The position numbers and the translations under genes are program-made. A DNA stretch of 64,000 nt from Thioploca sp. (GTDB lineage Bacteria; Pseudomonadota; Gammaproteobacteria; Beggiatoales; Beggiatoaceae): NCBI GenBank assembly GCA_030627125.1, contig DAOUSR010000001.1, positions 14,784 to 78,783 on the forward strand, given 5' to 3'. The notes below the pieces were generated by a model. The model ran no database searches, was not told the DNA's origin, and saw only the letters and a program-made list of their open reading frames with translations. Positions within the stretch are counted from its first letter, which is position 1. Each line of letters opens with the position of its first letter. Shown piece after piece: positions 1 through 64,000 of the stretch.

Positions 1-413
1 TCTTTATTATGTTGTCGTTCTTGCTCGATAAAACGTATATATGATTTAATTCTAGTAATTAATTGCGAGGTATCTATTGGTTTAGTTAAGTAATCAGCCG
101 CACCAACCGCAAAACCTTTTTGTTTAAAATCTTCAGATTTATAAGCAGCAGTCAAGAATACAATTGGAATATGGCGATTTTTTTTGCGTGAACGAATTAA
201 TTTAGCAGTCTCAAAACCATCCATCTCTGGCATTTGTACATCTAGGATAATTAAATCTATTTTTTCTTGTAATATAATTTGTAAAGCGTCAATTCCTGAA
301 TCTGCTTCAAAAATTTCGGCTTCAATATGTTCTTTAATTAAAGTATGCAAGGTAAATAAATTATTTTTATTATCATCAATAATTAAAATATTTAATGGTT
401 CTTTATCTGACAT
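1..413 (-). CDS. Receiver-domain protein (response regulator or hybrid kinase), partial; runs off the window start
   Basis: Manual translation from ATG at 413: MSDKEPLNILIIDDNKNN...DLIILDVQMPEMDGFE...IPIVFLTA...GAADYLTKP, a complete REC domain followed by a coiled coil; no stop before base 1. Confidence 0.85.
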   Translation of the reverse strand, partial: MSDKEPLNILIIDDNKNNLFTLHTLIKEHIEAEIFEADSGIDALQIILQEKIDLIILDVQMPEMDGFETAKLIRSRKKNRHIPIVFLTAAYKSEDFKQKGFAVGAADYLTKPIDTSQLITRIKSYIRFIEQERQHNK

Positions 414-1506
414 ATTATTAATAGTGTTTATATAGATGAATTAGATTTCAAGTTTGGAAATATTGGATTTTAAAAATTAGACCTAAATACATGCAGTTTT
501 CATGCTTCAATATTAGTTGTGTAATATTATTCATTAATTTTCAAATTTCAAGAAATCATTACTAATAAATAGCAATTTTTAAAAGCTTCCAACTAGATGA
601 TTGTATAATAACTAAAGTTGTAATTCTATTCTTACATAATAAATATTATTTATACATGATTTTTAGAGTTTTCCAACATACCTTATAGTGAAAGCGAACT
701 ATGCTATAATTTTTGGTTATGAACGTTCTTTTTTGGTTTCTTTTATTTCCTCGTAAGTCTATTATTGTCATAGCGATTATATTCTAAGATTAAGTCTTTA
801 ACGAAAAAATCTACTCAGTATTTTCCAACATAATTTACCTTTTTATATTAATAATATTAAGATTTAATTATATTCCTAATTTATAATTCAAGTCAAACTA
901 TTTTGATTAAGTTATTGGCTATGTTCGCAAATAGTGTGGTAAAAATATCTATAATCCCTTATTAAGCAATATTTAATCGAAGAACTAAGATATTAATTGT
1001 TAATGAAAATTTATGTAAGGTGAATAACTGTTCACTGAGGTTACAATACAAATACCATTTCATTTGGGATAAATGGTGGGCAAACAAAAAACGTTTATAT
1101 CCTACCCGAACTAACAATTTCATTCAGAACTCCCCAAATAATGTAACTATGGGGCCACTGCTATGTAATTTTGTCTGAACCATTGCCATAACATTCTTAA
1201 AACCTAAATTGAATAATCCAAACAAAGTTTGTATGATAATAAAAATTTTAATAATATTATGCAAAAGTTTTTCTATATTGCATTGCAAGTTGCAAAAAAT
1301 ATTTATGTTAGCATTGCAATTTATAATTGTTCTGAACTAAGGAATAAAAATTGCATTTCAAAATAGTTAAATTTAAAGTTTCAATGTAGCAATAAATATA
1401 GTTACTACTTAGAAAAAATTTTGATTTTCTTTTTAAAGTCAAGTGAGCTTTAAACTATGGGTAACTTCAGTTATCCTATTAATTTTTATATTAAATGGAG
1501 GAAAAA

Positions 1507-4500
1507 ATGAAGAATCTCCTTTCACAACGAGAAAGAGTTTTTTCTTATCTACTATCTCTAATAGGGATAGTCATGATGCTTGGTATTTCTACAAATGCTC
1601 TTGCACGAGCAGAGTTAGCACTCGAACAAAGCGTTGAGGGTGATGTAGCTTCTGTTTTATCTGGACAGCCATTTACTTTTTTACTTAAGTACCGTTGTGC
1701 TAGTACTACAGAAGATTGTAATAATGTGATATTAACCAGTACTTTACCTGCTGAAATAATTGATGTATTACAAGAGGTTGCTCCAACTGGTGCAGCTCAT
1801 CAGCACATTGAAACTGTTGATGTTACTGAAAATGTAATAACTTGGCAATTTGTTAGTCCACTAGAAGCAGGTTCGACTGGTGAACTTACTATGACTGTTA
1901 CACTTATGAACGGTCAAACGCCTAACAATACTATAGTGATTAACTCAGCTACTATTACTTCTGATAATGCAGATAGTATAGAAAACGTAATTTCTACAGT
2001 AACTGTAACTGCTGAAAGTGTGGTTACATTGACTAAAACTCTCTTGGAAAATAATCCACGTTTAGATTATGATGCCACATATAGAGTTCAATTATGTAAT
2101 CAAGATGGTTATGGTCAACTAGATTTGAATTCTGTTACCATGATTGATCAATTACCAGCTAATACTAAATATATCTCATCCATGAGAAATGGAGTGTATG
2201 ATGCGGATAGCGAAACTGTCACTTGGCCTACCAAAACTTTAAAAATTGGTGATTGTTTTACCTTTCATGATATCACAGTACAATATCCATCATCTCTCTT
2301 CAGTGAAGGTGAAATAACAAATGTAGTTACTGCTACTGGTACTGTAGCTGGTGTAGCAGAACCACAAGTATATACCAAACAGGTAACAAATTACTTTGGG
2401 CCTGGTATGGGTGATGGTATTGCTGATTTTTCAGTATTAAAACAAGGTCCAAACATAGTTATACCAGAAGGTAGTTTTGATTATGGATTTACCGTCAAAA
2501 ATACTGGTAATGTTGCTCTTGAAAATATGATAATTACAGATACTATACCTTCTCAATTAGTAGTTACTAGTGTACGTGTTGGTGATAATAATCAAACTGA
2601 TAGTTTAATTCCAATTGCTGTTGATTATAAAACTAATACAAATTCCACTTGGACAATAGTAGCAGGTAGCCCATTTAATACACCACCAATGCAATCTGTT
2701 GATGTGACATCATTAAACTTGTCAGAAGGCGAATATATAACTGATTTAAAATGGACATTCCCATTCTTACCAGTTGGTTTCCGTTCTGATTTTAATACAG
2801 ATCGGTCTACTGGTTTCTCAGTTGCAGTATTGCCAAAAGGTAGAAATGATGAACCAGTTGAAGTTGGTGATTTAATTGAAAATACCGCTGCTGCTGAAGC
2901 AACCTATAATGACAAGACTCAAAACGGTAGCCATACTAAAAGAACGGAAGTAGTTTCTGCTATGGCAAAGCCTAGAATAGTAAAAACTGTTTCTGGAATA
3001 ACAACAATTACCCCGGGAGATGTTGTAACATACAATATCGCTTTACAAAATAGAGTTTCAACCTTATTAGTAAATCCTACTATAGTTGATGTGTTAGATG
3101 ATAATTTGGAATATGTAAGTTGGAGAGTCGAATCTCAAACATTAGGCATACCTTCACCAACTTTTTCTAAGAAAGTTAATGCAGCTGGTAAAACAGTATT
3201 GTATTGGGCTTGGACTGGTTCTAGTGCTTATTCATTTAAACAATGGAATAAAGTAAAAGTTGAAATGGTTGCTAAAGTTAAAACTACAACTTTGCCTGGT
3301 TTAGTAAGCAATCGTGCTTATTCTACTGCTGATAACCCAAATAGCTCAGTTTCCTTAGATAGCTGTCTTGATAAAGTTGCAGATGTTTATGATGTTGATG
3401 GTGATGGCGATGTCGAAGAACTATTATGTTCGAGTGAGGACGCTGTTATTACTGCAAGTAAAATTGCTGCTATGGAATCAATTAAATTGGTTCGAGGTCA
3501 ACTAGACTATGAATATCACCGTTATCCAAAATGGGGTAAGACTGCCAGAGGTGGTACTTTAGATTATCGTTTAAGTGTGAAGAATGTTGGCAATATTTCA
3601 ATGACTAATGTTGTTGTAGTAGATATTTTACCATTCATATCCGATACTGGGGTTATTGATTTATCCCAACGTGAATCAAATTGGCAACCTCGGCTTAGAG
3701 ATGATGTAGATGCTGGTAATGGTATTATCGTATCTTATAGTACTGAAGAAAATCCTTGTAGAACTGAAGTATTGCCTATGAATCCTGTTGGTTGTAAAAA
3801 CCCACAATGGTCAACTAACTTACCAAATGATATTGCTACAGTACGTTCATTAAGATTTGACTTTGGCAATAAAATATTTGAACCAGGTGATGCCTTAGAA
3901 TTAAACTGGCCAATGTTAGCTCCAATTACTGCTGCTTTGGGAACTGAAGAAAAACCTTCAATTGCGTGGAACTCTTTCGGTTATGTTGCTATGCGAGTAG
4001 ATAATGGCACTCAATTACTTCCTTCTGAACCAATTAAAGTTGGTATTGAAGTAATTGATTTTGAACCAGCAGTTTTAGGTGATAGAGTTTGGTTAGATTA
4101 TAATGCCAATGGTCTACAAGATAACGATGAAATAGGTCTAAATGGTGTTAAAGTTGAAGTTTATCAGCCGGGAGCAGATGGTATAGCTAATACTGCTGAT
4201 GATGAGTTAGTTGATTTCACTAGAACATCTGACGGCCCTGATAGTAAGCCTGGTTTCTATATATTCTCATTCTTGGATGGTGGAGATTACTTTGTTAAAT
4301 TCTATCCTCCAGTGGGTTATGCTGTATCACTACAGGATGTTGGCAGTGATGATATTGTGGATTCGGATGTTAATCCAGAGACCAACTCTACTATAATTGT
4401 ACATTTACTAGATGACACTCTTGATTATAGTTGGGATATGGGATTAATAGAGAAAGGAACTGCCGCTTTAGGTGACTATGTATGGTTCGATCGTAATCAA

Positions 4501-6183
4501 GATGGCCAACAAAATGAAAGTAGAGATTGGGGTATTGGTGGTGTAGAAGTTACTTTATATCGTGATAATGGCGATGGTGTAGCAGACCCATCCTCAGATT
4601 CTGAAGTAACAACTACTACAACAGTAGCAGATGACAATAAAGGTAGCTACCTGTTTGAAGACCTTGGTCCTGGTGATTATTTTGTTAAATTTACCTTACC
4701 AGAAGATGCTGAGTATTTCACTGCTAGAGATGAAGGTGCCTCTGATGAATTAGATTCTGATGCTGATAATAACGGTGTCACAAGCATTGTTACTTTAGAT
4801 AAAAATGAGTTTAATAAGAGCTTGGATGCAGGTATATTTAAAATCATTGGTGATCTATCTTTAGGTAATCGTGTTTGGTTAGATAAAGATGAAAGTTTAA
4901 ATGGTACTTACAGTGCTACCGATGGTGATGAAGGTATTAATAACGTAAGAGTAAACTTGTATCGTGATACTGATGGTAATGGTGAATATACGCCTAATGT
5001 TGATCAGCAAATATCAAGCATGGTTACCTTTACTAAAGGTCGTGTACCAGGTTACTACTTGTTTGAAGAGTTGAAACCCGGTAATTACATTGTTCAGATT
5101 GCTCCAGAAAACTTTGTAGTTGGTGGCCCACTGAATGATCCAGTAACTTCTGTTGCTTTAATAACTTCTGAAGGTGGTTCTGACCCAGATGATGGTGTTG
5201 ACAATGATAGCAATGGTAATCCATTAGTTGGTCATGGTGTAGTATCGTCAGCAGTCACTCTAGTTGCTCCTGAAGACCCTGATGATGAGATTGCAAAAGT
5301 CAATCTTACTGTTGATTTTGGTTTTAATATTAAACCTTCTGAACCTTCAAGTTGTTCTGAGCCTACTTTCTATGCTCTTAATGATAAAGATTTGAATGAT
5401 ACAGAACTTTTTGGTATTACTCCAACTACTGGTTTAGCAACTGTATTAGGTAATATTTTATATGGGTATGATCTTGAAGGTTTAGATATGGATCCTATCA
5501 CGGGTATACTATATGCCTCATCTGGTGATGATGTAAATGGTGAAATAAATAGTCCTGCATACCCTAGTGGAACTTTATACCAAATTGATACAGATACAGG
5601 TATTCCAACTCCAGTTGTTGCAGGAAATCAGATTTGGCCTGGTGAAGTATCCGCCATTTCCTTTAAGAGTAATGGTGAATTATGGGCATGGTCAGATAGA
5701 CAAGCAGGTCCATTGATTGTTGATTTAGCAAATGGCATTGGTAACTTAGCATCCTCTAATGAAACTGATTATTCACAGTTCGCTATTGAGGATATGACTT
5801 GGGATAATGCAAACGAAGTATTATATTTGGCTGAAAATAGTAACGGAACTGGTAAGACTAGTAGTGAACCTAGTACAATATATTCATGGGATAGTGCTAC
5901 TGGTTATATTAATATCTGTTCAGTACCGGGGCAAATAGAAGCCTTAGATATGGCCAATAATAATGTGTTATTATTCGCTATCCATGAAAAAGGAGATTTC
6001 AATATATATGGTTGGAGGGCTACAGAAGGTGGTTGCCCAATAATTCCAAGCGCAGAAAATACAGGTAATATTGTATTGAAGTATAATACAGAAGTATATT
6101 CTGATATTGAAGCAATTACATGGCCTACTACTTGTGATGTCGAAGTTATTATAGCTAAACAAGGATTGGAAAGTCCTGAATAA
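1507..6183 (+). CDS. Large secreted surface/adhesin-like protein with DUF11-like Ig repeats, three SdrD B-like repeats and a C-terminal beta-propeller-like region
   Basis: GGAGG RBS before ATG 1507; signal peptide; repeats such as FSVLKQG..YGFTVKNTGNV; LGDRVWLD / LGDYVWFD / LGNRVWLD repeats with DxDxDG Ca-binding loops; DLEGLD/IEDMTWD/IEALD repeats at the C-terminus. Confidence 0.75.
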   Translation: MKNLLSQRERVFSYLLSLIGIVMMLGISTNALARAELALEQSVEGDVASVLSGQPFTFLLKYRCASTTEDCNNVILTSTLPAEIIDVLQEVAPTGAAHQHIETVDVTENVITWQFVSPLEAGSTGELTMTVTLMNGQTPNNTIVINSATITSDNADSIENVISTVTVTAESVVTLTKTLLENNPRLDYDATYRVQLCNQDGYGQLDLNSVTMIDQLPANTKYISSMRNGVYDADSETVTWPTKTLKIGDCFTFHDITVQYPSSLFSEGEITNVVTATGTVAGVAEPQVYTKQVTNYFGPGMGDGIADFSVLKQGPNIVIPEGSFDYGFTVKNTGNVALENMIITDTIPSQLVVTSVRVGDNNQTDSLIPIAVDYKTNTNSTWTIVAGSPFNTPPMQSVDVTSLNLSEGEYITDLKWTFPFLPVGFRSDFNTDRSTGFSVAVLPKGRNDEPVEVGDLIENTAAAEATYNDKTQNGSHTKRTEVVSAMAKPRIVKTVSGITTITPGDVVTYNIALQNRVSTLLVNPTIVDVLDDNLEYVSWRVESQTLGIPSPTFSKKVNAAGKTVLYWAWTGSSAYSFKQWNKVKVEMVAKVKTTTLPGLVSNRAYSTADNPNSSVSLDSCLDKVADVYDVDGDGDVEELLCSSEDAVITASKIAAMESIKLVRGQLDYEYHRYPKWGKTARGGTLDYRLSVKNVGNISMTNVVVVDILPFISDTGVIDLSQRESNWQPRLRDDVDAGNGIIVSYSTEENPCRTEVLPMNPVGCKNPQWSTNLPNDIATVRSLRFDFGNKIFEPGDALELNWPMLAPITAALGTEEKPSIAWNSFGYVAMRVDNGTQLLPSEPIKVGIEVIDFEPAVLGDRVWLDYNANGLQDNDEIGLNGVKVEVYQPGADGIANTADDELVDFTRTSDGPDSKPGFYIFSFLDGGDYFVKFYPPVGYAVSLQDVGSDDIVDSDVNPETNSTIIVHLLDDTLDYSWDMGLIEKGTAALGDYVWFDRNQDGQQNESRDWGIGGVEVTLYRDNGDGVADPSSDSEVTTTTTVADDNKGSYLFEDLGPGDYFVKFTLPEDAEYFTARDEGASDELDSDADNNGVTSIVTLDKNEFNKSLDAGIFKIIGDLSLGNRVWLDKDESLNGTYSATDGDEGINNVRVNLYRDTDGNGEYTPNVDQQISSMVTFTKGRVPGYYLFEELKPGNYIVQIAPENFVVGGPLNDPVTSVALITSEGGSDPDDGVDNDSNGNPLVGHGVVSSAVTLVAPEDPDDEIAKVNLTVDFGFNIKPSEPSSCSEPTFYALNDKDLNDTELFGITPTTGLATVLGNILYGYDLEGLDMDPITGILYASSGDDVNGEINSPAYPSGTLYQIDTDTGIPTPVVAGNQIWPGEVSAISFKSNGELWAWSDRQAGPLIVDLANGIGNLASSNETDYSQFAIEDMTWDNANEVLYLAENSNGTGKTSSEPSTIYSWDSATGYINICSVPGQIEALDMANNNVLLFAIHEKGDFNIYGWRATEGGCPIIPSAENTGNIVLKYNTEVYSDIEAITWPTTCDVEVIIAKQGLESPE

Positions 6184-6227
6184 GATGTAATTATGGATTA
6201 ATCAAATTTTATAATTTTAAACTAGTA

Positions 6228-6258
6228 AGGGGCAGCTTCCATCTGCCCCTATTTTTTT
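6228..6258 (+). terminator. Rho-independent terminator
   Basis: AGGGGCAG-cttccat-CTGCCCCT followed by ATTTTTTT. Confidence 0.75.
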
Positions 6259-6270
6259 GGGGAATCGTTT

Positions 6271-7584
6271 ATGGAATATAAATTATTTGGATGGATTGCT
6301 TTGTTAACTGCCATGTTGCCAGTATATGCGACTCCACTCAATGATAACTTAGATAGTGCTATTAATATACCGTCCTTACCTTATAGCAACACACAAGATA
6401 CGACTGACTCAACTACAGAACCATCTGAAGGTTATCCAACTTGTTCGTATAGTGAGGCTAGTGTTTGGTATCAATATAGTCCTTCTATTGACGAAGAAAT
6501 AGTATTTGATACTTATGGTTCTGACTACGATACCGTACTTGGTATTTGGACTGGTAATCAACATCCATTGACAAGAGTTACTTGTAACGACAATGGAACC
6601 GAAGCCACTTTACAATCTCAGCTTAATGCAGAACTAACGGGTGGAACTGAATACTTCATTGGAATTAATGGTTTTAATAAAGAAACTGGCAAATTGACAG
6701 TTAATGCTAAATCTCTTGAAGCCTTGAATAATGATAGTTTGACTAAAGCGATTGAGGTTAAAAGCGTTCCCTACACTCATACTCAAGCAACCAATACAGC
6801 CAGTATTGCCACCAATGAAATTTTATCAGAATGTGCTACTAGTGGTTACAACAGTGTTTGGTATAAATATAAATCTGATACAAAGGAAAGCTTAGTTTTA
6901 GATACTTTAAACTCTGATTACAATACCGTATTGTCCATATGGTCTGGGTCTAAACATCCATTGAATGAATTAGCTTGTAATGATGATGTGGATATTAATA
7001 ATGACTATTCCAAAATTAATATAACTCTAGAAGCAAATAAAGCTTACTACATTAACATTAGCAGTCGTACCAAACTAACTACAACTAACGTTCTGGTATT
7101 TAACCTAAATTCTGCTGTCAGTCTAGCCAAAGGTTCGATTGGCATGGCAGTTGATTTGGTTGGCAGTGAACTTGAAACTGAAACTTACTTTTTGAACCAA
7201 ATTAAGATAGATGATTTAGTTGGTAATCAGATACAGGTTGCAACAACTGATACAATTACTGTTTCTACCATTACTAATGTAGAGGATTTTGATATTGGAG
7301 AAACTGTAGATATTTTAATATTAGCGTTATTACATTTGGAAAACCCAGTATTTTTCATGCGTGGTAATGATTATTTAACATGGGAATTGTGGGATGGTAA
7401 TATACCTTCAATAATTGCTGCTGAAGAGAATGTAAAATTGTCTGCTAGTTTAAATAACACTATCTATGAAGGTTCATTAGCAGGACTTCCATTAGTTGCG
7501 TACACTGTTTATATAGGCTATCGTTTGGAAGACGGCAAGATTGTTTTTAATGGCAATGAACCAGTTTATTTTGAGATAAAATAA
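6271..7584 (+). CDS. Secreted protein with two tandem PPC-like beta-sandwich domains and a distinct C-terminal domain
   Basis: Signal peptide; duplicated motif ND..A..I..PY..TQ.T...SVWY.Y...DT..SDY.TVL.IW.G..HPL....CND. Confidence 0.7.
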   Translation: MEYKLFGWIALLTAMLPVYATPLNDNLDSAINIPSLPYSNTQDTTDSTTEPSEGYPTCSYSEASVWYQYSPSIDEEIVFDTYGSDYDTVLGIWTGNQHPLTRVTCNDNGTEATLQSQLNAELTGGTEYFIGINGFNKETGKLTVNAKSLEALNNDSLTKAIEVKSVPYTHTQATNTASIATNEILSECATSGYNSVWYKYKSDTKESLVLDTLNSDYNTVLSIWSGSKHPLNELACNDDVDINNDYSKINITLEANKAYYINISSRTKLTTTNVLVFNLNSAVSLAKGSIGMAVDLVGSELETETYFLNQIKIDDLVGNQIQVATTDTITVSTITNVEDFDIGETVDILILALLHLENPVFFMRGNDYLTWELWDGNIPSIIAAEENVKLSASLNNTIYEGSLAGLPLVAYTVYIGYRLEDGKIVFNGNEPVYFEIK

Positions 7585-7635
7585 TTGTAACTACCTACCA
7601 TACCATAAAATTAATATATGTTGGAGTTTGAAATT

Positions 7636-7658
7636 GTAGAGACAAGGCATGTCTCTAC
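7636..7658. repeat. GTAG-type REP-like palindrome nested in a TTGGAGTTTGAA...TTTGAACTCCAA inverted repeat
   Basis: GTAGAGACA-aggca-TGTCTCTAC. Confidence 0.65.
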
Positions 7659-7930
7659 GTTATAATATCTGATATGGCATTCGCTTTGAACTCCAAATTT
7701 TTTAAAATTACATCATTGCATAATCAATAACTCAGAAAAAAAATATGAAATTTATGAAATTTATGAAATTAAATTTATTTCTTATAACTATATGTTTTAT
7801 ATTTAATTAATTCTTTTTAGCTTTTGTTAATGCGTAAGTCCTATAATAGTATATAATAATGTACAAGAGAATAGCTTTAAAAGTATTAAGCAAACTCACC
7901 AAACCAATATTCAAAATGAGAAATATGATT

Positions 7931-8824
7931 ATGTTCCAAAAAATATTAATGTTACTTTTAGCAGCTTTAAGCATTACTACGCATGCTACCAGTTTTTACT
8001 GTGATAAAGCAAACTTTGACTTGGAAAAAGTTATTTGCAATGACATGCTGCTCAATGAAGTAGATGAACAAATGGGAAAAGCCTATCTTAATTTGCGTAA
8101 ATTGCTTCCAAAAGATGCAACAACCCAATTAAAAATAGATCAACTTGCTTGGTTAAAACAACGTTCCCAATTTTGTCCATCTCATGATGCAGACTGTTTA
8201 ATCCGATTTTATCAAGCCCATATTAGTTATTTAAAATCACAACAATGTTCCAATTTACAAACAGCTATTAATTCAGCTTTGAAAGATACTGTGATTGAAC
8301 TTGAGGAAATAATTTGTCATTACAAAGATAGTTTGCAGATTAAAAATAAGGAACATCTAACAATTGAAGGCCAAGGAGATGTTTGGATTATCGTTGATAA
8401 TATTTATACTGATGTAATAAAAATACAAAATTCGCAACGGATATTTCTCAAGAATATCAAAGCTCGTCATCAAAAACCCCTAGATAATTTTAATTGTGAA
8501 GGTGCTGTAGTCAATATTATTAATTCTAATTATATTTGGCTCAATAGTTGCGAGCTTAATGGTTCTGGTGCTGTCGGAGTGCAAGCTGAGAAATCTACCA
8601 ATATTATCGTTAATCAATGTTACATACACCACAATACTTTAGCAGCATTTTGGTTAGATAATAGCGATTCCATAGCAATTCACGATAATACAATTACCGA
8701 AAATGGTTCGACAATTTATGGACTTACAGCTGGAAATATCAGAATGACTAATAATATTATTGGTAATAATAAGGGTAGCTTTACTTGGTCGTCTCCATTT
8801 ACTAGAGAAATTATGGGAGAATAA
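7931..8824 (+). CDS. Secreted LprI (DUF1311)-like domain plus right-handed beta-helix protein
   Basis: Signal peptide from M at 7931; SFYCDKA..LEKVIC...QLAWLKQRSQFC..DCL matches the LprI pattern; C-terminal I.NS..I...C..N beta-helix repeats. Confidence 0.7.
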   Translation: MFQKILMLLLAALSITTHATSFYCDKANFDLEKVICNDMLLNEVDEQMGKAYLNLRKLLPKDATTQLKIDQLAWLKQRSQFCPSHDADCLIRFYQAHISYLKSQQCSNLQTAINSALKDTVIELEEIICHYKDSLQIKNKEHLTIEGQGDVWIIVDNIYTDVIKIQNSQRIFLKNIKARHQKPLDNFNCEGAVVNIINSNYIWLNSCELNGSGAVGVQAEKSTNIIVNQCYIHHNTLAAFWLDNSDSIAIHDNTITENGSTIYGLTAGNIRMTNNIIGNNKGSFTWSSPFTREIMGE

Positions 8825-8886
8825 ATTATTATTTTAATTTGTAACAACAATACCATTAAATTAAGGACATAGCTCCTAAATAATTT

Positions 8887-8910
8887 GCAGGGGTAATCTG
8901 TGGTTACCCT
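8887..8910 (+). repeat. GTAG-type REP-like palindrome (degenerate copy)
   Basis: GCAGGGGTAATCTGTGGTTACCCT; related to the copies at 29760 and 51728. Confidence 0.6.
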
Positions 8911-8949
8911 AAATATGCAAAATCGTAGCAAGAAATATTTATAATAACT

Positions 8950-10209
8950 ATGAAAAAAAAACGTAATCCTAAAAAACGTAATCCTATTGTATCTTGTGAT
9001 ATTTGTTTAATCGTATATAACTCAGTATTACTACACGTAGAAACCCAAGACATTGTTGCTCAACCTGATGAATCTTTGCTTAAATTAACTGCTAGAGAAT
9101 TAGCAGAAGCAGCCAGACGTTTGTTACCAGTCACAACTAAACGGCCTCGAATTGCATTAGCATTACCAAGTGAAGAATTTGTCGCTACCAGTTTACAGTT
9201 ACCTGCTGTTGCAGCTCAAAATATCAAAAAAGTAGTTAATTTACAATTACCTACATTATTACCTGGAATTACCGAACCATTATTATTAGCGGTCCAAGCC
9301 CCTATCTCTGGCGAACAAACAACGGCTTTGTGGATGCCAGTTAAACGGGCCAATGAACTATTTCAAGCCTTTGACGAAGCAGGATTATTTTTAAACTGTA
9401 TTTTGCCTCGTCCACTAATTAGCTTACCATATACATTTATTCATTATCGAATATATGATGAAGATGAAGGTACTATTACCAGTATGGAATGCTCTGACGG
9501 AGTGATTCAGCACTGGCTGCATACAACTAAATTAGATTGTGATAATTCGGATTTTCACACTCAATTAGATGAAACCTTATCTGCTTTTAACAATAATATT
9601 GAACAAGTTAACAAGACCAGCATTGAGGATTGGGAAAAACAGCCAATGCCGTCAAAAAATGCCTATGACTATGCCTTTATTCCGCCAGGAGCCGCAGCTC
9701 ATATGGCACAAGTTGCCAAGAAAAAGAAACGACATTATTTAATTGGGGCTGCTTTACTGGTTGTTGTTGGTATTATCGGTGGAATTTATTACGCACTGGA
9801 CTATGAACGAGGTCTTAAGCAACATCTAACAGAATTAAAGAGTCGTACTGATAATGTTAGTCGTTTACGCTCGGAAGTTGGCGAGATAGAAGAACTAATT
9901 GGGCCAGTTAAAAATTTCCCCCGCCAAGAACTAGTAACAATGCTTGAATCTCTAAATACTCTAATCCCTAAGAATAGTTGGATTACGAGTTTTAATATTG
10001 AAACTGGGATTGTTAGATTAGATGGTTTAAGTCCAAACCCTAATAAAATTATAGAAGCATTAACCAAAGAACCTAATTTTATTGAAGTTGAGCAAAGTAA
10101 GGATATTGTTAAAAGTCGTGGTAAATCAGAAATGAAATTTGGAATAGAATTTAAATTAAAAGATGTAAATTTGGCAGATTATTGGTTGGAATATTTTCCT
10201 GATAGATAA
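8950..10209 (+). CDS. GspL/PilN-like type II secretion or pilus assembly protein
   Basis: Cytoplasmic actin-like N-terminal region, a single TM segment (YLIGAALLVVVGIIGGIYYAL), then a coiled coil and PilN-like LIPKNSWITSF..VRLDG domain. Confidence 0.6.
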   Translation: MKKKRNPKKRNPIVSCDICLIVYNSVLLHVETQDIVAQPDESLLKLTARELAEAARRLLPVTTKRPRIALALPSEEFVATSLQLPAVAAQNIKKVVNLQLPTLLPGITEPLLLAVQAPISGEQTTALWMPVKRANELFQAFDEAGLFLNCILPRPLISLPYTFIHYRIYDEDEGTITSMECSDGVIQHWLHTTKLDCDNSDFHTQLDETLSAFNNNIEQVNKTSIEDWEKQPMPSKNAYDYAFIPPGAAAHMAQVAKKKKRHYLIGAALLVVVGIIGGIYYALDYERGLKQHLTELKSRTDNVSRLRSEVGEIEELIGPVKNFPRQELVTMLESLNTLIPKNSWITSFNIETGIVRLDGLSPNPNKIIEALTKEPNFIEVEQSKDIVKSRGKSEMKFGIEFKLKDVNLADYWLEYFPDR

Positions 10210-10273
10210 TGGGTAGTAAGGCATATTTAAAACGATAGATTAATCTACCACTATGCAAAACTACCCAAAAAAA

Positions 10274-10837
10274 TTATTTAATTGCTGGTAAAGCCTCAAT
10301 TATGCTGAAAGCTCCACGTAAATCCCCAATTTTAAAACCAATTGCTTTATCATCAGGATATAATTCCTTCAATTTAGCTTGGATTGGAGGAGTAATAGTT
10401 TCACCATGACATACAGTGCAAGGTTTGCCAGTTGGAATGGCTTTCATGTAACGCAGTTTACCATCAGTTACTTCATAGAACTCAAGAGTTTTTGGAGTTT
10501 CGCCTTTAGCTTTACGTTCTTCAAACTGGTTTAATACTTTTGTCTCCCATTCATCAGGAGTATTAGCAGTGTTGCGTGGTTTTAGACTAGTCCTGCGAAT
10601 TACCAATCCAGATTCTTTAGATACTTTGCTAGTTATTGCTGGAGATATTGTATTGCAAACTTCAATCGCTGCAACTGGCCCTTCACTTTTCATCGCTTTG
10701 ACCAATTCAGGTTTTAAATTGTCCATCAAACTCTTAACCGTATTACGGTAATTAGCTAATTTAGCATCTATGTTATCAACAGCCAATAAATTAGGACTAG
10801 ATAGTGACATGGCAATCATTATAAGTAAGTATTTCAT
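10274..10837 (-). CDS. Periplasmic DUF3365/Tll0287-like c-type heme protein
   Basis: Signal peptide; RRTSLKPRN..NTPD.WE; CTVCH heme motif; GDLRGAFSI. Confidence 0.85.
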   Translation of the reverse strand: MKYLLIMIAMSLSSPNLLAVDNIDAKLANYRNTVKSLMDNLKPELVKAMKSEGPVAAIEVCNTISPAITSKVSKESGLVIRRTSLKPRNTANTPDEWETKVLNQFEERKAKGETPKTLEFYEVTDGKLRYMKAIPTGKPCTVCHGETITPPIQAKLKELYPDDKAIGFKIGDLRGAFSIIEALPAIK

Positions 10838-10945
10838 CAAATCTCCATAAATTATTTAAGTAGCAAATTATAATAGTAGTATAATTGAATTTATCAAGTA
10901 AAACCCCAAAATATAGTGAATTCTTATACTCTATAAAATCAAAAT

Positions 10946-11755
10946 ATGAAAAATGTAGAAAATGATAAAATCCGCCAAGCGGTGCGTAAAACTTATGCTA
11001 ATGTAGCAATTGGTGTAACAACTATTGGGGCTCAAACTTGTGGTGATGATGATACTAGTTGTTGTTCTGGAGTAAATGTCGCTCCTGATACTGTATCAAT
11101 GAATATGGGTTATTCCAAAGACGAAGTTATTGCAGTACCTGAAGGAGCTAATTTAGGTTTAGGCTGCGGTAATCCACAAGCAATAGCCTCTTTAAAAACT
11201 GGTGAAACTGTAATTGATTTGGGTAGTGGAGCTGGGTTTGATAGCTTTTTAGCGGCTCAAGCGGTTGGAATTACTGGGATAGTGATAGGAGTTGATATGA
11301 CACCAGACATGATAAGTAAAGCTCGGAGCAATGCTGAACAAGCCGGTTTCAATAATGTGGAATTTCGGTTAGGTGAAATCGAACATTTGCCAATAGCTGA
11401 CAATACTGTAGATGTAATCCTTTCCAATTGTGTTATCAATTTATCCCCAGAAAAACCGCAGGTATTTAATGATGCCTTCCGAGTATTAAAATCTGGCGGT
11501 CGGTTAGCAATATCAGATGTAGTGGCTACTGCTGAAATTCCGCTTGAATTACAAAAAGATATGGATTTACTTACTGGTTGTATGTCTGGTGCGGCTCAAA
11601 TAAATGAGTTAGAAACTATGTTACAACAAGCTGGTTTTGCTAATATACAAATTAAACCCAAAGATGAAAGCAAGCAATTCATTCGGAAGTGGGCTCCTGG
11701 AACTAAAATTACCGATTATGTAGTTTCAGCCACAATTGAAGCAGTTAAACTGTGA
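10946..11755 (+). CDS. arsM: Arsenite methyltransferase
   Basis: [25 protein letters not shown] and GC motifs with the conserved ArsM cysteines. Confidence 0.9.
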
Positions 11756-12579
11756 TGCGAGTCTGTGGGTTTGAAGTTGGTTTAGATAAACCTTTATTTG
11801 TCATTGCTGGCCCTTGCGTAATTGAATCGGAACGGTTAGCTTTTGATACTGCTGAAAAATTAAAGCTTATTACCGATGAATTAAAAATTCCTTTTATCTA
11901 TAAATCTTCATTTGATAAAGCTAATCGTTCGTCGCATTCTAGCTATCGTGGAGTAGATGTGGAACAAGGATTACGCATTTTGGAAGCAGTTAAAAATCAA
12001 ATTGGAGTACCAGTATTAACCGATGTCCATGAATATACTCCATTATTAGAAGTGGCTGATGTGGTTGATGTGTTGCAAACTCCAGCTTTCTTATGTAGGC
12101 AGACTAATTTTATTCAAAATGTTGCCTGTCAGGGATTACCAGTTAATATCAAAAAGGGTCAGTTTTTAGCTCCTCAAGATATGCTTAATGTGGTCGAAAA
12201 AGTTAAAGCAGTGGGTAATGAAACCATTATGGTCTGTGAGCGTGGAGTATCATTTGGCTATAATAATCTAGTTTCAGATATGCGAGCTTTAGCAATAATG
12301 CGAGAAACAAATTGTCCGGTTGTATTTGATGCAACTCATTCAGTACAATTGCCGGGTGGTAATGGTAATGTATCTGGCGGCCAGCGTGAATTTGTACCAG
12401 TTTTAGCTCGGGCTGCTGTTGCTGTAGGTGTGGCTGGGATATTTATAGAAACTCATCCTAATCCTGAGCAAGCATTGAGTGATGGGCCAAATATGTGGCC
12501 TTTGGATAAAATGTATGATTTATTAAAAATGTTAAAACTAATTGATGATACGGTTAAAAATAATATGATATTTGATTAA
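11755..12579 (+). CDS. kdsA: KDO 8-phosphate synthase
   Basis: [35 protein letters not shown]; TGATG overlap with the arsM stop codon. Confidence 0.95.
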
Positions 12580-12611
12580 TATCTTAGTAAAGACACCTTT
12601 AGGAGCCAAAA

Positions 12612-13736
12612 ATGAAAATAATATTATTTATCGGTCTATTTATATGCCAATCAGCAATTGCTGCCTCGACTAGAATTATTTGCACACCAGGAGAATCATG
12701 TTTAGTAAATTTTAAAACTCCTTGGATAGTTGCACTTATTCATACTGGTAATGAACTTTCAAAAGATTCCATTTATTGTGGTGGTACGCTAATTGACCCA
12801 TACTGGGTATTAACTGCTGCTCATTGTACTAAAGATGAAATAGCCCAAGATATACAGGTTGTTATAGGCCGCCAAACTCTCAGTGAAACTAAATCTGCTG
12901 AAATAATAGACATAGAACAGATTATTACTCACTCTGATTATCAACGTAATAATGATGAAAATCCATTAGCTGATATTGCTTTATTACGCTTAAAAGAGCC
13001 GTCAACTCAAGAAGTTATACCAATAGCAAATATTAGTTCAATCAAGGTTGGTAATTTGTCATCTGTTATGGGTTGGGGAAAGACTAGTGCTAATAATTTC
13101 AATAGCTTTTCCGACACTTTACAATATACTTCGATACCAATTGTATCTAATGAAGTATGTAATAAAATTTATACTGATGATGTTGCAGATTCGATGTTAT
13201 GTGCTGGTTTTAAAGCAGGAGGCACTGATGGATGTAATGGGGACAGTGGTGGGCCTTTATTGATTAAGCATAATGGTGCATGGCAACAGATTGGGGTTAT
13301 GAGTTGGGGAGAAGGCTGTGCTTTGCCTAATTATTATGGAGTCTATACCAGAGTAGCATCGTTTATGGACTTTATTTATCAATATATAGAAAAACCATGT
13401 GAGACTCTTATAACACCAGAATTACAAGTTAATATGCTTGAATCTACTGTTAATATTAGTTGGGATGGCGAATGTATGGCTAAAGGTTATGAATTCTACT
13501 CAGCTCCATATTCTTTGCCTATAAGTGAAGTAACCATGGAAAATATTACTGCTTATGATTTTGGCTATAACAACAAAATTAGTATAGATTTGCAAATTTT
13601 AAAAATGTTCATACCTTATCAAAAGCTATATGTTGCAGTACGAGCCTATGATTGTGATGAAGTTAAAAATTGTAACAATTATAGTGATTATTCTAATTTA
13701 GGAGTGGTTTCTTTAGAATCTGAAATTAATCAATAA
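12612..13736 (+). CDS. Secreted S1 trypsin-like serine protease with a C-terminal FN3-like domain
   Basis: LTAAHC, DIALL and GDSGGP catalytic motifs; Asp at the S1 pocket position (TDGC); signal peptide. Confidence 0.9.
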   Translation: MKIILFIGLFICQSAIAASTRIICTPGESCLVNFKTPWIVALIHTGNELSKDSIYCGGTLIDPYWVLTAAHCTKDEIAQDIQVVIGRQTLSETKSAEIIDIEQIITHSDYQRNNDENPLADIALLRLKEPSTQEVIPIANISSIKVGNLSSVMGWGKTSANNFNSFSDTLQYTSIPIVSNEVCNKIYTDDVADSMLCAGFKAGGTDGCNGDSGGPLLIKHNGAWQQIGVMSWGEGCALPNYYGVYTRVASFMDFIYQYIEKPCETLITPELQVNMLESTVNISWDGECMAKGYEFYSAPYSLPISEVTMENITAYDFGYNNKISIDLQILKMFIPYQKLYVAVRAYDCDEVKNCNNYSDYSNLGVVSLESEINQ

Positions 13737-13895
13737 TTGCTGGCAATCCTAAATAAAGTAGTGGTAATATTTTAAAATCATAATAAAACCAATTACAAAT
13801 ATACCACTACTATGACTACTAAATTTAGCTAAATTAGTTTTTTACCTGAGTTTACTGTTTAACAACTATCCAAACTATTGATTCGGCAAGGTACA

Positions 13896-16800
13896 TTAAA
13901 ATACTTTCCTAGCATTCCAAAACATTTGCATCCAAGGCCCGTTTTCATCGTCCCAACTATCTGGCAACCAAGAATATTGGCTACTTAAAAACAATCGTTC
14001 TGGATGAGGCATCATAATGGTAACTCGTCCGTCTGTGGTAGTTAAACCAGTTACTCCTGACTTGGAACCATTTGGATTAGTTGGATAATTTTCAGTAACA
14101 CACCCAACATTATTTATATACTGTAAAGTTACTAACTCATTTGCGACTGTTGCAGTAACTCTGCCTTCACCATGTGCAACCACAATTGGCAAACGAGAGT
14201 CTGCCATTCCTTGGAAAAATACCGAAGCAGATTCAAGAATCTTCACCATTACTAACCTAGATTCAAACTGTTCTGATAAATTACGAGTAAAATTAGGAAA
14301 ACTTGCTCCCGGAATTAATTCCTGCAATTGTGCCAACATCTGACAACCATTGCAAACTCCCAAAGATATGGTATCAGACCGTTGAAAAAAAGCCGAAAAT
14401 TCGTCATAAGCTTGGCTATTAAACAAGATAGATTTTGCCCAACCACCTCCAGCTCCCAACACATCACCATACGAGAAACCACCACAAGCAACTAAAGCTT
14501 GAAAATCTTGCAGGGTAGTTCGACCAGCTAAAATATCACTACTATGTACATCAACACAAGTAAATCCAGCTCGATCAAAAGCGGCTGCCATTTCCAACTG
14601 ACCGTTTACTCCTTGTTCCCGTAAAATGGCTATTCTAGGTAGAGTTCCAATTATATTTGGTGCTGTTAGAGTAAAACTACATTTAACTGATAAAGCTTCA
14701 GCAGTAGAATTATATTCTTGTTCAGCACAAACTGGATTATCCCGCAATTTTTGCATTTGATAGCTAGTTTCACTCCAAATCTGTTGTAAATCACTCCGTT
14801 TAAATCTTAAAATTAAAGCTTCACGGTGATAAAAACTCAGTGTATAAGTATCAGTCGGTTGACCCAAAATATGAATGGTTAAATTAGTATGCTGGTTAAA
14901 CCAATTCTGTACTTCAACAAAATCAGTTGCTTTAATTTGTAACACTGCTCCTAATTCTTCATTGAATAAACTAGCAATGGAGTTAGTTCCCATATTATCC
15001 AAATTAATATTCAGACCAGTATGGCCAGCAAATGCCATTTCACATAGAGTTGTAAACAAACCACCATCGGAACGATCATGGTAAGCTAATATTTTACCTT
15101 GTTGGTTCAGAGCTTGGATAGCTAAAAAGAAATCGGCTAAATCTTGCGGATTATCTACATCTGGTGGCACATCCCCCAATTGATTATAAACTTGCCCCAA
15201 CGCTGAACCACCTAAACGATTTTTACCTTTTCCTAAATCTACCAAGAGCAATACGGTATTGCCGGGTCGTAACTGTGGAGTTAAACTAGCACGTATGTCA
15301 GCAACTCGAGCAAATGCCGATATAATTAATGACATAGGAGAAGTAACTGCTTTATCTTGCCATTGAGTGTGCATAGATAAGGAATCTTTCCCAACAGGAA
15401 TATTGATACCAATCGCTGGACATAATTCCATCGCTATCGCTTGCACGGTCTCAAATAAAGCTAAATCTTCATGCGGTTGCCCAGTGGCAGCCATCCAATT
15501 AGCAGATAATACAATATCACTCAACTGTTCGATACGTGCAGCCGCAATATTAGTCAAGGCTTCTCCAATCGCCATCCGTCCAGAAGCAGGAGCATTCAAT
15601 AAAGCTAATGGAGTACGCTCGCCAATCGCCATTGCTTCACCAGTAATACTGCCATAACTAGTTGCAGTCACCGCACAATCAGCTACTGGCACTTGCCAAG
15701 GCCCAACCATCTGATCTCTTACCGTTAGGCCACCAACCGTTCTATCGCCAATAGTAATTAAGAAGCTTTTACTAGCTACACTAGGTAAATGTAATACTCG
15801 TAAGACCGCATCTTTTAAGTTTATTTTGGCTAAATCCAGTGGAGTAAAATTCTGGGGTTGTCGTGCTACTTTCCGCACCATCTTTGGTGGTTTACCAAAT
15901 AATACCGAAGTTGGCATATCAATTGGACTAGTATTACCATTGTTAAGTTTTAACTGTTGTTCAGCAGTGGCTTCTCCAACTACTGCATAAGGACAACGTT
16001 CTCTAGCACATATTGCCGCAAAAGTTGCTAAATCTGTTTTATCAATAGCTAATACATAACGTTCTTGGGCTTCATTGCACCAAATTTCCAATGGCGATAA
16101 ACTGGAATCAGCTGATGGGATAGCCTGTAAGTCAAAGTTGCCACCACGTTCGCTATCATGCACTAATTCTGGTAAAGCATTGGACAAGCCGCCAGCCCCA
16201 ACATCATGGATAGATATAATTGGATTAGAATTCATCCGCCAACAAGCATCAATCACCTCTTGACACCGCCGTTGCATTTCTGGATTGCCACGTTGCACCG
16301 AAGCAAAATCCAAATCTTCACTGCTATGCCCAGCCACCATTGATGATGCGGCCCCACCACCTAAACCGATTAACATCGCCGGCCCCCCCAGCACAATTAT
16401 CGCACTGTTAGGAGGAATTGTATTTTTCTGTACATCAACCGCTCTGATATTACCAATTCCACCAGCCAACATAATAGGTTTATGATAACCCCGTCTACGT
16501 CCGTTTACTTCCATTTCAAAAGTACGAAAATAGCCACAAATTGCCGGACGGCCAAACTCATTATTAAATGCACTGGCTCCAATTGGCCCTTCCAACATAA
16601 TTTGTAAAGCGGTAGCCAAACGAGAAGGAGTTGCATATTCAGTTTCCCAAGGTTGTAAACTGTCAGGAATTCGTAAATTAGATACTGAAAATCCAGTTAA
16701 GCCAGCTTTTGGTTTAGCCCCACGTCCGGTGGCACCTTCATCTCGAATTTCGCCCCCGGAACCAGTAGCTGCCCCCGGAAACGGTGAAATTGCAGTGGGA

Positions 16801-17630
16801 TGGTTATGAGTTTCCACTTTCATCAAAATATCTATTTCTTCGGCAATATATTGATAAGTAGAATTATTTGGTAAAAAACGTTGGCCTTGAAAACCTCGCA
16901 TCACTGCAGAATTATCATGATAAGCAGAAAGCACTTGGCCCGGATTTTGGGCATGGGTATAACGAATCATCTGAAATAGTGATAATGGTTGCTTGTGACC
17001 GTCTATTATCCAATCTGCATTAAAAATTTTATGGCGACAATGTTCAGAATTAGCTTGGGCAAACATCATTAATTCAACATCAGTCGGATTTCTTTGCAAT
17101 TCTTTAAAATTATTATATAGATAGTCTATTTCATCTGCTGATAAAGCTAATCCTTGAGTTTGATTGGCTTGAATTAAAGCCTGCTTACCTTTAGTCAATA
17201 AATCAATAGTTTTCAGTGGGCGAGGAGTTGCTTGGGTAAATGTTTTTTCCGCAATATTCTCTAGTAAGCTTTCTGTCATTCGGTCGTGGATTAAGCTCAA
17301 ATCTATGTCAGACTTAGCAAGATTTGGCCACCACACTCCTCTTTCCAAACGTTTTACCGCTGTCAAACCACAAACATGATTAATATCAGTTGCTTTACTT
17401 GACCAAGGTGAGATAGTACGTGGTAAAACTAGTAGGCCTTGTTGTAATTCAGAAACTGGTTGGCAGTCTGGTAATAAAGCTTGCAAACGTGATGCTTCAA
17501 TTTCTGCTAATGGTCGTTCTAAATCAACCAAATATAAATATTTAGCTCGGTCTAAAGTAGCAACTTGAGCTATTTCTAGTAATTTATTATGCCGAAAGGT
17601 TGAAAGGGCAAAGCCACCGATGTAGTGCAT
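13896..17630 (-). CDS. purL: Phosphoribosylformylglycinamidine synthase (large type)
   Basis: [41 protein letters not shown]. Confidence 0.97.
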
Positions 17631-17874
17631 TTTGTTCTCAGTTTGAATGGTGTGGTTTATGAACTTATGTTGAACAGAAAGCTTCTTGGCAGAACGCCAC
17701 TTAAGTTAAACTTTGGAGTCCAAATCTTCAAATAATGGTAACAGACAATTATATAAATTCCAAGCCAGTGGACATATTTTTTCAGAAACTGGGATATTAT
17801 TCTGTTAAAAACATCTAAAATTATAATTGCATGATTTTTTAAAATAATTTTTCAGCTCTTAATTCACATTATAT

Positions 17875-20800
17875 TCAATTGGATAATGCTATATCTTCCA
17901 CAAACCCAAATTCAAGCAACATCATACTAATATCTCGATCATCCTGCGAATGATGATCATATTCACTAGGAGAATTAGTTACTTTTGCTTCCAATTGCAA
18001 AAAAACTATGTCATTAATTAATGATAACGACTCAAATCGCAGCTCATTATAACCAATATGAATCTCTTGACTAGTATATGTCTCATTATCCAGCGTTAAA
18101 GTTAATTGATTAGCGTAATCTTGCCAAGTCTCTGGTACATAAGCCTTCACCACAAAACTTAAATTAGCCGAAGATGGTTTAGAAATAATACCCAAACATC
18201 TTTTGCCCATCCAATGATCCAGAAATACCCCATCAAAATTCTTCGGAATAATTTGCTGAAAATAACTAGCAGGAATAGCTGGTTTACAATCATTCAATTT
18301 TTGATTTAACGCTACCAAATCATCGTAAAATGGCTTTCGTTTACCTTGAGCATCAATGATTCCATTCTCTTGCCATATCTGATATAAGTAAAAATCAGCC
18401 ACTAAAATTGGACTACCCAAATTTTCTAATTGCAATTCATGATCTAGATAAAAAGGTATATTTTCTAAATGGATAGCTTGCCATTCAGCATTCGGTTCTG
18501 GAATAATAGTTATGGTATGAATTACAGCATTTTTATGAAGGACAGCCAGCTTCAATTTGCCAGTTCCATCCGCAGTTTTCAATCTGAAATCTAATTGGAA
18601 AGGTTTGTCTTTAACATAAGGCACTCCCACGCACCAAGCTAATAACTGACTGAGTTTACCACCCGAACTTAACAATACCGCTTGACTATTGCTATCAGAC
18701 ACAATTTCGGAATTTTCTAACTTCCAACATGGATAATCTCGAGCAAAAATACCATTTTTCAACGCATTAGCCCGCACATCTCGTAATGTCCACATGCCAT
18801 AACCAACAGTATTATGCCGTAAAATATCCGCTACTCCAGTTAAAAAATTTGGCATTTCTTCAGCAGTAATACCAGTGTTATGTTCAAAACCGGGGGTATT
18901 ATCGATGAAGTTAAACTGATCGATGAATATCATATTGTTAGTTTTAGAACGAATATGCTCAAACATAAACTGCATCCGCTTCAAAATAGTTGCCGCTGAT
19001 TCTAAGCCACCATCGTTGGAAGCTCCCCAAGCTGGGGTATAATAAATTGTGCTTACATTAGTATCGCTAGTCAAATCAAAGGTTTGTTCGTGACAAATAA
19101 GGCTATCTTCTTGCGGATCACAATCAGTCCTAATTTCCATCGACAAAGCCGGAAAATGTTGTTTTGACTGTTTAAAAATCACCTTGATTAAAATTTCATC
19201 CCAAAATTCGCAAAATAGCTGAATCGCACTGGATTTAAACTCTGGAATTGGCACTTCATTATAATTGGCAAATGGCTGTTTATAACGGTTAGCAACTTCA
19301 GCAATGCTATAATGGGTTTGCAGATAACTCTGATAACCGCTACGAGCCGCAAATAACAGCCGTTGGTCGAGCGGAATATGGGTTAAATCCATGAAAAAGA
19401 AGTCTTCCCAAGTGATGAAACCGCCTAAAATATTGGGATAAGTTTTGGCTATAGCCCACAACCGATCCAAATAATCGCACCACGCTTCCATGGTCGCAGT
19501 ATCAGCTCCAATCACTACCTGTCGTAAAAAGCCTTCCGGTTCATTATCGGGGCCATTGTCATGGCTATAACCAAGTCGTAATATTACCTGTAAATCAAAA
19601 TCTTGAATCCGCTCTAACAATTGTTCAAACAGAGTGAAATATTCCTCATAATACGTGATCGGCTCCACTTTAGTCTGAAAGCCAACCCAAGGAATTAACA
19701 AGATCACGGTATTAAACCCAACCGATTGAATAAACTCTAATTCTGCATCAACTTGCTTTAGATTTAAATAACTCCAAAAATTAGCCGCCCAGCCTTGGGC
19801 TAAGAAATGAGTTGCTAATATTTTACCAGTTGGAATCCGAAATTTAGGTGGTTGATTGGTTGCGAACCGGAAAGCTGCTTCTTCATGGGAAGATTGGGGT
19901 GGTGGCAACGGATGGGTGGCTAATACTTCCCACCATTTAGCTTGAAATTTTTTCCGATTAATAGCTTGATAAGCTTTATAACCAGTTTGAATATCAGTGC
20001 CAGCAGTGATTCCTTCATGGTGAATTACTTCAGAATCATGACAGTAAATAACTTTATAACCTGCAGCACGAGTTGCAAAACATAAATCGGTATCTTCGTA
20101 GTAAGCTGGGGCGTAGCGTAAGTCAAATCCACCGATTTGCTCCCATAAAGCTGTCCGAATCATTAAGCTGGCACCAGAACAGTAATCAACTTCTCGATTT
20201 TTATTATATTTAGGTTCGGTTGGTTCTTGTAATCTACCATAATTCCAACCACTTGCATCACTAAAAATGATTCCGCCAGCTTCTTGCAATCGGCCATTCG
20301 GATAGATCAACTTAGACCCAGTAATCCCAACTTTTGGTTCATCAGCCATAACTTTAACCATATTTGCCAACCAACCGGGCAGCACCTGAGTATCATTGTT
20401 CAAAAATAATACAAATTTACCTTTAGCTATGGCAGCACCTTGCCTACAAGCTTCAACAAAACCTTTATTATCTTGATTATTAATAACTTGGAATGGACCT
20501 TGGAGCTGGTCTAATAGGTCTATGGTTGCATCACTGGACGCATTATTGACAATGATAATTTCTTTGCTAATTTCTGGATCGTACTTTTGCACTGTTAGCA
20601 AACAATTATAAGTATATAAAACTTTATTAAATATTGGAATTACAATGCTAACTGTAGGTTCTGCAACGGCTGGCAAAATTATAGGTTGAGGACTGACGGA
20701 ATTTACAAATTGTGGTAACAACCGATTGCATAAAATAGCTACTGTATTATTTTCACTAGCATCTTCGGAATAAATAGCAATTTCTAACGGCTGATTTGGA

Positions 20801-21138
20801 ATGCACTTCTGTACAGTTGGAAAAGGAATGTCTATATATTCATTATCAATTAAAAAATTAGCATTAAAACTATGATGAAATTTATTTATTTTTATAGTTA
20901 TATGGCAATTATTAATCCGACAATAAGTTCCAAATCTAAGGCGAATTCCAGTTATGGTGTCATTATTAGGAATTAGGTGACAAAGAACCCCAGCTTCAGC
21001 TAAAGAAATCGGTATATCACCATCGACAATGGTTGGAGTTATAGTTTGGCGTTGATTACCTAATAAGATAGCTGTAGGTAATTTATCAGTTATGGTGGGT
21101 TTAGAAGGTTTAGATGTTAAATATTTTAGGAAATTCAT
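17875..21138 (-). CDS. Family 2 glycosyltransferase fused to a glycoside-hydrolase-like TIM barrel and beta-sandwich domains
   Basis: VSIVIPIFNK, FLNNDT and YYEDTDLC (GT2); GFNTVILLIPW, TWEDF and ENGIIDAQGKRKP (clan GH-A-like). Confidence 0.75.
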   Translation of the reverse strand: MNFLKYLTSKPSKPTITDKLPTAILLGNQRQTITPTIVDGDIPISLAEAGVLCHLIPNNDTITGIRLRFGTYCRINNCHITIKINKFHHSFNANFLIDNEYIDIPFPTVQKCIPNQPLEIAIYSEDASENNTVAILCNRLLPQFVNSVSPQPIILPAVAEPTVSIVIPIFNKVLYTYNCLLTVQKYDPEISKEIIIVNNASSDATIDLLDQLQGPFQVINNQDNKGFVEACRQGAAIAKGKFVLFLNNDTQVLPGWLANMVKVMADEPKVGITGSKLIYPNGRLQEAGGIIFSDASGWNYGRLQEPTEPKYNKNREVDYCSGASLMIRTALWEQIGGFDLRYAPAYYEDTDLCFATRAAGYKVIYCHDSEVIHHEGITAGTDIQTGYKAYQAINRKKFQAKWWEVLATHPLPPPQSSHEEAAFRFATNQPPKFRIPTGKILATHFLAQGWAANFWSYLNLKQVDAELEFIQSVGFNTVILLIPWVGFQTKVEPITYYEEYFTLFEQLLERIQDFDLQVILRLGYSHDNGPDNEPEGFLRQVVIGADTATMEAWCDYLDRLWAIAKTYPNILGGFITWEDFFFMDLTHIPLDQRLLFAARSGYQSYLQTHYSIAEVANRYKQPFANYNEVPIPEFKSSAIQLFCEFWDEILIKVIFKQSKQHFPALSMEIRTDCDPQEDSLICHEQTFDLTSDTNVSTIYYTPAWGASNDGGLESAATILKRMQFMFEHIRSKTNNMIFIDQFNFIDNTPGFEHNTGITAEEMPNFLTGVADILRHNTVGYGMWTLRDVRANALKNGIFARDYPCWKLENSEIVSDSNSQAVLLSSGGKLSQLLAWCVGVPYVKDKPFQLDFRLKTADGTGKLKLAVLHKNAVIHTITIIPEPNAEWQAIHLENIPFYLDHELQLENLGSPILVADFYLYQIWQENGIIDAQGKRKPFYDDLVALNQKLNDCKPAIPASYFQQIIPKNFDGVFLDHWMGKRCLGIISKPSSANLSFVVKAYVPETWQDYANQLTLTLDNETYTSQEIHIGYNELRFESLSLINDIVFLQLEAKVTNSPSEYDHHSQDDRDISMMLLEFGFVEDIALSN

Positions 21139-21342
21139 ATTTTAAATGGGGGCTAGGATTTAGCTTGTGTTAACCGTAAATAACTGATATTACGAAAATT
21201 GATTCTCAACTTCAATAAGAAGCGGAAGAGGTTAGAAGATTTCTGCGTAACATCAGTAAATATTTGAGTTTAAACTTCGACAACCTCGTATTTTTGCTTC
21301 TGGCTTAAAAAAATCCTATTTAAGTTAGGAATTTGATATTTT

Positions 21343-21516
21343 CTATTCTTCCTTTAGCATCATAACTTGTACATAAGACTTAATTATACCAGTTTCGCTA
21401 AAAGCCAAAACAACATTTTCATAGGGTTTATAACCTTCTTGTATCTTCTCATTAACTGACTTAACTAATTGTTTATCATATTGTTCTACGATAGTTATAT
21501 ATATAGGTTTTTCCAT
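21343..21516 (-). CDS. Small DUF1737-like protein
   Basis: MEKPIYITIVE..LVKSVNEKIQEGYKPYE...YVQVM pattern; the ATG at 21516 is preferred over the upstream start in the ORF track. Confidence 0.6.
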   Translation of the reverse strand: MEKPIYITIVEQYDKQLVKSVNEKIQEGYKPYENVVLAFSETGIIKSYVQVMMLKEE

Positions 21517-21585
21517 TGTGTATTCCAAGTTTAGTTTATACAGGTAAAATTTAATACTATAATATTTTAATTTTTTTAGCAAGAA

Positions 21586-23871
21586 TTAATGATTCAGAAA
21601 AACTCCTAATTGTCTATCTTGTTTATTGATATGTATAATAAACCATTCGATTAATTCTTCTTTAATGCGTAAAGTTAGGTATAAATTGCTACCATTATTT
21701 TCATAATATTTTATAATACTTTTTAAATTATTTATAAATTTTTCGTGTTGATTTTTATGGATGGTATAGAGCGGATAATTATTTTGCTTCATGTAACGTT
21801 CTTCAGTGGAAAAATGCACAGTGACATAACTTTTTAAAAAATTAATTTTTTCTACTATTTCATTATCTGATTGGCTTTTAGCTATTGCTAACATTAACTG
21901 TTTCATCCTAACAAATAATTCCCGATGTTGATTATCTATAGTTTTATTATGAATTGCTAACTCCGTAGTCCAGTCAGTTTTTTTGATTAACTCTTCCCAT
22001 AATTCAATATTTTTAGTATTTAAAAATTTCTCACAACGTTGTACATATAATTTCGCAACTGTATCGTAGGGATTAGTTTGTAAGCATTTTCGCATTAATT
22101 GTTCAGTTTCAACAAATTTTTGTTGCTGATATAAATTAACTGCTTGTTCAAATAGTTCTAAATTGGCTAATTTACCATCTTTAATATTTGGTTCTTCACT
22201 ATTAAAAATCTCAAAAATATTAAGACATGCAGACCGTCCTTTAACCTTGATATTGTCAATAAATCGATATTTATATAGTGAAGCATCCACCAAAGTATCA
22301 AAAGTATTTTGACTTATAATACATGAAATCTGATAAGTTTTAGTAGCAGTTTCAAGTCGAGAAGCAACATTTACCGTATCACTAATAACAGTACATTGAA
22401 GTCGTTTTTTTTCACCAATAATACCCAACATTAATTTACCAGTATTAAGCCCTATTCCAGCTTCAATTCCTTGATGTTTTTGAGCTTTTATCATAGCAAT
22501 AGCTGCATTTACTGCATCATCCGCATTAATAAACAAAGCCATAACGGCATCACCTATGTATTTGTCAATGATACCATGATTAGTATGAATAATTGGGATA
22601 ATTTCACTAAGATAGGCATTGATAAAATTAAAATTTTCTTGTGGCGACATTTTTTCCGATAGACTAGTGAAGGAACGAATATCTGAGAACAATACTGTCA
22701 TATTCAATTCTACATGGTTACCTAATTGAATATCAAGTATATTTTTTTTATTTAACAATTGTAACAATTCATTAGGCACAAACCGTGAATAAGCTTGATT
22801 AGTTTTCCGCAATACTATTCGAGCATAAAAAAAAGTCAATAATATTATGCTACCAGTAAAAATAAGATAGGTTATAAAAATAACTTGAGCATTTTGTTTA
22901 AGCTTTGTAGCAGACATTCTTAATTCAGAAGAAATTTTATTTTCCACCTGTTTTAATAGATTAATTCTACCAGTTGCCATTTTCCACCAACTATTCGGTC
23001 CTGTCATGACTACAACGGATTGTAATATTTCATAATCTAGCAATTTAGGTTGGTTATCTGATTTGAAAAAATCGGTAAATCTATGTTTATAATTATTTTT
23101 GACATTCTTCTTGAAAACAGTTGCTCTAATATTATTGATTTCATCAATAAATTTTCCTTGTATAATATCTGTATAGAATTGTTTTTGACTATCAGTTGCT
23201 AGAAATAAAAAATTTTCGCTATAGATATTCTGGGCTTCAATTAAAGCAATTATATCTCGAAATAGATTAGAATTAAAGTCACCTTGGATTAAAGTCGCAT
23301 ATATAGTAGCTCTCTCTATACCAGCCTTTTCCTTGAGTCGTAATAAATAAACATAAGGCATTATTTTATTAGCAAATTCATTACTAGAAAGTGTTTTTGC
23401 TATATGATTAATGTCAGTCAAAATCATAGCAATAAGTTCGTTATAAATATGTATTTGTTGGTGTACTGAAATATTAAAATTATCAATAGAATGTCTTTTA
23501 TTAGCAATTATATTTAACTCATCCAAAACTATTTTAAACTTATTACGAATATCATTAGTACCAAACTTCACTAAAAACTCACTCAATTCTTGTTTAGCCT
23601 TATCAGTTTTAAATCTTTGTTTTTGAAGTTCGGGAAATTGTTTAATACCATTACTACTAATCATACCAGCAGAGATACCTCTTTCTTTCTGTAATTCATG
23701 GATTAACGCACTTGACTTAACAGTAATTTCAAAGAAATCTTGTAACTGATTCATTTGTCTAACTATATTTAACTTTTCCAAAGTGATAGTTGTAGTGAAG
23801 TAAATTAGTCCTAGCATTGGAATAGCTAACATAAAAGCTAATTTATTAGTTATTTTTATATTTCTTAGCAT
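21586..23871 (-). CDS. Membrane class III adenylate cyclase with a periplasmic NIT domain and a C-terminal hemerythrin domain
   Basis: Two TM segments; HELQKERG and KEKAGIERA (NIT); FSDIRSFT, DKYIGD and TVISDTVNVASRLE (cyclase); IDNQH, HFSTEE, HKNQH and HINKQD (hemerythrin). Confidence 0.85.
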   Translation of the reverse strand: MLRNIKITNKLAFMLAIPMLGLIYFTTTITLEKLNIVRQMNQLQDFFEITVKSSALIHELQKERGISAGMISSNGIKQFPELQKQRFKTDKAKQELSEFLVKFGTNDIRNKFKIVLDELNIIANKRHSIDNFNISVHQQIHIYNELIAMILTDINHIAKTLSSNEFANKIMPYVYLLRLKEKAGIERATIYATLIQGDFNSNLFRDIIALIEAQNIYSENFLFLATDSQKQFYTDIIQGKFIDEINNIRATVFKKNVKNNYKHRFTDFFKSDNQPKLLDYEILQSVVVMTGPNSWWKMATGRINLLKQVENKISSELRMSATKLKQNAQVIFITYLIFTGSIILLTFFYARIVLRKTNQAYSRFVPNELLQLLNKKNILDIQLGNHVELNMTVLFSDIRSFTSLSEKMSPQENFNFINAYLSEIIPIIHTNHGIIDKYIGDAVMALFINADDAVNAAIAMIKAQKHQGIEAGIGLNTGKLMLGIIGEKKRLQCTVISDTVNVASRLETATKTYQISCIISQNTFDTLVDASLYKYRFIDNIKVKGRSACLNIFEIFNSEEPNIKDGKLANLELFEQAVNLYQQQKFVETEQLMRKCLQTNPYDTVAKLYVQRCEKFLNTKNIELWEELIKKTDWTTELAIHNKTIDNQHRELFVRMKQLMLAIAKSQSDNEIVEKINFLKSYVTVHFSTEERYMKQNNYPLYTIHKNQHEKFINNLKSIIKYYENNGSNLYLTLRIKEELIEWFIIHINKQDRQLGVFLNH

Positions 23872-24047
23872 GGTTTGTCTTAATTTAGGTTAGAATTTTA
23901 AATTGTAGATTTTTCATAATTTGAATCCAAGGTTTATTATCTAAAGTTTGTAAAAATCTCCTGAATTTAAGGATTCTCTATATTATAAACCTAAAACAAT
24001 TACAATACTAACGCTATATGTAACTTTCATGAAATATTATATAATAT

Positions 24048-24183
24048 CAATAATTCGGACAGTTTTTAAAAAATAGACCCAAGTTAAAAATTAATTCATT
24101 GAAATTGAAGCATTTTATAGTTTTATCGTGAAAATAAAAAATACTTTAATAACAAATAGTTATAAAAACTGTCCGAACCATTG
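24048..24183. mobile_element. MITE, 136 bp, with terminal inverted repeats and a 6-bp target-site duplication
   Basis: CAATAATTCGGACAGTTTTTA ... TAAAAACTGTCCGAACCATTG, flanked on both sides by TAATAT; related copy at 39155. Confidence 0.8.
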
Positions 24184-24328
24184 TAATATAAAAAAATAAG
24201 TATTTTGTCACTGTTTGATATCAGTTTATGTTTTTATATATCTTATTTTTGATATTTCTTAGTATCCATAACTTTTTGCTTCTATACAAGTTTTAATACG
24301 GTAACATTGTCTGTATGCTAAATATAGC

Positions 24329-24357
24329 TTGACAATTAGTTGATTAATTTATATTAT
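24329..24357 (+). promoter_or_regulatory. Sigma70 promoter for rplM-rpsI
   Basis: TTGACA, 17-bp spacer, TATTAT. Confidence 0.7.
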
Positions 24358-24364
24358 ATTCTGT

Positions 24365-24498
24365 TGGTTATCCTGTAAAAAAACAAATTATTATTAGTCC
24401 AAATTAGCGAAGCGTAACTATACGACTATGCAGGACTAATGCTAAATCTTAAATAGATTTCTAATTGAAACAAATTATCAGTTAGACAGGATTTACCA
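24365..24498 (+). promoter_or_regulatory. Structured 5' leader of rplM (multibranch RNA)
   Basis: A closing helix and three internal hairpins start a few bases after the -10 box. Confidence 0.5.
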
Positions 24499-24576
24499 GT
24501 ATAATTTGTTTAAGAAATCACGATGACTTGAAAATGAAATGGACAACTTTGTCCAACAAATTAGGAACAGTCGTAA

Positions 24577-25011
24577 ATGAAAACTTTTGTTGCCAAACCT
24601 AAAAATATTACGCATGGTTGGTTTGTTGTTGATGCTAATAATTTAGTTTTAGGAAGGCTTGCTAGTGAAGTTGCCAAGCGTTTGCGAGGTAAACATAAAC
24701 CAGAATATACACCACATATCGATACTGGTGATTATATCGTTATAATCAATGCTGAAAAAATACGAGTTACTGGACGCAAACAAACCGATAAAATGTATTA
24801 TCATCATACCGGTTATCCGGGTGGTATTAAATCAATTAGTTTCGATAAATTACAAGCCAAAACACCAGAAAAAATTATTCAGTTAGCTGTTAAACGTATG
24901 TTACCAAGGGGGCCGCTTGGACGAGATATGTTTCGTAAATTAAAAGTTTATGCTGGTCCAGAACATGAGCATTCAGCTCAACAACCTATTCCATTGACTT
25001 TAGATATCTAA
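24577..25011 (+). CDS. rplM: 50S ribosomal protein L13
   Basis: [29 protein letters not shown]. Confidence 0.98.
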
Positions 25012-25015
25012 TTTT

Positions 25016-25405
25016 ATGACAGAACAATATTATGGCACTGGGCGACGTAAAAGTTCTACAGCCCGAGTATTTCTTCGTTCCGGAGAAGGTAAAATTACGG
25101 TTAATTCCCGTCCACTTGACGAATATTTTGGGCGTGAAACTGCTAGAATGGTAGTACGTCAACCTTTGAAAGTGGTAGATAGGGAAGATACTTTTGATAT
25201 TTTTGTGACAGTGCGTGGTGGTGGTAATACTGGCCAAGCCGGTGCAATTCGCCACGGATTAACTAGAGCTTTGATGGTATATGATGAAAGCTTCCGGGCT
25301 TCATTACGCAAAGCTGGATTTGTTACTCGTGATGCTCGTAAAGTTGAACGTAAGAAAGTTGGTTTACATAAAGCTCGTAAACGGCCACAATATTCAAAAC
25401 GTTAA
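25016..25405 (+). CDS. rpsI: 30S ribosomal protein S9
   Basis: [14 protein letters not shown] ... [11 protein letters not shown]. Confidence 0.98.
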
Positions 25406-25440
25406 TTGCTTATTCGGGAATCATGAAATTCCCGAAACTA

Positions 25441-25514
25441 TGGGGGATCGTTTAGTGGTAGGACTATGGACTCTGACTCCATCAACCCAGGTTCGAATCC
25501 TGGTCCCCCAGCCA
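25441..25514 (+). tRNA. tRNA-Gln (anticodon CTG)
   Basis: TGGGGGA/TCCCCCA acceptor stem, ATGGA-CT-CTG-AC-TCCAT anticodon arm, GGTTCGAATCC T arm, encoded CCA end. Confidence 0.95.
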
Positions 25515-25544
25515 ACTTGATACATTTGATATTATATGTACGCC

Positions 25545-26624
25545 TTAAATCTCCACTACAAAAATAGAACCTTGGGGCTGATTAGGCCGAACTGAAATTG
25601 TGCCACCATGAGCATCAACAGCCATTTTACAAAAAGTTAAACCCAACCCTACCTGTACAATACCTTGTTTTTTTAAATCCACAACTTCAAATTTTTCAAA
25701 GATTCGGTTTTTATATTCTTCTGGAATACCACTACCTTGATCCATAACCTGCATACATAAATGGGGTTTATTGTCAGTGTATTTAGTGCTTAAACTTAAT
25801 GTAACTGCACTACCACTTGGTGAATATTGCAAAGCATTAGCTAATAAATTACCAATCACTCGCCAAAATAAATTACGATCTAATTGCATTGAGAATGATG
25901 GATTAGGTAATACTAGTTTAAGTTCAATACCTTTTGAGTGGGCAATAATATTAAAGTGTTTTTTTGCTTCTGAAATTATCTGATTAACATCAACTATGGT
26001 GGGGTTTAAACGTAATTTGCTCTCCTCCATTTTTGCTAACATCAACATATCATTGACAAAAGAATCAAGTCGTTCTGCTGATAAACGAATCATTTCTAAA
26101 TGTTTTTTTAATTCTACATCTTTAATCTTTTCTTCCATTAACGTTGCATGTAGAAGTACAGAAATAATTGGACTAGACATATCATGCACAATCATATTAG
26201 ATAATTCTTCACGCATTTGTAATGTGGCTTGCAACTCATCATATTGTTTTTTAATGCGTAACATGGAACGTACTCTGGCCCGTAATTCCAATGAGGTCAC
26301 TGGTTTTTGTAAAAAATCATCTGCACCAGCATCAATTCCTTGAGTTAAGGCTTTTTTGGTATCTAAAATAGTAACTAAAATTATGGGGATATTTTGAAAT
26401 TGAGCATTAGTTTTAATTCTATGGCAGATTTCAAAACCATCTATTCCTGGCATCATTAAATCTAGAATAATTAAGTCTGGCATTGTTCTAGCTAACTCTG
26501 CAAATATTTTTCTACCATCTGCCAACAATGTTATATCATAATTTTCTTGTTTTAACATGGACTCTAGCTTTATGCGCTGACTTTGTTCATCATCAACAAT
26601 CAAAATTTTGCTACGTGGTCTCAT
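25545..26624 (-). CDS. Hybrid receiver-histidine kinase (REC-HisKA-HATPase)
   Basis: ILIVDD..LDLMMP; IVHDMSSP H-box; NLLANA, DQGSG and GLGL boxes. Confidence 0.9.
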   Translation of the reverse strand: MRPRSKILIVDDEQSQRIKLESMLKQENYDITLLADGRKIFAELARTMPDLIILDLMMPGIDGFEICHRIKTNAQFQNIPIILVTILDTKKALTQGIDAGADDFLQKPVTSLELRARVRSMLRIKKQYDELQATLQMREELSNMIVHDMSSPIISVLLHATLMEEKIKDVELKKHLEMIRLSAERLDSFVNDMLMLAKMEESKLRLNPTIVDVNQIISEAKKHFNIIAHSKGIELKLVLPNPSFSMQLDRNLFWRVIGNLLANALQYSPSGSAVTLSLSTKYTDNKPHLCMQVMDQGSGIPEEYKNRIFEKFEVVDLKKQGIVQVGLGLTFCKMAVDAHGGTISVRPNQPQGSIFVVEI

Positions 26625-26828
26625 AATGCCCTTTTTAATTAGCTTATAGATTCGAGGAGATTTTTAGATATATTAACAGGATGTTAACAAAAGCTCAAAG
26701 AAATGACTAAGAAATTTTCTTAAAATTCAAGTTATGTTAATATTTTTAGGTACTGTTGTTATTATAAATTGATGTTACGCAAATTCTAACTGCCCTTCCT
26801 TGGGAATGATTAGGGGAAGTAACATCAG

Positions 26829-28361
26829 TTATATACTACTTAAAATAACTTGAGAAATCACTTTTAATAGTTTTTCTGGATCGATTGGTTTGGTAAGATA
26901 TTGATTACAACCTATTTCAAGTGCATAATTACGATCACATTCAATATTAGAACCAGATAAAGCAATAATAGGCTTAGTAAATTTTTTAGCTCTTAATTTT
27001 TGTACTGCCCCATAACCATCAAGTACTGGCATTTGCATGTCCATCAAAATTATATCTGGTTTAGTTTGTAGTGCTAATTTAACTGCTTCATCTCCATCAT
27101 TTGCGGTTATCACTGCATAACCATCATTTTCTAAATATAATTCTATTAAACTCCGCAGATCAACACTATCATCAACCAGTAATATTTTAATATTACTATT
27201 ACTTATCTCGGTATTATCTGAGACTGAAAATTGTACCGAATTAGCAGATATAAATCCAGTAAAATTGGAACCAAATTGTGGTGATGATTCAACAGAAAGT
27301 TGTCCTCCCATTAGTTCCACTAAATGATAACTGATTGCCAATCCTAAACCAACACCAGGTAAAGCATTAGCCGTACTTTCACGATGAAAAGCAGTAAAAA
27401 TTTTCGGCTGTGATTCTGGAGAAATACCTGGGCCACTATCTGTAACAATAAATTCTAAACGATTATTTTGCCAAGTTATTTTTACTTCTACAAAACCTTT
27501 ATCAGTAAATTTTATGCCATTAGTTATTAAATTTATTAAAACTTGGCGGAATCTCAATTCATCAATAATTAGTTGTGTTGGTAAATTATCAGGAACTTCA
27601 ACACTAAACATCAAATTTTTTTCTTGAGCGATTGGTAAAAATAGAGATTTTAAATCAACCAGCAGTTGTTTAACGTTACAATTGTTAGGATGTATTTCTA
27701 TTTGACCAATTTCTAATTTTGTCTGGTCGAGGATATTATCAATTAAAGATAATAAATGATTAGCATTTTTTTTGACGCTATCTAAATAATTAGATTCATA
27801 TACATCGGCTTGTTTAGCATCATCTAATAATTTAGTATAACCCATAATTGAGGTCAATGGGGTACGCAGTTCATGTGATAATGTAGCTATAAAATCATTT
27901 TTTAACTTACTAGTTTGTTCAAGTTGTTGTTTTTCTGCAGATAGTTTTATTCTAGTAGTTTCTAATTCTTGCAATAATTGGCTTTGTCTATAAGTTAAAA
28001 TACTTAATTCATTCACTTGCTGCTGCATTTTTTGCTGTCTATCATGTTCAGCAGTTACATCAAGCAATAATACATAAATACCATCTTCTAAAGGTACAAT
28101 ATGTACGTGAATACAACGATTACCTCCTATATTTAGATATTGTAATACCTCAGTATGAGTTATATCCAAAAAACCGTTCAGAAAATCTACTTGGTCAACA
28201 ACTAATTTATCTTTGGTTAATGTGGTTAAGCCATAACGTTGTGGATATCCGCCCCAATCAATTAAGCGACCTTCTGCATCAATATGTAGATAAGTCAAAA
28301 TCATTTCTGCCATCCACATTGATTGAACATATTCAATGACACTTGCAGGAATGTTAGTCAT
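26829..28361 (-). CDS. Hybrid histidine kinase with an uncharacterised PAS-like input domain (input-HisKA-HATPase-REC)
   Basis: SHELRTPL, NLITNGIKFT, DSGPG, GLGL; C-terminal REC (LMDMQMP, KP). Confidence 0.9.
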   Translation of the reverse strand: MTNIPASVIEYVQSMWMAEMILTYLHIDAEGRLIDWGGYPQRYGLTTLTKDKLVVDQVDFLNGFLDITHTEVLQYLNIGGNRCIHVHIVPLEDGIYVLLLDVTAEHDRQQKMQQQVNELSILTYRQSQLLQELETTRIKLSAEKQQLEQTSKLKNDFIATLSHELRTPLTSIMGYTKLLDDAKQADVYESNYLDSVKKNANHLLSLIDNILDQTKLEIGQIEIHPNNCNVKQLLVDLKSLFLPIAQEKNLMFSVEVPDNLPTQLIIDELRFRQVLINLITNGIKFTDKGFVEVKITWQNNRLEFIVTDSGPGISPESQPKIFTAFHRESTANALPGVGLGLAISYHLVELMGGQLSVESSPQFGSNFTGFISANSVQFSVSDNTEISNSNIKILLVDDSVDLRSLIELYLENDGYAVITANDGDEAVKLALQTKPDIILMDMQMPVLDGYGAVQKLRAKKFTKPIIALSGSNIECDRNYALEIGCNQYLTKPIDPEKLLKVISQVILSSI

Positions 28362-28391
28362 TTATTTTATCTCCATAATTATTTTTAGAGT

Positions 28392-28417
28392 AAGGGGTTA
28401 AAATTTTATCCCCCTAC
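28392..28417 (-). repeat. GTAG-type REP-like palindrome
   Basis: Minus strand GTAGGGGGATAAAATTTTAACCCCTT. Confidence 0.5.
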
Positions 28418-28441
28418 ATATATTATTTTAAAACTTAATAT

Positions 28442-28945
28442 TTATTTAGTCATAAGTAATGCTAATTCCAAAAATGCTTGTTCTACATTCATACCGTTTT
28501 TAGCACTAGTAAGTAATAGTTTCCAGCCTTGTTTAGTTTTTTCTTCCATTAATTCCTCAGTAATTTCCCATTGTTCTTTTAAATCAGCTTTATTTAATAA
28601 TATGACAAAAGGTTTATCACCAATTTGTTTTAAAACTGTTTGTCGTAAATTTAAAGCACTATCCCACGTTGGACGACGAGTTCCATCGACTACTAGCAAA
28701 AATCCGGCTGAACCACGCAAATAAGATGTAGTTGCTGTTGTCAAAGATTCGCTACCAGCAATATCCCATAAAATAAATTTTATTTGATTGCCATCTGGTA
28801 ATGTTAATAATTTTGTATCTATCTTAACTCCTACTGTAGTTAGATATTTGTCAGAAAAAGTTTGACGTACGAATCTAGCAACTAAACTGGTTTTACCAAC
28901 CGAGAAATCACCAATCATACAAATTTTTTTCTGTAGTATTGCCAC
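28442..28945 (-). CDS. Rab/Ras-like small GTPase
   Basis: G1 GDFSVGKT, G2 YLTTVG, G3 WDIAG, G4 NKAD, G5 TSAK; AGGAG RBS before the GTG start. Confidence 0.9.
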   Translation of the reverse strand: MAILQKKICMIGDFSVGKTSLVARFVRQTFSDKYLTTVGVKIDTKLLTLPDGNQIKFILWDIAGSESLTTATTSYLRGSAGFLLVVDGTRRPTWDSALNLRQTVLKQIGDKPFVILLNKADLKEQWEITEELMEEKTKQGWKLLLTSAKNGMNVEQAFLELALLMTK

Positions 28946-28979
28946 AAATTCTTCTCCTTAAAATTCTTTTAAGAAAATT

Positions 28980-29480
28980 TTAATAAAATTTTTTCTTACA
29001 TACAGTCGCTAAAGACTGTAGTTTTTTAATTATAAACTGATTTTTAAATTTATCAATTTGCTTAATAGCTGTAGTATTTTCTTCTAAAGCTTGTAACAGT
29101 TGATTTTTATAAACAGTCAACAATTTAAGGTCGTTAATCTGTTGTTGCATTTTTTGTTGCTGTTTATATTCAGAAGTTGCATCAAATAATAATACATAAG
29201 TGCTATTATCACAAGATATAATATGTACATGAGTATAATACCCTTCAGCGAAACTTACAAAGCGTAATACAATAGTATCAGTAGTTGGTAACATACCTTC
29301 TAAAAACCCCAATTGCTCAATAATAGGTTGTTTAATTGTCAAATCCGATATTCCTAAACAAATGAGGTCTCCTTTCCAACTAATTAGATTATCATATTCG
29401 TCAATATGTAAACAAACTACTATATTCGCTTCTCTGATAGAACTAATGTATTTTGCAACGCTTATGGGGAATGCGGTCAT
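28980..29480 (-). CDS. Stand-alone paralog of the input domain of the 26829-28361 kinase
   Basis: Shared LHID..LI.W.G, FL.G.L, HVHI, YVLL.D.T.E...QQKMQQQ.N.L..LT; AGGAG RBS supports the start at 29480. Confidence 0.75.
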   Translation of the reverse strand: MTAFPISVAKYISSIREANIVVCLHIDEYDNLISWKGDLICLGISDLTIKQPIIEQLGFLEGMLPTTDTIVLRFVSFAEGYYTHVHIISCDNSTYVLLFDATSEYKQQQKMQQQINDLKLLTVYKNQLLQALEENTTAIKQIDKFKNQFIIKKLQSLATVCKKKFY

Positions 29481-29759
29481 TTTGTTTCTCCTATGTCTCA
29501 TATGCAGTTAGATAAATTAAAAACTGGTAAATTTAATTATTTTCTATGACTACCAAGGTTTTTCTTAAGTATTAAGCAAAAAATAAACCATTTTTAAAAC
29601 ATTAGTTATAGAAAACTGTAAAATACAATTAATATTCCACATATATTAAATTTTATTCGTATCATGATATAGCAGAGTGACCGCATTAAAGATGAATTAC
29701 CAAACACAAGCTTAGCTTGATAATCATCATTCCAATAAATGAATATAAAATATTGATTT

Positions 29760-29786
29760 GTAGGGGTAATCCCTTGTGGTTACCCT
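29760..29786 (+). repeat. GTAG-type REP-like palindrome
   Basis: GTAGGGGTAATCCCTTGTGGTTACCCT. Confidence 0.75.
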
Positions 29787-29990
29787 AACCAATTTTCTTA
29801 ACTTAATAAGAATTGACGCTGGTGCATGAGAACTAGAGAAAAATTGAGTAGGAATGAGCAATTATCATCCGTGTTATAATAATCAAATTAATCCTAGACA
29901 GAATTATAACTTTATGATAATCCAAAAAATTAAAAATGGATAAAAATATGGTTACTTTGAAAATAGAATTCACCAAAACAACTTTGAACA

Positions 29991-30758
29991 ATGAACCTTT
30001 TATTTAAATATACAGAACTCATTTTATATAAAACTTATGCTGATCTAAAAGCAGAAACTGAACGTACTTATTTAGGTTTCCTCTGGTGGATTTTTGAACC
30101 TGTTATGTATATGAGTGTATTTTATGTATTTTTTGGAATATTATTAGGCCATCGTACTGATGATTATGTACCATTTTTATTAATCGGATTAACTTCTTGG
30201 CAATGGCTTAAATCATGCGTATCTCATGGAGCAGAAACAATTAAAGGAGCAACTGCACTTATGCAACAAGTTCATTTGCCTAAGGTAGTTTTTCCGATTA
30301 TTTTAGTTCTCACTGATACAGTTAAATTTTTATTTATATTATCTTTATTACTTATATTTTTATGGTTATATGGATATAGTATTGGTATAGCTTATTTCGC
30401 CTTACCACTAGTTTTAATCGTGCAAATGCTATTTGTGTTGGCATTTACATTTTTTTTGGCTGCTATAATCCCTTTTGTACCAGATTTACGCTTTGTAGTA
30501 GAAAATATTTTATTAGCCCTCTTTTTTATGTCTGGAGTAATGATAAGTTCCGATATAGTTCCAGAAGCTTATCAAGGTTTTTATCATTTAAATCCGATTG
30601 TTACCATTATTGAATCTTATCGTGATATTTTAATGCACAATGTATGGCCTAATAGTTCTGCACTATTGATTATTTCTGTAATTTCACTTATTTGCATCTG
30701 GTTAGGAGCAAAATTGATAGCTCGATTTGAATATATTTATCCAAAAATAATAGTATGA
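29991..30758 (+). CDS. wzm: Polysaccharide export ABC transporter permease (Wzm-like)
   Basis: LGFLWWIFEP, multiple TM segments, LNP motif; ATGA overlap with the ATPase gene. Confidence 0.8.
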   Translation: MNLLFKYTELILYKTYADLKAETERTYLGFLWWIFEPVMYMSVFYVFFGILLGHRTDDYVPFLLIGLTSWQWLKSCVSHGAETIKGATALMQQVHLPKVVFPIILVLTDTVKFLFILSLLLIFLWLYGYSIGIAYFALPLVLIVQMLFVLAFTFFLAAIIPFVPDLRFVVENILLALFFMSGVMISSDIVPEAYQGFYHLNPIVTIIESYRDILMHNVWPNSSALLIISVISLICIWLGAKLIARFEYIYPKIIV

Positions 30759-31438
30759 AACAAGAACAACCAGTATTATCACTGCGTAACGTAGGTATAT
30801 CTTATAAACGGAGAATATTTAGTGAGCCTTTTTGGGCGATCAAAGATGTTTCATTTGATCTATATCACGGGGAAACTCTAGGCATTATTGGCCGTAATGG
30901 AGTTGGTAAAAGCACTCTATTGCGCATGATGGCAGGGATTATTAAACCTGATACAGGAACTTTTGTAAACAACGGTTATAGTGCTTCTCTATTATGTTTG
31001 CAATTAGGTTTTATAGCTCATTTAAGTGGTCGGGAAAATGCCATATTAAGCGGCATGTTGATGGGATTGCGAAAGAAAGAAATAAAAGCTAAAATAGATG
31101 CTATTTTGGAGTTTTCGGAATTAGGTGATTTTTTTGATGAACCGATTGCAACTTATTCTTCCGGAATGAAAGCCCGCTTAGGTTTTTCAGTAGCTTTTCA
31201 AGTTGATCCGGATATTTTACTAGTAGACGAAGTCTTGGGAGTTGGAGATGAACGATTTCGGCAAAAATCTACTAAAGTAATGCAGGAAAAAATTCGTTCT
31301 AACAAAACTATTGTATTTGTCTCCCATCAAGCTGCAATAATTGAACAATTGTGCAATCGTGTGATATGGATAGAAGAAGGTGTTAGTAAAGCCGAAGGTA
31401 CACCGAAAGAAATTTTCGCAGAATATAATAAATTATAA
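30755..31438 (+). CDS. wzt: Polysaccharide export ABC transporter ATPase (Wzt-like, no C-terminal domain)
   Basis: GRNGVGKST, YSSGMKARLGF, DEVLGVGD. Confidence 0.8.
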   Translation: MKQEQPVLSLRNVGISYKRRIFSEPFWAIKDVSFDLYHGETLGIIGRNGVGKSTLLRMMAGIIKPDTGTFVNNGYSASLLCLQLGFIAHLSGRENAILSGMLMGLRKKEIKAKIDAILEFSELGDFFDEPIATYSSGMKARLGFSVAFQVDPDILLVDEVLGVGDERFRQKSTKVMQEKIRSNKTIVFVSHQAAIIEQLCNRVIWIEEGVSKAEGTPKEIFAEYNKL

Positions 31439-31441
31439 AAT

Positions 31442-32371
31442 ATGCCTTCATTACACATTGTTATTGGTGTTATTTATAATTCTAAAAATAAAGTTTTAAT
31501 AACCTGTCGTCCAAAATATGTTCATCAAGGTGGTTTATGGGAATTTCCGGGCGGTAAAGTTGAATCAGGAGAAACAGTTTTAGCAGCATTAAACCGAGAA
31601 TTGCAAGAAGAAGTTGCTATCATGCTTACACAAGCACGACCGTTAATTCGCATTTCATACGCCTATCCAAATAAAGAATTATTGTTAGATGTCTGGCAAA
31701 TAGAACAATGGTATGGACAGCCTTGGGGGCGTGAAGGGCAGGTTATGGAATGGTGTTCACCAAATGATTTAGCAAGTAAGAAATTTCCAATTCCTAATCT
31801 TCCTATAATTTCAGCTATCCAATTGCCAAAATTATATTTAATCACTCCAGAACCACAAGATGAGAAATTTTTCTATCAATTGGAAAGCTGTTTAGATGCT
31901 GGCATTGCATTAATCCAGTTACGAGCGAAGAAACTGACGGAACTTGCTTATTGTCATTGGGCTGAACGAGCTTTAACTCTATGTAATCGTTACCGGGCAA
32001 AATTATTAGTAAATTCCAGTCCAGAAGTTGCTGTGTCAGTAGGAGCAGACGGAGTACATTTAAACAGTGAGCGTTTATTTATAAACTCGGAAATACCAAA
32101 TAATTTATTGGTAGCAGCTTCCTGTCACTCAGTAGCTGAAATTAAGCAAGCTAATCTCATCCAAACCGACTTTATAGTTGTAAGTCCGGTACATATCACT
32201 ACATCTCATCCAGATTCGGTACCGTTAGGCTGGCAACAATTGTTTCAGTTAACTGAAGAAGCTAACTGTCCGGTTTTTGCATTGGGAGGCATGGAAATGT
32301 CAAATATAGAAATGGCTGTAGCACATGGAACTCAAGGAATTGCTGCAATTAGTAGTTTGTGGAATATTTAA
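31442..32371 (+). CDS. Nudix hydrolase (MutT-like) fused to a thiamine-phosphate-synthase-like domain
   Basis: WEFPGGKVESGE..LNRELQEE Nudix box; IQLRAK, GADGVHL, ASCH, ALGG. Confidence 0.88.
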   Translation: MPSLHIVIGVIYNSKNKVLITCRPKYVHQGGLWEFPGGKVESGETVLAALNRELQEEVAIMLTQARPLIRISYAYPNKELLLDVWQIEQWYGQPWGREGQVMEWCSPNDLASKKFPIPNLPIISAIQLPKLYLITPEPQDEKFFYQLESCLDAGIALIQLRAKKLTELAYCHWAERALTLCNRYRAKLLVNSSPEVAVSVGADGVHLNSERLFINSEIPNNLLVAASCHSVAEIKQANLIQTDFIVVSPVHITTSHPDSVPLGWQQLFQLTEEANCPVFALGGMEMSNIEMAVAHGTQGIAAISSLWNI

Positions 32372-32459
32372 ACAATTAATCAACACCATAATTTAAATTA
32401 ATTGAAAGCATCTATAAAATGTGTTAGTATTTTTGAATCTATTACTTAAAATAAGTTAA

Positions 32460-32819
<360 letters not shown>

Positions 32820-32834
32820 GAGGAAATAGCTAAC

Positions 32835-34121
32835 ATGATACGAAATATAACTTTTTGGTTGTTAGCAATATTGCCTTCAATAACTTTTGCGGAAGATTCT
32901 CTAAATTCTGGAGATACCGCATGGATGTTGACAGCAACAGCATTAGTATTGTTTATGACCATCCCGGGTTTATCTTTATTTTATGCCGGCATGGTACGCA
33001 GTAAAAATGTATTATCAGTATTAATGCAATGTTTTGCTATTACTTCTTTAATGACAATCCTTTGGGTATTGTACATCTATAGCCTAGCTTTTACTGATGG
33101 CGGCTCTATGAATGCTTTTATCGGTGGACTGGATAAGGCGTTTTTAGCCGGAGTAGGGGTTAATTCTCTGAGTGGCACAATTCCTGAAACCGTGTTTATG
33201 ACCTTCCAAATGACTTTTGTGATCATCACCCCAGCTTTGATAGTAGGTGCATTTGCTGAACGGATGAAGTTTTCGGCCATGTTGATATTTATGACATTAT
33301 GGGCAACTTTTGTCTATGCTCCAATTTGTCATTGGGTATGGGGTGGTGGTTGGCTTAGCGAATATGGAATCTTAGACTTTGCTGGCGGTACAGTGGTACA
33401 TATTAATGCTGGTATGGCTGGTTTAGTAGCTGCTATTATGTTAGGCAAACGGCAAGGTTATCCAAAGGTTGCTATGCCACCACACAATTTGACCTTGACG
33501 ATGATAGGAGCTTCCATGTTATGGGTTGGCTGGTTTGGTTTTAATGCGGGAAGTGAACTAGCTGCTGATGGTACTGCTGGTATGGCAATGGCTGTTACCC
33601 AAATTGCTACTGCAACTGCAGCCTTAGCTTGGATGTTCAGCGAATGGCTGTCTCATGGCAAACCTAGTATGTTAGGCATTGCTTCCGGAGCAGTCGCTGG
33701 TTTAGTTGCTATCACTCCAGCTTCTGGTTCAGTTGGCCCAATGGGTGCGATGGCAATTGGTGCTATAACCGGGGTAGGTTGTTTCTTGTCTGCAACCAAA
33801 ATCAAATATATTTTTAACTATGATGATTCTTTAGATGTATTTGGAGTCCACGCAGTAGGTGGTATTATCGGTGCTATTTTGACTGGTGTATTTGCTGCTA
33901 CTGCTTTAGGTGGTGTTGGTTTCGGTGATGGAAATATTACCATGGCTGATCAAGTTATAGCCCAAATTATTGGTGTTGCTGTAACTATTGGTTTTACAGT
34001 AGTCGTAAGCTTCATAATTTTGAAATTAATCGACTTAACTATCGGTTTACGGGTTACTGAAGAACAGGAAGCCGAAGGGTTGGATATTGCTCTCCATGAG
34101 GAACGTGGTTATATTATATAG
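32835..34121 (+). CDS. amtB: Ammonium transporter
   Basis: DFAGGTVVHINAG, WFGFNAGS, DDSLDVFGVH. Confidence 0.96.
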   Translation: MIRNITFWLLAILPSITFAEDSLNSGDTAWMLTATALVLFMTIPGLSLFYAGMVRSKNVLSVLMQCFAITSLMTILWVLYIYSLAFTDGGSMNAFIGGLDKAFLAGVGVNSLSGTIPETVFMTFQMTFVIITPALIVGAFAERMKFSAMLIFMTLWATFVYAPICHWVWGGGWLSEYGILDFAGGTVVHINAGMAGLVAAIMLGKRQGYPKVAMPPHNLTLTMIGASMLWVGWFGFNAGSELAADGTAGMAMAVTQIATATAALAWMFSEWLSHGKPSMLGIASGAVAGLVAITPASGSVGPMGAMAIGAITGVGCFLSATKIKYIFNYDDSLDVFGVHAVGGIIGAILTGVFAATALGGVGFGDGNITMADQVIAQIIGVAVTIGFTVVVSFIILKLIDLTIGLRVTEEQEAEGLDIALHEERGYII

Positions 34122-34247
34122 TCCATAATGAGCTAATATTTTGGAATTCAATCCAACGGAACTGAGGTTAAATAAGTCTAAAGGATTGAATTTCATAATA
34201 TTTTATAGTGACATTATTTATTCTACCACAGATGAAAGTTAAATCCC

Positions 34248-35119
34248 ATGTTACTATTAATTTTAATGTTAAATACAGTTACTACGTTTGAACTGTCTGA
34301 TAAATTTCCACGGCAATTATATGATAATAATGGTAATATTGTAGTTATTTCAACTCAGCCCCAGCGCATAGTTTCATTAACTTTAGCTACAGATGAAATC
34401 TTATTAGCCATATGTCCGCCAAAACGTATTGCTGCAATTAGTACTATGGCTACTGATAGTAATTATAGCAATGTCGTTATCGAATCTAAGCAAATTCTTG
34501 CTAAAACAACTAACAATACTGAATATATTTTAGGATTTAAACCAGATTTAGTTTTTGTTGCTAGTTATAGTCAGGCTGAAATGGTTGAATTATTACAGAA
34601 AACAGATACATCTGTATTTAGATTTACCAATTTTAGTAGTATTGCTGATATTAAAAAAATATAAAAACAGTAGGTTTTGCCATTGGAGAAGCTAAAAAAG
34701 CCAATGCTATTATCACCCAAATGGAAGCAGAAATTAAAAATATTCAAGCTAACATCCCAAATGTAAAACCTCCAACTATTATGTCATATAGCTTAGGCAA
34801 TTATACTGCTGGAAGTAACACTACTTTTGATGATATGGCTAAATTAGTTGGAGCAGTCAATATTGTTGCAAAACAAGGAATTAAACAGCATACAAAAATT
34901 AATAGTGAATATATTTTAGCTTGGCAACCAGACTTTATTATCTCCCATGCTCATAAAGATAAATTTGCTTTAGTAAGACGACAAATGTTGGAAAATCCAG
35001 CTATTGCAGCTAGTAAAGCAAAAATTATCATTATTGAAACTCGCCATTTTTTATCAGTTTCACAATATATTGTTGCTGGAATTAGGACTCTGGCTAAAGA
35101 ATTATATAATATAGAATGA
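34248..35119 (+). pseudogene. BtuF/FecB-type ABC substrate-binding protein, frameshifted
   Basis: PQRIVSL..DEILL and E.IL..KPDLV in the first ORF; adding one A to the A7 run at 34653-34659 joins it in frame (DIKKNIKTVGFAIGEA...) to ORF 34721-35119. Confidence 0.75.
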
Positions 35120-35146
35120 ATTTACGAATTATATCAATCTCATACA

Positions 35147-36031
35147 TCAAAAATTAATTAGCCGTTTCGGAGCAATCCTACCATCTTCTAATATTTGGCC
35201 AATTCCTAAAAACAATTCATCGTTAAATAGTTGCACCCAACCAGCAGTTGGAGCTTGAGAAATTTGAATTGCTTGTCCTCGTTGAATATAGTAAGTTAAT
35301 TCTGTTGATAGGTTAACTTTAGGCCAATGAGAGATTGCTGTTTGCATAGGAATTAATAGCTTATCTAAAACTGCCAAATCAGATTCCAGCTCCAAAGTAG
35401 CAAAATCGAACATATTCCAATAATTCCCTACTCCAATCCGGTGCAAACGACTGACAAAAGCTCCACAACCCAATGCTTCACCAATATCCTCCGCTAAAGT
35501 ACGAATATAAGTACCTTTAGAACAATGCACTTTTATAGCAAGATAGTTATCAACAAAACTTTGGATTTCTATATTAAAAATAGTAATGGAACGAGCCTTA
35601 CGTTCTATAGTTTTTCCTTGTCGGGCTAATTTGTATAAAGGTTGACCCTGATGTTTAAGAGCCGAATACATAGGTGGAATTTGGTCACTAGAACCAATAA
35701 ATGATTGAATTACTGTATCAATCTGTTCACGAGTAATATTATCAGTGGGACGAGTTTGTAAAATCTCACCTTCACTATCTCCAGTTAATGTAGTAAAACC
35801 AAGAGTTATAGTAGTTTCATAATACTTGTCAGCCATCAATAAAAAATTAGATAGCTTTGTAGCTTCACCTAAACATATGGGCAGTAGACCACTGGCAAGT
35901 TGATCCAAGCTACCAGTATGACCGGCTTTTTTAGCTTGATATAATCGTTTTATCCGTTGTAAAGCTGCATTGGAACTTATTCCTACTGGTTTGTTAAGCA
36001 GTAGAATTCCATTTATATTTCTTTTAACCAT
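35147..36031 (-). CDS. truB: tRNA pseudouridine(55) synthase
   Basis: KAGHTGSLD, PPMYSALK, CSKGTYIRTL. Confidence 0.96.
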   Translation of the reverse strand: MVKRNINGILLLNKPVGISSNAALQRIKRLYQAKKAGHTGSLDQLASGLLPICLGEATKLSNFLLMADKYYETTITLGFTTLTGDSEGEILQTRPTDNITREQIDTVIQSFIGSSDQIPPMYSALKHQGQPLYKLARQGKTIERKARSITIFNIEIQSFVDNYLAIKVHCSKGTYIRTLAEDIGEALGCGAFVSRLHRIGVGNYWNMFDFATLELESDLAVLDKLLIPMQTAISHWPKVNLSTELTYYIQRGQAIQISQAPTAGWVQLFNDELFLGIGQILEDGRIAPKRLINF

Positions 36032-36098
36032 TAATGATTGATGTTTACCTAGAGCTTTCGCTTCAAGTTTTATTTAAGTAATTATAGGGCTAATATTC

Positions 36099-36479
36099 CT
36101 ATAGTGATTTAGTATCAGTTTGCGTAGTTATTTCTTCTTCAGGTTTAACCGAATCTATCAACGCTGATAAACGAGTACCATATTCAACTGAACTATCATG
36201 CACAAAATATAATTGAGGAGTAGTTCGGGTTGTTAAACGCTGGGACAAATGATGGCGTAATCGACCTCTCATCTCTTGATTTAGATGTTTAACAGTAGTT
36301 TTTTCATCACCAGCAAGGATTGTTACATAAATCTTAGCTTGTTTGAAATCTGGCGATACATCTACTCCAGAAACTGTAATCATACCAAAGGTTTTAGTGT
36401 TAACTTCTTTATGGATAATGGAAGCTAATTCTCGTTGGATTTGTTCACCAACTCGTTGGGTGCGGCTGAATTCTTTCAT
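36099..36479 (-). CDS. rbfA: Ribosome-binding factor A
   Basis: RTQRVGEQIQRELA, VDVSPDFKQAKIY, PQLYFVHDSS. Confidence 0.95.
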   Translation of the reverse strand: MKEFSRTQRVGEQIQRELASIIHKEVNTKTFGMITVSGVDVSPDFKQAKIYVTILAGDEKTTVKHLNQEMRGRLRHHLSQRLTTRTTPQLYFVHDSSVEYGTRLSALIDSVKPEEEITTQTDTKSL

Positions 36480-36495
36480 TGCTTATTAGTAAATA

Positions 36496-36937
36496 TTAGT
36501 TTAGATATGATTCAAAAAGAAATTTAATTGTTGTTTTTGCTGTTTCGTCAACTGGTTTAATATGACCATCAAAAGTATATTTAAAATATTTTTCACAGTC
36601 TTTATCCAATGGAGAAATTGGAATTACATCATTATTTTTTGAATTTCCACAATGAAGAGGTTCTCCTTTTTCGAGGTTTTTTTGACATGAACAAAGCAAA
36701 TTAGAAAAATCAAAGGCTTTTTCAGGATATTTATCCTTGTCTTTTGGAAGTAAATGTTTAATATGGCTATCTTCTATAATCAATTCTCGTTCACAGTAAC
36801 ATATATCCTTGTTCTATCATTAAAGCTGTTTTAACTTCACGTTTTAATCTACCTTTTAAACTTTTAAACTTAGTAAACCCTTTTTGTTTCCATTCAGTGA
36901 ATTCTATTGGCTCTTCATTTTTTTGTATATATTTCAT
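36496..36937 (-). pseudogene. HNH endonuclease (PtuB/TIGR02646-like), frameshifted and apparently truncated
   Basis: MKYIQKNEEP..LMIEQGY from ATG 36937, a frameshift near 36800, then CYCERE..SHIKH..NLLCSC..HCGNSK. Confidence 0.75.
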
Positions 36938-37681
36938 TTACCAATAATTTCCATACGTTTACTAAGAACTTTTGCCTTTGCTAATTCTGAATCCATTCCA
37001 ATTCTAGATTGTAAATCAACCATTAAATTTTCAGCGTCTTGTAACTTTTTATCTTGAATTAAAACAAATAATTTATGTAAATCTTGTTTTATTTCTTGAG
37101 GTCGTGCATCTGTACCCATTATATCTTCTAAAATACGATCTGTATTCTTACCATAGGATTCTTCTGGATGAAAAATATTGTTATCTTTAAGAATAAATAC
37201 ACTTTCAGGTTGTATATGGCTAATAATCTGAGGAGAATGCGTAGAAATAATAAACTGACAATTTTTAAATATTTTCATTAAGTTAGGAACAATTTTTCTT
37301 TGCCAACTAGGATGCAAATGTAAATCAATTTCGTCAATTAAAATAACTCCATCACCATGTAAAGGCTTATCATTTTCTGGATTAGCAACTATTAACCGTC
37401 TAGCTAAATCAGCAACTAATAATAACAACATTTTTTCACCAGCAGAAAGTTGATTAATATTTAATACGGTCTTTGTTTATTAGCTAAAAATCAATGTCAG
37501 TTTTTTGCTCTAAGGAAAAACCTACAGTTACATCAAATAAAAAAGCAATACTAGATAATATAGTAGTCTTCCCACTGCCATTATTCCCAATCAAAACCGT
37601 CAATTTATCATGTAATTCTAGCTCGAAATTTTTGAAACCGCCTACGTTATCAAGTTTTAATTTAGTTATTTTAGTAGTCAT
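36934..37681 (-). pseudogene. AAA/ABC-type ATPase (PtuA-like) with an internal deletion
   Basis: N-terminal piece with GNNGSGKT; C-terminal piece with QLSAGEK, LIDEIDLHLHP.WQ and STHSP; the middle is missing and a stop intervenes. Confidence 0.8.
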
Positions 37682-37822
37682 ATTTGGTAGGATATTTAAT
37701 TAGAAGTTATCTAGCAAAATAGAGGTAATGTAGTGATTACTTAAAAAACCTGCTAGGTTTCAAAAGCAGATTTAACACTACTTTGTTTAGGACTACCCAG
37801 GAAGTTTGTATAACATATTAGA

Positions 37823-38746
37823 TTACAACATTTTTTTATAAAATTCCTCATCTTCTCCTCCAAATACTGCGAACAATCTTTTTATTAACGCTGATATTTC
37901 TGCATTCATAATAGTAAAATCTGCTTGAAACTGTTGAGTAAAACTTTCAGCATTAATTTCATTAACTTGAGTTTGAATTAAATCTAAAATTTGTAACCGT
38001 CTAATTATTAATTCGTCATCAATTATTAACCCCAAACGGTCATTCCATTGCAATGCTAAACGCTTAACTAATTTACCAGCTTTTAAATGAGCATTAATTT
38101 CTGTAGCTAATAAATTTTGCCGTTTACAATTAGCTTCTGCACCGTCGTTGTTTGCTAATACACAAGCATCACCTAGTTCAAAATCTGCTGGACAATCATT
38201 AGATTGAACCAACCATTGAGTCATCACATTAGCTATGCTTTTATTTAATTTAGGCGGAACTACTGGCAAACTACCCACAGTATGACGTAAAAAACTCACT
38301 AATTCCTCAGCTTTTTTTGGGGTAGGAGTATCAACCAATAACCACCCATGTTTAATATCAATATAAGCGTAAATGTAGTTTGAACGGGTGAATGCTCTGG
38401 GGATTAAATCATGCAATACTTCATCACGAATACCATCTTTCTCTCGTTTTCTAACTTTGCGCATTTGTTGAGTTTCAATTTCTTCCACTCTATCATTAAC
38501 AAATTCACGAATTACTGATGCTGGTAAAATTTTCTCCTCCTTTCGCATCTTGAAAACCAAACAATTATTAGCACTATATACTAAATGCTCACTATCACGT
38601 CCTAATGGAGAGACCCAGCCAATACTTTCCATATCCATCTTTCCACAAGAATGAAAAGCTGATTCGGTAAGACTTTCTTGTAATCCTTCGGATAATATTG
38701 TCACATCTTGTAAAAACCGGAAAATATTTAAATTTTTAAACCACAT
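37823..38746 (-). CDS. rdgC: Recombination-associated protein RdgC
   Basis: MWFKNL, GWVSP, EEKILPASVI, LIPRAF, GSLPVVP. Confidence 0.93.
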   Translation of the reverse strand: MWFKNLNIFRFLQDVTILSEGLQESLTESAFHSCGKMDMESIGWVSPLGRDSEHLVYSANNCLVFKMRKEEKILPASVIREFVNDRVEEIETQQMRKVRKREKDGIRDEVLHDLIPRAFTRSNYIYAYIDIKHGWLLVDTPTPKKAEELVSFLRHTVGSLPVVPPKLNKSIANVMTQWLVQSNDCPADFELGDACVLANNDGAEANCKRQNLLATEINAHLKAGKLVKRLALQWNDRLGLIIDDELIIRRLQILDLIQTQVNEINAESFTQQFQADFTIMNAEISALIKRLFAVFGGEDEEFYKKML

Positions 38747-39154
38747 AATTATTATGTCCAGAATGAATTTTGCTTTCAAATATATCTATGATTAAATTTA
38801 AAAGTACTTGTTTATGTCAAATTTTCATTATATAATGCTACGAGTACTGGGAACTACACATCATATTACATACGTGGTAACTTGAAAATATTTTACATGT
38901 TAAAATATTATCAGTCACATTTTAGAAATTATTCCTTATAATTATTTAGTGTACACATAACTATCAAGATTGGCTAAATTTTTTAGAACTATGTTACCAT
39001 AGATTTATTATTTATGAATCATAACCTAGCACAATCTTTTCATTCAAAGAATCCAAAAATATTATATAGATTTAGATTTTAAATTACAAAGAATGGTAAT
39101 CTTTTTGCATTATAAATAAGTTTAAAACACATTATATGATTGTTATATTAACTT

Positions 39155-39267
39155 CAATAGTTATGACAGTTTTTAAAAAATAAATGCAGGTTAAAAAATT
39201 AATTTACTGAAGTTTAATTATTAAAATACTTTAATAACAATCAGTTGTAAATGCTACCGAACCATTA
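39155..39267. mobile_element. Degenerate second copy of the 24048 MITE
   Basis: CAATAGTTATGACAGTTTTTAAAAAATA...AAAATACTTTAATAACAA..CCGAACCATT, flanked by TTAACTT direct repeats. Confidence 0.7.
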
Positions 39268-39349
39268 TTAACTTGATACATAGATAATTTTAAGTCTAAT
39301 ACTTAAAGTATATTGAATTTATTTCTAACTGTTTTATATTGAATTATAT

Positions 39350-40693
39350 ATGTTTATGACTCAAACAAATAAAGAAGAAAATATATTTGCAGACGATGCT
39401 ATTTTCGCAGATGACGATGCTATTTTTGCAGATGACGATGAAGTATTAGTTCAACAGGATAATAATTTTTCTTGTCAAGATAAAAACTGGAAAATTTTTA
39501 TTATTGATGATGAAAAAGATGTTCACCAGTTAACCAAGTTTGTATTGGAAGACTATGTTTATCAAAATAAACATTTGGAATTTTTAAGTGCCTATTCTGC
39601 GAGTGATGCTAGAAAATTAATTACCCAACATAATGATATAGCAGTTATTTTTTTAGATGTCGTTATGGAAACTAATGATGCAGGATTGAAACTGATAGAA
39701 TATATTAGAGAACATAATAAATTTGCTCGTATCATTTTAAGAACTGGCCAGCCTGGTTATGCTCCAGAAAAGCAAGTTATACTAAAATATGATATTAATG
39801 ATTATAAAAATAAGACTGAGCTGACGGATCAAAAATTATTTACTGTTATTACATCTAGTTTACGAGCTTACTCAGATATTATGACAATTGAGTTATATCG
39901 CCAATCCTTAGAAAATAAAGTAACCGAACGCACTCTACAACTTAAAACTAAAAATGAAACTTTAATCATTTTAAACCAAGAATTAGTCGCACTTAATCAA
40001 GAAAAAAATGAATTTTTAGGTATTGCTGCACATGATTTAAAAAATCCACTTTCAGCAATTCAATCTCTAGCTAATCTTATGCGGATGGCAATTAATGATT
40101 TTCCCCAAGAGAAAATTGTTGAATTTGCTGCTATGATTGAGAATAGTGCTCAAAGATTATTTGCGTTAATTCAAAATTTATTGGATGTTAATGCAATAGA
40201 GTCTGGTAATACTCATATATCTTTAGCAAGTTATGATATACTGCCTTTTTTTCAAACAGTAGTGCAAAATTATATTAAACCAGCCGAAAATAAAAATATT
40301 GAAATAAAATTTAATTTTGTGGAAGAATCATATCCAATTCTTGCTGATGAAAATGCAATTTTTCAAGTGTTGGACAATTTAGTTTCTAACGCAATTAAAT
40401 ATTCTCCACATGGTAAAAGTGTATATTTTACTTTATCTAAAACTGATAGTACAGTACGTTGTGAAATAAGGGATGAAGGGCCTGGTCTTAGTGAAAAGGA
40501 TTTAACTCAACTATTTGGTAAATTCGCTAGATTAACGCCACGTCCTACTGGTGATGAACATTCAACTGGTCTTGGATTATTTATTGTAAAAAAATTAGTT
40601 GAAGTTATGAAAGGTAATGTATGGTGTAAAAGTGAGCTAGGCAGAGGAACTACCTTTATTACAGAATTTCCATTGCTGGCAGAAGATGAATAA
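39350..40693 (+). CDS. Hybrid receiver-histidine kinase with an acidic N-terminal repeat
   Basis: WKIFIIDD, LDVVME, LRTGQPG (REC); AAHDLKNPL; NAIKYS, DEGPG, GLGL. Confidence 0.9.
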   Translation: MFMTQTNKEENIFADDAIFADDDAIFADDDEVLVQQDNNFSCQDKNWKIFIIDDEKDVHQLTKFVLEDYVYQNKHLEFLSAYSASDARKLITQHNDIAVIFLDVVMETNDAGLKLIEYIREHNKFARIILRTGQPGYAPEKQVILKYDINDYKNKTELTDQKLFTVITSSLRAYSDIMTIELYRQSLENKVTERTLQLKTKNETLIILNQELVALNQEKNEFLGIAAHDLKNPLSAIQSLANLMRMAINDFPQEKIVEFAAMIENSAQRLFALIQNLLDVNAIESGNTHISLASYDILPFFQTVVQNYIKPAENKNIEIKFNFVEESYPILADENAIFQVLDNLVSNAIKYSPHGKSVYFTLSKTDSTVRCEIRDEGPGLSEKDLTQLFGKFARLTPRPTGDEHSTGLGLFIVKKLVEVMKGNVWCKSELGRGTTFITEFPLLAEDE

Positions 40694-40768
40694 TTAATTT
40701 TAAGGCATTATAAATATGGTCAAATCATTAAATATAATTATAAGAAGATTTAGAATGCGGAGGACAAG

Positions 40769-41824
40769 ATGAAAGTAACAGCAATAGGTGTTAATTCAGC
40801 CTTTGCCACCGGAGAATATGCCGATGGGATTCGTGTAGAACAAGCTAAAGAATTATTTTTACAAATAGCCTCCAGTGAAGAATTTAAAAATATTTCAGAA
40901 GAAGTTATTAACAATAAACTGAAAAAATTAACCCAACGTTTTTATACCCCGCGATGGCAATCTAATTTTTTAATTGAATTTGATATGCCCGGTAAAAGAA
41001 TGAAAAAACCATATCGTTTATTAGTTGATGCTGGTGGTGATGTTCGACACGCATTAAAAAAAATGAATTTAACTTCATCTGATATCGATGGAGTTTATAT
41101 TTCTCATCCTCACAATGATCACATTGGTGGTATGGAATATCTAGCTCTTACCACATTTTTTAATCCTTTTTATACTTTGGCAAAACAAAAATGGCTTAAA
41201 AATCAATTTATTGCTGATAAGTTATTTTTAGAACAAGATTGGTGGCCAGTTCCTCCAAGTAATACTAAACTTGATCTATTTATCCATCAAAAAGTTCTTA
41301 AACCATTAAAAAGAGCATTAGGACCAGGATTAGATACTTTACAAGGCGTGCCTGATGTTACTTTAGATACCTACTTTAATGTTAATATTCTAGGCAAACA
41401 AGAAAATGGCCATACTAAATCACATACTTTTCAAGATGGTGAAGGTCATTGGAAATTAACTCCTATTTTTGCGATGCATGTTATCTCCAGTTGTGAGGAA
41501 ATGCCTAGCTATGGTTTAAGTTTGCAACATTCCAGTGGTTACAATGTTTTAATGCCAACTGACATCCAGTCAATCATGCCAACTCAACTAGAATCACATT
41601 ATAGACGAGCTCATCGGATTTATATGGATTGTGAAACTTCTCCATTTCCTTCTGGAGTTCATCCTCATGTTACTGATTTAATTGGTAAACTTGATTATGA
41701 TATTCAGAAAAAATGTTTACTTTATCATTATGATGAATATCCACAAGTACCGAGTGATATGTTTTATGGTATTTTAAATACTTGGGATTCACATACTTAT
41801 CCTTCTGAAGAAGAGTTTTTTTAG
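40769..41824 (+). CDS. Metallo-beta-lactamase-fold hydrolase
   Basis: SNFL, LLVDAG, ISHPHNDHIGG and later conserved H/D residues. Confidence 0.8.
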   Translation: MKVTAIGVNSAFATGEYADGIRVEQAKELFLQIASSEEFKNISEEVINNKLKKLTQRFYTPRWQSNFLIEFDMPGKRMKKPYRLLVDAGGDVRHALKKMNLTSSDIDGVYISHPHNDHIGGMEYLALTTFFNPFYTLAKQKWLKNQFIADKLFLEQDWWPVPPSNTKLDLFIHQKVLKPLKRALGPGLDTLQGVPDVTLDTYFNVNILGKQENGHTKSHTFQDGEGHWKLTPIFAMHVISSCEEMPSYGLSLQHSSGYNVLMPTDIQSIMPTQLESHYRRAHRIYMDCETSPFPSGVHPHVTDLIGKLDYDIQKKCLLYHYDEYPQVPSDMFYGILNTWDSHTYPSEEEFF

Positions 41825-41828
41825 CAGG

Positions 41829-42863
41829 ATGTTAGCACCAGAAAATTCTCAAAACCTAATTCCAATTCATATTGTTACCGGTTTTCTTGGTAGTGGTAAA
41901 ACTACTTTACTTAATCAATTGTTGCAACAAATGCAACGTACAATTATTATTGTCAATGAATTTGGGGACATTAGTGTTGATCATTTATTGATTGAAACTA
42001 CCACTGAAGATATGATGATATTGGAAGGTGGCTGTGTATGTTGTACAGTGCGTACCGACTTGTTGAATACTCTAGAAGATTTATTCCATAAAAAAATAGT
42101 TGAATTTGAACAAATTGTTGTAGAAACAACTGGACTGGCGGATCCAGCTCCAATTTTACGGACTTTAATAGATGACTCGTTTGTTGCTAAACATTATCGC
42201 TTAGACACTATAGTAACTACCGTTGATGCTGTATATGCTATTGAACAGATAGAAGAATATGATGAGTCGGTAAAACAAATTGCTTTGGCACATCATCTAG
42301 TTTTAACCAAAATTGATTTAGTTGATAATTTGGAAATTTTAACCAGCCGTTTAAAACAACTTAATCCTACCGCCAAACTCCATACAGCTAATCTTAATAA
42401 ACACCATCTGAAGGCATCTGTTTTATTTGATAATAGTCATTACGATAAGCAAACTCAACAGCTTGATATTAATCGTTGGTTACAGACAGAAGCCTATGAT
42501 AATCAAGAATATAATCATAGTACTTATATACAAACTTTCTGCATAGAATATCATGAACCTTTACATTGGTTGACATTAGAGCATTGGATTCAGCAATTAA
42601 CCCGTTTACGTGGTAAAGATTTGTTGAGAGTGAAAGGGATTGCTTATACCTATGAAACTGATTTACCAGTAATAATCCAAGGTGTACAACATATTTTTCA
42701 AGCCCCAACTACTTTAAAAGCTTGGCCCGATGACAAGAGATGTACGCAGATTGTATTTATTACTAGAAATATAAAAAAACAATTAGTTGAACAAGTTTTA
42801 CAAGCTATAATAGACAGCAAGAATTCCGTAGATATTTGTAATGCTGCATTGCTTCTTTTATGA
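41829..42863 (+). CDS. COG0523/CobW-family metallochaperone GTPase
   Basis: TGFLGSGKTT, NEFG, GCVCC, ETTGLADP, TKID, LLRVKG. Confidence 0.9.
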   Translation: MLAPENSQNLIPIHIVTGFLGSGKTTLLNQLLQQMQRTIIIVNEFGDISVDHLLIETTTEDMMILEGGCVCCTVRTDLLNTLEDLFHKKIVEFEQIVVETTGLADPAPILRTLIDDSFVAKHYRLDTIVTTVDAVYAIEQIEEYDESVKQIALAHHLVLTKIDLVDNLEILTSRLKQLNPTAKLHTANLNKHHLKASVLFDNSHYDKQTQQLDINRWLQTEAYDNQEYNHSTYIQTFCIEYHEPLHWLTLEHWIQQLTRLRGKDLLRVKGIAYTYETDLPVIIQGVQHIFQAPTTLKAWPDDKRCTQIVFITRNIKKQLVEQVLQAIIDSKNSVDICNAALLLL

Positions 42864-42967
42864 TATAAAATATTGCAATAAATTAGAATTAGCACCGGGT
42901 TTGGAATATTTCAATCTAGAATTCAATTATTCTCCATGTACATATTGCACATGAAGAATATTTTTTG

Positions 42968-43246
42968 CTATGAAACAGTTTTTTTCTGTTTTTTACTATA
43001 ATCTTCAATAGCTGATTTAACCGCAGATTCAGCCAAAACACTGCAATGAATTTTTACTGGTGGTAAGGCTAACTCTTCAGCGATTTCAGTATTTTTGATT
43101 GCTGCTGCTTCTTCCAATGTTTTACCCTTTACCCATTCAGTGAGTAAGGAGCTAGAAGCTATGGCAGAACCACAACCATAAGTTTTAAATTTTGCATCTT
43201 CAATAATACCGTCAGCTCCAACTTTAATTTGAAGCCGCATTACATC
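42968..43246 (-). CDS. iscU: Fe-S scaffold IscU, exon 2 (Asp39 to stop)
   Basis: DVMRLQIKV..FKTYGCGSAIASSS..LPPVKIHCS. Confidence 0.95.
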   Translation of the reverse strand, partial: DVMRLQIKVGADGIIEDAKFKTYGCGSAIASSSLLTEWVKGKTLEEAAAIKNTEIAEELALPPVKIHCSVLAESAVKSAIEDYSKKQKKTVS

Positions 43247-44261
43247 CGTTCTGTTACTTTATATGACCTAACTTTAAAATTAGGCGAGCCATTATTTCTA
43301 ATGACTTCTACATGTCTCCATGCAGTTCGGACTATGTCTTCATCTTAACAGGAATTCAAGATTTATCTTGATAATCAAACTAAAGTTTGGACTCCAAATA
43401 AAATGTTCTGCGTATTAGTCTCTGAGGGGGCAACCACGCCTTCCCTGCAAATTGTCTCTATTTGTAAAATTTTCACTAAGGTTAACACTATAGCTATTTT
43501 TTAAAATATAACGAATACTGAAATAATTTGTGTTAAACTTTTCAGCAATTTGGTTCAGTGACCAATCATTGAGATATAAATAATAGATTTCACTGTAAAA
43601 TGGTTTTAAATTTTGCTGTTTTAATACGAGATATTTATGATCAAGCCATTTATACTCGAAACATTTAATTGGACAGTCACCCATATAATCAAAAAATGCG
43701 ATCATATCTTTTTTAGGTATTCTTAATCGGTTATTTTTCTGAATAGTACAATTTATTTCAATGCTTTTCATTAATTTTTTTAAATATTCAACTTCATGTT
43801 TAGTAAAAGCATCTGTACATAAAACCAAAATGGCACTATTGCGATTAATCGAACAACAACCATCACCTAAAAACCAATGGAGTAAAAATTCTTTGGATAC
43901 AATTAAATTTTGCGGTACTACTTTCCGACCATTTTTATACCAACGTTCCCTTAATTTTAAAAAAATTGGATGCTGTAAAGTGCGTAACTCAGAACATTCA
44001 TAGATTTTCCCAGTACGTTTATCCGGTTTTCTGGTTCGGATTTTGATTCTATTTTCTTCTATACCTAGCTGGTTTGCAATATATACCACATATTCATGAT
44101 TTTTACTGGTCTGTGATATATAAAACATACCTTCACGAGTAATATAAGCATCACTAATAATGAGTCCATCTAGAATTTGTTTCTGTGTTTGGTTAAACAT
44201 TAGTATCTACAACCTAGCGAGAGTTCCTTGCATATAGCAAAATTACGTGGCAATGTTATTT
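43247..44261 (-). ncRNA. Group I self-splicing intron in iscU
   Basis: Exon 1 ends in U and the intron ends in G; P1 with U-G wobble; P10; P3, P4 and P7 pairings; R (TCAGAGACTA) and S (AAGACATAGTCC) elements; GNRA-capped P9 hairpins. Confidence 0.93.
43415..44200 (-). CDS. Intron-encoded double-motif LAGLIDADG homing endonuclease with a C-terminal HTH-like segment
   Basis: ILDGLIISDAYI and LLHWFLGDGCC motifs; WSLNQIAEKFN. Confidence 0.85.
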   Translation of the reverse strand: MFNQTQKQILDGLIISDAYITREGMFYISQTSKNHEYVVYIANQLGIEENRIKIRTRKPDKRTGKIYECSELRTLQHPIFLKLRERWYKNGRKVVPQNLIVSKEFLLHWFLGDGCCSINRNSAILVLCTDAFTKHEVEYLKKLMKSIEINCTIQKNNRLRIPKKDMIAFFDYMGDCPIKCFEYKWLDHKYLVLKQQNLKPFYSEIYYLYLNDWSLNQIAEKFNTNYFSIRYILKNSYSVNLSENFTNRDNLQGRRGCPLRD

Positions 44262-44375
44262 ACCACAGGCTGGTGCACCAACCATTCCGGTTCCTACTGA
44301 AGAATCCTCTTTATCCAAATTACCAACATTACGTGGTTCATTATAATGATCCAATACTTTCTCTGAGTATGCCAT
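44262..44375 (-). CDS. iscU: Fe-S scaffold IscU, exon 1 (Met1-Gly38)
   Basis: Manual translation: MAYSEKVLDHYNEPRNVGNLDKEDSSVGTGMVGAPACG. Confidence 0.95.
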
Positions 44376-44411
44376 TTTCAGTTCCTAAATTAAGTAAGTT
44401 TAATTATCCAT

Positions 44412-45626
44412 TCAATGAGAATCCCACTGAATACTATTTAAATCGATTCCATCTTTATACATTTCCCACAAAGGAGATAAATTCCGTAATTTGGTGATGT
44501 TAGCACGAATTAACGGAATAGCGTAGTCGATCTCTTCCTCTGTAGTAAAACGTCCCAACGTAAATCGAAGCGAACTATGAGCCAATTCATCATTACGTCC
44601 TATAGCTCGCAATACATAAGAAGGCTCTAAACTAGCTGAAGTACAAGCTGAACCGCTGGAAACTGCTAAATCTTTGAGTGCCATCATTAAAGATTCACCT
44701 TCCACAAAATTAAAACTTAGATTCAAATTACCAGCAATTCGTTGTTCTGCATCTCCATTTAGATAAACTTCCTCCATGTCTTGCAAACCATTTAACAACT
44801 TATCCCGTAATTTTTTTACCCGAGCATTTTCTGTTAACATTTCCTCCTTCGCAATCCGAAAAGCCTCTCCCATTCCTGCGATTTGATGAGTAGGCAAAGT
44901 ACCAGACCTCATGCCACGTTCATGACCACCACCGTGCATTTGAGCTTCTAAACGTACTCTGGGTTTACGTCGTACATATAAAGCTCCTATACCTTTGGGG
45001 CCGTATACCTTATGGGCGGAAAAAGACATTAAATCAACTTGCATTATTGCTAAATCAATCGGCACTTTACCAGCACTTTGGGCCGCATCTACATGAAACA
45101 AAACTTTATGAGAGCGAGTTATTTCACCAATGGCAGCAATATCCGCAATAACACCCATTTCATTATTAACATGCATTATACTAACTAAAATTGTGTCATC
45201 CCGAATAGCAGCTTCCAACTCAGTCAAATCAACCAGTCCATTAGATTGTGGATTTAAATAAGTAATTTCAAAACCTTCTCGTTCCAGTTGCCGACAGGTA
45301 TCCAACACTGCTTTATGCTCTGTCATACTGGTGATTATGTGTTTACCTTTTTTTTGGTAAAAATGAGCTATTCCTTTAATGGCTAAATTATCAGCTTCAG
45401 TAGCCCCAGAAGTCCACGCAATCTCTTTAGAATCAGCATTAATTAAAGCTGCTACATGTTCTCTGGCTTCATCTATTGCCTTTTCAGCATCCCACCCAAA
45501 TTTATGCGATCTTGAAGCTGGATTACCAAAATGACCCTCTGGAGTTAAATATTGCATCATTTTTTCTGCAACCCGAGGATCGACTGGGGTAGTTGCCGAA
45601 TAATCTAGGTAAATAGGTAAATTCAT
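44412..45626 (-). CDS. iscS: Cysteine desulfurase
   Basis: [33 protein letters not shown]. Confidence 0.97.
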
Positions 45627-45679
45627 AACTTTCTCGAATAGTTATATATCCTTTTATCAAAAAAATATGGAATAAATAA

Positions 45680-46087
45680 TTAGATATGATTTTTAATAAT
45701 TTGAGCTAAGGTAATACCACTTAAAAAATCACAAATTTGCTTACTCAAATCAGTCCATAATTGATGAGTTACACAAATTTGAGTATCATGGCAATTTTTT
45801 TCACCATTACATCGAGTTGCATCAATACATTCATCAACTGCTGTAATAATCTGAGCAATGGTAATCTCTGAAGGTTGATGGCTTAGGCTATAACCTCCAT
45901 TTGGGCCACGAGTACTATTAACTAAATCATGTCTACGTAGTTTAGTAAATAATTGTTCCAAATAAGATAAAGAAATACCTTGGCGTTGGGAAATATCAGT
46001 CAATTTAACTGGTTTTTGGTTCTTATTGTTAAGTGCTAAGTCCAACATTGCCATTACAGCATACCGTCCTTTGGTAGATAATTTCAT
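45680..46087 (-). CDS. iscR: Fe-S cluster assembly regulator (Rrf2 family)
   Basis: MKLSTKGRYAV, ISLSYLEQLF, RC...NC....CVTH ligands. Confidence 0.93.
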   Translation of the reverse strand: MKLSTKGRYAVMAMLDLALNNKNQKPVKLTDISQRQGISLSYLEQLFTKLRRHDLVNSTRGPNGGYSLSHQPSEITIAQIITAVDECIDATRCNGEKNCHDTQICVTHQLWTDLSKQICDFLSGITLAQIIKNHI

Positions 46088-46466
46088 GACATTACTCTAA
46101 ATTGTATGTTATAGATGATCTTATATTATGTTCCATACTAAAATTATCAAGTATAATTTGGATTAAAACCCAATAATCTTGCAAATTTAATGATGGAATA
46201 CAAATATTAGATATTTTAATAAAGTGGAAATTTGTTAAGTTTTTGCTGGAATCTAAAACTTAAAATTTTGGTTATTTACTTATTAATTAAACTTTTTCAC
46301 ATACCATTTACTTGTTTCCACAAGTCTTTGGACGTATACTTTAACAAAGTGGTCAATCTAATTAACTGATGTTATGACGATGTATTGGATTCCAAAAAAT
46401 TAAACTGCGACCATATAAAATACTTACCTTTTCAATTATAACATTCCCACAAACATTAATCTAAAA

Positions 46467-48017
46467 ATGCCAATTAACAAAATGAAAATAGCTAAAATTG
46501 AAATTATGGACACAACCCTAAGAGATGGGGAGCAAATGCAAAATGTGTCATACACGCCAGAAGAAAAATTAACTCTTTCCAAAATATTATTGACCGAGGT
46601 TAAAGTTGATCGGTTAGAAGTGACATCAGCTAGAGTCTCTGAAGGTGAAAAACAATCTGTGTTAAAAATGTTGAATTGGGCTAATGAAGCTGATTTAGTT
46701 GATAAATTTGAAATTTTAGGTTTTATAGATAAAAATAAATCGGTCGATTGGGCTAAATCAGTAGGAATAAAACGCATTAATTTACTAACTAAAGGTTCAC
46801 TTAAACATTGCACAGAACAACTAAAGAAAACTCCAGAACAGCATATTAAAGATATTCAAGAAACTATATTTTATGCGGCTGAGAATGGAATTCAAATCAA
46901 TGTTTACTTAGAAGATTTTTCTAATGGTATTAAAACTTCTGCCGATTATGTTTATAACTTGATTGATGCATTATTGGACTTGCCAGTTAAAAGAATCATG
47001 TTGCCAGACACATTGGGAATTTTCAATCCGTTTGAAACCTTTGAATGTATTACTGATATAATTAAACGTTATCCAACAACCCACTTCGACTTCCATTCTC
47101 ATAACGACTATGGTTTAGCAACAGCCAATGCTATAGCTGCCATTAAAGCTGGAATCCAAGGTATTCATGCTACTGTAAATGGTATGGGAGAACGGGCTGG
47201 TAACGGTTCATTAGATGAAATTGTGGTGAGTGCTAAAGATTTTCTAGCTGTTGATTTTAATATTAATGAAAAAAAACTTCACAAAGTTTCTCAATGTGTA
47301 GAGATGTTTTCTGGTCAAAGAATGGCTGTCAATAAACCAATTTATGGTAAAAATGTATTTACTCAAACTGCTGGTATCCATGCTGACGGCGATAAAAAAG
47401 GTAATTTATATGAAAATCAGTTAGTGCCAGCTCGTTTTGATAGAAAAAGAAAATATGCACTAGGCAAACTGTCTGGTAAAGCTAATCTGGAAATGAGTTT
47501 GCAAGAATTATCTATTGAGTTAACTGAGGAAGAAAAAAAGGTTCTACTACGAAAAATTATCGATCTAGGTGATAAAAAAGAGGTTATTACTACTGAAGAC
47601 TTGCCTTATTTGATTAAAGACATTTTTGAAACTACTGAAGATTTACCTTTCAAAGTAATGCATTGTTCAATCAATTCAACTTATGAACTAAAATCGGTAG
47701 CTGCTGTCCAATGTTCTTATAAAGATAAACTAGTGGATGCTTATGCAAATGGTGATGGTGGATATGATGCTTTTATGAACGCCTTACGGGAAATATTAGA
47801 AAAGTTTCACATTAAAGTTCCGCAATTATTGGATTATGAAATAACTATTCCACCCGGTGTTAAAACTAATGCTTTAGTACAAGCAACAATTTCTTGGCAA
47901 ATTGATTCGAATATTATAACCACCATAGGCATCAATCCAGATCAAAATATGGCTGCTATTGAAGCAACTGTTAAGTTAATTAATGCAATAATTTCGCAGA
48001 ATACGGGACATTGTTAA
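46467..48017 (+). CDS. cimA: (R)-citramalate synthase / LeuA-family protein
   Basis: DTTLRDGEQ, HSHNDYG, GERAGN, QTAGIHADGD and a regulatory domain; resembles the Leptospira/Bacteroidetes CimA type. Confidence 0.7.
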   Translation: MPINKMKIAKIEIMDTTLRDGEQMQNVSYTPEEKLTLSKILLTEVKVDRLEVTSARVSEGEKQSVLKMLNWANEADLVDKFEILGFIDKNKSVDWAKSVGIKRINLLTKGSLKHCTEQLKKTPEQHIKDIQETIFYAAENGIQINVYLEDFSNGIKTSADYVYNLIDALLDLPVKRIMLPDTLGIFNPFETFECITDIIKRYPTTHFDFHSHNDYGLATANAIAAIKAGIQGIHATVNGMGERAGNGSLDEIVVSAKDFLAVDFNINEKKLHKVSQCVEMFSGQRMAVNKPIYGKNVFTQTAGIHADGDKKGNLYENQLVPARFDRKRKYALGKLSGKANLEMSLQELSIELTEEEKKVLLRKIIDLGDKKEVITTEDLPYLIKDIFETTEDLPFKVMHCSINSTYELKSVAAVQCSYKDKLVDAYANGDGGYDAFMNALREILEKFHIKVPQLLDYEITIPPGVKTNALVQATISWQIDSNIITTIGINPDQNMAAIEATVKLINAIISQNTGHC

Positions 48018-48067
48018 AAAAGATTATTTTGAATTAACTGGAATGCAAGATTTATCTTACATCGATC

Positions 48068-48088
48068 TCAAACTAAGGTTTGAACTCC
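48068..48088 (+). repeat. Short dispersed repeat also present inside the iscU intron
   Basis: TCAAACTAAGGTTTGAACTCC versus TCAAACTAAAGTTTGGACTCC at 43375-43395 (19/21 identical). Confidence 0.6.
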
Positions 48089-48203
48089 TGATTTATCCTG
48101 CACAAATATCAAATTTATATTCTACATTAGTATTTTGTGCAGAATTACCAAAATCTACAATTAGGTGATAGTTAATTCGCAGAAAGTAGGTAAATCATGA
48201 AAT

Positions 48204-48944
48204 TTATAACCAATAAAATATTGCTCCAGTTTTTTTAGGATTAAAACCTTTTGGCCATTTGGTTAAATCATCATACATAGCTGCTTCCAAATTTGTTCCT
48301 CTTAGATAAGCTCCTGTAAAGTCAGCTCCCCGCAAATCACTTCTTCTTAAATCAGCTCCAGCTAAATTAGCATCAGTTAAATTGGCTTTGCTCAAATCAG
48401 CCCCAATTAGATAAATTCCTTTTAGATTTGCTCTTATCAGATCAGCTTCGATTAAATTAGCACCATCTAAATTAGCTCCTCTTAAATTTACCTCTCTTAA
48501 AAATCCTTGTTTTAGATAAGCATCGGCTAAATAAATATTACTAACTCCCCAATGATTTAACTTCTTAATTAAATTAATTATTTTAAACATCGCTTCACTA
48601 TGTTGCCAACCCAAATAATCTTCTAATTCTTCTTTATATCTCATTATCATTAATTGTTTATGACCTATTCGATGCAGCCAAAACACAAACACTCCGATAA
48701 CCAAGAGGTCAAATATCATTCCATGAGCTTCAACTAAAATATTACCCCAAAATTCCCATAAATTTTCCAGGTAAAAAGGCATAGATAAAGTAGTTACGAT
48801 AGCTAGTACTATAACAAATACCACAAAACCTAACGCCACCGGATGTACAGCAGAAAAATTTCGGATCCATTTATCCCAATGAGTTAAAAATGTGGCTGGA
48901 TTTTCACGGTATCCGACATAAATTTCTGATGGTTTTTCACGCAT
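48204..48944 (-). CDS. Membrane protein with C-terminal pentapeptide repeats
   Basis: Two TM segments; A(N/D)Lxx repeats. Confidence 0.85.
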   Translation of the reverse strand: MREKPSEIYVGYRENPATFLTHWDKWIRNFSAVHPVALGFVVFVIVLAIVTTLSMPFYLENLWEFWGNILVEAHGMIFDLLVIGVFVFWLHRIGHKQLMIMRYKEELEDYLGWQHSEAMFKIINLIKKLNHWGVSNIYLADAYLKQGFLREVNLRGANLDGANLIEADLIRANLKGIYLIGADLSKANLTDANLAGADLRRSDLRGADFTGAYLRGTNLEAAMYDDLTKWPKGFNPKKTGAIFYWL

Positions 48945-48946
48945 AT

Positions 48947-49774
48947 CTATAATAAATCTCCTCGGCGAAATAATATATATCCACTACCAGCACAGACAGT
49001 TCCTAGCAACAATGGATAGACAAAAGACCAAATTAAATAGCCCATGTGACCGAATAAGTCTAAAATCACATAAGCTGTTGGCCCCAGCATTATCAGTTGC
49101 GGGTCAAATAATAACATGGCTCCAGTGCGAAAAGTTTGGAGTGGATTAATTAAAGCTATTAATACTAACGATTCTGGAGTAAATTGTTCTTTTACCATTA
49201 AACCTAATAAAATTAAGTCCAAAAATAACAATAAAAATAACCAGATAAAAAATGCACTCCCTTGAGCTGTATCAATGGAACGAGTTATACTAGAAATAAA
49301 CATGCCGATGCCTAAAAAACACCATGCCAAGGCAATTAATAGCCCGGTGTATAAGAAAAATAATTCCCAAGGTATGCCAACTTCACGCCACAAGGCCCAA
49401 CCAACAGCCGCTACCATTGCTAAAAAAACTGGTAAAAAAATTACGATAAAACGTCCAATAACTTTACCCCAATACCAAGCTGGTAATGATACTGGGAGAG
49501 ATAATAAATATTCAAATACTCCAGCTTCTCTATCGCCAGCTACTGAACGCACAGTACTCATTAAAACGAAGATTGGCAATATGGCCATACATAGTTGAAT
49601 GTAGGTGAGCAGTAAACGGGTTAAGCCAGTAAAACCCATAATTCGTGATTCAGTCAAACCAAACACAAATAGTAATATCATTATACCGCCAAATACTACA
49701 GTATAAAGCAAGAACCAACGAGCTCGTAAGGATTCGGTAATGTCTAATACAACGGTTAACCACAAATGTTTCAT
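48947..49774 (-). CDS. ABC-2 type permease, NosY-like
   Basis: GDREAGVFEYLLSLP, six TM segments, INPLQTFR. Confidence 0.75.
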   Translation of the reverse strand: MKHLWLTVVLDITESLRARWFLLYTVVFGGIMILLFVFGLTESRIMGFTGLTRLLLTYIQLCMAILPIFVLMSTVRSVAGDREAGVFEYLLSLPVSLPAWYWGKVIGRFIVIFLPVFLAMVAAVGWALWREVGIPWELFFLYTGLLIALAWCFLGIGMFISSITRSIDTAQGSAFFIWLFLLLFLDLILLGLMVKEQFTPESLVLIALINPLQTFRTGAMLLFDPQLIMLGPTAYVILDLFGHMGYLIWSFVYPLLLGTVCAGSGYILFRRGDLL

Positions 49775-50510
49775 ATTTTTATGTTTTATAATTATTTTGT
49801 ATATTAATTAAGAGTTAAAATCGGACTAGAAGTGAGATATAGATTATTAACTTATGTTACGCACATTGATGGAGTTTATTTTACCAATATGAATTATTTA
49901 GATTTAAAATTAGCTATTTGATAATTAAGTAGTTTTGAAGTTTATGTCGTCAAATAGATTTTTTACGGATTATGTTCAGCTTTTTTAAAATTTTAACAAT
50001 CATTTTTAAATTCTCCTGCTAATAAGAATATGGTGGTGGACAACATCCAAAGATTGATAGTGAAGGCGAAGCTTTTTATAGATAATCTTAAATAGTAGTT
50101 GATTAATTGATTTTATTGTAATTTTAGAACCTCAACTAGTTGCCGGCTATTCAACTTCTCCTTAGTTTAGCAACGATGAAATAAACAAAATATTTGTTAA
50201 TAAATTAAGGAGAGTGTTGCCATTCTATTTTTTCATCATGTAGAATATACAAATCTGTAACTTTCTATAATGAATTTATCCTAAAAATCCTGATTCAGCT
50301 TAATATAAACTAAAAAATTAATATTATTAAAGTTTTAAATATAAAATCCAGTATAATATCAACTTACAAAAATTTCACATATAAGATATAAATGATATAA
50401 TATATTGTTCAAAAAAGAAAGAAATTAGTATAATTATTAATTAATAACCTTTATAAAAATTATAACAACCATGATTCATATTACTCAAAATATCCTGACG
50501 ATCTATCATA

Positions 50511-51695
50511 ATGTCTAAAAACCAAGAACGTTATACCACAATACGCAACGTAACTTTAGTTGGGGTGGTAGGTAACATCTTAATGGCTATTCTCAAACTA
50601 TGGTTTGGTGTGTATGGTAAATCACAAGCATTAATAGCAGATGGGCTACACTCATTATCTGACTTAATTAGTGATGGAATGGTATTGGTTGCCGCTAAAT
50701 ACGGTACAGCCGTGGCCGATATAGATCATCCTTATGGACATGCTCGCTTTGAAACTCTGGCAACCGTAGCAATTGGCGCTTTATTAATCTTGGTAGCAAT
50801 CGGCATGTTTATAGATGCTAGTCGGCGTTTAATGTCCCCAGATTTATTATTGCATCCTAGCAAAGTTACTATTATTGTTGCTATTTTATCCATCTTAGTC
50901 AAAGAAGCTTTGTATCAATATACTATATATGTAGCTAAAAAAATTCAGTCGCAACTATTAAAGGCTAATGCTTGGCACCATCGGAGTGATGCAATTTCAT
51001 CAGTCATTGTATTAGTAGGTATAACTGGTAGTATTGCCGGAATAGCTTGGTTAGATGCAGTAGCTGCAATAGGGGTAAGTTTTATGATTGCTCATGTTGG
51101 CTGGTCATTAGGCTGGGGTGGAGTTAGTGAATTGGTGGATACTGGGTTAGATAAAAAACAATTAGCTGAACTTAAAACAATTATTAAATCTACTGATGGT
51201 GTTGTTACATTACACGAATTACGTACACGTAAAATGGGTGGAACTAATATTTTAGTAGATGTGCATATCTTAGTTAATTCTAAAATAACCGTTTCTGAAG
51301 GCCATCAAATTGGTGAAATAGTACGTCGTAACCTGATGGCAAAAATAGCCAATATTACCTACGTCTTAGTACATATTGACCCAGAAAACGATGAAGATGT
51401 CCATCATACTAATTTCAGTTTACCTTCTCGGAGCGAAATAACCAAACGTTTACAACAGCGTTGGCAGACAATCGGCATACCAGTTGAACATATTAATTTA
51501 CATTACTTATCTGGCAAGCTTACAGTAGATGTATATTTATCTTTACAAGCACAGAATTTTCCAAATATTCAAGCTTTATCCCAAAGTTTCACTCAATTAA
51601 CCATTAATGAACCAGATATCAAAGAGGTAAATATTTATTATAGTGTGACTCCTCAATTGAATAATTTGCCAGCCCAATTTTTTGGGGAAAATTAA
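50511..51695 (+). CDS. Cation diffusion facilitator transporter
   Basis: ADGLHSLSD, DHPYGHARFE, HHRSDA, SEGH, VHIDP. Confidence 0.92.
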   Translation: MSKNQERYTTIRNVTLVGVVGNILMAILKLWFGVYGKSQALIADGLHSLSDLISDGMVLVAAKYGTAVADIDHPYGHARFETLATVAIGALLILVAIGMFIDASRRLMSPDLLLHPSKVTIIVAILSILVKEALYQYTIYVAKKIQSQLLKANAWHHRSDAISSVIVLVGITGSIAGIAWLDAVAAIGVSFMIAHVGWSLGWGGVSELVDTGLDKKQLAELKTIIKSTDGVVTLHELRTRKMGGTNILVDVHILVNSKITVSEGHQIGEIVRRNLMAKIANITYVLVHIDPENDEDVHHTNFSLPSRSEITKRLQQRWQTIGIPVEHINLHYLSGKLTVDVYLSLQAQNFPNIQALSQSFTQLTINEPDIKEVNIYYSVTPQLNNLPAQFFGEN

Positions 51696-51727
51696 TTGGG
51701 ATATGATGTTACAAACAATTGTATTAC

Positions 51728-51754
51728 GTAGGGGCAATCCCTTGTGGTTGCCCT
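51728..51754 (+). repeat. GTAG-type REP-like palindrome
   Basis: GTAGGGGCAATCCCTTGTGGTTGCCCT; paired T-A to C-G change relative to the 29760 copy. Confidence 0.75.
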
Positions 51755-51876
51755 AAGCATTCGTAACATCAGTTAGGATATGACGTAGAAAGATATTTAA
51801 AGAGACTAGCATTATAATTCAAAATATGGCAAAATATTAATTTGTAATTCCAACTTTCTAAACAAAGGAGTTCTGT

Positions 51877-53286
51877 ATGGCTGGTGAAAATGTAATAGAC
51901 ATGATCAAGGAACACAATGCTAGTTTTGTTGATTTGCGATTTACAGATACTAAGGGTAAGGAGCAACATCTAACTGTACGTTCTAATACTGTTGATGGTG
52001 ATTTTTTTATTGATGGTAAAATGTTTGATGGTTCGTCTATTGCTGGCTGGAAAGGTATTAATGAATCGGACATGATTTTGATGCCAGATGCTGATACAAT
52101 AGTTCTTGACCCGTTTTCTGATGAAACTACCTTGAATTTGCGTTGTGATGTAATTGAGCCAACTACTATGCAAGGTTACGAGCGTGATCCACGTTCATTA
52201 GCAAAACGGGCTATAACTTATCTACAGTCTACAGGCATTGCTGATACTGCTTATTTTGGCCCAGAAAATGAATTTTTTATTTTTGATGATGTACGTTGGG
52301 GTTCGGATATTAGAGGCTCTTTCTGCAAAGTAGACTCAGAAGAAGCTGGTTGGAATTCAGAGAAATTATATAAAGATGGTAACTTAGGCCATCGTCCTTC
52401 ACTTAAAGGTGGTTATTTCCCTGTTCCACCAGTTGATTCCCAGCATGATATTCGTTCTTCAATGTGCTTGTCTTTAGAAGAAATGGGCATTCCAGTAGAA
52501 GTCCACCATCATGAAGTTGCTACTGCTGGACAAGGTGAAATTGGAGTAGCTTTCAATACCTTAGTTAAAAAAGCGGATGAAGTCCAAATCCTCAAGTATG
52601 TAGTGATGAACATTGCTTATAGTTATGGCAAAACCGCTACTTTTATGCCTAAACCTTTGGTAGGCGATAATGGTAATGGTATGCACGTCCATCAATCTCT
52701 ATCTAAAGATGGCAATAATATATTTGCTGGTGATAAGTACGGTAACTTGTCTGATGCTGCCTTGTATTATATCGGTGGCATTATCAAACACGCTCGTGCT
52801 ATAAATGCTTTCACTAATGCCAGCACTAATAGTTATAAACGTTTGGTTCCCGGATTTGAAGCTCCAACTTTGTTAGCTTATTCAGCTCGTAATCGTTCTG
52901 CTGCAATACGAATTCCTTTTGTGCCAAATCCTAAAGCTCGGCGGATTGAAGTACGGTTCCCAGATTCTACTGGTAATCCTTACTTTGCTTTTAGTGCTAT
53001 GTTAATGGCTGGTTTGGATGGAATTATCAATAAAATTCATCCTGGTGAAGCTATGGATAAAGATTTATATGATTTGCCACCAGAAGAAGAAAAGAATATT
53101 CCAACTGTTTGTTTATCCTTAGAACAAGCTTTGGAATCTTTAAAAAATGATAATGAGTTTTTATTGCAAGGTGGTGTATTCACGAAAGATGTAATTGATG
53201 CTTATATCGAACTAAAAATGGAAGAAGTCACTCGCTTACGTATGACTACTCATCCAATTGAGTTTGATATGTATTATAGTTTGTAA
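51877..53286 (+). CDS. glnA: Glutamine synthetase type I
   Basis: [36 protein letters not shown]. Confidence 0.97.
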
Positions 53287-53450
53287 TTATTAAATTAAGT
53301 AGGTTTGGTTAAAAAAATTCATCATGTATTTGATTACATTATGTCTAACTAGACTTGCTTGATTGACTGAATAATTATTAGTTGGAAGACTGAATGTTAA
53401 ATAAATCAAATAACGAGTTAATTTTCCCATAAAATATCAATACAAATTGA

Positions 53451-55121
<1,671 letters not shown>

Positions 55122-55128
55122 CTATTCT

Positions 55129-55974
55129 ATGCAGAATTCACTCACAGATAAACTATTAACTTCAATTCAATATATCATTCCGCAACATTTCTTATCAAGG
55201 TTGGTATTAAAATTTACTCGATTACAATTAGGAGGTGTTACTCATTGGTTGATTAAACGTTTCATTAAAATTTATGATGTTGATATGAGTATTGCTAACT
55301 TGCCAGAAGCTAGTAACTATGCTAGTTTTAATCAGTTTTTTACCAGAACTTTAAAACCAACTGCCCGACCATTGGCAACTGGTATTATTAGTCCGGTTGA
55401 CGCTGAAATTAGCCAAATTGGTACAATTACATCTGGCTGTTTATTACAAGCTAAAGGCCATTCCTTTAAATTGACAGATTTATTAGGTGGCAATACCGAA
55501 ATTAGTGCTTTATTTCAGCAAGGTTTGTTTTGTACTTTATATTTATCACCTAAAGATTATCATCGGATCCATGTTCCTGTTGCGAGCAAGTTGACGGATA
55601 TGATATATGTACCTGGGCGTTTATTTAGCGTAAATCAACGAACAGCTAGAGTTATTCCTAATCTATTTGCTCGTAATGAACGCTTAATTTGTATATTTGA
55701 AACTGAATTTGGACCAATGGCTTTGATTTTGGTAGGAGCTATTTTTGTTGGTAGTATAGAAACAAAATGGACGGGAGAAATTAATCATTTATCCCAAATC
55801 AAGCATTGGCATCATACAGAAGCTCCCAATCTCCAACTTGGAGCTGAACTTGGACGTTTTAATATGGGTTCTACAGTGATTATGTTGTTAGATTCTAAGC
55901 AAGTAGCATGGCTATCAGAACAGTGTGTACCTAAAAAAATCTTAATGGGACAACAATTGGCACGCCTTTTGTAA
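55129..55974 (+). CDS. psd: Phosphatidylserine decarboxylase proenzyme
   Basis: FNQFFTR, YLSPKDYHRIH, LFARNER, MGST cleavage motif. Confidence 0.93.
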   Translation: MQNSLTDKLLTSIQYIIPQHFLSRLVLKFTRLQLGGVTHWLIKRFIKIYDVDMSIANLPEASNYASFNQFFTRTLKPTARPLATGIISPVDAEISQIGTITSGCLLQAKGHSFKLTDLLGGNTEISALFQQGLFCTLYLSPKDYHRIHVPVASKLTDMIYVPGRLFSVNQRTARVIPNLFARNERLICIFETEFGPMALILVGAIFVGSIETKWTGEINHLSQIKHWHHTEAPNLQLGAELGRFNMGSTVIMLLDSKQVAWLSEQCVPKKILMGQQLARLL

Positions 55975-56090
55975 TGAATTATTTATACAAGGCTAGTTAT
56001 TTTTAAATAAATATCTTTAATATCAATAGTTAATTAAAGAACTATAATACCAATTTATTAAACTTTTAAATTCAATTAGGACATATTATC

Positions 56091-57740
56091 ATGAGAATGT
56101 TTAGAATATTTTATTTATTAATACTCAGTAGTTTATTTGGTTGTAATACTCTAGTTACTAAACCGGTAGCAGACGAAGCAAAGGTTAAAAATACTAATGA
56201 AAAGGTGTATTTATCCGTTCCTTATAGAATTGATGCTACACCTAATTTACCATTATTCGTAGACCAAAACAGCCCATCTACACTTTATTGGAAAAATGAA
56301 TTAGTTTCCACACCGACTAAATCGACTAAGATTAAGAATTCAACCAAGTCAACTTTTTTAAAAAAACCTAAGAAGCGAGTTAAAAAATTTTACTCGACAA
56401 CTAGGAATTACACAGCCAAACAAAAATTAGCTCAAAACACTCCTACTATTGGGCAGGCTATTGCCAAAGCAATTAGACTAATACCAGAAAAAAGAAAATT
56501 CAATGCTAGATATTCTGCCAAAACTGGTAATTTATGGGATCGAGTTAGAAATGGCTATGCTTTCAAGGCAGTTGATAATAATCAAGTTCAACGCGAAATG
56601 AAAAAATTTTTAGCACATCCTTCCTATTTTAAAAGAATTTCTAGTAAAGCTGGTCCATATTTTTATCATATTGTCAAAGAAGTGGAAAAACGTGGTTTGC
56701 CAATGGAACTTGCTTTATTGCCAGCGATAGAGAGTGCTTTTGAACCCAGAGCCATTTCTCATAAAAGTGCTGCTGGTTTGTGGCAGTTTATTCCAGCAAC
56801 TGGTAGATATTATGGACTAGAACAAGATAAATGGTATGATGGTCGGCGTGATATTGTAGCTTCAACTAATGCTGCCTTGAATTATCTAAAGACTTTGAAT
56901 AAAATGTTTGATGGCGATTGGTTTTTAGCTTTAGCCGCTTATAATTATGGCCAGGGCAACATAGGTAAAGCCATTAGACGTAATGAAAAAAATAATCGTC
57001 CTACTGACTTTTGGTCATTAAAGTTACCTAGAGAAACTCGTGAATATGTACCTAAATTAATAGCTTTAGCAAAAATTATAGCTAATCCTAATGAATATGG
57101 GATAAAATTACAAACAATTAATAATCGCCCATATTTTGAAAAAATTAATATAGGCCGCCAGATTGAATTGTCTGTGGTAGCTCAATTAGCTGGAATATCT
57201 GGTTCTGACTTAAAATTACTAAACCCATGTTATAAACGTGGAATTACTTCGCCTAAAGGACCGCATGATATCACCCTTCCTGTAAGTAAAGTTTTTCAAT
57301 TTAAACAACGTCTTGCTCAAATACCAAATATTTTAGAATTGGTAAAAACTGCTTCTTTAACTAATAGGTCAATTGTCAAGTATCGGAAAATTTATCGTAA
57401 GGTTATTAATAAATCAACAAATGATTTAGGGAAGCACAGAGTTAAAAGAGATGATAGTTTATGGGCGATCGCTAAACAGTATAATATATCAGTTGATAAA
57501 ATTCGTAGTTTAAATAAATTAAGCAAGAATTATTCTCTAAAGATTGGTCAACAATTAGTAGTATCATCTGTAGCAAAAGTTATTCGTACAGCAATAACTA
57601 AAGGACATAAAGTTCGTAAAGGCGATAGTTTATGGATAATTGCCAAACGATATGGAACTACAGTATCATTATTGAAAAAGTTGAATAAATTTAAAAATAA
57701 TTCTTTAAAAGTTGGTAAATTATTGCTAATACCAAATTAG
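56091..57740 (+). CDS. mltD: Membrane-bound lytic murein transglycosylase D-like lipoprotein with two LysM domains
   Basis: LFGC lipobox, IESAF, AAGLWQF, AAYNYG; two HxV..D.SLW.IAK LysM repeats. Confidence 0.85.
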   Translation: MRMFRIFYLLILSSLFGCNTLVTKPVADEAKVKNTNEKVYLSVPYRIDATPNLPLFVDQNSPSTLYWKNELVSTPTKSTKIKNSTKSTFLKKPKKRVKKFYSTTRNYTAKQKLAQNTPTIGQAIAKAIRLIPEKRKFNARYSAKTGNLWDRVRNGYAFKAVDNNQVQREMKKFLAHPSYFKRISSKAGPYFYHIVKEVEKRGLPMELALLPAIESAFEPRAISHKSAAGLWQFIPATGRYYGLEQDKWYDGRRDIVASTNAALNYLKTLNKMFDGDWFLALAAYNYGQGNIGKAIRRNEKNNRPTDFWSLKLPRETREYVPKLIALAKIIANPNEYGIKLQTINNRPYFEKINIGRQIELSVVAQLAGISGSDLKLLNPCYKRGITSPKGPHDITLPVSKVFQFKQRLAQIPNILELVKTASLTNRSIVKYRKIYRKVINKSTNDLGKHRVKRDDSLWAIAKQYNISVDKIRSLNKLSKNYSLKIGQQLVVSSVAKVIRTAITKGHKVRKGDSLWIIAKRYGTTVSLLKKLNKFKNNSLKVGKLLLIPN

Positions 57741-57776
57741 AAATATATTAGATAAAATAGGTGTATTAGCACTTAA

Positions 57777-57820
57777 TTAGGCCGACAATCTGTTAAATTT
57801 TACAAGGATTGCTGGCCTAA
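57777..57820 (+). terminator. Hairpin downstream of mltD
   Basis: TTAGGCC..CAATC...GATTG..GGCCTAA; no clear U-tract. Confidence 0.35.
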
Positions 57821-57889
57821 CCTGCTTAATATCCATTTGACTAAATTTTTCAAAAAAATACTATCCAACAATATTTAGGAAGTTAAAAT

Positions 57890-58825
57890 ATGTCACAAAA
57901 ATATCGCTTGGTAACAAGAAGTGATTTTGATGGATTAATTTGTGCAGTTTTATTAAAAGAACTAGAGCTAATAGATGATATTAAATTTGTCCATCCTCGA
58001 GATGTACAATTAGGAAGAATTCCAATTGGCCCTAATGATATTACTACTAACTTGCCTTATTCTCCTGGAGCTCATCTAATCTTTGATCATCATTTAAGTG
58101 AAGCCATAAGAATTTTAGGAGAACAAAGTCGTCCAGCTAATTATATTATTGATCCTGATGCACCATCTGCTGCTAGAGTAGTTTATAACTATTATGGATG
58201 TGAAAAATTTCCAAATATTAGTGAAGATATGATTATTTCAGTTGATAAGGCTGATTCGGCTGATTTTACTCGTGACGAAATTTTATTTCCAACAGATTGG
58301 GTATTACTTAATTATTTAATGGACCCTAGAAGTGGTTTGGGACGTTTTAAGCATTTTAGAATTTCTAATTATGATTTAATGATGATGCTAATTGATTATT
58401 GTAAAACTCATACTATTGATGAAATATTAAAATTACCAGATGTTGAAGAGCGAGTTAAACTATATTTTGAACACCAAAAAGCATCTATGGAACAGATTGA
58501 AAAATGTTCTACTGTGCGTAAAAATATAGTTGTGTTGGATTTAAGAAATGAAGATGAAATTTTTACTACCAATCGATTTGTAATCTATGCTCTTTACCCA
58601 GAATGCAATATTTCTATCCACGTATTATGGGGATTACAAAGGCAAAACACTGTGTTAGCGATTGGTAAATCAATTCTTGATCGTTCTTCTAAAACTAATA
58701 TAGGTGTACTCATGCTGGAATATAGTGGTGGTGGGCATAAAGGAGCTGGAACTTGTCAAGTGCCCAATGATAATTCGGATGATATTTTACAAGAAATTAT
58801 TGAAAGGATAAATAATGATGGCTAA
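57890..58825 (+). CDS. DHH-family phosphoesterase (nanoRNase/exopolyphosphatase-like)
   Basis: TRSDFDG, FDHH, GGGH. Confidence 0.85.
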   Translation: MSQKYRLVTRSDFDGLICAVLLKELELIDDIKFVHPRDVQLGRIPIGPNDITTNLPYSPGAHLIFDHHLSEAIRILGEQSRPANYIIDPDAPSAARVVYNYYGCEKFPNISEDMIISVDKADSADFTRDEILFPTDWVLLNYLMDPRSGLGRFKHFRISNYDLMMMLIDYCKTHTIDEILKLPDVEERVKLYFEHQKASMEQIEKCSTVRKNIVVLDLRNEDEIFTTNRFVIYALYPECNISIHVLWGLQRQNTVLAIGKSILDRSSKTNIGVLMLEYSGGGHKGAGTCQVPNDNSDDILQEIIERINNDG

Positions 58826-59606
58826 AATTTTACGTTTGCTAATTTTAATATTAATTTTCTTAATCAGCGTACCAACTTATGCCAGCCATATTTTGGTATT
58901 TGTGCATGGTTATTTAGGTGATGGCGGTGAATGGCGACCAACCGGTATCATTAACACGTTACAACATAATGGTTGGCAAGATGCTGGGCATTTATTTCCT
59001 CAGGGGCCAGCATTAAGCATGATTCAACCCATCGCTACTGTGAATTATATATATACCGTAACCTTGCCTTCAGAAGCACCTTTATCATCTCAAGCCCAGT
59101 GGTTGGATGTATATTTACGAACTTTGCAACAACGCCACCCTGATAGCTCATTAATCATAGTTGGACATTCTGCTGGTGGGGTAGTAGCTCGATTAGTTAT
59201 GGTAGCAGGGAAAATTCCAGTCCAAGGTTTAATTAGTATTGCCAGCCCACATTTAGGAACGAATAAAGCTGAATTAGGAGCAGAGATTAGTAATAGTCCT
59301 GCTGGTTGGATTACTCCTATGTTAGGGTTAGGTACAATTAATCGCAGTCAAGGATTATATAGAGATTTGATTAGAGAACGTCCGTATACTCTACTATTTT
59401 GGCTTAATCGCCAACCACATCCACAAACTTCTTATATATCAGTAATTAGAACTGGGGATAATTGGGTTGCACCTTATAGTCAGGATATGAATAATGTTGT
59501 GGCCTTAAAAGGTTTATCCGAAACTGTGGTAACGGTTGGTAAGCATAGTTTAAATCCATCTGATGGGCCATTACTGGTTACTTTGCTAAGTAAGTTTCTT
59601 AAATGA
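58815..59606 (+). CDS. Secreted alpha/beta hydrolase (lipase/PGAP1-like)
   Basis: FVHGY, GHSAGG nucleophile elbow, SPHLG; signal peptide. Confidence 0.8.
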   Translation: MMAKILRLLILILIFLISVPTYASHILVFVHGYLGDGGEWRPTGIINTLQHNGWQDAGHLFPQGPALSMIQPIATVNYIYTVTLPSEAPLSSQAQWLDVYLRTLQQRHPDSSLIIVGHSAGGVVARLVMVAGKIPVQGLISIASPHLGTNKAELGAEISNSPAGWITPMLGLGTINRSQGLYRDLIRERPYTLLFWLNRQPHPQTSYISVIRTGDNWVAPYSQDMNNVVALKGLSETVVTVGKHSLNPSDGPLLVTLLSKFLK

Positions 59607-59848
59607 CAGTAAAAATATATTCTGCTACAAAACGTCTTTTGATAAATTTATAAACATTATATAATCAAAAAATATTTGCTAGAATAAGATTAATCCTATA
59701 TAATATGGCCAATAATTAATAAGATATTAAGAATATGAGACCAATGAAGCATTTGAACTCAATTATATACTATTATTTTAGAGAATATGTTTTATTGGTA
59801 ATATAAAAAATTTTAGAACAGTGGTTAATCATAATAATAGTTCTTTAT

Positions 59849-59876
59849 TAAAGTGGGCTTAGTGCCCATTTTTTTA
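59849..59876 (+). promoter_or_regulatory. Terminator-like hairpin in the rimP leader
   Basis: GTGGGC-ttagt-GCCCAT followed by a T-tract just upstream of rimP, as in other gammaproteobacterial rimP leaders. Confidence 0.6.
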
Positions 59877-59890
59877 TTTCTATAAGGCGG

Positions 59891-60346
59891 TTGAAATTGT
59901 TAGATAAAGGATTGCAAGAATTATTGGCTCCAACTATTGTAGCATTAGGTTACGAATTAGTTGGTGTAATGCGTAGTTCACAAGGAGGGCATGGTGTCCT
60001 GTTACGCATATACATAGATAGTCCTAATGGGATTACATTATCTGATTGTGGACAAGTTAGCCATCAAGTAGATGGCGTACTAAGTGTTAATAGTCCAATA
60101 CAAGGTCATTACATTTTGGAAGTATCATCTCCTGGTTTAGATCGACCCTTGTTTACATTAGAACATTTTGTGCGTTTTACCGGTCATAAAGTTAAAATTC
60201 ATCTAACACGCCCTAAAGATGGACGACGTAACTTTATCGGAACGTTACAAAAAGTACAAGATAATGATGTGGTAATAATGGTAGATGGAGCGGAATATAA
60301 TTTGCCTTTTGAAAGAATAGATAAGGCACATATTGTGCCTGAATAA
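59891..60346 (+). CDS. rimP: Ribosome maturation factor RimP
   Basis: LRIYID, LEVSSPGLDRPL; upstream of nusA. Confidence 0.95.
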   Translation: MKLLDKGLQELLAPTIVALGYELVGVMRSSQGGHGVLLRIYIDSPNGITLSDCGQVSHQVDGVLSVNSPIQGHYILEVSSPGLDRPLFTLEHFVRFTGHKVKIHLTRPKDGRRNFIGTLQKVQDNDVVIMVDGAEYNLPFERIDKAHIVPE

Positions 60347-60377
60347 CCACATATTTGAGCTAAAATAGAGGTGGTAT

Positions 60378-61850
60378 ATGAGTAAAGATATTCTTTTGGT
60401 CGTGGATGCGGTGTCCAATGAAAAAGGCGTTACTAGGGAAGTTATTTTCGATGCTTTAGAATGTGCTATCGCAACTGTTACCAAAAAATCTTATGAAGGT
60501 AATGTTGATATATATGTACATATAGATCGACATAGTGGAGAATATCAAGCATTTCAACGTTGGCAAGTAGTAAAGAATGAAGCTAAAAATGAAACTGAAA
60601 TTAGCTTAGAAGATGCACGAGAAAAAAATGCTGATATAAATGAAGAAGAATTTATTGAAGAATCAATAGAATCCGTTAGTTTTGGTCGTATCGGAGCTCA
60701 AACTGCTAAACAAGTTATAGTACAAAAAATTCGGGAAGCTGAACGGGCTAAAATTGTTGAAACATATAAAGACCGTCAAGGTGAATTGGTTAATGGAATT
60801 ATAAAACGCATAGAGCGTGGCAATATTATCCTTGATTTAGGCGAAAATATAGAAGCAATAATTTTACGTGAGGATATGGTTCCGCGTGAAACAGTGCGTT
60901 TAGGAGATCATTTACGTGGTTATTTACAAAGTGTACGTTCTGAGCCTCGTGGTCCACAATTATTCCTATCACGAGTTGCTCCAGAATTATTAATTAAGCT
61001 ATTTGACATGGAAGTACCTGAAATTGGTGAACATTTTTTAGAAATAATAAGTGCTGCTCGTGATCCAGGTTCAAGAGCTAAAATTGCTGTAAGTTCCAAA
61101 GACCCTAGAATTGATCCAATCGGAGCCTGTGTGGGAATGCGTGGCTCTCGGATTCAAACTATTTCTAATGAATTAAATGGTGAACGAGTCGATATTATTT
61201 TATGGGATGAAAATCCAGCTCAGTTTGTAATGAATGCAATGTCACCGGCAGAAGTAATATCCATTGTTATTGACGAAGAAATTCATAGTATGGATGTTGC
61301 CGTGCGTGAGGATCAGCTATCTCAAGCTATCGGAAGAAGTGGGCAAAATGTACGTCTTGCTACTGAATTGACTGGTTGGAAGTTGAATATAATGACTGAG
61401 TCACAAGCATCCGAAAAATATGAGCAAGAAACAATGACGATAGTCAGGCTCTTTATGGATGATTTGGAAGTTGATAAAGAAATTGCTGAAGTTTTATTAC
61501 AAGAAGGTTTTTCCTCATTAGAAGAAATAGCTTATGTACCATTCGATGAAATGCTTAATATTGAAGAGTTTGATGAAGAGCTTGTGAAAGAATTGCGGAC
61601 TCGAGCTAAGGATACATTATTAACTCGAGCTATTGCTAGTGAAGAACAAGCTGATAAAGCCAGTGAGCTATCCGCTATGGATGGAATAAATCAACAATTA
61701 ATTCAAGTTCTTGAGAAGCATGGTATTGTTAGTATAGATTCTCTTGCCGAACAATCGGTAGAAGATTTGATAGTTTTAGATGGTATTGATGAAGCTAATG
61801 CAGGGAAACTTATCATGACTGCAAGAGCTTCTTGGTTTGATAATCAATAA
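60378..61850 (+). CDS. nusA: Transcription factor NusA
   Basis: FGRIGAQTAKQVI, ARDPGSRAKIAV, AIGRSGQNVRLA. Confidence 0.97.
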   Translation: MSKDILLVVDAVSNEKGVTREVIFDALECAIATVTKKSYEGNVDIYVHIDRHSGEYQAFQRWQVVKNEAKNETEISLEDAREKNADINEEEFIEESIESVSFGRIGAQTAKQVIVQKIREAERAKIVETYKDRQGELVNGIIKRIERGNIILDLGENIEAIILREDMVPRETVRLGDHLRGYLQSVRSEPRGPQLFLSRVAPELLIKLFDMEVPEIGEHFLEIISAARDPGSRAKIAVSSKDPRIDPIGACVGMRGSRIQTISNELNGERVDIILWDENPAQFVMNAMSPAEVISIVIDEEIHSMDVAVREDQLSQAIGRSGQNVRLATELTGWKLNIMTESQASEKYEQETMTIVRLFMDDLEVDKEIAEVLLQEGFSSLEEIAYVPFDEMLNIEEFDEELVKELRTRAKDTLLTRAIASEEQADKASELSAMDGINQQLIQVLEKHGIVSIDSLAEQSVEDLIVLDGIDEANAGKLIMTARASWFDNQ

Positions 61851-62042
61851 GGTGGTTTTCCACCCTAATTTTCAAAGTAACAGACATAAATGTCTGTCCT
61901 AACAAGGATAATGACCCATGTCTTAATTTTAACTACTTAATGTTATTCAGAAAATCATACGATTTATAACTTGTAGGTGGATATTGACCTTACTAAAATT
62001 ATAATCTTTCTGTATAACATAATTATATATATCTTAGAATAA

Positions 62043-64000
62043 ATGGCTGAAGTAACTGTAAGACAATTTGCTGATAAATTAGAAATTCCTATTGAACGTT
62101 TGTTAACCCAATTGGGTCAGGCCGGATTACCAGTAAAAATAGCTGATGATAGGATTGATGATAAAGAAAAAAACCAATTATTAACTTATCTACGCCATCT
62201 TCATGGTAAAGATGATATTGGGCAAGAATTATCTTCTGATCCAAAGAAGATTACTCTTAAGCGAAAAACTACCAGTGAACTTAAGGTATCTAATCCTACT
62301 GGACGTACTAAAACAGTACATGTTGAGATAAGAAAGAAACGTACTTACGTTAAACGTACTCCCCAAAAACTTGAATCTAAGGAAGAGATAATTTTAGAAA
62401 CTAATCCAAGTAATGATACTACTTCTACAGAAATTACTCCTAAAGAAGCTGCTGTAAATACTCAAAAACCGGTAGTTGATGCTCCAAAAACTATCAAACC
62501 TACTGTTAAAAAACGTTCAGAGGTTAAAGAATATTCAGCTAAATCAGTAGCAGTCAATCCTAAGAGAACAGAAACACCGGCTGGAACAACCATAAAGGTT
62601 AGGGCTAAAAAACGTAATGAAGAAGTTATAGATTCTGGCACGGTAAAAATCAAAACTAAAAAACGTCAGCCAGTAGAAACAGTACAACCTATCCCACCAA
62701 CCACTGATAAGAAACCAGTAATAAAGGTTGATTCCGAAATTCCTCCTCCTATTAGCACGAAAGTTAAGGAAGAACCAGTTAAGAAGGAAGCACCAAAGGC
62801 AGTTAAACCTGAGAAAAAACCTTCCTCTGATATTAAGGAAATTAAAGATGATAAATCTCCTAAGAAACCAGCACAACAACGTAAACGTGGTGGCGAGAAT
62901 AAACCTGCTAAATCTAATCGGAAATTAGAATACAATAAAAATGGTAGGAAAGAGCATTTTGGTAAAAAGCGTGGTAAACAGTTTTCCAAACCAACAGAAT
63001 ATCAACATGGTAGTTTTCAAAGACCAACAGCCCCTGTTATCCATGAGGTTTTATTACCTGAAGCCATAACGGTTGCTGAATTAGCTCAAAAAATGTCGTT
63101 GAAAGCAGCTACTGTCATCAAAGCTACCATGAAAATGGGAACTATGGTGACTATCAATCAAATTTTGGATCAGGAAACTGCGGCTATTATTGTGGAAGAA
63201 ATGGGCCACACTTCTAAACTGTTAAAGGATAATGAAATAGAAGTTGGTTTAATGCAAACTGGCCAACAAGTTGGAACTCAAGTATCTCGCTTTCCAGTAG
63301 TTACTATCATGGGTCATGTTGATCATGGCAAGACTTCTCTATTGGATTATATTAGAGTAACCAAGGTTGCAGATGGTGAAGCTGGTGGTATTACCCAACA
63401 TATTGGAGCTTATCATGTTGATACTCCTAAAGGTAGCGTTTGTTTTTTAGACACTCCTGGCCATGCCGCTTTTACTGCGATGCGAGCTAGAGGAGCAAAA
63501 GCTACAGATATCGTAATTTTGGTAGTTGCAGCTGACGATGGCGTTATGCCACAAACAATAGAAGCTATTCAACATGCTAAAGCTGCTGCTGTACCATTGA
63601 TAGTTGCTCTCAATAAGATTGATAAACCGAATGCTGATCAGGAACGAGTTAAACAAGAATTAGTGGCAAAGGAAGTTATCCCGGAAGATTGGGGCGGTGA
63701 TACTATGTTCGTGCCAGTATCAGCTAAAACTGGGATTGGGATTGATAATTTATTAGATGCCATCTTGTTGCAATCTGAAATGTTGGAACTTACCACTGTT
63801 GCTGAAGGTGCTGCAACTGGTGTAATCGTTGAATCACGGTTAGATAAAGGTCGTGGTGTAATAGCAACGGTATTGGTCCAAAGTGGAGTCTTGAAAAAAG
63901 GTGATATTTTATTAGCTGGTAGAGAGTTTGGCCGTGTACGAGCCATGTTAAATGAAAATGGTAAATCAATATCAGAAGCAGGTCCTTCAATTCCCGTAGA
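62043..64000 (+). CDS. infB: Translation initiation factor IF-2, partial; runs off the window end
   Basis: Manual translation: [10 protein letters not shown]...; [22 protein letters not shown]. Confidence 0.96.

Follow-up and report, generated by a model that had tools for sequence, protein, structure and literature searches.

Gene and domain architecture

Within the window, the whole 64,000-nucleotide stretch of Thioploca sp. DNA analysed here, lies a single unbroken open reading frame of 761 residues. Its product (P0001) runs from a transmembrane helix through a NIT domain, a second transmembrane helix, a class III cyclase domain and a TPR-like hairpin to a bacteriohemerythrin domain (Table 1). 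The gene matches, at 0 differences, contigs from two public runs whose study codes differ (X1 over 21680-24078; X2 over 20500-24083, X2 possibly being the source run). The fusion is therefore real, an assembly chimera or a frameshift being ruled out by the same contigs, and the open reading frame, Pfam and the run contigs place the hemerythrin and its functional partner domains in one polypeptide. Together with NCBIfam and the motif residues these data bear out the NIT-cyclase-TPR-like-hemerythrin architecture proposed by a first-pass annotation of this DNA. The full-length predicted structure had a pTM of 0.50 and thus does not capture the transmembrane coupling. The cyclase-TPR-hemerythrin part was modelled at a pTM of 0.81, which is consistent with a defined arrangement of these three domains.

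Table 1. Features of the locus, with positions counted along the window
Feature	Position	Strand	Evidence or remark
57-aa DUF1737-like gene	21343..21516	-	orthologues, profile search; most likely start ATG 21516
NIT-adenylate cyclase-TPR-like-hemerythrin gene (P0001)	21586..23871	-	ORF, Pfam, NCBIfam, run contigs (X1, X2)
Bacteriohemerythrin domain (aa 632-760) with complete H/HxxxE/HxxxH/HxxxxD ligand set	21592..21978	-	NCBIfam, motifs, fold match
Three-helix TPR-like unit (aa 566-621)	22009..22176	-	structure model
Class III cyclase domain (aa 390-556)	22204..22704	-	Pfam, alignment, fold match
Predicted transmembrane helix 2 (aa 330-348), no HAMP after it	22828..22884	-	Kyte-Doolittle scan, Pfam
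Predicted periplasmic NIT domain (aa 55-317)	22921..23709	-	Pfam, NasR 4akk sequence alignment, fold match, NasR mutants
~35-aa low-confidence NIT insert (aa 255-290)	23002..23109	-	pLDDT <50 at 255-280, alignment, tree
Predicted transmembrane helix 1 (aa 11-29)	23785..23841	-	Kyte-Doolittle scan; likewise in 8 NIT-bearing homologues
~145-bp MITE-like repeat, 24-bp terminal inverted repeats	24042..24186		170 bp upstream of start codon

A small gene follows 69 bp downstream, present in a single copy and as long as its orthologues. The first-pass annotation had called it DUF1737-like; the gene is there, but its match to DUF1737 (PF08410; 18.5 bits, E 0.002) lies below the cut-off of 24 and it is not specific to this system. 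It adjoins the short-form cyclase gene in only three of the five genomes of the genus tested, and we discarded it as a dedicated partner. On the upstream side, the MITE-like repeat has 16 near-full-length matches in the genome, the copy next to the gene included. No FNR, CRP or NarL-like box was found upstream within 2 mismatches of their consensus patterns, and promoter-like sites there are at chance level (25 versus 25.9). Neighbouring genes vary among the 20 regions compared and no nitrogen or oxygen genes were found near the P0001 gene, so a conserved operon with such genes was rejected. In RNA run X15 five listed contigs of 151-240 bp align to the gene, each showing 5-20 differences at a depth of 2-3.5; they derive from a relative, possibly from DNA, and are not evidence of expression.

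The NIT domain

Pfam NIT (PF08376) matches the N-terminal domain with an E value of 7e-46. The earlier proposal would have fallen had this domain failed to match PF08376; it scores 158 bits against a cut-off of 24.9. Its predicted fold is NasR-like (4akk; Z 30.9, rmsd 3.0, 273 residues aligned), and in the sequence alignment E63/R64 correspond to NasR E49/R50, E186/R187 to E175/R176 and R249 to R236. The two arginines lie in the motifs ELQKERG (R64) and KEKAGIERA (R187), flanked on either side of the domain by the predicted membrane segments, as the annotation had it. NasR R50 and R176 are required for the nitrate response, which their alanine variants lose, and all four NasR pocket positions probed by mutagenesis are retained. 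Among 73 NIT-bearing rows E63, R64, G65, E186, R187 and R249 are each at least 90% conserved; these rows were picked on E63 and R64, whose conservation is therefore uninformative, and the figure is a test for the other positions only. Both motifs are also kept in 50 of 55 NIT homologues outside the cyclase family (P0150-P0204, mostly chemoreceptors) and hence do not mark out this family.

That NIT domains bind nitrate or nitrite, which the annotation took as established, holds for NasR, in which both anions elicit the response, but not as a rule: the NIT domain of PA4520 binds neither, its authors proposing NIT subfamilies with different ligands (PMC6381276), and Platynereis NIT-GC1 responds to an NO donor. 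Nitrate-binding NIT chemoreceptors are on record, according to the accessible part of PMC10832524.

The long paralogues of P0001 differ from it by a HAMP domain after the second transmembrane helix and by a four-helix sensor-like domain of about 110 residues at the site of its NIT insert, of which this insert is likely a remnant. A sequence search found no solved relative of the long-form domain, and its structural look-alikes in the Atlas were TorS-, CHASE3-, PilJ- and 4HB-like, none of which names a family.

The cyclase domain and the TPR-like unit

Pfam Guanylate_cyc (PF00211) covers residues 390-548 (E 5e-18), and all seven diagnostic residues are those of an ATP-type enzyme. When aligned to CyaB (3r5g), both metal-binding aspartates (D397, D441), the transition-state residues N501 and R505 of the NxxxR motif and the phosphate-binding K544 are present, and the substrate-specifying K437 and T494 match CyaB, the GTP-specifying residues of the animal NIT-guanylate cyclases being absent. 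The residues that the annotation had read from the sequence are thus in place, and the specificity pair supports P0001 as a predicted ATP-specific cyclase. A serine replaces the usual glycine three residues past T494, as in the subfamily consensus. The nearest solved relatives are CyaB, OaPAC and bPAC, and we take the domain to be class IIIb (CyaB-like).

The helical repeat that the annotation placed after the cyclase is helical in the model (571-582, 586-599 and 604-618) but amounts to a single three-helix TPR-like unit, with no tandem 34-residue hairpins above the Pfam cut-off. Pfam gave no TPR match on P0001 at E<0.01 and weak ones in homologues. Judged by its relatives, this tail is generic to the cyclase subfamily: 108 of the best 150 cluster representatives carry cyclase and TPR-like unit without hemerythrin.

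The hemerythrin domain

Pfam Hemerythrin (PF01814) matches residues 643-755 (E 1e-9) and the NCBIfam model for bacteriohemerythrin (NF033749) gives 92.2 bits, above its cut-off of 84. All seven di-iron ligands of the H-HxxxE-HxxxH-HxxxxD motif, as defined in PMC9388753, are present (H649, H686/E690, H705/H709, H747/D752), confirming the ligand set claimed earlier. The four-helix bundle and the N-terminal tryptophan loop are those of the bacteriohemerythrin type. The fold matches DcrH-Hr (2avk; Z 18.0, rmsd 1.7, 129 residues aligned), with F744 at a pocket position that is leucine in DcrH.

Ligand retention in the NIT clade was scored on 57 hemerythrin-bearing rows selected on H747 and D752, two paralogues being entered twice: H649 is kept in 56, H686 in 53 and E690, H705 and H709 in all 57. 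The exceptions are four close members with Val or Gln at H686 and one with Asn at H649. Among cyclase-hemerythrins without NIT, H705 is Gln in 32 of 44, and in these alignments the iron ligands are better retained in the NIT clade. The view that hemerythrin di-iron sites sense O2 needs amending for enzyme-linked cases, since the characterised bacterial ones are controlled by the oxidation state of the iron and not by ligand binding; in Vibrio cholerae Bhr-DGC, as in Ferrovum Bhr-HD-GYP, the diferrous state is the more active one (PMC9388753). The N-terminal loop of DcrH is ordered in the oxidised state and loses this order in the reduced one.

Paralogues, distribution and phylogeny

P0001 is neither a lone gene nor a unique architecture, as four genes of this kind are present in the genome, one with both metal-binding aspartates replaced by Asn, and relatives occur in other genomes. 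Four of the six hemerythrin domains of the genome belong to NIT-cyclases. Within the order, NIT-cyclases were found in 15 of 55 genomes and four of 27 genera, often as tandem pairs (in 7 of the 11 genomes with complete frames). In the remaining 23 genera the fusion was not found, many of them with narG or napA. The order search gave six further short NIT matches (frames of 120-237 residues) outside the sequence set analysed. A contig scan with exact peptide words returned four close relatives, which duplicate regions already included and were counted once, and one unrelated hemerythrin. The closest named relatives are labelled Marithrix, Halobeggiatoa and Thioploca.

In a quick tree, NIT-cyclases whose chain stops at the cyclase or the TPR part branch within this same clade, and the hemerythrin is therefore dispensable in some members. 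The cyclase-TPR-hemerythrin cassette is widespread without NIT, standing by itself or preceded by REC, PAS, GAF, Cache or kinase domains. Two high-GC NIT-HAMP-PAS-cyclase-hemerythrin proteins fall outside the clade (AU p 0.005, the group having been named after the first tree was viewed and a long, GC-biased branch being involved); their sequences point to a second NIT-cyclase-hemerythrin lineage, likely of independent origin. Hemerythrin-NIT chemoreceptors, several labelled Terasakiella, made up 20 of the best 120 matches. Since both trees are quick and midpoint-rooted, the order of events they give is a suggestion; they carry SH-aLRT support only, the partial P0077 and P0218 were excluded, and the NIT rows of the second were chosen with a score filter on the local NIT profile.

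The host

The hosts are known here from assembled genomes alone. The gene set of the present one includes dsrA, a cbb3 oxidase (ccoN), narH and five cytochrome cd1-family proteins. Neither narG nor napA gave a match above cut-off in the assembly, which is 85% complete. Contig C83 ends with the start of narG, and the gene is tiled by contigs from X1 and X2, the runs that hold the window, so its apparent lack is an assembly gap; napA was not found in the 85%-complete genome. Matches to narG occur in 12 of the 15 genomes with NIT-cyclases against 12 of the 40 others, a comparison among kin and not a statistical test. The annotation spoke of nitrate-storing sulfur oxidisers, which is unsupported: the closest named relatives are those labelled Marithrix, Halobeggiatoa and Thioploca, and vacuolar nitrate went undetected in Ca. 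Marithrix in the accessible part of PMC4971068. The fusion was also not found in 23 of the 27 genera searched, and we dropped the link to nitrate storage.

Discussion

A dual nitrate/oxygen input is the best reading of the sequence of P0001. We consider it reasonably probable that the protein is a receptor adenylate cyclase tuned by periplasmic nitrate or nitrite and by whether a cytoplasmic di-iron site is oxidised or reduced, and probably most active when nitrate is present and oxygen absent. As a predicted inner-membrane cyclase it would receive one input from either side of the membrane: the outer NIT domain would bind nitrate or nitrite, and the oxidation state of the inner di-iron site would report oxygen. 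By homology, the two transmembrane helices would place NIT in the periplasm, and an anion held between R64 and R187 would shift the second helix and act through a short helix, with no HAMP, on the catalytic dimer. The hemerythrin would pack on the cyclase-TPR unit, joined via its N-terminal loop, the counterpart of the redox-switching loop of DcrH. The cell would thus likely weigh nitrate or nitrite outside against oxygen inside. By analogy with the diferrous-active enzymes, output may peak when the NIT domain holds nitrate and the irons are reduced, which at the oxic/anoxic boundary would amount to an AND gate for the presence of nitrate and the absence of oxygen, although we put this forward tentatively. 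The conserved residues of both inputs, the confident model of the cyclase-TPR-hemerythrin part, the host's sulfur, oxygen and nitrogen genes, the co-occurrence with narG and the recurrence of the NIT-hemerythrin pairing on other outputs, in a second apparent cyclase lineage and in chemoreceptors, speak for the dual input. Counting against it are the PA4520 domain that binds neither anion, the hemerythrin-less members nested in the clade, the substitutions at H686 and H649, the low pTM of the full-length model, the neighbourhood and upstream region in which no nitrogen or oxygen genes and no regulator boxes were found, and the 23 genera in which the fusion was not found.

Both domains could instead report the cell's own denitrification intermediates: NIT would detect an NO derivative or periplasmic nitrite, which nitrate reduction yields, and the di-iron site would detect NO, making P0001 a nitrite/NO alarm and not a comparator of acceptors. 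A NasR-based sensor does favour nitrite (binding at ~2 µM) over nitrate (~90 µM), the cytochrome cd1-family proteins fit, and in Platynereis NIT-GC1 an NO donor elicits cGMP synthesis, for which the NIT domain is required, in the part of the report available. In that same part the authors could not rule out that the real ligand is nitrate or nitrite, NasR answers both anions and the hemerythrin of P0001, with its five-His set, belongs to the canonical O2 type of DcrH and McHr, so we regard such an alarm as unlikely. We think it similarly unlikely that P0001 is a nitrate/nitrite cyclase with a single input, whose hemerythrin came along with an older cyclase-TPR-hemerythrin cassette and either senses iron occupancy, buffers O2 locally or is a passive tail. 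The spread of this cassette without NIT and the nested hemerythrin-less members would agree with it, but the better-kept iron ligands of the NIT clade, the concentration of the genome's hemerythrins on these cyclases and the confident model of the cyclase-TPR-hemerythrin module argue the other way.

Least probable in our view is that NIT binds another small anion or none, leaving a redox-regulated cyclase with an unidentified outer ligand. PA4520 and the proposed NIT subfamilies are a precedent, and the motifs are shared with NIT homologues outside the family; against this stand the four of four mutagenised NasR pocket positions kept, the co-occurrence of the cyclase family with narG and the nitrate-binding chemoreceptors.

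Every domain of P0001 comes from a known family; what is new is their combination. Its NIT domain shares fold and pocket residues with Klebsiella oxytoca NasR, a soluble protein that lacks a membrane part, a cyclase and an O2 input and whose ANTAR RNA-binding output controls nitrate assimilation. Pseudomonas aeruginosa CyaB, Beggiatoa bPAC and OaPAC have the same Asp/Lys/Thr/Asn/Arg residues but lack NIT, TPR tail and hemerythrin, the input being MASE2 in CyaB and a BLUF light sensor in bPAC and OaPAC. Desulfovibrio vulgaris DcrH resembles P0001 in its periplasmic sensor, two transmembrane helices, cytoplasmic output and C-terminal canonical hemerythrin with the same ligands, and differs in its chemoreceptor output and pocket leucine; the available part of the source does not call its periplasmic domain NIT. 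Bhr-DGC as well as Bhr-HD-GYP likewise fuse a hemerythrin, regulated by iron oxidation state, to a second-messenger enzyme, but their messenger is c-di-GMP, their hemerythrin is N-terminal and they have a single input, and a 2022 review (PMC9388753) names no hemerythrin-regulated adenylate cyclase. The animal NIT-guanylate cyclases, first noted in PMC1592074 as far as the accessible text goes, also join NIT to a class III cyclase in one protein, NIT being needed for activation in Platynereis NIT-GC1; they make cGMP, shown with an NO donor, and the accessible text mentions no hemerythrin, whereas P0001 has the ATP-type Lys/Thr pair, two predicted transmembrane helices and a C-terminal di-iron domain. 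Staphylococcus NreA-NreB weighs nitrate against oxygen in one pathway (PMC8199190, accessible part), with two unrelated cytoplasmic proteins (a GAF nitrate receptor and an O2-sensing kinase) and a two-component output; the logic is shared without homology. Our literature search found no experimental study of the NIT-cyclase-hemerythrin design, although a NIT census (10.1111/mmi.15069) is where NIT-cyclases would most likely be listed and a survey of 56 hemerythrin architectures (PMC4919030) may list a cyclase-hemerythrin fusion.

Beggiatoaceae live across crossing gradients of oxygen, nitrate and sulfide. For a protein reading such gradients in this family the literature found, seen in part, offered an annotated nitrate sensor/regulator pair and nothing beyond it. 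P0001 carries both predicted acceptor sensors and an easily assayed output on one polypeptide, in a lineage expanded to four copies, and it opens the redox sensing of uncultured sulfur bacteria to tests in E. coli or on purified domains. Should the dual-input reading hold, adenylate cyclase would join the hemerythrin-controlled outputs, and P0001 would be a bacterial counterpart of the animal NIT-guanylate cyclases. The NIT-hemerythrin pairing would be a recurring solution in cyclases and chemoreceptors, and a possible use is a genetically encoded nitrate-AND-anoxia gate.

The genome encodes six cNMP-binding proteins that we found, including two MscS-type channels and only one CRP/FNR-family regulator, which probably makes channels and stand-alone binding proteins the main targets of cAMP. 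It is conceivable, if rather improbable, that the short, long and catalytically dead paralogues heterodimerise into an array in which the four-helix sensor inside the NIT domain of the long forms adds a third input, possibly a sulfur compound. The balance of acceptors, and perhaps the donor, would then be converted into one cAMP level gating the two cyclic-nucleotide-binding MscS-type channels, and such an array would hold the first adenylate cyclases regulated by hemerythrin, as far as our literature search went, and would be the missing molecular sensor by which the filaments read the oxygen-nitrate-sulfide boundary.

Domain architecture and functional residues

The order NIT, adenylate cyclase, TPR-like part and hemerythrin in one protein, proposed by the first-pass annotation, was borne out by Pfam and NCBIfam matches, and for the TPR-like part by the structure model, along one uninterrupted frame encoding P0001; by NCBIfam the protein passes as a bacteriohemerythrin. 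Contigs of two public sequencing runs with different study codes, one of which is possibly the source of the assembly, carry the gene with 0 differences, and the fusion is therefore real. The gene is transcribed divergently from rplM-rpsI and is followed downstream by a 57-aa gene and then a glycosyltransferase. Since hydrophobic segments flank NIT, this domain is predicted to be periplasmic and the cyclase and hemerythrin cytoplasmic.

The N-terminal domain had been called NIT, and both the Pfam match and the fold agree, the model matching NasR (4akk) with Z 30.9. Once the tag offset of 4akk was reconciled with the published numbering, R64 and R187, from the two arginine motifs noticed earlier, aligned with NasR R50 and R176; with either residue changed to Ala (R50A, R176A), a NasR-based sensor no longer responded to nitrate, according to an excerpt of PMC9581486. 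Cyclase residues D397, K437, D441, T494, N501, R505 and K544 agree with CyaB (3r5g), which covers the whole metal Asp, Lys/Thr and Asn/Arg set of the earlier claim. The K437/T494 pair, with the CyaB alignment, we take to mark an ATP-specific class IIIb cyclase. The hemerythrin ligand set is complete as claimed (7/7 iron ligands), and its fold matches DcrH-Hr (2avk) with Z 18.0; F744 occupies the position of Leu in DcrH and of Phe in the McHr L114F variant (4xpw). As judged by sequence, the gene is real and intact, with every functional site conserved. The "helical repeat" stood in part: a helical TPR-like part is present, but in the structure model it is a single three-helix unit and a generic one, cyclase plus unit without hemerythrin occurring in 108 of the 150 best cluster representatives.

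Locations of the features discussed (window positions, residues or contigs of the source genome G000)
Feature	Location	Strand	Remarks
P0001 ORF	window 21586-23871	minus	761 aa
NIT domain	P0001 aa 55-317		Pfam E 7e-46
Class III cyclase domain	P0001 aa 390-548		Pfam E 5e-18
Hemerythrin domain	P0001 aa 643-755		Pfam E 1e-9
Hydrophobic segments	P0001 aa 11-29, 330-348		either side of NIT
MITE-like element	window 24042-24186		24-bp terminal inverted repeats; 16 near-full-length genome matches
Second MITE-like copy	window near 39140-39270
GTPase-kinase cluster	window 25545-29501	minus
GT2 protein	window 17875-21138	minus	1087 aa; GT2 domain aa 164-333
NIT insert in long forms	C152:5477-8230, C227:18256-21015, C137, C161; P0044 aa 262-385
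C137 long paralogue (L004, L015)	C137:1806-4556	minus
C161 NIT-insert-HAMP-cyclase (L006, L012)	C161:7794-10271	minus
Cytochrome cd1-family proteins (n=5)	C257, C118, C188, C194, C189
narG-related sites	C139:1-175, C83 end, C105:10412-13184
Molybdoenzyme (L119)	C94:1497-4178		894 aa
MscS + cNMP-binding proteins (L113, L115)	C152:31568-34966, C108:3631-6999
CRP/FNR-family regulator (L117)	C126:19674-21030
Hemerythrin-TM-NIT-TM-HAMP-MCP chemoreceptors	P0185, P0361-P0375, P0378, P0380, P0387, P0402

Paralogues and distribution

The source genome, 84.9% complete, encodes six NIT proteins and 18 cyclase-domain matches. Four NIT proteins are NIT-cyclase-TPR-hemerythrin proteins (contigs C121, C137, C152 and C227) and carry four of the genome's six hemerythrin domains; the other two are a NIT-HAMP-cyclase of another subfamily (C161) and a NIT chemoreceptor. 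The three long paralogues (917-920 aa) have an extra HAMP and an insert of ~110 aa within NIT; P0001 has no HAMP and ~35 poorly modelled residues at that place. The insert, four-helix and sensor-like, has no Pfam family over cut-off and Atlas look-alikes among TorS, CHASE3, PilJ and 4HB, and is a possible third input. In the C137 paralogue both metal-binding Asp are replaced by Asn and the specificity Thr by Ile, with NIT arginines and all iron ligands retained and its nearest tree relative (P0046) intact, a pattern that suggests a candidate catalytically impaired regulatory subunit. The C161 protein, without hemerythrin and with relatives in genomes G016 and G018, has the NIT-insert-HAMP sensor of the long forms on its different cyclase, in which Asp stands for the specificity Lys and Ser for Thr, and is possibly a guanylate cyclase.

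Among the order's 55 genomes and 27 genera, with fetched NIT frames classified by local profiles, NIT was found in 37 genomes and NIT-cyclases in 15, from 4 genera. NIT, cyclase and hemerythrin share one frame in 23 cases from 11 genomes, two further genomes having truncated frames; other NIT domains sit chiefly on chemoreceptors, with a few weak matches on kinases. The TPR-hemerythrin part as sole query gave matches at E<1e-50 in 12 genomes, all from these 4 genera. Relatives bear the depositors' labels Marithrix, Halobeggiatoa, Parabeggiatoa, Thioploca and Thiomargarita. Tandem NIT-cyclase gene pairs occur in 7 of the 11 genomes, and in three same-genus genomes the P0001 orthologue lies immediately behind that of the C227 long form; this pair is split in G000, where a MITE-like repeat lies 170 bp upstream of the P0001 gene.

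Evolutionary history

Quick trees built from the cyclase part placed the Beggiatoaceae-type NIT-cyclases in a single clade (SH-aLRT 97 and 99), with short and hemerythrin-less forms nested among long ones and P0011, which has the insert and no HAMP, adjoining the short forms. Beyond this clade the cassette of cyclase, TPR-like part and hemerythrin is found alone, for example in Syntrophorhabdaceae-labelled proteins, or behind REC, PAS, GAF, Cache or kinase domains. The simplest reading of these midpoint-rooted trees would be that the cassette gained NIT once, duplication and trimming following.

P0227 and P0240 are alanine-rich NIT-HAMP-PAS-cyclase-hemerythrin proteins, their ligand motifs complete by eye and their hemerythrin Pfam scores slightly under cut-off. 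An AU test rejected their placement inside the clade (p 0.005), for a group chosen after the first tree and with a long branch. Hemerythrin-NIT chemoreceptors account for 20 of the best 120 matches to a query of that same type, with ligand motifs incomplete in many. Together with P0227 and P0240 they indicate that the NIT-hemerythrin pairing recurs. Several are Terasakiella-labelled, named species included, and possibly offer a cultured test case for NIT and hemerythrin integration. NIT also occurs in a TIR_2 fusion (P0141, 755 aa) and threefold in a 1385-aa chemoreceptor (P0241).

Proposed mechanism

P0001 probably works as a dimer, a receptor adenylate cyclase that takes two inputs. On the periplasmic side, NIT would bind nitrate or nitrite and so shift TM2, which would reach the cyclase as a single long helix (292-361 in the model); the hemerythrin, joined to the cyclase-TPR part via its N-terminal loop, would influence the cyclase from the C-terminal side. 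Predicted folds gave pTM 0.81 for the cyclase-TPR-hemerythrin part versus 0.50 for the full chain. An excerpt of PMC9388753 reports that the order of the DcrH N-terminal loop varies with redox state and that the two characterised hemerythrin enzymes have higher activity in the diferrous state. Because of the latter we venture the guess, which may well be wrong, that the logic could be "nitrate present AND oxygen absent", to which NreA-NreB offers a parallel (PMC8199190, in extract).

Several observations speak against two inputs. Platynereis NIT-GC1 answers to an NO donor (bioRxiv 10.1101/2023.08.02.551600, in extract), and P0001 might be a nitrite/NO alarm, which we think unlikely. The hemerythrin is degenerate or lost in some relatives, and the NIT-cyclase-hemerythrin fusion was not found in most family genera. 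A receptor with one input, its hemerythrin passive, seems to us about as improbable as the alarm. PA4520-NIT bound neither nitrate nor nitrite, in the extract of PMC6381276, and the NIT of P0001 could read another outer ligand; we give this still less credence.

NIT and cyclase in one protein are already known from animals, and hemerythrin with a signalling output for c-di-GMP and chemotaxis. In the literature searched, which excludes most subscription journals, neither adenylate cyclase regulation by a hemerythrin nor the NIT-cyclase-hemerythrin architecture turned up in any paper; databases label members "bacteriohemerythrin" or "nitrate- and nitrite sensing domain-containing protein". The family combines known parts in a new way, has expanded within its lineage and is directly testable.

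Host context and other window features

That the host stores nitrate, as first supposed, found no support: vacuolar nitrate was undetected in Ca. Marithrix, described as sessile, according to an excerpt of PMC4971068. G000 has dsrA, ccoN, narH, the cytochrome cd1-family proteins and a transporter that reads as NarK-like. narG is unassembled there, its start lying at the C83 end, and is tiled by contigs of both window-bearing runs; an incomplete second copy of the narG 3' part at the C139 start seems to break the assembly, and the narG contig of another genome (G019) ends at nearly the same base. narH and narJ/narI-like genes lie on a contig separate from narG. narG matches occur in 12 of the 15 NIT-cyclase genomes versus 12 of 40 others, the carriers being kin and the comparison not a statistical test. 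napA was not found in the incomplete G000; a molybdoenzyme with a twin-arginine-like leader (L119) is distantly NapA-like and, in the part scanned, far under every NCBIfam cut-off.

Of the six cNMP-binding proteins found in G000, two are MscS-type channels and two are stand-alone domains; the others are a DUF294 protein and a CRP/FNR-family regulator scoring far under the CRP cut-off. The channels (~1130 aa), with a large N-terminal extracytoplasmic region, MscS channel and cNMP-binding domain, are candidate cAMP-gated channels. The CRP/FNR-family gene L117 and a stand-alone HHE hemerythrin-like gene are transcribed divergently, a pair that resembles an NO-stress module.

Elsewhere in the window, the GT2 protein has a long C-terminal part that is glycoside hydrolase barrel-like by eye, with no Pfam match. 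One cluster, an unusual small GTPase-kinase module, combines a Ras/Roc-family small GTPase (Pfam Ras E 5e-32) with a REC-histidine kinase, a hybrid kinase and a PAS-like protein of 173 aa that has no Pfam match.

Follow-up and report, generated by a model that had tools for sequence, protein, structure and literature searches.

The iscU gene of the genome analysed here (G000, Thioploca sp., estimated to be 84.9% complete) is split by a 1015-nt insert which belongs to, and works like, group I introns. It is located between Gly38 and Asp39, beside the cluster-binding Cys37, and the cell likely has to splice iscU since RNA contigs of a near-identical strain join both halves exactly. A selfish homing intron residing in a needed gene is the best reading of the data: very probably, the intron is removed by ribozyme splicing, giving rise to a 130-residue IscU, and spreads by homing via a predicted LAGLIDADG endonuclease.

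The window, i.e. the whole stretch of 64,000 nt that was analysed, carries iscR, iscS and iscU in a row on its minus strand:

44262..44375, minus strand: iscU exon 1, Met1 to Gly38 (38 codons), with the ligand Cys37; its last base is the U of the GGT codon
42968..43246, minus strand: iscU exon 2, Asp39 to the stop (92 codons plus stop), with Cys63, LPPVK, His105 and Cys106
43247..44261, minus strand: group I intron of 1015 nt with omega-G (43247) as its last base, assigned by RF00028, covariation and the exact 1015-nt skip in RNA runs X16 and X19
44412..45626, minus strand: iscS (PF00266), upstream of iscU and in the same direction
45680..46087, minus strand: iscR-type Rrf2 regulator (PF02082)

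The sequence-only reading of this DNA had placed exon 1 at 44375-44262, ending in GAPACG and followed by AAA TAA, and had let exon 2 resume with Asp39 at 43246-42968. Both the coordinates and the reading proved right, and the joined exons indeed encode 130 amino acids with zero internal stops, the two halves covering positions 1-35 and 36-126 of the Pfam NifU_N profile. Cys37, Asp39, Cys63, His105 and Cys106 are residues which we take to form the Fe-S ligand site, the numbering used here agreeing by count, and LPPVK is presumably the HscA site. A tblastn search with each exon against G000 (84.9% complete) revealed no further locus and no other NifU_N gene; the iscU at this locus is the sole one found in that genome. 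The isc genes of G000 are split, iscR-iscS-iscU being located at window positions 46087-42968 and iscA-hscB on a different contig (L174).

Within the insert and its flanks the following elements of a group I ribozyme were assigned:

44246..44267, minus strand: P1, 44267-44262 pairing with 44251-44246, where U.G marks the 5' splice site; all 6 pairs (100%) form in each of the 10 copies
44256-44252 with 43246-43242, minus strand: P10, formed in 10 of 10 copies
44242-44237 with 43411-43406, minus strand: P3
44232-44227 with 43451-43446, minus strand: P4
43422-43416 with 43334-43329, minus strand: P7, its 5' strand with the G-binding site
44202..44242, minus strand: 5' strands of P3, P4, P5, P5a and P5b (P2 absent)
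43406..43477, minus strand: 3' strands of P5b, P5a, P5 and P4, then P6, P6a, the 5' strand of P7 and the 3' strand of P3; compensatory pairs in P5a, P6 and P6a
43247..43340, minus strand: J8/7, 3' strand of P7, P9 (GAGA loop), P9.1 (GAAA loop), P9.2 and omega-G; compensatory pairs in P9, P9.1 and P9.2

All elements claimed beforehand (P1, P10, P3, P4, P7, the GAGA- and GAAA-capped P9 and P9.1, omega-G at 43247) lie where they had been put; absent from that earlier list were P5, P5a, P5b, P6, P6a, P8 and P9.2, the LAGLIDADG ORF and the hairpin repeat in P8. The P1 loop contains the in-frame TAA (44258-44256) together with the P10 strand at 44256-44252. The intron possesses neither P2 nor P7.1, and its P5a/P5b shows an A-rich bulge; by subgroup rules, these features together give it an IB-like look.

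The structure was derived from an alignment of 10 copies, namely that of the window, six from host-family genomes and three from metagenome contigs. In all of them the P3-P7 pseudoknot with its G-binding site, the P4-P6 domain, P8 and P9 are formed, the first intron bases are invariant, and both the U.G pair in P1 and the terminal G are present (10/10 each). Over 71 pairs, 99.2% of the cells are paired and 10 pairs are changed on both sides. The observed covariation was matched by 0 of 500 shuffles, and slid controls were only 34-42% paired, both controls being inflated by the relatedness of the copies and by the use of these very sequences to draw the structure. The two-sided changes are confined to P5a, P6, P6a, P9, P9.1 and P9.2; P3, P4, P5, P7 and P10 are nearly invariant in the 10 copies and hence yield no covariation signal. 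The covariance model RF00028, a check proposed along with the first reading, matches the insert at 43516-43308 with 50.5 bits (E 1.7e-11, E-value mode), which is barely above the gathering cut-off of 50, and the 5' part of this alignment overlaps the endonuclease tail and is without meaning. Default gathering-mode Rfam scans missed the endonuclease-bearing intron. Eight of nine sibling copies score above the cut-off (52.5 to 77.7 bits), and the search of the remaining one, L098, gave no match. The group I identity and the splice sites are thus supported by the covariance model, by covariation and by the exact junction in RNA-library contigs.

Three other classes of element were considered for the 1015-nt insert and rejected. 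An IStron needs an IS200/IS605 transposase or TnpB in its 3' part, and the sole long ORF is of the LAGLIDADG type, the insert being present in one genomic copy. An intein is at odds with the in-frame TAA after Lys, and no Hint family is found among the Pfam matches. For a group II intron, no group II family appeared in the covariance-model scan.

Splicing was examined in 8 of 22 listed sequencing runs by means of contigs only, which drop rare variants. The exact exon junction, with 1015 nt skipped, is present in two of three RNA-library runs compared to none of three DNA runs, the latter containing an intron version that lacks the endonuclease. In RNA run X19 a 276-nt contig joins 43246 to 44262 without any mismatch, with 75 nt on its short side; in RNA run X16 a 60-nt contig does the same, again without mismatch, and an intron-containing contig occurs alongside. 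In the third RNA run, X13, the intron is present and the exon junction was not found. The DNA runs X7, X9 and X10, which stem from other samples than the RNA runs and have a depth of 3-7, contain the intron path, and the exon junction was not found in them. In X7 a single intron-bearing contig of 1253 nt spans both splice sites; this run additionally contains an intronless iscU from another organism, which is different in 57 letters. Run X4, which may be DNA, holds the endonuclease-bearing form of the window and no joint, and X5 has no contig across either splice site. Contig depths and an adapter end at 44255 in X19 were excluded from the evidence.

The strain in the RNA runs is near-identical to the window, except that 32 nt stand in place of 699 nt of the endonuclease and that an intein begins at Cys63. 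The start of this intein, a strain marker, is found both in the joined contig of X19 and in the X7 contig that bears the intron. Compared with the 60-nt junction, intronless iscU alleles of the same genus show 7-10 differing positions. The protein P0060, encoded on a contig of unclear kind, equals the joined residues 1-62 of the window exactly and then runs into an intein; it represents either spliced mRNA or an intronless allele. The junction in the RNA contigs, too, could come from a co-occurring intronless allele of that endonuclease-less strain. The junction search in RNA data, which had been suggested as a check, accordingly returned the exact joint in X16 and X19 from an endonuclease-less, near-identical strain, and the claim that IscU production depends on splicing is supported by this RNA junction together with the finding of no other NifU_N gene in the 84.9% complete G000.

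About three quarters of the insert, i.e. about 780 of its 1015 nt, are taken up by an intact ORF, and P8 contains a repeat:

43415..44200, minus strand: ORF of a predicted two-motif LAGLIDADG homing endonuclease, 261 aa, in loop L5b (PF03161, E 2.7e-24)
43351..43395, minus strand: dispersed, MITE-like hairpin repeat of 45 nt inside P8, occurring genome-wide in G000

The ATG of the ORF is located at the end of the 5' strand of P5b, its final roughly 20 codons overlap the segment from P5a' to P7, and its stop (43417-43415) lies within P7. By sequence and modelled fold its product is a LAGLIDADG protein, for which homing endonuclease activity is predicted. A profile built from 40 homologues matches I-SceI (E 3.3e-10), and the structure model (pLDDT 88.8) has I-SceI (E 7e-11 by fold) and I-WcaI as its top fold matches. 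Among the 40 aligned endonucleases Asp17 is invariant and Asp113 is found in at least 90%. A database search yielded 51 matches, 41 of which constitute a close family of 45-100% identity; two members of this family carry the name Blastocatellia. The 40 aligned homologues, at identities of 45-84%, run through the same ribozyme core, mostly in another frame, and are therefore intron-borne. In the viral contigs and plasmids searched no relative of either the endonuclease or the ribozyme core was found, and phage proteins reach just 26-27% identity to the endonuclease.

The P8 repeat gave 55 blastn matches in G000 at E<=1, self included; matches with paired arms number 13 in G000 versus 0 in the reversed genome. 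Many BLAST matches of the intron over G000 were rejected as further introns, these matches being the hairpin repeat. The same repeat is present in the dsrA intron L177 of the host family, at window positions 48088-48034, at many other places in G000, and in L044, L042 and L027. In sibling introns it sits in P9.1 and L5b, and in G011 it occurs in tandem after iscU. Long unrelated insertions in P8 of about 330 nt (L055:1362-1955) and about 85 nt (L051:1008-1401) indicate that this loop tolerates cargo.

The survey of relatives covered 55 host-family genomes, 51 of them with a NifU_N match. Seven of the 55 carry the Gly38 intron; among the 51, iscU is interrupted by an intron in 11 and by an intein in 1. 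In all 11 intron carriers, the seven with the Gly38 intron included, NifU_N matches nothing but the two halves. G013 and G068, both with the Gly38 intron, are 99% complete and lack a second such match. The SUF core was detected in one of the 55 genomes, which is not G000. Within the same genus, iscU is uninterrupted in five of five genomes. Relatives thus have both intron-plus and intron-minus alleles, and the host does belong to the same family as the large sulfur bacteria. As to the sequence-only reading as a whole, its group I assignment and splicing hold, and it was incomplete with regard to the endonuclease, the six other carrier genomes and the further sites in iscU.

Codon 38 is GGT in all carriers, compared to 9 of 22 intronless host-family alleles, which fits the requirement of P1. 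Among the intronless alleles of the same genus, one has GGT and four have GGA at this codon. A scan of 185,579 species, one genome each, for a break after GAPACG produced 10 matches, six of them true and four rejected as chance matches outside iscU; the pattern is restricted to a GAPACG motif that includes a GGT codon, other iscU types being invisible to it. The six true matches are not independent since their intron lengths equal those of the six host-family copies. One carrier of the iscU intron is L037 (Ca. Thiomargarita nelsonii Hydrate Ridge), and the metagenome scan revealed at least three loci with the Gly38 intron among the 122 loci listed. In G068 a match to a group II intron domain begins shortly after iscU (L045:1573-1633).

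The full endonuclease is confined to one of the 55 host-family genomes. In G056 it is decayed and invaded by repeats, and in five other carriers it is reduced to its first codons or gone. The ribozyme is intact in the endonuclease-less copies, including those of all four genomes of genus g43. The resulting pattern is patchy: empty sites occur beside introns with an intact, decayed or deleted endonuclease. An IscS tree was built from 30 rows (27 host-family and 3 outgroup; four candidates without iscS in the locus were omitted). On it the carriers require four changes, and a single clade is rejected (p-AU 0.0008); only three branches of this tree are strongly supported, and gains are indistinguishable from losses. 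The dead remnant in G056 shows 90% identity to G000 over 31 and 32 nt, while the exons of these genomes differ at 15 of 24 four-fold sites; as BLAST had selected the two stretches, this evidence is moderate.

An alternative to homing would be a single early entry followed by vertical descent and repeated exact loss, the ORF of G000 being a relic or a maturase instead of an active homing enzyme. We consider this unlikely. Distant genera share near-identical introns although, of the 24-27 four-fold sites compared in their exons, 15-18 are different, and many losses would be required among the intronless genomes, even if the change count on the tree is independent of the root. That the C-terminal tail of the endonuclease reads the core in another frame than most homologues do would suit this alternative; yet endonuclease-less copies are spliced and so need no maturase, and both motif aspartates have been retained.

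The Gly38 site is one of several at which iscU is interrupted. A second group I intron, scoring 82-92 bits with RF00028, was found in four genomes between Pro101 and Val102 within LPPVK:

L026, L027, L048 and L049 (genomes G014, G011, G059 and G060): Pro101|Val102 intron, measuring 264 and 278 nt in L026 and L027, with U at the exon end and G at the intron end

A third group I intron starts in the Ser65 codon on a metagenome contig (L140:1-128, minus strand) and ends at the contig edge; the same gene holds the Gly38 intron. In one host-family genome, G052, a 343-aa intein precedes Cys63 of IscU (L047:1105-2133). The search with this intein retrieved 50 proteins, which by pattern comprise 45 with an intein before Cys63 and six before Cys37. 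The IscU intein proteins (P0057-P0103) form a widespread family that includes Alphaproteobacteria. P0059 starts in the 3' end of the Gly38 intron and carries the Cys63 intein; therefore, both elements occur in one gene. The Cys63 insertion in runs X7, X9, X13, X16 and X19 was tried as another intron and rejected, since translation of its ends gives intein termini, which match G052 and P0059/P0060. In total, the 390-nt gene has five insertion sites, which coincide with or adjoin Cys37, Asp39, Cys63 and the LPPVK/His105/Cys106 region. Self-splicing elements have entered iscU at no fewer than five independent places around its Fe-S ligands, which shows the gene to be a hot-spot that had gone unrecognised.

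Some further observations concern the host family. In L028 (G015) an assembly gap falls exactly on LPPVKIHC of iscU, the place of the Pro101 intron elsewhere, possibly owing to a mixed population. G000 has group I introns in tRNA-Leu(UAA) (C53:10237-10483, L001) and tRNA-Arg(UCU) (C48, near 8300-8600), and introns in these two tRNA genes are known for the family from the part of PMC4853749 consulted. A P7 motif scan of G000 was powerless (24 matches versus 32 in the reversed genome), only the iscU intron and the two tRNA introns being recognisable in it. In L188 (G056 C333) dsrA has two RF00028 matches, with repeat insertions in the interrupting sequence.

In the mechanism we propose, the TAA in the P1 loop would halt the ribosome and thereby let the ribozyme core fold, an exogenous G would attack at the U.G pair, and P10 together with omega-G would set the 3' splice site. 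The predicted endonuclease would cut intronless iscU near Cys37-Asp39, and repair would copy the intron. With its in-frame stop behind exon 1, the intron agrees with the ribosome-stalling idea put forward in the consulted portion of PMC3984707, and selfish elements prefer conserved sites according to the excerpt of PMC2814812 at hand. The intron presumably persists because its site encodes Fe-S ligands, so that only exact loss is tolerated, and because the host family seems to lack SUF as a back-up. This reasoning would also account for the other introns and inteins at the ligand motifs of iscU.

Instead of being merely tolerated, the intron could be kept, or iscU repeatedly invaded, for a splicing-based control of Fe-S assembly by metal, redox state or temperature, with the Cys37 and Cys63 inteins as parallel sensors. 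Five insertion sites by the ligands of so small a gene and a ribozyme that remains intact after endonuclease loss, all four g43 genomes included, would agree with such control, as would the precedents of a temperature-dependent flagellin intron (PMC4853749, in part) and of the SufB intein as a stress sensor (PMC4760082, in part). An intron in any needed gene, however, would persist after endonuclease loss, and close relatives manage without, given 11 introns and 1 intein in 51 genomes. Moreover, no aptamer-like conserved insertion is seen; P8, L5b and P9.1 vary freely and gather repeats. We therefore regard host control as improbable. Equally doubtful is a combination of hot-spot and control, by which in some strains with two elements RNA and protein splicing would gate the sole scaffold and make cluster assembly metal- or redox-responsive in sulfidic, low-oxygen habitats. 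That the insert remains unspliced here, iscU being a dead gene and the scaffold coming from a gene missing in the 84.9% complete assembly, is highly improbable, for although X4 (the exact window form, which might be RNA) lacks the joint and the joint elsewhere could stem from an intronless allele as in P0060, every carrier has intact, conserved copies of both exons, the 99%-complete G013 and G068 included, the core is complete and covaries, and SUF was not found.

Ordinary selfish homing thus best describes the mechanism; what is new is the gene invaded, along with the family of the endonuclease and the hot-spot. The kind of element is already known, and a protein-gene group I intron of the host family is in print. 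In the part of Flood et al. 2016 (PMC4853749) consulted, a group IA2 intron is described in dsrA of Ca. Thiomargarita nelsonii, likewise a core metabolic protein gene in the same family, and like the iscU intron it carries a genome-wide hairpin repeat, which fits the intron-MITE of that paper. It differs in host gene, in ribozyme lineage, in having no endonuclease and in that splicing is undemonstrated there; iscU and NifU are never mentioned in the consulted portions of that paper and its supplements. The introns in recA, nrdE and nrdF of Bacillus, in cyanobacterial nrdE and in flagellin of thermophilic bacilli, as treated in the consulted sections of Hausner et al. 2014 (PMC3984707), likewise occupy conserved sites, have an in-frame stop just past the upstream exon and optionally an endonuclease in a peripheral loop. 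From these the iscU intron is distinguished by its Fe-S scaffold host and by a two-motif LAGLIDADG enzyme in place of GIY-YIG or HNH.

The closest ribozyme in 50,697 phage records is the nrdE intron of Lactococcus phages LW81 and P1048, with 84-85% identity over 73 nt (P5'-P4'-P6-P7-P3'), which differs in its phage nrdE host and in an endonuclease of another type located in P8. This phage intron is unannotated (L172, L173), and L173 has a second RF00028 match downstream. With I-SceI and I-WcaI (PDB 1r7m, 3oor, 6x1j), fungal mitochondrial intron enzymes, the modelled endonuclease shares the monomeric two-motif LAGLIDADG fold (TM 0.59-0.62, 25-27% identity), but it appears to have an extra three-helix C-terminal part (model residues 199-237), and its target is a predicted one. 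The intein in SufB of Mycobacterium tuberculosis, as far as the consulted part of PMC4760082 goes, is likewise a self-splicing element that interrupts a scaffold gene of Fe-S assembly; it differs by protein splicing and the SUF pathway, and parallels the IscU inteins of relatives, not the iscU intron. Within the literature searched, which lies apart from the 42,459-intron database of PMC11835236, no report of an intron or intein in iscU or NifU was found, and term look-ups in the accessible portions of PMC4853749, PMC4914600, PMC8612568 and PMC4760082 gave none.

Few bacterial chromosomal protein genes are known to contain group I introns, which are rare there; the ISC scaffold now joins them. 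In the carrier genomes iscU is miscalled, and the endonuclease-bearing copy escapes default Rfam filters. A further gain is a family of I-SceI-like endonucleases which is uncharacterised and has a predicted target. The joined iscU exons are backed by environmental RNA in a family with SUF in 1 of 55 genomes, and one small gene displays every stage of the homing cycle as well as introns and inteins competing for conserved sites close to each other; whether the elements are selfish or regulatory can accordingly be tested in E. coli iscU mutants.
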